A stretch of 64,000 bases of DNA from Escherichia coli (GCF_024502345.1 NZ_JALDNN010000001.1), one strand, 5' to 3'; counted from the first letter of the stretch, positions 1 through 64,000 are shown. The notes: generated by a model from the letters alone, not told the origin. A program made the numbers and translations.

Positions 1-464
1 GTCATCGAAACCGACATTTTATCCAGCGGGATCTGGTCGAACAGGACTTTCATATCTTCCACGGTGTCGATAGCGACGCCCGCTTTGCCGACGTCACCCG
101 CCACGCGTGGGTTATCGGAGTCGTAGCCACGGTGGGTGGCAAGGTCAAACGCAACGGAAAGACCTTTTTGCCCGGCGGCCAGGTTACGGCGATAAAAAGC
201 GTTGGACTCTTTTGCTGTTGAAAAACCAGCATACTGACGGATGGTCCACGGTTGGGCGGTATACATAGTGGCACGCGGGCCACGAACGTAGGGCGGCAAA
301 CCAGGAAGGGTACCTGTCACCTCCAGATTATCGAGATCGGCTTCGGTATACAGCGGCTTGATGGCGATCCCTTCCGCGGTTTGCTGAACCAGCGAGTCGA
401 CAGTTTTCTCCCGACGGCTCAATTCCTTGTTGGCAAGCTGTTGCCACTCCTGCTCGTTAGACAT
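1..464 (-). CDS. scpA: methylmalonyl-CoA mutase, N-terminal part only (start codon at 464; gene runs off the window start)
   Basis: Minus-strand frame open to the window edge, so absent from the ORF track; hand translation from ATG (complement of 462-464) gives [63 protein letters not shown]..., the Sbm/ScpA N-terminus. Confidence 0.8.
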
Positions 465-667
465 TATTTGCTCCGTAAAACGCAATCAAAATGAGGGTAT
501 TTGCGATTACGGTGAGCTTTTTACGTGGGTTTGTCGCCAGCAAAAAAAATGCATTCAGACGTCGTTTTTTGCCGCCTGAGATTTGTCTATTTTGTGATGT
601 GATTCAAGGAATACAAAAAGAAGTGAGGATAACGCCTGATATGTGCTATCAGGCATTATTTGATGGA

Positions 668-1561
668 TTAATCCTGACGAAGGACTTTGTGACCATAATC
701 GAGCAACGCATCAGTGACTTTACGCATCATGCGGCTTTCAGGAGCAAAGCGGTGCCAGTAGAGCATCCGGCGTTGAAATAGCCCTGGCGTTAAGTCAATC
801 AGTTCACCGCTGGCTAGTTCTTTCTCGATTTGCAGGTGCGGGATCATACAGCAGGTGGTGCCCTGGCGAGCAAGTTGCACGAACGCTTCTGAAGAATTAA
901 CGATATGGCAGGGCACGCTGCCTGGAGGCAGATCGAAGTTTTGCTGCAAAAAGGCCTGGTGCATATCGTCAAGATGGTCAAAGGCGACCACAGGTGCTTT
1001 CAATAATGCCGAACGCGTTACGCCGTTAGGGAAATATTTTTCGGCAAACGGTTTTGAGCTGACGAACAGATAGTCAAGCGCACCGAGCTTATCGACAAGG
1101 CAACTCGGCAGCGCCTGATGTTGAATACTCACCGCGCCGACCACTTCGCCGCGGCGCAGACGTTCCTGAGTACGGGTTTCATCTTCTACCTGCAAGTTGA
1201 GGCGGATAGGCGAATCAGCCAACACAGGAGCCAGTGCCGGAAGCAACCACGTCGCCAGACTGTCGGCGTTGACCGCCAGTGAAAGCAGCAGCGGAGTCGA
1301 ACCGGTTTGTTCATCGCCCAGCCACTCTTCTTCCAGCAACTCCACCTGGCGCAGCAGTGCCAGCAGTTTTTGCCCTTGTTCCGTCGGGCGCGGCGGTACG
1401 GTACGCACCAACAGCGGCTGCCCGAACATATTTTCCAGTTGCTTAATGCGCTGTGAGACGGCTGATTGTGTAATGCACAGCTTTTGTGCCGCGCGCTCAA
1501 ATCCTCGTTCACGTATCACCGCATCCAGTGCCTGTAATGTTCTGTAGTCCGGGCGTTTCAT
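668..1561 (-). CDS. argP: LysR-family transcriptional regulator ArgP (IciA)
   Basis: ORF 668..1627; N-terminal HTH ([43 protein letters not shown]) and full-length match to ArgP; start set at the internal Met (MKRPDYR) to give ~297 aa. Confidence 0.92.
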
Positions 1562-1943
1562 TGCTGTTGTCTGCTCCTGGTAAATGCTTTTTCCTGCACT
1601 ATGACACAATTTTGTGTCAGGTTGCATATACCGCAGCCGTCGGCGGGTAACATTTGTATCAATGGTTAAACGCGCAGCTTAAAAGATCAGGGATTTGCGC
1701 TATTGCATTTCACTTAGCGACTTCGCGCCCTGGTTATGTTGAATGGCGTGGCGTTATTGCCTCTGTTCGCACCGTGGAGCGGCATACCCAGACCGTTGTA
1801 TGCTTTATTTGCGGGGCGAAAGGGGATGCCCGCCATTGCGCGATATTTTATGGATGAGTTAACCACGCGGCTTGCCAACGGGGTCTGAATCGCTTTTTTT
1901 GTATATAATGCGTGTGAAATTTCATACCACAGGCGAAACGATC

Positions 1944-2603
1944 ATGACGCAGGATGAATTGAAAAAAGCAGTAGGATGGGCGGCACTTCAGTATGTTCAG
2001 CCCGGCACCATTGTTGGTGTAGGTACAGGTTCCACCGCCGCACACTTTATTGACGCGCTCGGTACAATGAAAGGCCAGATTGAAGGGGCCGTTTCCAGTT
2101 CAGATGCTTCCACTGAAAAACTGAAAAGCCTCGGCATTCACGTTTTTGATCTCAACGAAGTCGACAGCCTTGGCATCTACGTTGATGGCGCAGATGAAAT
2201 CAACGGCCACATGCAAATGATCAAAGGCGGCGGCGCGGCGCTGACCCGTGAAAAAATCATTGCTTCGGTTGCAGAAAAATTTATCTGTATTGCAGACGCT
2301 TCCAAGCAGGTTGATATTCTGGGTAAATTCCCGCTGCCAGTAGAAGTTATCCCGATGGCACGTAGTGCAGTGGCGCGCCAGCTGGTGAAACTGGGCGGTC
2401 GTCCGGAATACCGTCAGGGCGTGGTGACCGATAATGGCAACGTGATCCTCGACGTCCACGGCATGGAAATCCTTGACCCGATAGCGATGGAAAACGCCAT
2501 AAATGCGATTCCTGGCGTGGTGACTGTTGGCTTGTTTGCTAACCGTGGCGCGGACGTTGCGCTGATTGGCACACCTGACGGTGTCAAAACCATTGTGAAA
2601 TGA
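1944..2603 (+). CDS. rpiA: ribose-5-phosphate isomerase A
   Basis: ORF 1872..2603; start at MTQDELKK (ATG 1944); ~219 aa with the RpiA GTGSTA motif. Confidence 0.93.
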
Positions 2604-2607
2604 TCTG

Positions 2608-2640
2608 ACGGGGGAACCTCCCCCGTTAAAAAAATTCTCT
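2608..2640 (+). terminator. possible hairpin terminator after rpiA (ACGGGGGAACCTCCCCCGT followed by an A/T run)
   Basis: Perfect 7-bp stem at 2608-2626 directly after the rpiA stop; the downstream tract is A-rich then T-rich, so direction and strength are uncertain. Confidence 0.35.
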
Positions 2641-2857
2641 TCATTAAATTTGGTGACATGTGTCACGCTTTTACCAGGAAATTGTCGATTGCTCTAAATA
2701 AATCCTCTAAACCAGCATATTCAACCAAGAAATACCTTTGCGTGATATTTCCTCAACATCGCGACGCAAACGTTCATATTGCCGCAATATTATTTTTTGA
2801 TATGTTGAAAGGCGGATGCAAATCCGCACACAACATTTCAAAGACAGGATTGGGTAA

Positions 2858-4090
2858 ATGGCAAAGGTATCGCTGGAGAAAGACAAGATTAAGTTTCTGC
2901 TGGTAGAAGGCGTGCACCAAAAGGCGCTGGAAAGCCTTCGTGCAGCAGGTTACACCAACATCGAATTTCACAAAGGCGCGCTGGATGATGAACAATTAAA
3001 AGAATCCATCCGCGATGCCCACTTCATCGGCCTGCGATCCCGTACCCATCTGACTGAAGACGTGATCAACGCCGCAGAAAAACTGGTCGCTATTGGCTGT
3101 TTCTGTATCGGAACAAACCAGGTTGATCTGGATGCGGCGGCAAAGCGCGGGATCCCGGTATTTAACGCACCGTTCTCAAATACGCGCTCTGTTGCGGAGC
3201 TGGTGATTGGCGAACTGCTGCTGCTATTGCGCGGCGTGCCGGAAGCCAATGCTAAAGCGCACCGTGGCGTGTGGAACAAACTGGCGGCGGGTTCTTTTGA
3301 AGCGCGCGGCAAAAAGCTGGGTATCATCGGCTACGGTCATATTGGTACGCAATTGGGCATTCTGGCTGAATCGCTGGGAATGTATGTTTACTTTTATGAT
3401 ATTGAAAACAAACTGCCGCTGGGCAACGCCACTCAGGTACAGCATCTTTCTGACCTGCTGAATATGAGCGATGTGGTGAGTCTGCATGTACCAGAGAATC
3501 CGTCCACCAAAAATATGATGGGCGCGAAAGAGATTTCGCTAATGAAGCCCGGCTCGCTGCTGATTAATGCCTCGCGCGGTACTGTGGTGGATATTCCGGC
3601 GCTGTGTGATGCGCTGGCGAGCAAACATCTGGCGGGGGCGGCAATCGACGTATTCCCGACGGAACCGGCGACCAATAGCGATCCATTTACCTCTCCACTG
3701 TGTGAATTCGACAACGTCCTTCTGACGCCACACATTGGCGGTTCGACTCAGGAAGCGCAGGAGAATATCGGCCTGGAAGTTGCGGGTAAATTGATCAAGT
3801 ATTCTGACAATGGCTCAACGCTCTCTGCGGTGAACTTCCCGGAAGTCTCGCTGCCACTGCATGGTGGTCGTCGTCTGATGCACATCCACGAAAACCGTCC
3901 GGGCGTGCTAACTGCGCTGAACAAAATCTTCGCCGAGCAGGGCGTCAACATCGCCGCGCAATATCTACAAACTTCCGCCCAGATGGGTTATGTAGTTATT
4001 GATATTGAAGCTGACGAAGACGTTGCCGAAAAAGCGCTGCAGGCAATGAAAGCTATTCCGGGTACCATTCGCGCCCGTCTGCTGTACTAA
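2858..4090 (+). CDS. serA: D-3-phosphoglycerate dehydrogenase
   Basis: 410-aa ORF; NAD-binding GIIGYGHIGTQ motif and C-terminal ACT domain; recognised as SerA. Confidence 0.95.
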   Translation: MAKVSLEKDKIKFLLVEGVHQKALESLRAAGYTNIEFHKGALDDEQLKESIRDAHFIGLRSRTHLTEDVINAAEKLVAIGCFCIGTNQVDLDAAAKRGIPVFNAPFSNTRSVAELVIGELLLLLRGVPEANAKAHRGVWNKLAAGSFEARGKKLGIIGYGHIGTQLGILAESLGMYVYFYDIENKLPLGNATQVQHLSDLLNMSDVVSLHVPENPSTKNMMGAKEISLMKPGSLLINASRGTVVDIPALCDALASKHLAGAAIDVFPTEPATNSDPFTSPLCEFDNVLLTPHIGGSTQEAQENIGLEVAGKLIKYSDNGSTLSAVNFPEVSLPLHGGRRLMHIHENRPGVLTALNKIFAEQGVNIAAQYLQTSAQMGYVVIDIEADEDVAEKALQAMKAIPGTIRARLLY

Positions 4091-4111
4091 TTCCCCTTCT
4101 CTGAAAATTAA

Positions 4112-4142
4112 CGGGCAGGTCACTGACTTGCCCGTTTTTTTA
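4112..4142 (+). terminator. rho-independent terminator of serA
   Basis: GC-rich hairpin CGGGCAGGTCACTGACTTGCCCG followed by TTTTTTT, 20 nt after the serA stop. Confidence 0.7.
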
Positions 4143-4271
4143 TCCCTTCTCCACACCGTTGCCGCGTTGCGCATTCTACTTTGCGAGTCTGCTCCAGAAA
4201 ATAAATCAAACTCAGATCAATGCGTTGTGTTTATTTAATGGGGATTTACGATGGCGGGACAGCATGGGGCT

Positions 4272-4410
4272 GTAACGGTAAAGCCCTCACCGAAGCGAGG
4301 GCTTAAAGGAGAAGGGTTATGATGCGACTTGTCATCATACTGATTGTACTGTTACTGATAAGTTTCGGAGCTTATTAACAGTCAGTCTCAGGGGAGGAGT
4401 CATCCTCCCT
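4272..4410 (-). ncRNA. Sib-like antisense RNA (antitoxin), copy 1; boundaries approximate
   Basis: Inferred from Ibs/Sib architecture: on the minus strand the palindrome AGCCCTCGCTTCGGTGAGGGCT followed by TTACCGTT (complement of 4279-4300) looks like the Sib terminator, overlapping the ibs 5' UTR. Confidence 0.4.
4319..4378 (+). CDS. Ibs-family type I toxin peptide (MMRLVIILIVLLLISFGAY, 19 aa)
   Basis: ATGATG start 7 nt after AAGGAG; extremely hydrophobic 19-aa product; position in the serA–fau intergenic region matches the known ibsC/sibC locus. Confidence 0.6.
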   Translation: MMRLVIILIVLLLISFGAY

Positions 4411-4663
4411 TACCCTTACTCACTAAATTAGGTCAAAGAATCAACGATGTCAATCAGGGCGATGCGGGGTGCATCGCCCTGAACCGAACTTTTTGATAGC
4501 CACTTCATCGCCCACGTTTACTGCCGTAATAGATCCTTTTTCCCAAAAATTATCTCTGTTTTGCATGGGGTTTTTCGAGCACGCTCGAAGAAAAGATTTA
4601 AAGGTAGATCAATGCGTTGTGGTTATTTAAAGAGAGCTTACGATAGCTGGGCAGCATGGGGCT

Positions 4664-4802
4664 GTAACGGTAAAGCCCTCACCGAAGCGAGGGCTTGAAG
4701 GAGAAGGGTTATGATGCGACTTGCCATCATACTGATTGTACTGTTACTCATAAGTTTCCCAGCTTATTAACAGTCAGTCACAGGGGAGGAGCAATCCTCC
4801 CT
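4664..4802 (-). ncRNA. Sib-like antisense RNA (antitoxin), copy 2; boundaries approximate
   Basis: Same inferred architecture as copy 1; palindrome at 4671-4692. Confidence 0.35.
4711..4770 (+). CDS. Ibs-family type I toxin peptide, variant (MMRLAIILIVLLLISFPAY, 19 aa)
   Basis: Paralogous 19-codon ORF in repeat copy 2; differs from copy 1 at V5A and G17P. Confidence 0.55.
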   Translation: MMRLAIILIVLLLISFPAY

Positions 4803-4870
4803 TACCCTTACTCACTAAATTAGGTTAAAGAATCAACGATGTCAATCAGGGCGATGCAGGTGTATCGCCC

Positions 4871-5419
4871 TTACCACTCCCAGACTTTCGACGGTGTAAC
4901 CACCGCAGGAAGAGGGATATCCCACTCTTCAACGGGGAGTTTTTCCACCAACTGACAATCATGCGCATAACCCACCGGTTGCGTTTTATAGTGCTGCCAG
5001 TTTTGTAAGGTCCGATCATAAAAACCACCGCCCATTCCCAGGCGCTGACCGTACTCATCAAAGGCGACCAGCGGTGTGATCAGCACGTCTAATCGGGAAA
5101 GGGGTAGCACGTCACGCACATCCAGTTTTGGCTCATGGATTTTCAACCTGTTCATCACCAGTTCGCTTTGCGGATGGTAATTCAGGAACAGCAAATTACC
5201 GGCACTAAAGGGATGCAAAACTGGAAGATATACGCGCTTACCGGCGCGCCAGAGTTGTTCTATGAGTGGCTGGGTGTCGAGTTCGCCATCAAAAGAGAGG
5301 AATACAGCGACCGTATGTGCCATCACCACCGGGGGATAAGTCATCATCCGGGTAGCGGCTTGTTGACCCATTTCCTGCTGTTGTTCCGGCGTTAACGCAC
5401 GACGACGTTGCCGAATCAT
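4871..5419 (-). CDS. fau: 5-formyltetrahydrofolate cyclo-ligase
   Basis: ORF 4871..5617; start set at MIRQRRRALTPEQ (complement of 5417-5419), giving 182 aa, downstream of the 6S RNA 3' end. Confidence 0.88.
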   Translation of the reverse strand: MIRQRRRALTPEQQQEMGQQAATRMMTYPPVVMAHTVAVFLSFDGELDTQPLIEQLWRAGKRVYLPVLHPFSAGNLLFLNYHPQSELVMNRLKIHEPKLDVRDVLPLSRLDVLITPLVAFDEYGQRLGMGGGFYDRTLQNWQHYKTQPVGYAHDCQLVEKLPVEEWDIPLPAVVTPSKVWEW

Positions 5420-5481
5420 TTTGCGGATTTCTTGTCGGGATAATGTCAGTGGGAGTTCTGGTAGTTGCGTCATGGCTGGTG

Positions 5482-5677
5482 CCAGATAAGAAGGGAATCT
5501 CCGAGATGCCGCCGCAGGCTGTAACCCTTGAACCCTTGGTTCAAGGTGAATGTGTCGTCGCAGTTTTAAGGCTTCTCGGACGGACCGAGCATGCTCACCA
5601 ACCGCGGAGCGCCACATTCTTGTGGTATGAAATATCGGCTCAGGGGACTGGCCCGCTTGCGAACATCTCAGAGAAAT
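5482..5677 (-). ncRNA. ssrS: 6S RNA
   Basis: Reverse complement reads AUUUCUCUGAGAUGUUCGCAAGCGGGCCAGUCCCCUGAGCCGAUAUUUCAUACCACAAGAAUGUGGCGCUCC...GGCAUCUCGGAGAUUCCCU, matching 6S RNA; lies between zapA and fau as expected. Confidence 0.9.
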
Positions 5678-5718
5678 TTTGTCTTCACGGTTACTCTACC
5701 ACAGTAAACCGAAAAGTG

Positions 5719-6114
<396 letters not shown>

Positions 6115-6215
6115 CTATAGCTACCCTGATGAGAAGAGACAAGCCCTTTTCTGGTCCACCAGGGCCCAAAGTGGTAGCATATCATGAATATTCCTCCCTT
6201 TGACGACGAATGCTT

Positions 6216-6794
6216 ATGTCTATACAGAACGAAATGCCTGGTTACAACGAAATGAACCAGTATCTGAACCAACAAGGGACGGGTCTGACCCCTGCTGAGA
6301 TGCATGGTTTAATCAGTGGGATGATATGTGGCGGTAACGATGACAGCTCATGGCTACCGCTACTTCACGACCTGACGAACGAAGGCATGGCTTTCGGTCA
6401 TGAGCTGGCACAGGCACTGCGTAAAATGCACTCTGCCACCAGCGATGCCCTGCAGGATGACGGCTTCCTTTTTCAGCTTTATCTGCCTGATGGCGATGAT
6501 GTCAGCGTTTTCGATCGGGCTGATGCATTGGCAGGTTGGGTCAATCACTTCCTGCTTGGTCTTGGCGTTACGCAACCGAAGCTGGATAAAGTGACCGGCG
6601 AAACCGGTGAAGCTATCGACGATCTGCGTAACATTGCGCAACTGGGTTACGACGAAGACGAAGATCAGGAAGAGCTTGAAATGTCGCTTGAAGAGATCAT
6701 CGAATACGTTCGTGTTGCCGCGCTGTTATGCCACGACACCTTTACTCATCCGCAACCGACCGCGCCAGAAGTACAAAAACCGACTCTACACTAA
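6216..6794 (+). CDS. ygfB: UPF0149-family protein YgfB
   Basis: ORF 6210..6794; [21 protein letters not shown]...; start taken at the second ATG (192 aa). Confidence 0.88.
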
Positions 6795-6819
6795 AAACAA
6801 AAAACGTAAGGAGAGTGTT

Positions 6820-8145
6820 ATGAGTGAGATATCCCGGCAAGAGTTTCAGCGTCGCCGTCAGGCCCTGGTGGAGCAAATGCAACCCGGCAGCGCCGCGCTG
6901 ATTTTTGCTGCACCAGAAGTAACACGTAGCGCCGACAGCGAATACCCCTATCGTCAGAACAGTGACTTCTGGTACTTCACCGGCTTTAACGAACCGGAAG
7001 CGGTGCTGGTGCTGATTAAAAGCGATGACACTCATAACCACAGCGTTCTGTTTAACCGCGTTCGCGACCTGACGGCGGAGATCTGGTTTGGCCGTCGCTT
7101 AGGCCAGGATGCCGCGCCAGAGAAACTGGGCGTTGACCGCGCACTGGCATTCAGCGAAATCAATCAGCAACTTTATCAACTACTTAACGGCCTGGATGTG
7201 GTTTACCATGCCCAGGGCGAATATGCATGTGCTGATGAAATCGTGAACAGTGCGCTGGAAAAACTGCGTAAAGGTTCGCGGCAAAATCTCACCGCACCGG
7301 CAACGATGATCGACTGGCGTCCTGTTGTTCATGAAATGCGCCTGTTCAAATCGCCAGAAGAGATTGCCGTACTCCGCCGCGCGGGAGAAATCACCGCCAT
7401 GGCACATACACGGGCGATGGAAAAATGCCGTCCGGGAATGTTCGAGTACCATCTGGAAGGCGAAATTCACCACGAATTTAACCGCCACGGTGCGCGCTAT
7501 CCGTCCTATAACACTATTGTCGGCAGCGGTGAAAACGGCTGCATTCTGCACTACACCGAAAACGAGAGTGAACTGCGCGACGGTGACCTGGTGTTGATTG
7601 ACGCGGGTTGTGAATACAAAGGTTACGCGGGCGATATTACCCGCACCTTCCCGGTCAACGGCAAATTCACCCAGGCCCAGCGTGAAATCTACGACATTGT
7701 GCTGGAGTCTCTCGAAACCAGCCTGCGCCTGTATCGTCCGGGAACTTCCATTCTGGAAGTCACTGGTGAAGTGGTGCGCATCATGGTTAGCGGCCTGGTA
7801 AAACTCGGCATCCTGAAAGGTGATGTTGATGAACTGATCGCTCAGAACGCCCATCGTCCTTTCTTTATGCATGGCCTTAGCCACTGGTTAGGACTGGATG
7901 TCCATGACGTTGGCGTTTATGGTCAGGATCGCTCGCGCATTCTGGAACCGGGCATGGTACTGACCGTAGAGCCTGGTCTGTATATCGCGCCGGATGCGGA
8001 TGTGCCAGAACAATATCGCGGTATCGGCATTCGTATTGAAGACGACATTGTGATTACCGAAACCGGCAACGAAAACCTCACCGCCAGCGTGGTGAAAAAG
8101 CCGGAAGAAATCGAAGCGTTGATGGCTGCTGCGAGAAAGCAATGA
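6820..8145 (+). CDS. pepP: Xaa-Pro aminopeptidase (aminopeptidase P II)
   Basis: ORF 6607..8145; start at MSEISRQEF (ATG 6820, GGAG RBS upstream), 441 aa; M24 metallopeptidase motifs. Confidence 0.93.
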   Translation: MSEISRQEFQRRRQALVEQMQPGSAALIFAAPEVTRSADSEYPYRQNSDFWYFTGFNEPEAVLVLIKSDDTHNHSVLFNRVRDLTAEIWFGRRLGQDAAPEKLGVDRALAFSEINQQLYQLLNGLDVVYHAQGEYACADEIVNSALEKLRKGSRQNLTAPATMIDWRPVVHEMRLFKSPEEIAVLRRAGEITAMAHTRAMEKCRPGMFEYHLEGEIHHEFNRHGARYPSYNTIVGSGENGCILHYTENESELRDGDLVLIDAGCEYKGYAGDITRTFPVNGKFTQAQREIYDIVLESLETSLRLYRPGTSILEVTGEVVRIMVSGLVKLGILKGDVDELIAQNAHRPFFMHGLSHWLGLDVHDVGVYGQDRSRILEPGMVLTVEPGLYIAPDADVPEQYRGIGIRIEDDIVITETGNENLTASVVKKPEEIEALMAAARKQ

Positions 8146-9320
8146 GCGTAATCATCGTCGGTGGCGGCATGGCGGGCGCGACGCTGGCGCTGGCTATTTC
8201 CCGGTTAAGTCACGGGGCGCTGCCGGTACATTTGATTGAAGCGACTGCGCCAGAGTCACATGCTCATCCGGGCTTTGATGGACGAGCGATAGCGCTGGCG
8301 GCGGGTACCTGTCAGCAACTGGCGCGCATCGGCGTCTGGCAATCTCTGGCTGATTGCGCAACCGCCATCACTACCGTGCATGTCAGCGATCGTGGTCATG
8401 CTGGATTCGTCACCCTCGCCGCAGAAGATTACCAACTGGCGGCGCTGGGGCAGGTTGTCGAATTGCATAATGTCGGGCAACGGCTGTTTGCATTGCTGCG
8501 AAAAGCACCTGGCGTAATGCTGCATTGCCCCGATCGCGTAGCTAACGTTGCCCGTACTCAGAGTCACGTTGAAGTGACGCTGGAGAGCGGCGAGATGCTG
8601 ACGGGCCGCGTGCTGATAGCCGCTGATGGCACCCATTCAGCGTTAGCCACCGCGTGCGGCGTTGATTGGCAGCAGGAGCCTTACGAACAACTGGCCGTGA
8701 TTGCCAACGTTGCGACTTCCGTTGCGCACGAAGGCCGCGCTTTTGAACGCTTCACGCAACATGGCCCGCTGGCGATGTTGCCGATGTCTGACGGACGCTG
8801 TTCGCTGGTCTGGTGTCATCCACTGGAACGGCGCGAAGAGGTGCTGTCGTGGAGCGACAAGAAGTTTTGCCGTGAACTCCAGTCGGCCTTTGGCTGGCGA
8901 CTTGGAAAAATTACCCACGCCGGTAAACGCAGTGCTTATCCGCTGGCGTTAACCCGCGCCGCCAGAGCTATTACCCATCGTACCGTGCTGGTGGGCAATG
9001 CGGCGCAAACTCTGCACCCGATTGCCGGGCAAGGGTTTAACCTCGGTATGCGAGATGTCATGAGCCTTGCGGAAACCCTGACTCAGGCGCATGAGCGCGG
9101 AGAAGACATCGGTGATTACGGCATATTGTGCCGCTATCAGCAGCGTCGACAGAGCGATCGCGAAGCAACCATCGGCGTCACGGACAGCCTGGTACATCTT
9201 TTTGCCAACCGTTGGGCACCGCTGGTTGTCGGGCGCAACATCGGACTGATGACGATGGAATTATTCACCCCGGCACGCGATGTGCTGGCGCAGCGCACCC
9301 TCGGTTGGGTGGCGCGTTGA
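8142..9320 (+). CDS. ubiH: 2-octaprenyl-6-methoxyphenol hydroxylase (FAD monooxygenase)
   Basis: 392 aa; N-terminal GGGMAG FAD fold; ATGA overlap with the pepP stop. Confidence 0.93.
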   Translation: MSVIIVGGGMAGATLALAISRLSHGALPVHLIEATAPESHAHPGFDGRAIALAAGTCQQLARIGVWQSLADCATAITTVHVSDRGHAGFVTLAAEDYQLAALGQVVELHNVGQRLFALLRKAPGVMLHCPDRVANVARTQSHVEVTLESGEMLTGRVLIAADGTHSALATACGVDWQQEPYEQLAVIANVATSVAHEGRAFERFTQHGPLAMLPMSDGRCSLVWCHPLERREEVLSWSDKKFCRELQSAFGWRLGKITHAGKRSAYPLALTRAARAITHRTVLVGNAAQTLHPIAGQGFNLGMRDVMSLAETLTQAHERGEDIGDYGILCRYQQRRQSDREATIGVTDSLVHLFANRWAPLVVGRNIGLMTMELFTPARDVLAQRTLGWVAR

Positions 9321-9342
9321 AGGCGGTTTTAAGGAATAAACA

Positions 9343-10545
9343 ATGCAAAGTGTTGATGTAGCCATTGTTGGTGGCGGCATGGTGGGGCTGGCGGTTGCCT
9401 GCGGCTTACAGGGGAGCGGCTTACGCGTTGCCGTACTGGAGCAGCGCGTACCGGAACCTCTGGCGGCGGATGCACCACCACAACTGCGCGTTTCGGCTAT
9501 CAATGCCGCCAGCGAAAAATTACTCACCCGTCTTGGCGTCTGGCAGGACATTCTCTCTCGTAGGGCCAGTTGTTATCACGGTATGGAAGTGTGGGACAAA
9601 GACAGTTTTGGTCACATTTCGTTTGACGATCAAAGCATGGGCTATAGCCATCTTGGGCATATCGTTGAAAACTCAGTGATTCACTACGCGCTGTGGAACA
9701 AAGCGCAGCAGTCGTCAGATATCACTCTGTTGGCCCCCGCAGAATTACAGCAGGTCGCCTGGGGAGAAAATGAAACTTTCCTGACGCTGAAAGATGGCAG
9801 CATGTTAACGGCGCGTCTGGTGATTGGCGCGGACGGTGCTAATTCCTGGTTGCGCAACAAAGCAGATATTCCGCTGACTTTCTGGGATTATCAGCATCAC
9901 GCGCTGGTAGCGACCATTCGCACGGAAGAACCGCATGATGCGGTGGCGCGGCAGGTTTTCCATGGCGAAGGCATTCTGGCCTTTTTACCGCTTAGCGATC
10001 CGCATCTTTGCTCAATTGTCTGGTCACTGTCGCCAGAGGAAGCGCAGCGGATGCAGCAGGCAAGTGAAGATGAATTTAATCGCGCGTTAAATATCGCTTT
10101 TGATAATCGCCTGGGCTTATGCAAGGTTGAGAGCGCGCGTCAGGTGTTCCCACTGACGGGGCGTTATGCGCGCCAGTTTGCCGCGCACCGTCTGGTGCTG
10201 GTGGGCGACGCCGCGCATACCATTCACCCGCTAGCGGGGCAGGGAGTAAATCTCGGCTTTATGGATGCTGCAGAGCTGATTGCTGAACTGAAACGGTTGC
10301 ATCGTCAGGGGAAAGACATCGGGCAGTACATTTACCTGCGCCGGTATGAGCGTAGCCGCAAGCACAGTGCGGCGCTGATGCTGGCTGGTATGCAGGGATT
10401 CCGCGATCTGTTTTCCGGTACCAATCCGGCGAAAAAACTGCTGCGTGATATTGGTTTGAAACTGGCCGACACGCTTCCTGGCGTTAAACCACAACTTATC
10501 CGCCAGGCAATGGGATTAAACGATTTGCCTGAATGGCTGCGCTAA
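9343..10545 (+). CDS. ubiI: 2-octaprenylphenol hydroxylase (VisC)
   Basis: 400 aa; paralogous FAD monooxygenase; VGGGMVG motif. Confidence 0.93.
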   Translation: MQSVDVAIVGGGMVGLAVACGLQGSGLRVAVLEQRVPEPLAADAPPQLRVSAINAASEKLLTRLGVWQDILSRRASCYHGMEVWDKDSFGHISFDDQSMGYSHLGHIVENSVIHYALWNKAQQSSDITLLAPAELQQVAWGENETFLTLKDGSMLTARLVIGADGANSWLRNKADIPLTFWDYQHHALVATIRTEEPHDAVARQVFHGEGILAFLPLSDPHLCSIVWSLSPEEAQRMQQASEDEFNRALNIAFDNRLGLCKVESARQVFPLTGRYARQFAAHRLVLVGDAAHTIHPLAGQGVNLGFMDAAELIAELKRLHRQGKDIGQYIYLRRYERSRKHSAALMLAGMQGFRDLFSGTNPAKKLLRDIGLKLADTLPGVKPQLIRQAMGLNDLPEWLR

Positions 10546-10699
10546 AAATTTCTCTTCTGCTGTTTATTTGATACCCATCACACTTTCATCTCCCGGTTTT
10601 TTCGCCGGGAGATTTTCCTCATTTGAAATAAACTAATTTCACCTCCGTTTTCGCATTATATTTTCTAATGTCATTATTTTTTGATTTAGTGTTTTTTGA

Positions 10700-23430: not shown

Positions 23431-25164
23431 GTGAAACAACAGATACAACTTCGTCGCCGTGAAGTCGATGAAACGGCAGACTTGCCCGCTGAATTGCCTC
23501 CCTTGCTGCGCCGTTTATACGCCAGCCGGGGAGTACGCAGTGCGCAAGAACTGGAACGCAGTGTTAAAGGTATGCTGCCCTGGCAGCAACTGAGCGGCGT
23601 CGAAAAGGCCGTTGAGATCCTTTACAACGCTTTTCGCGAAGGAACGCGGATTATTGTGGTCGGTGATTTTGATGCCGACGGCGCGACCAGCACGGCTCTA
23701 AGCGTGCTGGCGATGCGCTCGCTTGGTTGCAGCAATATCGACTATCTGGTACCAAACCGTTTCGAAGACGGTTACGGCTTAAGCCCGGAAGTAGTCGATC
23801 AGGCCCATGCCCGTGGCGCGCAGTTAATTGTCACGGTGGATAACGGTATTTCCTCCCATGCGGGCGTTGAACACGCTCGCTCGTTGGGCATTCCGGTTAT
23901 TGTTACCGATCACCATTTGCCGGGCGAAACATTACCCGCAGCGGAAGCGATCATTAACCCTAACTTGCGCGACTGTAATTTCCCGTCGAAATCACTGGCA
24001 GGCGTGGGTGTGGCGTTTTATCTGATGCTGGCGCTGCGCACCTTTTTGCGCGATCAGGGCTGGTTTGATGAGCGTGGCATCGCAATTCCTAACCTGGCAG
24101 AACTGCTGGATCTGGTCGCGCTGGGAACAGTGGCGGACGTCGTGCCGCTGGACGCTAATAATCGCATTCTGACCTGGCAGGGGATGAGTCGCATCCGTGC
24201 CGGAAAGTGCCGTCCAGGGATTAAAGCGCTGCTGGAAGTGGCAAACCGTGATGCACAAAAACTCGCCGCCAGCGATTTAGGTTTTGCGCTGGGGCCACGT
24301 CTCAATGCTGCCGGACGACTGGACGATATGTCCGTCGGTGTGGCGCTCTTGCTGTGCGACAACATCGGCGAAGCGCGCGTGCTGGCAAATGAACTCGATG
24401 CGCTAAACCAGACGCGAAAAGAGATCGAACAAGGAATGCAAGTTGAAGCCCTGACCCTGTGCGAGAAACTGGAGCGAAGTCGCGACACGCTACCCGGCGG
24501 GCTGGCAATGTATCACCCCGAATGGCATCAGGGCGTTGTCGGTATTCTGGCTTCGCGCATCAAAGAGCGTTTTCACCGTCCGGTTATCGCCTTTGCGCCA
24601 GCAGGTGATGGTACGCTGAAAGGTTCAGGTCGCTCCATTCAGGGGCTGCATATGCGTGATGCACTGGAGCGATTAGACACACTCTACCCTGGCATGATAC
24701 TGAAGTTTGGCGGTCATGCGATGGCGGCGGGTTTGTCGCTGGAAGAGGATAAATTCGAACTCTTTCAACAACGGTTTGGCGAACTGGTTACAGAGTGGCT
24801 GGACCCTTCGCTATTGCAAGGCGAAGTGGTGTCAGACGGTCCGTTAAGCCCGGCCGAAATGACCATGGAAGTGGCGCAGTTGCTGCGCGATGCTGGCCCG
24901 TGGGGGCAGATGTTCCCGGAGCCGCTGTTTGACGGTCATTTCCGTCTGCTGCAACAGCGGCTGGTGGGCGAACGTCATTTGAAGGTGATGGTCGAACCGG
25001 TCGGCGGCGGTCCACTGCTGGATGGTATTGCTTTTAATGTCGATACCGCCCTCTGGCCGGATAACGGCGTGCGCGAAGTGCAACTGGCTTACAAGCTCGA
25101 TATCAACGAGTTTCGCGGCAACCGCAGCCTGCAAATTATCATCGACAATATCTGGCCAATTTAG
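23431..25164 (+). CDS. recJ: single-stranded-DNA-specific 5'-3' exonuclease RecJ
   Basis: 577 aa; DHH phosphoesterase motifs (VVGDFDADGATS, DHH). Confidence 0.95.
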   Translation: MKQQIQLRRREVDETADLPAELPPLLRRLYASRGVRSAQELERSVKGMLPWQQLSGVEKAVEILYNAFREGTRIIVVGDFDADGATSTALSVLAMRSLGCSNIDYLVPNRFEDGYGLSPEVVDQAHARGAQLIVTVDNGISSHAGVEHARSLGIPVIVTDHHLPGETLPAAEAIINPNLRDCNFPSKSLAGVGVAFYLMLALRTFLRDQGWFDERGIAIPNLAELLDLVALGTVADVVPLDANNRILTWQGMSRIRAGKCRPGIKALLEVANRDAQKLAASDLGFALGPRLNAAGRLDDMSVGVALLLCDNIGEARVLANELDALNQTRKEIEQGMQVEALTLCEKLERSRDTLPGGLAMYHPEWHQGVVGILASRIKERFHRPVIAFAPAGDGTLKGSGRSIQGLHMRDALERLDTLYPGMILKFGGHAMAAGLSLEEDKFELFQQRFGELVTEWLDPSLLQGEVVSDGPLSPAEMTMEVAQLLRDAGPWGQMFPEPLFDGHFRLLQQRLVGERHLKVMVEPVGGGPLLDGIAFNVDTALWPDNGVREVQLAYKLDINEFRGNRSLQIIIDNIWPI

Positions 25165-25254
25165 CGTCATCTTCTCTATAAAAAAGAGCGTGGATTGGGT
25201 ACAATCCCGCTCTTATCACCGCATTTTGACTAGCTCAATAAAAGAAATCAGACC

Positions 25255-26353
25255 ATGTTTGAAATTAATCCGGTAAATAATCGCATTCAGGACCTCACGG
25301 AACGCTCCGACGTTCTTAGGGGGTATCTTTGACTACGACGCCAAGAAAGAGCGTCTGGAAGAAGTAAACGCCGAGCTGGAACAGCCGGATGTCTGGAACG
25401 AACCCGAACGCGCACAGGCGCTGGGTAAAGAGCGTTCCTCCCTCGAAGCCGTTGTCGACACCCTCGACCAAATGAAACAGGGGCTGGAAGATGTTTCTGG
25501 TCTGCTGGAACTGGCTGTAGAAGCTGACGACGAAGAAACCTTTAACGAAGCCGTTGCTGAACTCGACGCCCTGGAAGAAAAACTGGCGCAGCTTGAGTTC
25601 CGCCGTATGTTCTCTGGCGAATATGACAGCGCCGACTGCTACCTCGATATTCAGGCGGGGTCTGGCGGTACGGAAGCACAGGACTGGGCGAGCATGCTTG
25701 AGCGTATGTATCTGCGCTGGGCAGAATCGCGTGGTTTCAAAACTGAAATCATCGAAGAGTCGGAAGGTGAAGTGGCGGGTATTAAATCCGTGACGATCAA
25801 AATCTCCGGCGATTACGCTTACGGCTGGCTGCGTACAGAAACTGGCGTTCACCGCCTGGTGCGTAAAAGCCCGTTTGACTCCGGCGGTCGTCGCCACACA
25901 TCGTTCAGCTCTGCGTTTGTTTACCCGGAAGTTGATGATGATATTGATATCGAAATCAACCCGGCGGATCTGCGCATTGACGTTTATCGCGCGTCCGGCG
26001 CGGGCGGTCAGCACGTTAACCGTACCGAATCTGCGGTGCGTATTACCCACATCCCAACCGGGATCGTGACCCAATGCCAGAACGACCGTTCCCAGCACAA
26101 GAACAAAGACCAGGCCATGAAGCAGATGAAAGCGAAGCTTTATGAACTGGAGATGCAGAAGAAAAATGCCGAGAAACAGGCGATGGAAGATAACAAATCC
26201 GACATCGGCTGGGGCAGCCAGATTCGTTCTTATGTCCTTGATGACTCCCGCATTAAAGATCTGCGTACCGGGGTAGAAACCCGCAACACGCAGGCCGTGC
26301 TGGACGGCAGCCTGGATCAATTTATCGAAGCAAGTTTGAAAGCAGGGTTATGA
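25255..26353 (+). CDS. prfB: peptide chain release factor 2, with programmed +1 frameshift at CUU UGA C (25327-25333)
   Basis: Frame 0 from ATG 25255 gives [25 protein letters not shown] then an in-frame TGA at 25330-25332; the +1 frame from 25331 continues [12 protein letters not shown]... into ORF 25472..26353; AGGGGG SD-like element lies 3 nt upstream; GGQ motif present. Confidence 0.93.
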
Positions 26354-26362
26354 GGAACCAAC

Positions 26363-27880
26363 ATGTCTGAACAACACGCACAGGGCGCTGACGCGGTAGT
26401 CGATCTTAACAATGAACTGAAAACGCGTCGTGAGAAGCTGGCGAACCTGCGCGAGCAGGGGATTGCCTTCCCGAACGATTTCCGTCGCGATCATACCTCT
26501 GACCAATTGCACGCAGAATTCGACGGTAAAGAGAACGAAGAACTGGAAGCGCTGAACATCGAAGTCGCCGTTGCTGGCCGCATGATGACCCGCCGTATTA
26601 TGGGTAAAGCGTCTTTCGTTACCCTGCAGGATGTGGGTGGCCGCATTCAGCTGTACGTTGCCCGTGACGATCTGCCGGAAGGCGTTTACAACGAGCAGTT
26701 CAAAAAATGGGACCTCGGTGACATCCTCGGCGCGAAAGGTAAACTGTTCAAAACCAAAACCGGCGAACTGTCTATCCACTGTACCGAGCTGCGTCTGCTG
26801 ACCAAAGCACTGCGTCCGCTGCCGGATAAATTCCACGGCTTGCAGGATCAGGAAGCGCGCTATCGTCAGCGTTATCTGGATCTCATCTCTAACGATGAAT
26901 CCCGTAACACCTTTAAAGTGCGCTCGCAGATCCTCTCTGGTATTCGCCAGTTCATGGTGAACCGCGGCTTTATGGAAGTTGAAACGCCGATGATGCAGGT
27001 GATCCCTGGCGGTGCCGCTGCGCGTCCGTTTATCACCCACCATAACGCGCTGGATCTCGACATGTACCTGCGTATCGCGCCGGAACTGTACCTCAAGCGT
27101 CTGGTGGTCGGTGGCTTCGAGCGTGTATTCGAAATCAACCGTAACTTCCGTAACGAAGGTATCTCCGTACGTCATAACCCAGAGTTCACCATGATGGAAC
27201 TCTACATGGCTTACGCAGATTACAAAGATCTGATCGAGCTGACCGAATCGCTGTTCCGTACTCTGGCACAGGATATTCTCGGTAAGACGGAAGTGACCTA
27301 CGGCGACGTGACGCTGGACTTCGGTAAACCGTTCGAAAAACTGACCATGCGTGAAGCGATCAAGAAATATCGCCCGGAAACCGACATGGCGGATCTGGAT
27401 AACTTCGACTCTGCGAAAGCGATTGCTGAATCTATCGGTATCCACGTTGAGAAGAGCTGGGGTCTGGGCCGTATCGTTACCGAGATCTTCGAAGAAGTGG
27501 CAGAAGCACATCTGATTCAGCCGACCTTCATTACTGAATATCCGGCAGAAGTTTCTCCGCTGGCGCGTCGTAACGACATTAACCCGGAAATCACAGACCG
27601 CTTTGAGTTCTTCATCGGTGGTCGTGAAATCGGTAACGGCTTTAGCGAGCTGAATGACGCGGAAGATCAGGCGCAACGCTTCCTGGATCAGGTTGCCGCG
27701 AAAGACGCAGGTGACGACGAAGCGATGTTCTACGATGAAGATTACGTTACCGCACTGGAACATGGCTTACCGCCGACAGCAGGTCTGGGGATTGGCATCG
27801 ACCGTATGGTAATGCTGTTCACCAACAGCCATACCATCCGCGACGTTATTCTGTTCCCGGCGATGCGTCCGGTAAAATAA
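26363..27880 (+). CDS. lysS: lysyl-tRNA synthetase (constitutive)
   Basis: 505 aa; class II aaRS motifs. Confidence 0.95.
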
Positions 27881-27898
27881 GCATTACGTTATGCTCAC

Positions 27899-27926
27899 AA
27901 CCCCGGCAAATGTCGGGGTTTTTTAA
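27899..27926. terminator. bidirectional rho-independent terminator between lysS and idi
   Basis: AACCCCGGCAAATGTCGGGGTTTTTT; the T-run overlaps the idi stop codon. Confidence 0.75.
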
Positions 27927-28471
27927 TTGTGCTGCGCGAAAGTAGACAACAATTTTCTTGCTTCACTATTGGCTGCCTGCATCACCATCCACGGACTGAA
28001 CGCCCACGGTGTGGCATCAATACCGTGTAATACATCTGCTAAATCACACCATTGATAATCCATCACTTCATCATCGTTGATCTGTAACGCACTGGTGGTG
28101 CGTGCGGCAAATACCGGACACACTTCATTTTCCACAATGCCATTCGGATCGGTGGCGCGATAGCGAAAGTCAGGATAGATAGATTCAGGAGGCGTAATTT
28201 CCACGCCAAGCTCATAACGGCAACGGCGGATCACCGCGTCTTCGTTGCTTTCTCCCAGTTGTGGGTGCCCACAAACCGAGTTAGTCCACACGCCAGGCCA
28301 CGCTTTTTTGCTCAGTGCGCGGCGGGTAACTAATAATTGTCCTTTGGCATTAAACAGCCAACTGGAGAACGCGAGATGTAAGCGGGTGTCTGCCGTGTGT
28401 GCGGCATACTTTTCCAGCGTACCCGTGGGAACTCCCTGTGCATTCAATAAAATGACGTGTTCCGTTTGCAT
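27923..28471 (-). CDS. idi: isopentenyl-diphosphate delta-isomerase (Nudix type)
   Basis: 182 aa; [41 protein letters not shown]... Confidence 0.93.
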
Positions 28472-28720
28472 AATTTCTCACATGTAATTCTGATCACTCA
28501 TCATTATAGATAATTGAAGAGTGAAATGATTAACCAAGTGAGCGTTTATCGACAACCGCCCGTTTTGAGCGGATGCCGACAGGTAAAAACCATTTAAAAA
28601 AGTAGCATCATATATTTGAAGCGACTTTCAATGGCCATTGCAACACAGTCAGAAATGACAGGAATAGAGAGAGTAAAAAGCAACAGCAGACTGAATATAG
28701 CGCGCATTAAAAAATTCATA

Positions 28721-30169
28721 TTATTCTCCATGCTCATTTTTCTTCAGCTTGCGCATCAGAAGCCACATACGTACTGTCCTGACTTTTAAATCTTTATCAG
28801 AGACGGATTCCTTCACCAGGTCAGCATGATGCTGATAGCCATTAAAGAAGACGTTCAGCACAACGGCGCTAAGGGTTGCGAGCATAATGCCGCTATGTAG
28901 CAGCGGTTGCAGTACGGCCGGTAACTTAGAAAAGAAATCGTGAGAGAGCGTCGGAGTCATGCCAACGCCGAGACTGATCGCCACAATATAGAGGTTGTAA
29001 CGGTTGGTGGTGTAGTTACAGCGCGACAAAATTCGAATCCCTGTCGCCAGTACCATGCCGAACATCACTAGACCAGCGCCGCCCAGCACAAATTGCGGAA
29101 TGGAGGCTACCAGCACCGCCATTTTTGGCACCATGCCAAACAGGATTAATATAATTCCCGAAGAAATACACACCCAGCGGCTATGAACGCGCGTCACGCT
29201 AACCAGGCCAACGTTTTGTGAAAATGACGTGTGGGGGAAGCTGTTAAACGTGCCGCCTATCATTGTCCCTACGCCATCGACACGCAGCCCGCGAATAATA
29301 TCGTGCGAAGAGAGTTTACGACCGACTATTTCACCCAGTGCCAGGAACATCCCCATCGACTCGATAAACACGATGATTAACACGGCAGTCATGGTCAGAA
29401 TGGAAACGGGATCGAAAATCGGCATACCAAACGACATCGGCGTAACAATCGCAAACCATGAAGCATCATGTAGCCCGGATAAATTGACTTCATTCATCAT
29501 CCACGAAAGTAAAAAGCCAAATACAATCCCCAGTAATACTGCGACGTTGGACATAAATCCTTTCGCATAGCGAGTAATGAGCAAGATAAAAATTAAGACG
29601 GCAAAGGAGATACCTAAATAAACGGGATTACCATATTGCGGATTCCCTTTACCTCCGGCGGCCCAGTCAATGCCCACCTGAATGATGCTAAGCCCGATAG
29701 AAGTAATAACCACACCGGTAACCAGTGGCGGGAATAAAGGCATCAAGCGACCGATAAGTGGCGCTAATAATGTGGTGATAAAACCCGCGGCGATAGTGGC
29801 ACCAAATATCCCCAGCAGGCCGATATCCGGGTTCATCCCAATGGCTATCATTGGTGTTACAGCAGCAAAGGTCACCGACATAATCACCGGCAGGCGGATC
29901 CCCATAAAGCGGCCGATACCGATACATTGCAATAATGTGACGATCCCGCAGCAAAAGAGATCCGAGCTAATGAGCATCGCAATAGCTTCTTTTGAGAGGC
30001 CCAGTCGGTCACCAATCATAAGAGGAACAGCGACTGCACCTGCGTACATGACAAGGACGTGTTGCAGACCGAGTATGATCAGCTTTCCTGGTGATAATAT
30101 GCGGTCAACCTCATCAGTTGGGCGGTCTTGCCCAGAAGATGAGGGAAGTTGGGAATCTATGGCGCTCAT
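28721..30169 (-). CDS. uacT: uric acid:H+ symporter (NCS2/NAT family)
   Basis: ORF 28721..30298; start at MSAIDSQLPSSSGQDR (complement of 30167-30169), 482 aa; polytopic membrane protein. Confidence 0.9.
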   Translation of the reverse strand: MSAIDSQLPSSSGQDRPTDEVDRILSPGKLIILGLQHVLVMYAGAVAVPLMIGDRLGLSKEAIAMLISSDLFCCGIVTLLQCIGIGRFMGIRLPVIMSVTFAAVTPMIAIGMNPDIGLLGIFGATIAAGFITTLLAPLIGRLMPLFPPLVTGVVITSIGLSIIQVGIDWAAGGKGNPQYGNPVYLGISFAVLIFILLITRYAKGFMSNVAVLLGIVFGFLLSWMMNEVNLSGLHDASWFAIVTPMSFGMPIFDPVSILTMTAVLIIVFIESMGMFLALGEIVGRKLSSHDIIRGLRVDGVGTMIGGTFNSFPHTSFSQNVGLVSVTRVHSRWVCISSGIILILFGMVPKMAVLVASIPQFVLGGAGLVMFGMVLATGIRILSRCNYTTNRYNLYIVAISLGVGMTPTLSHDFFSKLPAVLQPLLHSGIMLATLSAVVLNVFFNGYQHHADLVKESVSDKDLKVRTVRMWLLMRKLKKNEHGE

Positions 30170-30604
30170 CAGTGTTTCTCCTTTCGCCCGCCAGAGTAAA
30201 AAGCAACCGTTTACGTTAATGAAACTGTCTAAACACATGCTCGTGGAGTGCCAGTTTTTGCGAGGAAGGGGAGTTAGAGACAGGAATTGCGGAGGCAATC
30301 ACATAATCGTGGTTAAACCACGAAAATGAGAAGAGAACCTGACAATGAAATTATCTGTAATTTTCTCATATTGATATTTCATTAATCATTCTGGCATGTC
30401 GCACTCTCGCATTTAATCGTTTTTATCTGGATAGCGCTCTTTTGGTCGGCAATGTTGAAATAATGAAAGCGGCATAGATTGAGGGGCAATAATTTGAACT
30501 CAGTCGCAAAATTATAATTAAAACGGTCATGCTACCTAATATATGCCCGTTTATTGCATCGCGAAATTTGAGAAGACATAACTCATTAAATGAAAGGGAT
30601 GCAA

Positions 30605-32524
30605 ATGAATAAGTTTATCGCTGCTGAAGCTGCGGAATGTATAGGCTGTCATGCTTGTGAAATTGCCTGTGCGGTGGCACACAATCAAGAAAACTGGCCG
30701 CTGAGTCACAGTGACTTTCGACCGCGTATCCACGTTGTAGGGAAAGGCCAGGCTGCGAATCCGGTGGCCTGCCATCACTGCAACAATGCCCCTTGCGTTA
30801 CGGCTTGTCCGGTTAATGCTCTGACTTTCCAGTCCGATAGCGTACAACTGGACGAGCAAAAATGTATTGGTTGTAAAAGATGCGCAATCGCTTGCCCCTT
30901 TGGCGTCGTTGAGATGGTCGATACGATTGCGCAGAAATGCGACCTTTGCAACCAGCGCAGTTTCGGCACGCAAGCCTGTATTGAAGTCTGCCCAACACAG
31001 GCTTTACGGCTGATGGACGATAAAGGGTTACAGCAGATAAAGGTGGCCCGCCAGCGCAAAACGGCAGCAGGAAAAGCGTCATCAGACGCTCAGCCATCTC
31101 GCAGTGCAGCGTTGCTCCCCGTTAACTCGCGTAAAGGCGCAGATAAAATTTCAGCAAGTGAACGGAAAAACCACTTTGGCAAAATCTATTGCGGGCTGGA
31201 TCCACAACAAGCGACTTATGAGAGTGACCGCTGTGTTTATTGTGCCGAAAAAGCTAACTGCAACTGGCATTGCCCGCTGCATAACGCTATTCCGGATTAC
31301 ATCCGTCTGGTACAGGAGGGAAAGATTATTGAAGCGGCAGAACTTTGCCACCAGACCAGTTCCTTACCAGAAATCTGCGGCAGGGTATGTCCACAGGACC
31401 GTCTTTGTGAAGGCGCATGTACTTTGAAAGATCACTCTGGCGCAGTCACTATCGGTAATCTGGAACGCTACATCACCGATACCGCGCTGGCGATGGGCTG
31501 GCGTCCCGATGTCAGCAAAGTTGTTCCCCGTAGCGAAAAAGTGGCGGTGATTGGGGCTGGGCCAGCAGGGTTAGGGTGTGCTGATATTCTGGCGCGCGCA
31601 GGAGTTCAGGTCGATGTCTTTGATCGCCATCCAGAAATTGGCGGTATGCTGACTTTTGGCATTCCTCCTTTCAAACTCGATAAAACGGTATTAAGCCAGC
31701 GGCGAGAGATATTCACCGCAATGGGAATCGACTTTCATCTTAACTGTGAAATTGGCCGCGATATTACCTTTAGCGATTTAACTTCTGAATATGATGCAGT
31801 TTTCATCGGCGTGGGGACTTACGGGATGATGCGAGCAGATCTGCCGCATGAAGATGCGCCCGGTGTCATTCAGGCTCTACCGTTCCTGACTGCCCATACC
31901 CGCCAGCTCATGGGATTGCCGGAGTCTGAAGAGTATCCGCTGACGGACGTGGAAGGTAAGCGAGTCGTGGTATTGGGCGGTGGCGATACGACAATGGATT
32001 GTTTGCGGACTTCCATTCGCCTCAATGCTGCCAGCGTGACCTGCGCGTATCGTCGTGATGAAGTCAGTATGCCGGGCTCGCGCAAAGAGGTGGTCAATGC
32101 GCGCGAGGAAGGTGTCGAGTTTCAGTTCAATGTTCAGCCGCAATATATCGCTTGTGACGAAGATGGGCGTTTAACTGCAGTGGGCCTGATTCGTACCGCC
32201 ATGGGGGAGCCGGGGCCGGATGGTCGCCGTCGTCCTCGTCCGGTAGCGGGTTCAGAGTTTGAATTGCCCGCCGATGTTCTCATTATGGCCTTTGGTTTCC
32301 AGGCGCATGCCATGCCGTGGTTGCAGGGCAGCGGAATTAAACTCGATAAATGGGGCCTGATTCAAACCGGTGACGTCGGGTATTTACCTACCCAGACGCA
32401 TCTGAAAAAAGTCTTTGCTGGTGGGGATGCAGTTCATGGCGCGGATCTGGTTGTCACTGCCATGGCCGCAGGAAGGCAGGCGGCGCGCGATATGTTAACT
32501 CTGTTTGATACGAAGGCATCGTGA
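30605..32524 (+). CDS. ygfT: putative Fe-S/FAD oxidoreductase (glutamate synthase small-subunit-like, with N-terminal ferredoxin domain)
   Basis: ORF 30590..32524; start at [19 protein letters not shown]; several CxxCxxCxxxCP clusters followed by GAGPAG dinucleotide-binding motifs; 639 aa. Confidence 0.9.
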
Positions 32525-33012
32525 TGAAATCGTTAATTATCGTTAATCCGGCTGACTGTATTGGCTGCCGTACTTGTGAAGTGGCCTGTGTGGTCGCTCA
32601 CCCTTCAGAACAGGAGTTGAATGCCGATGTCTTTTTACCCCGGCTGAAGGTACAGCGACTGGACTGCATCAGTGCGCCGGTGATGTGCCATCAGTGTGAA
32701 AACGCCCCTTGTGTTGGCGCTTGCCCCGTGGGGGCGCTGGCGATGGGCGAGCAGGTGGTGCAGACCAATTCTGCCCGTTGTATTGGCTGTCAGAGCTGTG
32801 TCAGTGCGTGTCCGTTTGGGATGATCACCATTCAGTCGTTGCCGGGGGATACCCGGCAACAAATCGTGAAATGCGATCTCTGTGAACAGCGGGAAGAGGG
32901 GCCAGCCTGCGTTGAATCTTGCCCGACACAGGCGCTGCAGTTGCTTACTGAAAGAGAACTCAGGCGAATCCGCCAGCAGCGTATTGTTGCCAGCGGTGAG
33001 AATCCTCTCTGA
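32521..33012 (+). CDS. ygfS: 4Fe-4S ferredoxin-type protein
   Basis: 163 aa with four CxxCxxCxxxCP-type motifs; ATGA overlap with the ygfT stop. Confidence 0.9.
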
Positions 33013-33018
33013 AAGAAA

Positions 33019-33042
33019 TCTCCGCGCTGAAAGGCGCGGAGA
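33019..33042. terminator. bidirectional hairpin terminator between ygfS and ghxQ
   Basis: TCTCCGCGCTGAAAGGCGCGGAGA perfect palindrome between convergent genes. Confidence 0.65.
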
Positions 33043-33047
33043 ATCTA

Positions 33048-34415
33048 TTAGATTGCCCAACCACCCGCGTAAAATGCGACCAGTGCGGCAGTAATGATCA
33101 CCGTACCAATATTCAGCTTTTGCCATTCGCGTGCAAAGACGCGGCCTACGACCAGTGTCACAAAGCCCAGCATAATACCGGTAACGATATTACAAGTTAG
33201 AACGATGAACACGGCACACACCAGGCCAGCCATAGCGTCAATAAAATCATTGAAATCCAGCTTCGAGACGTTACTTAACATCAGCAAACCTACGTACATC
33301 AGAGCGGGTGCAGTGGCGTAACCAGGGATCAAAAATGACAGCGGTGATAAGAACAGAATCAGCAGGAATAACGCCCCCACTACGGTTGCGGTTAACCCTG
33401 TTTTACCCCCGGCGGCGGTTCCTGCCGCTGATTCGATATAAACCGCTGCGGGCGCTGCGCCCACCAGGCCGGAGAATATTGAACTTACTGAGTCACTGGT
33501 CAGGGCTTTGCCGCCGTTGATGATCTGGTTGTCTTTATCCAACAAATTCGCCTGACCGGCGACGGCACGGATGGTGCCAGTGGCGTCGAACACTGCGGTC
33601 ATCACCAATGCCAGTACACTCGGAAGTACAGTTGGCTGGAGTGCGCCCATAATATCGAGGCTAAAAATCAGAGACTTACCATCTTCGCCAGTCAGGCTTG
33701 GCATCGCCACCAGACCGTGGTATTTCACCGCTGGATCAAAGATTAAGCCGATGATCGAGATGGCAATAATCACCAACAAGATCCCGCCGGGTACGCGGCA
33801 CTTTTCCAGGCCGAAGATGACCGCCAGCCCCAGCAAGCTCATCATCACCGGGAAGGAGGTAAACGCACCGAGCGCCACTGGCAAGCCTTCAATCGGGTTT
33901 TTGATAACCATTCCCACACCGTTAGCAGCAATCAGCAGCAGAAACAGGCCGATACCGATACCTGTACCGTGAGCTATCCCCATCGGTAAATTACGTAAGA
34001 TCCAGGTACGCACCCCGGTTACGGAAATGGCGGTGAAGATGACGCCCATCAGAAAGACCGCGCCCAGTGCGACAGGAACGCTAATTTGTTGCCCGAGTAC
34101 CAGACTGAATGCGGTAAACGCCGTCAAGGAAATCGCGCAACCAATCGCCATTGGCAAATTGGCCCATAATCCCATCAGCAACGAGCCGAAGCCCGCGACC
34201 AGACAGGTGGCAACAAACACAGCTGCGGGAGGAAAACCTGCTTTGCCCAGCATTCCCGGAACGACGATAACGGAATAAACCATGGCCAGAAAGGTCGTTA
34301 AGCCAGCCAGTACTTCCTGACGAACAGTACTGCCACGAGCGGTAATTTTAAAATAATTATCCAGCGCGCCCTGTGGCTTTGGTGCGTCCGGTGTTTGTAG
34401 GATGTCTCCAGACAT
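33048..34415 (-). CDS. ghxQ: guanine/hypoxanthine permease (AzgA-like NCS2 family)
   Basis: 455 aa, polytopic; [34 protein letters not shown]... Confidence 0.9.
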
Positions 34416-34450
34416 AATGATGTCCTCACGAGGATGTAAAAGTTTTATTA

Positions 34451-35770
34451 TTAGTTGCGTTCGTACACCAGACGACCATCAACGTAGGTGCGGTAGATCG
34501 AACGGTCATCGCCCAACGTCATCATCACGAACAATTTGTCGACTAAAGAAACAGAGTTGTCATAGCGCAGCTGCTGTAGCGGAGTGGCGGTGGGTTCCAT
34601 CACCACGAAATCAGCCTCTTTGCCAGGTAAAAAGTTGCCAATCAAATCGTCAAGGCCCAGAGATTTCGCTCCGCCGAGCGTGGCCAGGTAAAACGCTTCA
34701 TATGCCGAGAGGCGATAGCCTTGTAATTGCAACACTTTGTAGGCTTCGTTCAGCGTTTGCAGCATGTTGAAAGTGGTTCCGGCACCGATATCCGTTCCCA
34801 TGCCCACTTTGACTTTCTTCTGCCATGCTTTTTTCAAGTTGAATAAGCCGCTGCCGAGGTAAAGGTTGGAGGTCGGACAGAAAGCAATGCTGGATTTGGT
34901 TTCGCTGAGACGATCCCACTCTTTTTCTTCGAGATGGACGCAGTGAGCAAAGACACAGTTTTTACCGGTCAGGCCGTACTGATGGTAAACATCCAGATAA
35001 CCATCATGGTCAGGATAAAGCGAGTTCACCCAGGCAATTTCATCTTTGTTTTCACAGAGATGGGTATGTACCCACGTATCCGGATATTCCTCTTTCAGGC
35101 GTTGCGCCATCGCCATCTGTTCAGGAGAAGAAGTAGGGGCGAAGCGTGGTGTAATCGCATATAGCAGACGACCATTTTTGTGCCAGCGTTCAATCAGTTC
35201 TTTGCTTTGGTGATAGCTGCTTTCGGCAGTGTCGAGCAGATAATCCGGTGCGTTACGGTCCATCATCACCTTACCGGCAATCATACGCATATTGATATGA
35301 CTGGCGGCTTCAAACAGCGCATCAACGGATTGCGGATGAACAGTGCCAAACACCAGCGCCGTGGTGGTTCCGTTACGTAAAAGCTGCTTGATGAAGAACG
35401 CCGACATTTCGCGGGCGTACTCTAAATCCTCATAACGCCGTTCAGTAGGGAAGGTGTGTTTATTCAACCACTCCAGCAATTGCTCACCATAGGCCCCCAC
35501 CATTTCACTTTGCGGATAATGGATATGTGTATCGACAAAGCCCGGTACTATCAGTTTGCCGCGATAGTCGCGCACGCGAATGGTGTCAGGAATTTGATGC
35601 TTTCCGTTTTCCCATTCGCCAAACCATTCCACTTTTCCCTGTTTAATGAGTAATAAACCATCCTCAATAAACCGCAGCGCAGAGGCAATCTCTTCCGGGT
35701 TATCGACCGTACGGGTGACATCAATAAAACTGCCTCGTACCGCTTTTAACGTGTGTTCTCCTGACATCAT
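34451..35770 (-). CDS. guaD: guanine deaminase
   Basis: ORF 34451..35890; start at [15 protein letters not shown] (complement of 35765-35770); amidohydrolase metal site ([12 protein letters not shown]); 439 aa. Confidence 0.92.
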
Positions 35771-35784
35771 TGACTCCTTTACTG

Positions 35785-37185
35785 TTAATCCATCTCTTCC
35801 GCTGAGGTAATACCAGGCAGAACGTTTTCCTGTCGGTAGCCACCAGGGAGGATAATATTTAATAAAATCGCAGTTAACCCGCCAGCACAAATAGGGTTTT
35901 CAACTAATACATAAATAGAGGCTGGCAATATTTTAAAAATTTCGGGATCGTAGGAGACGCCAAGCCCTAAACCTAAAGAAGTGGCGACAATAAGTGTTTC
36001 ACGCCGCTTTAATCCGTTGGTGATGATGATGCGAATCCCAGCGATGGCAATCATGGAAAACATCAACGTCATTGCGCCTCCCAGAACTGCCGAGGGAATG
36101 GTCGTGAAGAAGCCGCCAATCATCGGAAATAAGCCGAGGATAACCAGCATTACCGCGATGGTTCGCCCGACATAACGTGAAGCGACGCCAGTCATCTGAA
36201 TAACCCCATTATTTTGCGCAAACGTGGTTAATGGTAATGAACCGACAGCGGAGGCGATAACAGAAACCAGACCATCTGCCAGCACGCCGCCTTTCAGTCG
36301 GGACTGATACTCTTCCCCCTGAATGGGGCGGCGGGAAACCATTGCCGTGGCGGTGATATCGCCGACTGCTTCCAGCACGCTAAGCAGATAAATCGTGCCA
36401 ACCACCAGGAACTGATGGAAGCTAAAACTAAAGCCGTATTTGAACGGATGCGGGATGGTGATTAACGGCAAATTGCGCATACTGCTGAAATCCACCATGC
36501 CCAGGCATAACGATGCGATATAGCCGACACATAGCCCAATGGCGATCCCTCCCATGCGTAGCAACGGACTGCGACAGCAGTTAAAGCCGATCACCACAAT
36601 TAAAACCAATAAACCAACGCCGAGATGTTCGTAATTGCCGAACGTACCGCTGCTTTTGGCTGCAAATCCTCCACCAAAATCGATAATGCCGACTTTAATC
36701 AGGCTTAAGCCGATCATCAGTACCACAATACCGCTGACGGTAGGCGTAATAACCCGACGTAAATAGGGCAAGATAAATGAAGATCCGACAACCAGAAATG
36801 CGCCAACGAAGGAGACGCCGAGAAGCGACGACATGATTAACTCTTCGTGAAAACCGTCGCTTTTCATGCTGCTGCCCAGCGCAATCATGACCGTAACAAA
36901 TGAAAAATTGACTGACTGAATTGAGAGTAGGCCAGAACCGACGATGCCGTAGCGGTTTACTTGTAACCAGGTACCAATACCAGAGGCGATCATCGCCATA
37001 GAAACAAGATAGGCGGTTGTTTCAGCGGAAAGCTGTAAGGCCGCACCCACGATTAACACGGGGGTTACCATCGGAACGAAAATTGCCAACAGATGGGTAA
37101 TGGCACCAACGAGAGCCTGATGAAAGGGAGGGCGATCCTCCAGTTCAAATATAAGGTCAGAACCTGCATGGTTTATATCAGACAT
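35785..37185 (-). CDS. xanQ: xanthine permease (NCS2 family)
   Basis: ORF 35785..37242; start at MSDINHAGSDLIFELEDRPPFHQA; 466 aa. Confidence 0.9.
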   Translation of the reverse strand: MSDINHAGSDLIFELEDRPPFHQALVGAITHLLAIFVPMVTPVLIVGAALQLSAETTAYLVSMAMIASGIGTWLQVNRYGIVGSGLLSIQSVNFSFVTVMIALGSSMKSDGFHEELIMSSLLGVSFVGAFLVVGSSFILPYLRRVITPTVSGIVVLMIGLSLIKVGIIDFGGGFAAKSSGTFGNYEHLGVGLLVLIVVIGFNCCRSPLLRMGGIAIGLCVGYIASLCLGMVDFSSMRNLPLITIPHPFKYGFSFSFHQFLVVGTIYLLSVLEAVGDITATAMVSRRPIQGEEYQSRLKGGVLADGLVSVIASAVGSLPLTTFAQNNGVIQMTGVASRYVGRTIAVMLVILGLFPMIGGFFTTIPSAVLGGAMTLMFSMIAIAGIRIIITNGLKRRETLIVATSLGLGLGVSYDPEIFKILPASIYVLVENPICAGGLTAILLNIILPGGYRQENVLPGITSAEEMD

Positions 37186-37349
37186 CCCTTCACTCCTTTT
37201 AAAGTAAATTTGATCATCTGAATTAGTAAAATAAATTCCCACGAATTTGGGGCGCAGGACGCCTTGAGAACGGCTTATCTCATTTTCGCAGTCACTATTT
37301 AGTCATCGTCCAAACAGAGAAACAGGCCGCCGAAGCGGCCATTTATTAT

Positions 37350-40220
37350 TTATATCTTTTCCAGCGCGGTGAGTATTTTCTCCGGTGTGAAATGCCATTC
37401 GCGTAACCAGATGCCGCATGCATCGTGAATTGCGGTAGCAATCGCCGGAGCTGCGCCATTTACACCGATTTCCGAGATCGATTTCGCCCCGAACGGGCCG
37501 ACTTTATCGTCGCTCGGCACCAGCACTGCGCGGAAATCACGCGGAATGTCACCAATTTTCGGTGCGCCGTAGCTGCGTAAATCACGCGTTAACGGGTGAC
37601 CTTCGGCGTCATAAATGATCTCTTCGCTCATACTGTGGCCGATAGCTCGCAGGGTAGCACCGTAGATTTGTCCCAATGCTAATTCCGGGTTGACCGGTGT
37701 ACCGCAGTCCAGCAAGGCGTAGAATTTATCCAGGCGGATTTCACCCGTACGCGTGTTGACGGCAACTTCAGCGAAGTTTGCGCCATACGGGAAGGCGAAA
37801 TCAGGCGTGATATAACTGCCAGTTCCCACCAGTGAACCAAAGCCGGTGCCGGTTTCGCCTTTATGAGCAATATCCCCGAAGCTGACTTCGCCTTTCTTGC
37901 CGCGCACGACGCCCGGCGTTGCCAGTTGAACATCTGCCACTGCCTCACCCAACATTTGCGCGCCGTGGAACAGAATTTTCTCCCGCAGATTTTCCGCTGC
38001 CAAACGCGCCGCGTTACCTGAGAAGCAAGTACCGGACGAGGCATATGCGCCTTTATCAAACAACGCATGATCGGTATCACCGGAGATAACATGCACGTCC
38101 TGCGGTGGGCAGTGCAGCACTTCTGCTGCCAGTTTCGTCACTACAGTATCCAGACCAGTACCAATATCCGCACCGCCAGAATGAACGATAAAGGTGCCGT
38201 CCGATTCCAGTTTGATCATGCAGTTAGCCTGATCGATATCCGGGATACCCGATTTCTGCATGATAATGGCGACGCCGCGACCGATGTGCCAGTCACCATT
38301 TTGCGGTTTCGGTGACGACCATTGGATCATCTCGCGACCCTGACGCAGGATCTCTTCCAGTGCACAGCTGGCGGCGGAAGGAACGGAGGTCGGCGCTTTA
38401 CCTTCACCGATTGCACCGAGAATTTTCAGCTCTTGCCCTTCGTGTACCCGGTTACGTTCGATAATTTCCAGTTGGTCGATCTGTAACTGTTCAGCCAGTT
38501 CCGCTAATGCCATGGTGATAGCGAAGTTACCTTTCGGTGCGCCATAACCCTGATAAGCACCATTTGGGCAAATGTTGCTGTAGTAGGTGGTGACCTGGAA
38601 ATCGACGTTATCGCACGGATATAACGGCAGCGACAGCGCCGGTCCGTTACACGGTACGGTGAGTGAGTGGTTGCCGTAAGGGCCAGTGTTGGCGCGGAAA
38701 TCCATCTTCACTGCCGTCAGGCGACCATCTTTTTTCGCTCCCAGTTTGACGGTGACTTTCGCGACGTGACGAGAGGTGTTAGCAATAAACTCTTCTTCAC
38801 GGGTGTAGCGGAACAGGACCGGACGCCCGGTCACGCAGGTTGCCCAGGCGCACACTTCTTCCAGCAGGATGTCCTGTTTGGAACCAAAACCGCCGCCAAC
38901 TCGTTCTTTAATGACATGAACTTTATGCTGTTTCATGCCCACGAGGCGCGCGACCTGGCGGCGTAAGTGCCATGGTACCTGGGTGGAGGCGTGGATAACC
39001 AGACGATCGCCGTCCATACGAGTAAAGCAGATATGTGTTTCAGTCGGGCACTGCTGCGCTTGCGTTGAGTTATAGGTTCGCTCAATGATCACATCGGCAT
39101 CGGCAAAGCCTTTGTCCATATCGCCAATATGACCATGAATACTGGCGGCGATATTTTTGCGTGGACGAGAACCGATCGGGAAGTTGATGATCATATGCTC
39201 GCCGCGCTGGGCTGCATGGCTGTTATCGTCTTCCAGAGTATCTGGCGCACCAGCAACATACACAACCGGTTCATCGTGCACGACAGGCGCATCTTCCGCC
39301 ATTGCTTCGTCGATCGACATTACCGGTTTAAGCACTTCATATTCAACGTCGATGAGCTTCAATGCTTCAAGCGCAATTTCTTCACTTTCAGCGACGACCG
39401 CAGCAACACGATCGCCGACGTGACGCATTTTCTTGCCGAACATACGGCGGTCAAGCGGTGACGGTTCCGGTGCGCTCTGCCCCCCCGGGGTATAGTAGAT
39501 ATCCGGGCAATTCAGATGAGTAATAACGTGAACGACGCCCGGTAAGGCTTCAGCTTTGCTGACATCCAGATGAGTAATCAGTGCGTGAGCGTGTGGGCTA
39601 CGTAACATTTTAATGACGCAGGCGTCAGCCGTTACGCGGTCTTCAACATAGCAGGGCTTCGCCTGCACCATTTTTGCGGCATCAGTTTTAGGATAATGCT
39701 TACCAATGACTTCAAGGTCGTCACGGAAAGTCGGAGCGATATCAATGGTGGCCTGCGGATTATTTTTACGTGCAACCGCCAGTTCAATGACCTGATAGTA
39801 TTGTTGCCAGCCTGCATCGCGGCTGAACAAACCAGAAAGCGCGTCGTCGATCTCTTCGCGGGTAGGTGCGGCGATGCGATCGAGAAGATCGGTGATAATC
39901 AGAGCCGCAGCTGGATCGTTATAACCAGACTGCACCACGCCAACATCAACCATTGCCTGTTGAACCAGACTTAACTCGTTCCATTTGCCCAGAGATTCTG
40001 CGGTACGAATATCTGCCTTCTCTAACTGTGCGGCAATAAGCAAGGACGCGTTAACGATATTACCGTTAAAGATAATTGCGTCAGAACCGGCAAACCCGAA
40101 GCCATCATCACTGTTGCGTACAGAGTGCATTCCCATGTTAAACAACAGCTTTTGCACGTTTTCGCCTAGATTAACGGTTAGCTCCTGAGGCGCGCCATTT
40201 AAAGTAAAGTGGATGATCAT
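37350..40220 (-). CDS. xdhD: molybdopterin-dependent hydroxylase (xanthine dehydrogenase family) with N-terminal Fe-S domain; putative selenium-dependent
   Basis: 956 aa; aldehyde oxidase/xanthine dehydrogenase Mo-binding domain signatures. Confidence 0.9.
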   Translation of the reverse strand: MIIHFTLNGAPQELTVNLGENVQKLLFNMGMHSVRNSDDGFGFAGSDAIIFNGNIVNASLLIAAQLEKADIRTAESLGKWNELSLVQQAMVDVGVVQSGYNDPAAALIITDLLDRIAAPTREEIDDALSGLFSRDAGWQQYYQVIELAVARKNNPQATIDIAPTFRDDLEVIGKHYPKTDAAKMVQAKPCYVEDRVTADACVIKMLRSPHAHALITHLDVSKAEALPGVVHVITHLNCPDIYYTPGGQSAPEPSPLDRRMFGKKMRHVGDRVAAVVAESEEIALEALKLIDVEYEVLKPVMSIDEAMAEDAPVVHDEPVVYVAGAPDTLEDDNSHAAQRGEHMIINFPIGSRPRKNIAASIHGHIGDMDKGFADADVIIERTYNSTQAQQCPTETHICFTRMDGDRLVIHASTQVPWHLRRQVARLVGMKQHKVHVIKERVGGGFGSKQDILLEEVCAWATCVTGRPVLFRYTREEEFIANTSRHVAKVTVKLGAKKDGRLTAVKMDFRANTGPYGNHSLTVPCNGPALSLPLYPCDNVDFQVTTYYSNICPNGAYQGYGAPKGNFAITMALAELAEQLQIDQLEIIERNRVHEGQELKILGAIGEGKAPTSVPSAASCALEEILRQGREMIQWSSPKPQNGDWHIGRGVAIIMQKSGIPDIDQANCMIKLESDGTFIVHSGGADIGTGLDTVVTKLAAEVLHCPPQDVHVISGDTDHALFDKGAYASSGTCFSGNAARLAAENLREKILFHGAQMLGEAVADVQLATPGVVRGKKGEVSFGDIAHKGETGTGFGSLVGTGSYITPDFAFPYGANFAEVAVNTRTGEIRLDKFYALLDCGTPVNPELALGQIYGATLRAIGHSMSEEIIYDAEGHPLTRDLRSYGAPKIGDIPRDFRAVLVPSDDKVGPFGAKSISEIGVNGAAPAIATAIHDACGIWLREWHFTPEKILTALEKI

Positions 40221-40996
40221 ACGGCTTCCTCCCCAGCCTGTTGGCAGTCGGCATACAGGTCGGCTACCAGAACTCCCGTGATATAGCGTTTATAGGCCAC
40301 GCTGCCCCGCAAATCTTCCTGCGGGAAAATGGCGTTGGCGACAGCCTGTTCAAGTGCATTGCCTTCCAGATTTTGTTTTTCGACATCGTGCAGACGCAGT
40401 GCTTTACTGGCGACGCCATCCAGCGCAATTCGCATACCGTCGTGGTCTGTCATTGCAACGGCTGCCGTCACGACGGTTAAACCTGCCTGAGAACGGCTAA
40501 TTTTGCGGGTCGCACAGGTGCGATACGGATCTTTAATGATAATTTCGGTTAGCAGGCGATCGCATGGGCAGGTCAGGTAGTCCTCGATTGACAGCGTTTC
40601 GCCGTTGCCAAAAACCAGTTCAGCATCCAGTGCCAGCAGGACGGGAAGCAGCACCGACTCTTCCTGCCGGGCGGCGATTTCACCACCAATGGTCGACTGA
40701 TTACGAACATGGCGTGAGTAAACAAAACCGAGGGCTTCACGCAGCGCTGCAGGAATAAATCGCGCATCACGCAGTGGCTGCAAGCGAGACATTGCGCCAA
40801 TCCGCAGTGCACCGTTATCCCAGTCAACCCAGTCCAGTTCCAGATCCTGTAAGGAAATGGCAATCTTTTTATCGGTACGGGTTGGTGTAGCATTGAGTTT
40901 GCTGCCCCCGGCGAACCAGACGGCTTCATCTTGGTAGCGGCGCTTCAGTTCCAGCGCCTGTTCGACAGAGTCGGGCCTGAAAAATTGTTCAATCAT
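40217..40996 (-). CDS. ygfM: FAD-binding subunit of molybdenum hydroxylase (CoxM/XdhB-like)
   Basis: 259 aa; overlaps the xdhD start by 4 nt. Confidence 0.88.
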   Translation of the reverse strand: MIEQFFRPDSVEQALELKRRYQDEAVWFAGGSKLNATPTRTDKKIAISLQDLELDWVDWDNGALRIGAMSRLQPLRDARFIPAALREALGFVYSRHVRNQSTIGGEIAARQEESVLLPVLLALDAELVFGNGETLSIEDYLTCPCDRLLTEIIIKDPYRTCATRKISRSQAGLTVVTAAVAMTDHDGMRIALDGVASKALRLHDVEKQNLEGNALEQAVANAIFPQEDLRGSVAYKRYITGVLVADLYADCQQAGEEAV

Positions 40997-41046
40997 CTTC
41001 TTTCCTTATTTAACCCTCTTCCCTGCGGGAAGAGGGCATCTGTCAT

Positions 41047-42375
41047 TTATGCCAGCGCATCCATCCGACGCCACATACTGGCAGCGGCTTTTCTGGCTTG
41101 TGCATAAATGGAATCGCAATCGAAGTTAAACTGACGGTCTTCATAGACCATCACACCATTGACCATTACGCTGTGAACGCTGCCTGAGCCCATACCGAAA
41201 GCGATATGCCCGGCGATATTGTCTGCCAGCAGCGGCGTCGGCGAGTTGTAATCGCAAATGGTTAAATCAGCTTTGTAACCGGCTTCCAGAAGCCCAAATT
41301 TCGCGCCAAAGTTGCGGCTCATCAGTTCGTTACCGTTAGTCAGGGCTTTGGCAAAACTGTCAGGCCACAGCGGATCACCCGCATCGCGATGTTTAAAGAA
41401 GGCAAATTTCATCTCTTCAAACATGTCCGAACCAATGCCGTCCGTTCCCAACGCCAGATTGCGGATGTCGCTAAGGTGATGGTTGTAGCCGACATGGTTG
41501 TTCATGTTTGAACGGGCGTTATGCACCAGGAACGCATCGCGCTGATTGAGTAGGGCGATGTCATCTTTCGACAAGTACAGCCCATGAGCGACCAGCGTTT
41601 TGCTGTCGATGAGATCGAATTGCGCCAGTCGTGCCAGCAGGTCTTTGCCGTACCAGTGGTGACTGTAGGAAACGTCGTAAAGGTCTTCCGCAGCGTGAAT
41701 ATGCAAACCACGGCCTGTGGCTTTCACGGCTTCACGCAGCATCTCCAGACCGGCATCCGGCACGGTAAACGGCGCGTGAGCACCGATATGTGCTTCCACC
41801 AGATACGGCTCGCTTGTCGCTTTCTTCGCCTCATCAATCAAACGGGCGAAACGGATGTTTTCTTCTACACCTTCCTGCAACTCTTTGATGCCGTTGTTAC
41901 GGTCAGTAGTTTCAAAACAGGTCATTGCGCGCAGGCCAACTTTTAAAAATGCGTCGCGCAATGTGGAGAGCGACCCGCCGATATACGCCGGAGAGGCATG
42001 GTGATCGATAACCGATGTACATCCGCTCTTAATCGCTTCCAGGGAACAAATCAGTCCGCTGTAATAGAGCGACTCTTCATCAAGGGCGCGATCGAGCCGC
42101 CACCAGAGATTTTTCAGCGTTGAGATGAAATCCGGGCAGGGGGCGATGTTTGCCATAATTCCGCGGGAAAGCCCCGAGTAAAAATGGTTGTGCGAGCAGA
42201 CAATTCCCGGCATCACAATCCGACCATGCATCTCTTTGTAGCTGGCATCGGGGTCGCGTTGCGTCAGGGCATCGCCGATAGCGACAATCACGTCATTTTC
42301 GATAGCGATATCAACGCCTTCCTGTACTTTCGCCGGGTGTAACTGCACTGCGGTGACATTCTTCAGAATCAACAT
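41047..42375 (-). CDS. ssnA: amidohydrolase/chlorohydrolase-family protein SsnA
   Basis: ORF 41047..42441; start at MLILKNVTAVQ (complement of 42373-42375); metal-dependent hydrolase HxH motif (SHNHFYS); 442 aa. Confidence 0.9.
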   Translation of the reverse strand: MLILKNVTAVQLHPAKVQEGVDIAIENDVIVAIGDALTQRDPDASYKEMHGRIVMPGIVCSHNHFYSGLSRGIMANIAPCPDFISTLKNLWWRLDRALDEESLYYSGLICSLEAIKSGCTSVIDHHASPAYIGGSLSTLRDAFLKVGLRAMTCFETTDRNNGIKELQEGVEENIRFARLIDEAKKATSEPYLVEAHIGAHAPFTVPDAGLEMLREAVKATGRGLHIHAAEDLYDVSYSHHWYGKDLLARLAQFDLIDSKTLVAHGLYLSKDDIALLNQRDAFLVHNARSNMNNHVGYNHHLSDIRNLALGTDGIGSDMFEEMKFAFFKHRDAGDPLWPDSFAKALTNGNELMSRNFGAKFGLLEAGYKADLTICDYNSPTPLLADNIAGHIAFGMGSGSVHSVMVNGVMVYEDRQFNFDCDSIYAQARKAAASMWRRMDALA

Positions 42376-42377
42376 GA

Positions 42378-45300
42378 TTACACCTCCACGCGGCCCAGCA
42401 GATAATGATGATGCTGGTGGACATGGCTGATGATGCGGCACATATCGTTCAGCTCCGGTGGTACGTTGTTAAACTGACCTTCGCTGTCGATGTTTAACAC
42501 CCAGCTTTGGTTATTCAGACGTACTCGTACCCGGCAATCTTCCACAAGGAAGCCTGGGTTGCTGCTGTTATCAAAGTCTTGCGCCAGGCTGAAGACGGTG
42601 ATTTTGTCTTTGTATGGTTTACCGTTCCACGGACAGAACTGAGCGCAGTTGCCGCATTCGTTACAGTAAGCGTCGAGGTGCAGCGTCTGGAATCTATTCT
42701 GGAAGCCAGGGACTGCAATGGAGACGTTGGCGCGGTTCGGGCAGACATCCACGCACTTGCTGCAAACGTAGTTACATTCAAGGCAGCGAGCAGCTTCCTG
42801 CGCGACAAACGCATCACGATCGTCACTGTTCACCAGCGTGATAGAGATATCGCCTTTACGTTGATAGATTTCCGCCGGATTGACGTTGTTCCAGTATTTA
42901 TTGTTCTGGTGGGAACGGATATTTTCCCGACTAAGGATGGCATCGGTCGCCCGACGCGCGGTTCCGACAGCAGCGACAATGGAGGATGGTCCGCGCTGTA
43001 CGTCGCCGATCATAAAGACGTCAGTCAGACGAGTTTCGCCATTATGGTCGACGTCTGGCCAGCCGTTTTTGTCCAGCGGTACGCCCATCGCATTCAGGGC
43101 TTCAGTATCCTGCTGTTCACCGATGGCGGTGATCAGACTGTCTACATGCAGTGTTACTGTTTCGTTGGTTTCAACCGGACGGCGACGACCTTTCTCATCG
43201 GGTTCGCCAAGCGACATAACGCGCAAGGTTAAGGTGCCATCAGCATCGAAACATTCCGGATTATTCAGGAAACGGAACTCCACGCCGTCGTGCAACGCTT
43301 CTTCATACTCTTCGCGCCATGCGGGCATCTCTTGCAGTGAACGACGGTAAACGATCGTTGCTTTTTCTACGCCTGGAACGCGTAACGCCGCACGAGCGCA
43401 GTCCATTGCGGTGTTACCCGCCCCGACAACGACCACATGTTTGCCCAGCTTGAGCGCTGTACCCTTGTTGTATTCACGCAGGAAGGGGAGTGATTTCCAG
43501 ACATTTTGGTTGTCGCCCGCCAGTTTCACACCGCTATTTTTATCAGTGCCGGTGGCAATCAGAACATAGTGGAAGCCCTGATTTTTTAACTGTTCAACGG
43601 TCAAATCGGGTGAGCAGCCATACTCAAATTTCACGCCGTGAGCGGCAACAAAATCGATATCGTGCTGAATTAACTCTGCAGGAATACGGAACTGAGGGAT
43701 GATATTTTTCACCACGCCGCCCGCATTGGCTTCGCGTTCAAACAGCGTAACCGGATGGCCCGCTCTGGCAAGGAAGTAACCTGCAGCCAGACCCGCCGGA
43801 CCTGCACCAATCACTGCAACCGGATGGCGTGAACCAGAACCGGCTGGTTTGTGCCAGCGTTGCTTATATTCATCCCAACCTTTTTCCAGCGCGACTTTTT
43901 TCAGTTCGCGGATATTCAGTGCACTGTCGTAATCCAGGCGGGTACAGTTGTATTGGCACTGGTGATCGCAAATATGACCGGTAATGGCGGGCAGGGCGTT
44001 GCGTTGGTAGATAAGTTCCAGCGCGTCGGCATAGCGGTGTTCGCCAAGCAGACGGATGTATTCCGGAATATCTTGCTTGATCGCGCAGGCAGTAACACAG
44101 GGGGCAACGTAGCAGTCGGTCAGCGGCAGGTCTTCTGCCACTTCAATACGCTCTTCTGGCTTCCAGTGTTTCTGGGTGTATTCCATGGTTAGCGCGTCTG
44201 CTGCCAGTCTGTTCAGTCGTTCGACGTCAACATGGTCAAGTCCCCAGGCGTCGGAGCCTTCCAGCTCGCGCATGCAGGCACTTAAACGCAGATAGCCACC
44301 AGGTTTCAGCAGGTCGGTTGCCATAGTAATAGGGCGAATACCTGTATCAAAAATATCGCGGATAGTCAGCTGACTGGCACCACCGGAATAAGAAATGGGC
44401 AGTTTGCCGTCAAAGGCGCGAGAGAGAACTGCTGCAACATTGATGGAGAGCGGGAACAGCGCACGGCCTGACATATACATCTCTTCACCAGGCAGTGCGC
44501 CTTTATTGTTGATGGTGCCGAGAGTGTTAGTCAGTTTTACGCCAAAGCCGAGTGATTTTTCTTTTGCCAGTGCCATCAGGCGTTCCAGCATTTCCAGTGC
44601 TTGCGTCAGCTTGAGGTCGTGATCAAATGACTCTTCTTTTAAGCCTATGTAACCGAAACCGCAGACATCGAGGATCTCACGAACACGCGCGTACCCCAGT
44701 AAGGTCGGGTTGAGTTTCACAAAGGTGTTGAGCCCTTTTTCTTCCAGCATGTAGCGGCAAATGGCTTCGATTTCATGCGGAGGACAGCCGTGCATGGTGG
44801 AGAGGGTGACGCCCTGCACCATACTGGTGGGGATGCGAGCGGGTAAGGCTTGCAAGCTTTCGCGTTTTTCCTGCAATCCGTGGCGGGCTAAAAATGCGTC
44901 ATCCTGGAGTAATTTATTCAGCGTATCGCGATATTGCGCGAATTTCGGATGGTCAGATGCGTCCATCATATTGTCGATGAACTGTTGCATCGGCGGTTGC
45001 TTAATACCTTCAAGGTTGTAACCGACGCTCATATTAAAGATGAACGATTTACCGGAATCAGAAGGCTGGAACATCGCTTCGAGAAGGTGCAGGGCAAACC
45101 AGGCTTTGAGGTATTCATCCCAGGCTTTAAGCAGGGTAAATTCGGTAGACCATTCGGTGTTAAAGCACTCGTCTTCGGCATCGATACAGGGCTTTTCCAG
45201 CTCCAGGCGGTCAAGAATTTGGACGGTTTTTAGTTCGATGAAGCGTCCGCCAGTCAGCCAGGAAGTGACAATATTTTGCGCGAGCTGCGTGTGCGGGCCA

Positions 45301-45476
45301 GCGGCAGGGCCGACGGGAGTGGCACAGGTTTCACCGAAGACGCTAACAGTTTTACCTTTTACAGGTGAGTAAAACTGTTGCTCGGGAATACCAAAGATTG
45401 AGCGTTGTTGTTGGTATTCATCAAATATGCGCGTCAAAAGTTCCTCAAACGGAATGGGACGCATAATATCCCCCAT
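42378..45476 (-). CDS. ygfK: large Fe-S/FAD oxidoreductase (putative selenate-reductase-type / glutamate-synthase-like subunit)
   Basis: 1032 aa; [21 protein letters not shown] dinucleotide fold, multiple Cys clusters near the C-terminus. Confidence 0.9.
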   Translation of the reverse strand: MGDIMRPIPFEELLTRIFDEYQQQRSIFGIPEQQFYSPVKGKTVSVFGETCATPVGPAAGPHTQLAQNIVTSWLTGGRFIELKTVQILDRLELEKPCIDAEDECFNTEWSTEFTLLKAWDEYLKAWFALHLLEAMFQPSDSGKSFIFNMSVGYNLEGIKQPPMQQFIDNMMDASDHPKFAQYRDTLNKLLQDDAFLARHGLQEKRESLQALPARIPTSMVQGVTLSTMHGCPPHEIEAICRYMLEEKGLNTFVKLNPTLLGYARVREILDVCGFGYIGLKEESFDHDLKLTQALEMLERLMALAKEKSLGFGVKLTNTLGTINNKGALPGEEMYMSGRALFPLSINVAAVLSRAFDGKLPISYSGGASQLTIRDIFDTGIRPITMATDLLKPGGYLRLSACMRELEGSDAWGLDHVDVERLNRLAADALTMEYTQKHWKPEERIEVAEDLPLTDCYVAPCVTACAIKQDIPEYIRLLGEHRYADALELIYQRNALPAITGHICDHQCQYNCTRLDYDSALNIRELKKVALEKGWDEYKQRWHKPAGSGSRHPVAVIGAGPAGLAAGYFLARAGHPVTLFEREANAGGVVKNIIPQFRIPAELIQHDIDFVAAHGVKFEYGCSPDLTVEQLKNQGFHYVLIATGTDKNSGVKLAGDNQNVWKSLPFLREYNKGTALKLGKHVVVVGAGNTAMDCARAALRVPGVEKATIVYRRSLQEMPAWREEYEEALHDGVEFRFLNNPECFDADGTLTLRVMSLGEPDEKGRRRPVETNETVTLHVDSLITAIGEQQDTEALNAMGVPLDKNGWPDVDHNGETRLTDVFMIGDVQRGPSSIVAAVGTARRATDAILSRENIRSHQNNKYWNNVNPAEIYQRKGDISITLVNSDDRDAFVAQEAARCLECNYVCSKCVDVCPNRANVSIAVPGFQNRFQTLHLDAYCNECGNCAQFCPWNGKPYKDKITVFSLAQDFDNSSNPGFLVEDCRVRVRLNNQSWVLNIDSEGQFNNVPPELNDMCRIISHVHQHHHYLLGRVEV

Positions 45477-45548
45477 AACCCTCTCCTTAGCTTATACAGA
45501 TATCATTGAGTGACCGGTGTTGAGAAATCCGGTGGTTTAGGGGGATAG

Positions 45549-45573
45549 AGCAACAATCGCACCACTCTTGCCA
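45549..45573 (-). promoter_or_regulatory. candidate sigma-54 (-24/-12) promoter for ygfK
   Basis: Minus-strand read: TGGTGC-gattg-TTGCT (GG-N10-GC spacing), overlapped by TGGCAA-gagtg-GTGCG; about 75-95 nt upstream of the ygfK start. Confidence 0.4.
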
Positions 45574-45797
45574 GGTTTGGCGGGAAATATAAAAAAATGT
45601 GAGGCGGCTCGAAACTTAAGGGCTTTTTGTGAATGAACTCACAGGTGCTAAATGAGAATTAAAATCACTCCTGAAAATTATTATTGCCAGCCCATTTATC
45701 ACTTTTTCTCTTTTCTCAAAATCAGTGATTCCTTATCATTATGATAAAGAGTGCCGGAAGGATTAAATATTTGAACGCAATCGTTTAACTACGTTTT

Positions 45798-46376
45798 CTA
45801 AATTTCTGTATACCTTTTCTTCGCTGTAATAAAGTCGTCCGGAGTATCAATATCTAAAATTATTTCTGCATTTTCTATTTCGACGGAATAATGATCTCCC
45901 ATAAGGAGTGCCTGACGCATATTGGTGACATTGGGTCGCTGGATTGCCTGCATCAGGCATGGTTTTGACACTAAAATCGGATGGCCGGGGATGCCATTAT
46001 GGAGTGGCAGTATTGCGCCATCATTTCGTAACGACCAGATTTTTCTAAAAATATCGATGGTGAGGGTTGGCATGTCACCGTGGGTGAGAAAACAATGTTC
46101 TGTTTGCACCGCGGGTACTGCGGCCTTTACTGATGTTAGTAAACCCTGCGCATAATCTGGGTTGTGGATAATAGTGATATTGCTCTGGTTCGCATAACGT
46201 TCGTGCAGTTCATTACCACGATAGCCGGTGACTAAAATAATTCGGCTACAAAACTGCAACGCATTTTTGATACTTGTATCAAGAATTGTTCCCTGTTGCC
46301 AGGGTAACATCATTTTCCATTGCCCCATTCTTGATGATAATCCGGCAGCGGTAATTATACAGTCGATGGCTGACAT
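45798..46376 (-). CDS. mocA: molybdenum cofactor cytidylyltransferase (MobA-like NTP transferase)
   Basis: 192 aa; MSAIDCIITAAGLSSRMGQWKMMLPW... nucleotidyltransferase fold. Confidence 0.9.
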   Translation of the reverse strand: MSAIDCIITAAGLSSRMGQWKMMLPWQQGTILDTSIKNALQFCSRIILVTGYRGNELHERYANQSNITIIHNPDYAQGLLTSVKAAVPAVQTEHCFLTHGDMPTLTIDIFRKIWSLRNDGAILPLHNGIPGHPILVSKPCLMQAIQRPNVTNMRQALLMGDHYSVEIENAEIILDIDTPDDFITAKKRYTEI

Positions 46377-46478
46377 AGTGGTTCCATTATTTATAGGGGC
46401 TAATAACGCCTGATAATTGCGTTACTTCCTGATGCATTAAGTTGGGGATAATTTATCCCAGAGAGGTCATAAAGACTC

Positions 46479-47249
46479 GTGAAAAGTATAGTTGACCCAT
46501 CGGCATTAGTCATTGATTTAGGCGCGCAGAAACGTCCCACTGTGATTTCTGTTGTTGGTGCTGGGGGGAAAACCAGCTTGCTTTTTTGGCTGGCAGAACT
46601 GCTCCAGGCTAGCGGCAGGCGTGTGTTAATCACGACGACAACACATATGTTTATGCCAACGTCTCACTGGCCCGTGGTTTTCTGTCGTGATCCCGCCATG
46701 CTTCCTCATGCGTCTCTTACATCCCCCATTTCATTTTGTTTTCACAGCTGGAAAGCGAACCAGGGAAAAGTGCAGGGATTTACGCCAGAAGCGATTGATG
46801 CACTGGTGCAACGACCAGAGTGTGACGTAATTCTCATTGAAGCAGATGGCTCGCGTGGAATGCCGTTAAAAGCGCCTGATGAGCACGAACCTTGCATACC
46901 CAAAAGCAGTTGCTGCGTGATTGCTGTGATGGGAGGACATACTTTGGGCGCGAAAGTGAGCACAGAAAATGTCCATCGCTGGTCGCAGTTTGCTGATATT
47001 ACCGTGTTAACACCTGATGCAACCTTGCAACTGAGCGATCTCGTTGCGCTGGTTCGCCACCCTCAGGGGGCGTTTAAAAACGTACCGCAAGGTTGTCGGC
47101 GAGTCTGGTTCATTAACCGTTTTTCTCAATGTGAGAATGCGATTGCACAAAGCGAGCTCCTTCAACCGCTGCAACAACACGACGTAGAGGCAATCTGGCT
47201 GGGCGATATACAAGAACATCCTGCAATCGCGCGCAGATTTGTGAATTAG
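46479..47249 (+). CDS. yqeC: selenium-dependent hydroxylase accessory protein YqeC
   Basis: 256 aa, GTG start; VVGAGGKTSLLF nucleotide-binding-like motif. Confidence 0.85.
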   Translation: MKSIVDPSALVIDLGAQKRPTVISVVGAGGKTSLLFWLAELLQASGRRVLITTTTHMFMPTSHWPVVFCRDPAMLPHASLTSPISFCFHSWKANQGKVQGFTPEAIDALVQRPECDVILIEADGSRGMPLKAPDEHEPCIPKSSCCVIAVMGGHTLGAKVSTENVHRWSQFADITVLTPDATLQLSDLVALVRHPQGAFKNVPQGCRRVWFINRFSQCENAIAQSELLQPLQQHDVEAIWLGDIQEHPAIARRFVN

Positions 47250-47296
47250 CGGCCCGGGTATTCCGGGTTACTGAAAGGATATCCATTGAGGTTGGT

Positions 47297-48922
47297 ATGA
47301 ATATTTTCACAGAGGCTGCAAAACTCGAAGAGCAAAATTGTCCGTTTGCGATGGCGCAAATTGTTGATAGCCGAGGCTCGACTCCCCGCCATTCTGCACA
47401 AATGTTAGTGCGCGCCGATGGTTCTATCGTCGGTACAATTGGTGGCGGAATGGTTGAGCGGAAGGTGATTGAAGAGTCACTTCAGGCATTGCAGGAACGT
47501 AAGCCGCGATTATTCCATGGACGTATGGCTCGTAACGGTGCGGATGCTGTCGGGTCAGATTGTGGAGGTGCAATGTCAGTATTTATCAGCGTCCATGGTA
47601 TGCGTCCACGTCTGGTGTTGATTGGCGCGGGGCATGTCAACCGGGCGATAGCCCAGAGTGCGGCGCTATTAGGATTTGATATTGCCGTTGCCGATATTTA
47701 TCGCGAAAGCCTCAATCCTGAACTATTCCCTCCATCAACCACGCTTCTCCATGCTGAGTCGTTTGGTGCAGCAGTGGAAGCACTGGATATTCGCCCTGAT
47801 AATTTTGTCCTGATTGCCACGAATAATCAGGATCGTGAAGCCCTCGACAAACTCATTGAACAGCCCATTGCATGGTTGGGGTTGCTGGCAAGTCGCCGCA
47901 AGGTTCAGCTTTTCCTGCGTCAATTGCGTGAGAAAGGCGTGGCTGAAGAACATATTGCCCGTTTACATGCGCCCGTTGGTTACAACATAGGTGCGGAAAC
48001 GCCGCAGGAGATCGCCATCAGCGTGCTGGCAGAAATATTACAGGTGAAAAATAACGCGCCGGGTGGGCTGATGATGAAACCTTCTCATCCTTCCGGACAC
48101 CAGCTGGTGGTGATTCGCGGTGCGGGAGATATCGCCAGTGGTGTGGCGCTACGTCTGTATCATGCGGGTTTTAAAGTGATCATGCTGGAAGTGGAAAAAC
48201 CGACAGTGATTCGTTGTACCGTGGCGTTTGCCCAGGCCGTGTTCGATGGCGAAATGACGGTCGAAGGCGTCACTGCTCGCCTGGCAACCAGCTCTGCGGA
48301 AGCGATGAAACTTACCGAACGCGGATTCATCCCTGTGATGGTAGATCCCGCCTGTTCATTGCTTGATGAACTGAAACCGCTTTGCGTGGTGGACGCTATT
48401 CTGGCGAAACAGAATTTGGGAACGCGGGCAGATATGGCACCAGTAACAATCGCGCTTGGGCCGGGCTTTACTGCAGGGAAGGATTGTCATGCGGTAATTG
48501 AAACAAATCGCGGGCACTGGCTCGGTCAGGTGATTTACTCTGGTTGTGCGCAGGAGAATACCGGTGTTCCTGGCAATATTATGGGGCATACCACCCGACG
48601 GGTGATCCGTGCTCCTGCTGCAGGCATTATGCGATCCAACGTGAAATTAGGCGATCTGGTGAAAGAGGGCGATGTGATTGCCTGGATTGGTGAGCATGAA
48701 ATTAAAGCACCGTTGACGGGGATGGTGCGTGGCTTGTTGAACGACGGCCTGGCAGTGGTCGGTGGTTTTAAAATTGGTGATATCGATCCTCGTGGTGAAA
48801 CGGCTGATTTCACCAGTGTTTCTGATAAAGCCCGGGCGATTGGCGGCGGCGTACTTGAGGCGTTAATGATGTTGATGCATCAGGGCGTGAAAGCGACAAA
48901 AGAAGTGCTGGAAGTGGCTTAA
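47297..48922 (+). CDS. yqeB: XdhC/CoxI-family maturation protein (selenium-dependent molybdenum hydroxylase system protein YqeB)
   Basis: 541 aa with Rossmann-like segments (LIGAGHVNRAIA, VVIRGAGDIASG). Confidence 0.88.
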   Translation: MNIFTEAAKLEEQNCPFAMAQIVDSRGSTPRHSAQMLVRADGSIVGTIGGGMVERKVIEESLQALQERKPRLFHGRMARNGADAVGSDCGGAMSVFISVHGMRPRLVLIGAGHVNRAIAQSAALLGFDIAVADIYRESLNPELFPPSTTLLHAESFGAAVEALDIRPDNFVLIATNNQDREALDKLIEQPIAWLGLLASRRKVQLFLRQLREKGVAEEHIARLHAPVGYNIGAETPQEIAISVLAEILQVKNNAPGGLMMKPSHPSGHQLVVIRGAGDIASGVALRLYHAGFKVIMLEVEKPTVIRCTVAFAQAVFDGEMTVEGVTARLATSSAEAMKLTERGFIPVMVDPACSLLDELKPLCVVDAILAKQNLGTRADMAPVTIALGPGFTAGKDCHAVIETNRGHWLGQVIYSGCAQENTGVPGNIMGHTTRRVIRAPAAGIMRSNVKLGDLVKEGDVIAWIGEHEIKAPLTGMVRGLLNDGLAVVGGFKIGDIDPRGETADFTSVSDKARAIGGGVLEALMMLMHQGVKATKEVLEVA

Positions 48923-48962
48923 ATGAAAATGGCCGGATGGTATTACCCCCCCGGCCTTAAAA

Positions 48963-49895
48963 TTACTGACAAATCACCGTTCCGGTTTTGCCTTCAATCC
49001 CTTCTTTCGCTTTGCTCAATACGGTAATCAGTGCTTCACGACCTGCGCGAGAGCGAGCAAACGAGGCGGCAGCTTCCACTTTAGGCAGCATAGAACCTTT
49101 CGCAAAATGACCTTCTTCGATAAAGCGTTCAGCATCACTTAATGACAGGCGATCGAGCCACTGTTCATTCTCTTTACCGAAGTTAATGGCCACTTTTTCT
49201 ACCGCAGTCAGAATGATCAGCATATCGGCATCAATCATTTCTGCTAAACGGGCGCTGGCCCAGTCTTTATCGATAACCGCGCTGGCACCACGCAGATGGT
49301 TACCTTCACGAATAACAGGAATACCACCACCGCCAACGGTGATCACCACCTGGCCTGCATCTACCAGAGCTTTAACCGTTTCTTTTTCAATAATATCAAC
49401 CGGTTTTGGCGAGGCAACAACACGGCGATAGCCGCGACCAGCATCTTCTTTCAGAGTGTAACCCTGTTTTGTCAGTTGCTCTGCTTCTTGCTCGGTAAAG
49501 AACGAACCGATCGGCTTGGTCGGGTTGAGGAATGCCGGATCGTTAGCGTCGACTTCGACCTGAGTAACCAGCGTTGCTACCGGTTTATTAATGCCCCGAG
49601 AAAGCAGTTCTTCTCTTAAGGCGTTTTGTAGATCGTAACCAATATAACCCTGGCTTAAGGCAACGCAGACAGACATCGGCAGCATTGGCGAGTGCGCTTC
49701 AGTTTTTGCAGCAGCTTCAAAGGCCTGGTTAATCATGCCCACCTGCGGCCCGTTACCATGAGTGACGATAACTTCATGTCCTTGGGCAATTAAATCAACA
49801 ATTGCCTGAGAAGTAATTTTTACCGCTTTCATTTGTCCGGCCAGGTCATCGCCCAGCGCATTCCCGCCCAGGGCGAGAACAATTTTCTTACTCAT
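48963..49895 (-). CDS. yqeA: carbamate kinase-like protein
   Basis: 310 aa; amino-acid kinase family (MSKKIVLALGGNAL...). Confidence 0.9.
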   Translation of the reverse strand: MSKKIVLALGGNALGDDLAGQMKAVKITSQAIVDLIAQGHEVIVTHGNGPQVGMINQAFEAAAKTEAHSPMLPMSVCVALSQGYIGYDLQNALREELLSRGINKPVATLVTQVEVDANDPAFLNPTKPIGSFFTEQEAEQLTKQGYTLKEDAGRGYRRVVASPKPVDIIEKETVKALVDAGQVVITVGGGGIPVIREGNHLRGASAVIDKDWASARLAEMIDADMLIILTAVEKVAINFGKENEQWLDRLSLSDAERFIEEGHFAKGSMLPKVEAAASFARSRAGREALITVLSKAKEGIEGKTGTVICQ

Positions 49896-49942
49896 TTTTC
49901 CTCACTCATCATTCTTGATTGTGTATAGATCCCTGACAGTGG

Positions 49943-51328
49943 TTAGAGCACGGGAGGGACAAACGGTTTGCGTCGCAGGAAACGACCTCGCCCGGCTTTG
50001 CCTGTAAAGGTGCCGTCACAGAAAATCGTTTCACCACGGGATAAGGTTCTGACAATCGCGCCCTGACAGGTAAAACCCTCCCATGGCGAGTAGTCGGCGT
50101 TGTCGTGGAGATGGCGATGCTGAATTTGTTGGCTCTGACGTGGGTCGATAATCACCACGTCGCCATCGGAACCGGGCGCTAATAATCCTTTTTGCGGCCA
50201 CAGGCCAAACAGCCTGGCGGGCATTGCGCTGGTTAATTCAACAAAGCGTTCCGGTGTTATACGTCCCGTCATCACGCCACTGGAAAACAGTAACTGCATG
50301 CGGTTTTCCACACCGGGTAAGCCATTTGGGCAGCGACTGAAATCGCCTTTAGAAATTTGCAGGCGTTGAGCCATCGAGAAGGTGCAGTGATCGGTCGCCA
50401 CCACGTCAATCGCACCATCGCTGATGCCACACCACAGTTTGTCCTGCTCGCGTACGTTACGCAGCGGTGGGCTAAGAATGAACTTCATGCCATCTTCTGT
50501 ATCGTAACTGCGTTCGTCCAACAGGAGATATTGTGGGCAGGTTTCAACCCAGACTGGCTGGTGATTCGCACGGGCAAGACGCAGATAATCCAGACCTAAG
50601 CCGTTAGACAGGTGCACGATATAGAGCGGGGCGTTACCGGCAATTTGTGCCAGGTTAATCATGCGGGCGATGGCTTCCGCTTCGCATTCCAGAGGGCGAC
50701 TCAAGGCATGATAGCGCGGCGCGGTTAACCCTGCGGCGATAAATTCCGCCCGCTTGCTGGCGATAGCCGCATCATTTTCCGGGTGCACGGTGGTCAGCGC
50801 GCCGGATTCATGCAGACGGCGTAATGCCTGCAAAACCTCGTCATCGTTGAGTTTGTATTGATAGGTTAAATAGAGTTTAAAACTGCTCAGTCCTTCCTCG
50901 ACCATCATCGGGATTTCGTCGAGGATTGCGTGATTAATGTGCTGGATCACACCGTGAAAGCTGTAATCGATGACCGCTTTATGGGCGGCATAACCACGAT
51001 AAACCTCCAGTTGATGGCGTAACCGACAGCCGTTTGGGCCAAATCCCATATGGTCAATAATGGTTGTTGTACCGCCACACGCAGCTGCGCGGGTACCGGT
51101 AAAAAAATCATCACAACTGCGCGCGATGCCGACATCAATATTGAAATGCGTATGGACATCCACGCCGCCAGGGAAAACGTAACAGCCAGTGGCATCAATT
51201 TCTTCATACGGGAGCTGCGGCGAAATATTGTTGCCCAACTGGCGAACAATCCCGCTTTCAATCAGCAAATCCTGTTTGGCTTGTCCATCTGCGTTAACGA
51301 CAGTGCCGTTTTTGATCAATACGCGCAT
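49943..51328 (-). CDS. hyuA: D-phenylhydantoinase (cyclic amidohydrolase/dihydropyrimidinase family)
   Basis: ORF 49943..51340; start at MRVLIKNGTVVNADGQ; metal-binding motif in GGVDVHTHFNID; 461 aa. Confidence 0.9.
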   Translation of the reverse strand: MRVLIKNGTVVNADGQAKQDLLIESGIVRQLGNNISPQLPYEEIDATGCYVFPGGVDVHTHFNIDVGIARSCDDFFTGTRAAACGGTTTIIDHMGFGPNGCRLRHQLEVYRGYAAHKAVIDYSFHGVIQHINHAILDEIPMMVEEGLSSFKLYLTYQYKLNDDEVLQALRRLHESGALTTVHPENDAAIASKRAEFIAAGLTAPRYHALSRPLECEAEAIARMINLAQIAGNAPLYIVHLSNGLGLDYLRLARANHQPVWVETCPQYLLLDERSYDTEDGMKFILSPPLRNVREQDKLWCGISDGAIDVVATDHCTFSMAQRLQISKGDFSRCPNGLPGVENRMQLLFSSGVMTGRITPERFVELTSAMPARLFGLWPQKGLLAPGSDGDVVIIDPRQSQQIQHRHLHDNADYSPWEGFTCQGAIVRTLSRGETIFCDGTFTGKAGRGRFLRRKPFVPPVL

Positions 51329-51380
51329 AGCAAACTCCAAAAACCCTCCGGCGAACCGGAGGGGAATAAGTGAAGAGTAA

Positions 51381-52592
51381 TTACTCTGTTGCCAGCCAGC
51401 TTAACGGGATTGCAGCGTACATCGCGGCACAGGTCACCAGGTGAGATTTCCAGGTTTTTTCGTTAGGTGCATGCGCTTCAGGTTCTTTACCCGGGCCAAA
51501 GCCGATCACCGGAATGCCGTGACGGCCCATGATAGATACGCCGTTAGTTGAGAAGGTCCACTTATCAACAACCGGCGCTTTGCCAAACAGCCCTTCGTAG
51601 GCATTCACCAGTGCTTTAACGGTGAAGTGATCTTCTTCCACTTTCCAGGTCGGGAAGTAGCATTCGGTTGGGTAAACCAGGCCAGTCCAGGACGGACGGT
51701 CGTAGTTGTACATAGAAACAACCGCGTTAGCTTTCTGTACTGCAGGCAGGGCGCGGATTTCGTCCAGCGCGCCTTCCCAGGTTTCGCCCCAGGTCAGACG
51801 GCGGTCAATAGAGACGGCGCAGCTATCTGCTACAGCGCAACGGCTTGGGGATGTGAAGAAGATTTCAGAAACGGTGAGGGTGCCTTTGCCGAGGAATTCG
51901 TCATAACCCAGACGTTGGGAGAGTTCTTGTAATTCGCCAAGAATCGGACCCATTTTGAAAATGGCGTTGTCACCGCGTTCTGGCGCAGAACCGTGGCAGC
52001 TAACACCCTGAACATCAATACGAATTTCCATACGACCGCGCTGACCACGGTATACCTGGCAGTCGGTTGGTTCGGTACTGACCACAAATTCCGGGCGAAT
52101 GCCGGATTGTTCAATAATGTACTGCCAGCACAGACCGTCGCAGTCTTCTTCCTGCACAGTACCGGTAACCAGCAGGGTATATTCATCTTCCAGACCGAGG
52201 TCTTTAATGATTTTACCGGCATAAACCATAGATGCCATGCCGCCTTCCTGGTCGGAAGTACCGCGACCACCGATCAGCTCATCAGTTTCCATGCCTTCGT
52301 ACGGATCGAAGTCCCAGTTTTTGATGTTGCCAATGCCGACGGTATCGATATGAGCGTCCATTGCCACCAGACGCGGGCCGTGGCCGATATAACCGAGAAC
52401 GTTACCCATCGGGTCGATTTCAACTTTATCGAAGCCGACTTTTTCCATCTCTTCTTTAATACGATGTACTACGCGTTTCTCGTCGCAGCTTTCACTGGGA
52501 ATAGCAACCATGTCGCGCAGGAAGCGAGTCATATCCGCCTGGTAATCTTTTGCTTTTTCAAGAATCAGTTTGAATGGAATATTCTTAGCCAT
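51381..52592 (-). CDS. ygeY: M20-family peptidase / amidohydrolase (ArgE/DapE-like)
   Basis: 403 aa; M20 metal-binding segments. Confidence 0.88.
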
Positions 52593-52649
52593 TATTTTTC
52601 TCCAGATTTTTTACTCCCCGTTTTGCAGGGAGCAGTTCCAATAGGGTGA

Positions 52650-53846
52650 TTAAGGTGCTACAGCGTGTTTGCCTTCCCAGACAACTTCGCGGTAGTGCTT
52701 CACGTCGGTGTCGCCTTCAGTGCTGATAACCAGCACTACGGCATCTTTGTTCAGCGCCAGTTTTTCCATCAGGCTTTGACGTTGCGGGTGATAATGAACC
52801 GCCGCGAGAACGCCCAAACCGACAGCGCCGGATTCACCGGAGATGATGCGCGGGTCGTTGCCGTACGGATTACCCAGCACGCGCATACCTAATGCGGCAA
52901 CGCTGTCCTGGCAGGAGATGAATTGGGTGGCGCAGTTACGTAGGATTTCCCAGCCCAGCGGGTTAGGTTCGCCACAGGCCAGGCCCGCCATGATGGTGGC
53001 CATATCACCGCCAACGTTGACGATGTCGCCTTTGACGCCGGAGCGATAAATACAGTCAGCTTTGTCAGGTTCAACAATAATGCTATGCAGATTTTGCGGG
53101 CTGTAGACGTCGACCAGATAACCCAGCACACCACCGGCCATTGCACCGACACCAGCTTGCAGCAGAACGTGCGTCGGGGTTACGCCCATTTCACGCATTT
53201 GCTCGACGGCTTCATCTGCCAGGGTTGCGTAGCCTTGCATGATCCAGGATGGGATTTTGGTGTAACCTTCCCATGCCGTGTCCTGTACTACTTCCCAGCC
53301 GTGCTGCTGCGCGTGTTGCATGGTCAGGCGAACGGTATCGTCATAGTTCATATCCGTGACGATGCACTCGGCACCGAGGTTCAGAATGGCGTCAACGCGT
53401 TCCTGAGCAGAACCTTTCGGCATGTAAATCACCGCATTCTGTCCGAGTTGCTGCGCTGCCCACGCCACACCGCGCCCGTGGTTGCCGTCGGTGGTGGTGG
53501 CGAAAGTCATTTTTTCGCCGATGGCATTTTTCAGGTGCTCAAATGACAGCGTTTCGATATCAAGATGATATTTTTCACACAATAATTGAGCGATAGCGTA
53601 CGCACCGCCGAGCATTTTGAAGGCGTTCAGACCGAATCGTTTTGATTCGTCTTTGACAAGAATTTTCTTCACACCAAAAAGGTTTGCGAGATCGTCCAGC
53701 GCACAAAGCGGTGTTGGGCGATAACCAGCTATTTTCTGGTGGAACTGGCGCGCCAGTTTGGCCTGGCTTTGCGAAAAGAGCGGTGATGTTTCGCCGTTGA
53801 AAAATTTGTTATCGGCGATATCAATCTTCAATGAGAAAACGGACAT
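52650..53846 (-). CDS. ygeX: 2,3-diaminopropionate ammonia-lyase (PLP-dependent)
   Basis: 398 aa; fold-type II PLP enzyme; recognised as YgeX/DpaL. Confidence 0.9.
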   Translation of the reverse strand: MSVFSLKIDIADNKFFNGETSPLFSQSQAKLARQFHQKIAGYRPTPLCALDDLANLFGVKKILVKDESKRFGLNAFKMLGGAYAIAQLLCEKYHLDIETLSFEHLKNAIGEKMTFATTTDGNHGRGVAWAAQQLGQNAVIYMPKGSAQERVDAILNLGAECIVTDMNYDDTVRLTMQHAQQHGWEVVQDTAWEGYTKIPSWIMQGYATLADEAVEQMREMGVTPTHVLLQAGVGAMAGGVLGYLVDVYSPQNLHSIIVEPDKADCIYRSGVKGDIVNVGGDMATIMAGLACGEPNPLGWEILRNCATQFISCQDSVAALGMRVLGNPYGNDPRIISGESGAVGLGVLAAVHYHPQRQSLMEKLALNKDAVVLVISTEGDTDVKHYREVVWEGKHAVAP

Positions 53847-53903
53847 ATCCTATCCTTTTGGCCTCTGGAAATAGAGGGCCGACCAGCTGATCGGCCCGAG
53901 GGG

Positions 53904-55094
53904 TTATTTCACGCGTTCTTGCGCTTCTTTCAGCAGTTGCTCGAGCAGTGCACCTGGTTTGGCGTATTTACGGGACAGGATCATCGCGGCGATGATATAA
54001 GGCTTCCAGCTGGCTTCTTTGTAGGTAGCGATACGGTATTTTTCGAATACGCCTTCAGTCACTTCACCTTCTTTGCAGGATACGCCGCTGATATCAGCTG
54101 GCAGGCAGTGCATGTACAGGGCTTCGCCATCACGGGTCAGTTCCATCATCTCTTCAGTACAATGCCAGTCTTTGTGTTGCGCGTTCTGTGCCAGACACTG
54201 TTTTTCCAGTGCTTTTAAGCCTTCGTGGTCGTTCGCACGCAGCAATTCAGTACGCTCTTCCATCACTTTGTAAGGTGCCCATGACTTCGGATAAACGATG
54301 TCTGCATCTTTGAACGCTTCTTCCATGCTGGTGACCTGACGGAAGCTACCGCCAGATGCTTTAGCATTGTTTTTCGCCACTTCAACCACATCCGGGATCA
54401 GGTCGTAGCCTTCCGGATGGGCCAGGGTGACATCCATACCGAAGCGAGTCATCAGACCGATGATGCCTTGTGGTACAGAGAGCGGTTTGCCATAGCTTGG
54501 AGAGTAGGCCCAGGTCATGGCGATTTTTTTACCTTTCAGGTTTTCCAGTGAACCAAAGTGTTCACGTAACCACGCGAGGTCAGCCATTGACTGAGTCGGG
54601 TGGTCAATATCGCATTGCAGGTTCACTAAAGCCGGACGCTGTGGCAGTACACCCTGCTTGTAACCGTCATCAAGTGCAGCGCCAACTTCACGCATATAGG
54701 CGTTGCCTGCGCCCAGATACATATCGTCGCGAATACCAATAGCGTCGGCGCAGAAGGAGATCATATTGGCGGTTTCACGCACGGTTTCGCCGTGAGCGAT
54801 TTGTGATTTGCCTTCGTCGAGATCTTGTTGTGCAAGGCCGAGCAGGTTAAGCGCGGAAGCATAAGAGAAGCGGGTACGGGTGGAGTTGTCGCGGAATACG
54901 GAAATACCTAATCCACTATTAAAGACTTTGGTTGAGATGTTTTCAGCACGCAGTGCTTTTAATGCTGCGGCAACGTCCAGTACTTGTTTCAGTTCATCTG
55001 GCGTCTGTTCCCACGTTAACAAAAAATCTTTCTCGTGAAGGTGAGAGGTCAGCGAATTGATATCCTTAATCAGCTCATTAACAGTTTTCATCAT
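53904..55094 (-). CDS. ygeW: carbamoyltransferase (aspartate/ornithine carbamoyltransferase superfamily)
   Basis: 396 aa; STRTR carbamoyl-phosphate-binding motif (NSTRTRFSY). Confidence 0.9.
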   Translation of the reverse strand: MMKTVNELIKDINSLTSHLHEKDFLLTWEQTPDELKQVLDVAAALKALRAENISTKVFNSGLGISVFRDNSTRTRFSYASALNLLGLAQQDLDEGKSQIAHGETVRETANMISFCADAIGIRDDMYLGAGNAYMREVGAALDDGYKQGVLPQRPALVNLQCDIDHPTQSMADLAWLREHFGSLENLKGKKIAMTWAYSPSYGKPLSVPQGIIGLMTRFGMDVTLAHPEGYDLIPDVVEVAKNNAKASGGSFRQVTSMEEAFKDADIVYPKSWAPYKVMEERTELLRANDHEGLKALEKQCLAQNAQHKDWHCTEEMMELTRDGEALYMHCLPADISGVSCKEGEVTEGVFEKYRIATYKEASWKPYIIAAMILSRKYAKPGALLEQLLKEAQERVK

Positions 55095-55184
55095 AAAGTC
55101 CCGGTAGTGGAATGACAGGCAAAGTGGTTTATTTCACTGTGACTTGCCAAAGTGATTGGTGTTTTCACAGCTATACCTGGGACT

Positions 55185-55200
55185 AACAATAAGTGTGCCA
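55185..55200 (-). promoter_or_regulatory. candidate sigma-54 promoter for the ygeW operon (perfect -24 TGGCAC, weak -12 TTGTT)
   Basis: Minus-strand read: TGGCAC-actta-TTGTT, about 90 nt upstream of ygeW and divergent from the sigma-54 activator gene ygeV. Confidence 0.35.
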
Positions 55201-55569
55201 GAATTATCCGCGCGGCTGCAAAAGACTAATTTGACGGATAATGTGTGGGGTTGATCACAAATTGATGCCAGCTTCTGGTTGTTTGTAAAATACGAAAACG
55301 TTTGGCTTTTTTTATCGCGTTATTTATTTGCTGCTAAGTATCAGAAATAAGATAAAGGGGCAGGCTATCTCTCTTCAGTTTGATAAACTCACCGCCGTAA
55401 TTCTCATATTGATATAGAAATGTGATATCTCTTCCATAATTTCATTAGAAAATGATAAAAATCTTATGTTTTTATCAAAGCCAATTTCGCCTGAGTTAAT
55501 ATCATCATGATCTGTGAACCATCAACGTCTTCAATGATCGACTTTTAAGTAAGTCTGGAAGGTAAAGCT

Positions 55570-64000: not shown

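Follow-up and report, generated by a model that had tools for sequence, protein, structure and literature searches.

The 475 bp that separate ygeV from ygeW in Escherichia coli quite probably form a divergent control region, in which a sigma-54 promoter for ygeW is combined with dyad sites for the activator YgeV and with a CRP-type site, YgeV being the likely orthologue of the clostridial regulator DioR. The ygeW sigma-54 promoter as such has been in the literature since 2015 and was predicted in 2001 according to PRECISE-1K (PMC10602906), where the sigma-54 promoters of xdhABC and ygeWXY are credited to Reitzer and Schneider 2001. What is new here is the invariant T at its -12 position, the presence of DioR-type dyads at fixed distances from it, and a CRP-type site in the place of IHF.

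The intergenic region and the comparative sample

All positions are those of the window, by which we mean the whole stretch of 64,000 nucleotides that was analysed. The ygeW gene (53904-55094, minus strand), recognized as an open reading frame and in RefSeq, encodes a knotted carbamoyltransferase with the Pfam domains OTCace_N and OTCace, and is the first gene of the run ygeW-dpaL(ygeX)-ygeY-hyuA-arcC(yqeA); a 2025 study (PMC12507026) describes the part that it plays in reductive uric acid degradation. The ygeV open reading frame (55570-57348, plus strand) encodes a sigma-54 enhancer-binding protein, named in RefSeq as a sigma-54 interaction domain protein. RefSeq has the two genes divergent, with dpaL/ygeX, ygeY, hyuA and arcC behind ygeW and xdhCBA behind ygeV. 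The original prediction of a divergent pair around a 475-bp, AT-rich spacer thus agrees with both the open reading frames and the annotation, the spacer (55095-55569) having 37% G+C. The segment 53800-57500 is 99.8% identical to many E. coli strains, and the spacer is present at an identity of at least 95% in 5180 of 5426 complete E. coli genomes. Two divergent strains, L091 and L092, differ in the spacer at 16 and 9 positions, respectively, and 23 of these 25 substitutions lie outside the elements inferred below, which together make up 125 of the 475 spacer bases.

The cross-genus comparison covers E. coli and 11 further genera, represented by Enterobacter sp. Bisph1, Cedecea, Pluralibacter, Serratia silvae, Kluyvera, Intestinirhabdus, Raoultella, Trabulsiella, Atlantibacter, Citrobacter amalonaticus and Pseudocitrobacter. 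A contig search with YgeV was dominated by generic AAA+ matches and gave one true enterobacterial orthologue (L002) together with distant homologues; the 120 clusters listed by the first protein search were all from E. coli, and a query with the L002 protein gave the diverse orthologues that were used. Against the Enterobacter sp. Bisph1 query, which shares 69% identity with E. coli YgeV, the YgeV proteins compared show an identity of 70-87%. The divergent order of ygeV and ygeW-ygeX-ygeY-hyuA-arcC is retained in all 12 genera, in a comparison that has no negative control because every locus was chosen for having ygeV.

The sigma-54 element of ygeW

The promoter element is the 17-mer CTGGCACACTTATTGTT, at 55185..55201 on the minus strand. 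Read from 55201 down to 55185, that strand gives C, TGGCAC (55200-55195), actta and TTGTT, just as the original prediction had it for TGGCAC, five nucleotides and TTGTT at 55185-55200. With G55198 set as -24, the GG at -25/-24 (55199/55198) lies inside a TGGCAC that is unchanged in the 12 genera. The predicted replacement of the -12 GC by GT is also confirmed (G-13 at 55187, T-12 at 55186): the -12 position is T (TTGTT) against the C of the consensus TTGCW, in which the GC follows the GG by exactly 10 bp; that spacing is exact here and the TTG is retained. From the 3' end of the element to the ygeW ATG the distance is 90 nt, and transcription is predicted to start at 55174, giving a leader of 80 nt; the start-site rule of Bonocora et al. 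(19 bp 3' of the motif centre) likewise gives 55174.

By itself the motif is no better than chance. The 64-kb window holds one TGGCAC-N5-TTG where 0.94 would be expected, and matches to the 16-mer with two mismatches stand at background level (47 against 44.6 expected). The ygeW element is the best match in the window, and its placement, in a 475-bp spacer and facing ygeW, is beyond chance: about 0.0035 matches would be expected in this spacer and orientation, by an estimate of 0.94 x 475/64000 x 0.5. Conservation carries the case further. TGGCAC-N5-TTGTT is found on the ygeW strand in 12 of 12 Enterobacterales genera, 79-106 nt before the ygeW ATG, with 14 of 16 positions invariant and the variation confined to two positions of the internal spacer. 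Most of the intergenic region cannot be aligned across the genera (MAFFT), and the sigma-54 block stays invariant within it, including the T at -12, which argues that the non-canonical -12 is being maintained there and shows no sign of decay.

A sigma-54 promoter about 90 nt upstream of ygeW, as originally proposed, is supported by this conservation and by two published binding surveys. In Bonocora et al. 2015 (PMC4591121) the ygeW ChIP-seq site OS30 is the identical 17-mer, with its peak centre at K-12 3004190 and its motif centre at 3004185 on the + strand, assigned to b2870 ygeW at a distance of 80 bp, with a FAT of 3 and a matrix score of 9.837. As OS30 bears no EcoCyc flag, it falls within that paper's eight novel intergenic gene-oriented sites. 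Its score (9.84) lies within the range of those listed there for the EcoCyc-confirmed sites of atoD (9.39) and hydN (9.18) and the EcoCyc-predicted ones of prpB (9.47) and argT (9.46); neighbouring rows are xdhA (OS29, FAT 11), ygfK (OS31, FAT 26) and ygfT (OS32, FAT 3). For OS30 that study deals with sigma-54 occupancy only, and the activator, its sites, CRP and the non-canonical -12 are outside its scope. The genomic SELEX of Shimada et al. 2021 (PMC8743547), done in vitro with RpoN holoenzyme, has a peak in the ygeV/ygeW spacer at K-12 3004270, reaching 53-55% of the maximum.

There is precedent for the unusual -12 among the sites bound in PMC4591121: pspG also has GT there (TTGTA), and hydN has GA in place of GC (GTGAA), although both are more highly occupied in ChIP than ygeW, with FAT values of 15 and 11, respectively, against 3. 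GC at -12 is thus not strictly required, and pspG, bound with TTGTA, shows that sigma-54 can bind a site with GT there. The activators are PspF for pspG and FhlA for hydN, and differ from that of ygeW.

In the literature searched, no study was found that maps the start of ygeW transcription or tests directly whether ygeW depends on rpoN or ygeV. The FAT of only 3 would also suit a poised or decoy sigma-54 site of no importance, with ygeW expressed from a CRP-dependent sigma-70 promoter elsewhere in the spacer. Many sigma-54 sites of E. coli drive no detectable transcription (PMC4591121), a CRP-type site does lie upstream (a Crp site being, in PMC12507026, the only native element named by those who re-engineered the spacer), and E. 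coli has a GATAAT hexamer at 55208-55203. The region of that hexamer is, however, unaligned across genera, and a start driven by it would, by our reckoning, put the CRP centre at about -55.5, a place that is standard for neither class I nor class II. There is no conserved -35/-10 pair; a scan for the sigma-70 consensus gave 2 matches against 1.8 expected, neither of them conserved or usable for ygeW, the sole one on the minus strand overlapping the start codon. Together with the invariance of the sigma-54 positions, and with distances to the CRP-type site and the dyads that stay fixed through 12 genera, this makes a sigma-70 origin of ygeW expression very unlikely.

Dyads as proposed YgeV sites

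The original prediction also supposed that the long spacer would accommodate upstream activator sites, and conserved dyads of the form TATCA-N3-TGATA are indeed present at about -206, -235 and -332. The common 13-mer was found by reading the upstream regions of four sigma-54 sites, those of ygeW, ygfK, ygfT and xdhA; in the literature searched, we found no paper reporting this motif for E. coli. The dyad proposed as the main YgeV site, UAS1 (55402..55414), reads TCTCATATTGATA on the plus strand and TATCAATATGAGA on the ygeW strand and is centred at about -234/-235; a dyad with 0-1 mismatch is found at -234 to -238 in 12 of 12 genera. The second proposed site, UAS2 (55373..55385, TATCAAACTGAAG on the minus, ygeW strand; centre about -205/-206), has a degenerate 3' half in E. 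coli, and corresponds to the conserved alignment block TTTATCAA..TG; a dyad stands at -205 to -209 in 9 of the 12 genera, with a perfect TATCATATTGATA in Cedecea. YgeV as the protein that binds these conserved dyads is proposed from sequence.

Nearer to ygeV there is a third dyad at 55500..55512 (TATCATCATGATC on the plus strand, 1 mismatch), centred at about -332 and 64 nt 5' of the ygeV ATG. It lies within the conserved block GATGATAYTA of the 12-genus alignment, and 5 of 12 genera have a dyad with up to 2 mismatches at -332 to -336. The E. coli dyad may serve for autoregulation, or else be the -10 region of ygeV (TATCAT). Two further stretches are conserved. The block beside UAS1 at 55415..55441 (aaATATGgaag.g.tATCACAttt), with columns nearly invariant in the 12-genus alignment, adds a TATCAC half-site 14 bp from UAS1. 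At 55453..55478, conserved alignment columns hold the half-sites TTGATA ... TTATCA (TGATA-N15-TATCA), which relative to the ygeW start lie at about -279 to -304, some 92-117 nt 5' of the ygeV ATG. They may be additional half-sites for YgeV, or else belong to the ygeV promoter. The spacer has no ygeV-facing sigma-54-like element at 9 or more of 11 consensus positions, so ygeV itself is probably not sigma-54-dependent.

With up to one mismatch, TATCA-N3-TGATA has 7 matches in the 64 kb. The four spacers with a sigma-54 site hold 5 of these, where dinucleotide shuffling predicts 0.096, a count reached in 0 of 2000 shuffles, although the statistic is post hoc and inflated, the dyad having been defined from these same E. 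coli spacers. The independent support for the dyads comes from the other genera and from the DioR data discussed below. A generalized form, T[AC]TCA-N3-TGA[TG]A, is found upstream of the sigma-54 element at each of ygeW, ygfK, ygfT and xdhA. An exact copy of the UAS1 13-mer precedes ygfT (30364-30376), and a copy with 1 mismatch precedes xdhA (61220-61232).

This recurrence bears on the question of whether some factor other than YgeV binds the dyads, or whether they serve only to autoregulate ygeV, in which case ygeW would owe its activation to a different enhancer-binding protein or to sites elsewhere. The TGATA half-site, rich in A and T, is similar to one half of a Fur-box hexamer, and at 64-197 nt from the ygeV ATG the dyads stand nearer to that gene than activator sites of the ygeW promoter typically would, one of them overlapping a possible ygeV -10. 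Dyads are found, however, upstream of the ygfK, ygfT and xdhA sigma-54 sites as well, with no ygeV alongside, and clostridial dyads adjoining the sigma-54 promoters of the same gene families have been assigned to DioR (PMC6615313). Binding by another factor, or a purely autoregulatory use, is therefore highly improbable in our estimation. A Fur-box reading was rejected on the arrangement of the half-sites, which by our analysis is the opposite one (TATCA-N3-TGATA against TGATAAT-N-ATTATCA for Fur).

The CRP-type site and the absence of an exact IHF match

IHF normally bends sigma-54 promoters at a position between the activator sites and the promoter, and room for an IHF bend had been suggested for this spacer. 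That suggestion is not supported in any of the 12 species: a search for exact matches to the IHF consensus WATCAANNNNTTR, which would pass over a degenerate site, found none between the dyads and the promoter in the 12 spacers, and a CRP-type site was found there instead. This site, TGTGATCAACCCCACA (55244..55259), matches TGTGA-N6-TCACA with 1 mismatch and is centred at -77.5. A CRP core with 0-2 mismatches is present at -77.5/-78.5 in 12 of 12 genera, and binding of cAMP-CRP is predicted; across genera the conserved block takes the form GTGA-N6-(T/C)C(A/G)CA. Five CRP-core matches with up to one mismatch occur in the 64-kb window, those of ygeW and ygfK among them.

According to a 2025 paper in Life Metabolism (PMC12507026), the "native Crp-binding site" of the spacer gave way to an engineered promoter cassette, glucose represses urate degradation, and replacement of the spacer relieves the repression. 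A CRP-type site at -77.5 fits the reported glucose repression, and we propose, from this together with the conservation of the site and the lack of an exact IHF match, that cAMP-CRP has an architectural role at ygeW. This is the least certain part of the model.

The element at -77.5 might instead be a promoter-proximal YgeV site, or belong to another regulator, with bending achieved in a different way. In several genera it is degenerate (CGTGA-N6-TCGCA, 2 mismatches to the CRP core), an ATCACA is found beside UAS1 too, and the statement about the Crp site in PMC12507026 comes without coordinates in the text available. Against this, the core is perfect or has 1 mismatch in 7 of the 12 genera, being perfect in Pseudocitrobacter; a perfect and conserved core occupies the equivalent place at ygfK, 20 bp farther out; and the glucose repression of the pathway is lifted on spacer replacement. 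We regard a non-CRP identity for the element as unlikely, and continue to treat it as a CRP-type site.

The ygfK, xdhA and ygfT promoters and a candidate at uacT

The ygfK promoter repeats the ygeW layout most fully. Its sigma-54 site GTGGTGCGATTGTTGCT (45549..45565, minus strand) is OS31 of Bonocora et al. (PMC4591121), and its dyad at 45734-45746 (TATCATTATGATA on the plus strand, TATCATAATGATA on the minus) is a perfect palindrome centred at -202. A perfect CRP core, TGTGAATGAACTCACA (45628-45643), is centred at -97.5, and a core at -97.5/-98.5 is found in most genera, placing it two helical turns farther out than that of ygeW. A perfect dyad lies upstream of ygfK in 12 of 12 loci, its centre 181-204 nt 5' of the predicted start in the 10 loci with enough sequence, and the conserved sigma-54 element is TGGTG[CT]GA[AT]TGTTGCT.

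Two other promoters combine a dyad with a sigma-54 element. At xdhA the sigma-54 site CTGGCGTAAATCTTGCC (61106..61122, minus strand; OS29 in PMC4591121) has the dyad ACTCATATTGATA (minus strand) at 61220-61232, centred at -131, and a second dyad at 61241-61253 (-152). At ygfT the site TATGCCCGTTTATTGCA (30542..30558, plus strand; OS32 in PMC4591121) has as its dyad the plus-strand copy of the UAS1 13-mer noted above, centred at -199. No CRP-core match with up to one mismatch was found at ygfT or xdhA.

The spacer between uacT and ygfT holds two further items. A candidate sigma-54 element, TGGCACTCCACGAGCA (30238-30253, minus strand), with a perfect -24 and GC at -12, faces uacT/ygfU (ATG at about 30169); it was not found among the rows of Table 1 of PMC4591121 that were available. 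Some 143 nt separate it from the ygfT dyad, which may thus serve both divergent genes, uacT and ygfT. A perfect 8-1-8 palindrome, TCGTGGTTAAACCACGA, is present at 30307-30323.

In Kluyvera, Intestinirhabdus and Raoultella a gene for a 549-aa MFS transporter lies directly 3' of ygeV and is preceded by TATCACTCTGAGA (L084 11813-11981, L085 11794-12170 and L086 11837-11849), and in Kluyvera and Intestinirhabdus by TGGCAC-N5-TTGCC as well. It is likely an extra member of the regulon, absent from this place in E. coli, where xdhCBA follows ygeV.

YgeV and clostridial DioR

YgeV has the hallmarks that had been claimed for a sigma-54 enhancer-binding protein: a Walker A motif (GESGTGKE), GAFTGA and a C-terminal Fis-type HTH. 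Pfam places Sigma54_activat at residues 272-439 and the HTH at 548-587, and finds a PAS segment and no receiver domain; the protein also has an N-terminal sensor region and resembles ligand-sensing activators such as PrpR. Its first 160 or so residues, which include the cysteine cluster CEGCDSKENC, match no Pfam family. A 2022 paper in mBio calls YgeV an orphan response regulator, though Pfam shows no receiver domain, and renames the gene isrR for its indole-induced transcription and its effects on LEE genes, direct targets not being identified. That link to indole and LEE, rather than to purines, counts against a purine-regulon model. On the other side, the YgeV iModulon of PRECISE-1K (PMC10602906) comprises xdhABC, ygeWXY, hyuA, ygfK, ssnA, ygfT and uacT; a prior study cited there reported ygfT expression to be lower in a ygeV mutant, and ygeV is needed for uric acid use according to Iwadate and Kato 2019, as reported in a citing paper.

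The nearest described system is that of DioR. From comparative genomics only, and with E. coli outside the analysis, Nie et al. 2019 (PMC6615313) assigned to this clostridial regulator dpaL, ygeW-ygfK-ssnA-ygeY, yqeC-ygfJ-yqeB-xdhC, xdhABC and pbuX; like YgeV, DioR is a sigma-54 enhancer-binding protein, and the genes placed under it are the same ones. The DioR sites (among them ATTTATCATAATGATAAGG, TATTATCATTTTGATAATA and AATTCTCGTATTGATAAAA, from supplementary file 1 of that paper) have the form TTATCA-N3-TGATAA, with TCTCA/TGAGA variants, and lie about 110-240 bp 5' of the sigma-54 element; the TCTCA/TGAGA variant is common to the DioR sites and E. coli. The C. botulinum site ATTTATCATAATGATAAGG and the E. 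coli ygfK site cTTTATCATAATGATAAGG match at 18 of 19 positions. In contrast to ygeW, the clostridial promoters have the canonical TTGCT at -12, the operons are organised differently, and no CRP exists in Clostridia.

In ygeV-like loci of Clostridium and Sedimentibacter, exact dyads adjoin sigma-54 promoters, and one such promoter is TGGCACACTTATTGCT, its spacer the same as in E. coli. The homologues encoded there are 36-39% identical to YgeV over residues 8-590, and YgeV has its HTH recognition helix, LGIGIATLYRKI, in common with the Clostridium homologue, without any difference. The shared dyad and the identical recognition helix make YgeV the likely enterobacterial orthologue of DioR, and the dyads its likely sites.

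A model for the control of ygeW

The part of the spacer nearest ygeW would thus be the sigma-54 promoter, with -24 TGGCAC and -12 TTGT, of the uricolytic operon ygeW-dpaL-ygeY-hyuA-arcC. Sigma-54 holoenzyme binds there as a closed complex, at low occupancy, as the literature shows. YgeV would bind the dyads at about -206 and -235 together with the third one, which at about -332 covers the promoter or leader of ygeV, then reach the ygeW promoter by DNA looping and open the complex through its GAFTGA-bearing AAA+ domain. The bend usually due to IHF would probably be supplied by cAMP-CRP at the -77.5 site, which would tie ygeW expression to the absence of glucose. At ygfK the same order recurs, with a dyad about 200 bp 5', a CRP core and a sigma-54 element, and ygfT and xdhA have a dyad and a sigma-54 element. 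Several findings count against this model: the T rather than C at -12, the low ChIP occupancy (FAT 3 against 11 at xdhA and 26 at ygfK) and the unusual distance of the main dyads from the promoter.

A close parallel is the prpR-prpBCDE system of E. coli and Salmonella, in which a receiver-less, ligand-sensing enhancer-binding protein is likewise encoded divergently from the sigma-54 catabolic operon that it activates, and cAMP-CRP-dependent catabolite repression is a further likeness. Unlike what is proposed for ygeW, prpBCDE uses IHF, and the sequence of the activator sites and the ligand sensed are different.

We also put forward, as a possibility that falls somewhat short of probable, that the whole module of YgeV/DioR, TATCA-N3-TGATA sites and sigma-54 promoters moved between phyla as a unit and was then rewired, CRP sites (-77.5 at ygeW, -97.5 at ygfK) coming to stand where IHF normally bends, and that the weak -12 GT was selected and did not arise by decay. 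Clostridia and Enterobacterales have this module in common, to the point of almost identical sites. If the reading holds, the weak -12 would keep the occupancy by closed complexes low, and firing would need cAMP-CRP as well as YgeV with its ligand bound.

Together with its neighbours, the ygeW operon encodes the anaerobic reductive degradation of uric acid, by which gut bacteria lower host urate; the pathway bears on gout, and its engineering in E. coli Nissle is under way. So far the engineers have swapped the spacer for constitutive promoters. A precise map of the native switch, with the sigma-54 promoter, the CRP-type site and the sites probably bound by YgeV marked on it, would permit rational tuning and offer a direct means of looking for the ligand of YgeV.

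The ygeW leader

An Rfam scan of 54900-55700 with E-values up to 1 gave no match, so the 80-nt leader is unlikely to contain a riboswitch or leader RNA of a known family. The gene begins with two tandem ATG codons (55091-55096): the first (396 aa) gives the longest open reading frame and is also the one used in the 80-bp distance of Bonocora et al., and the second (395 aa) is the RefSeq annotation in strain 2014C-3061. The leader contains a direct repeat, AACCACTTTG and AATCACTTTG on the ygeW strand (55120-55129 and 55148-55157, spaced 28 nt), which is restricted to E. coli and near relatives. Across the predicted ygeW start, the alignment (spacers of L002 and L081-L086) has the palindrome CAGCGCTG in 6 of the 12 genera, with one position different in 3 more and a degenerate version, TAGCTGTG, in E. 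coli; it could be an operator or reflect a preference in the initial transcribed sequence.
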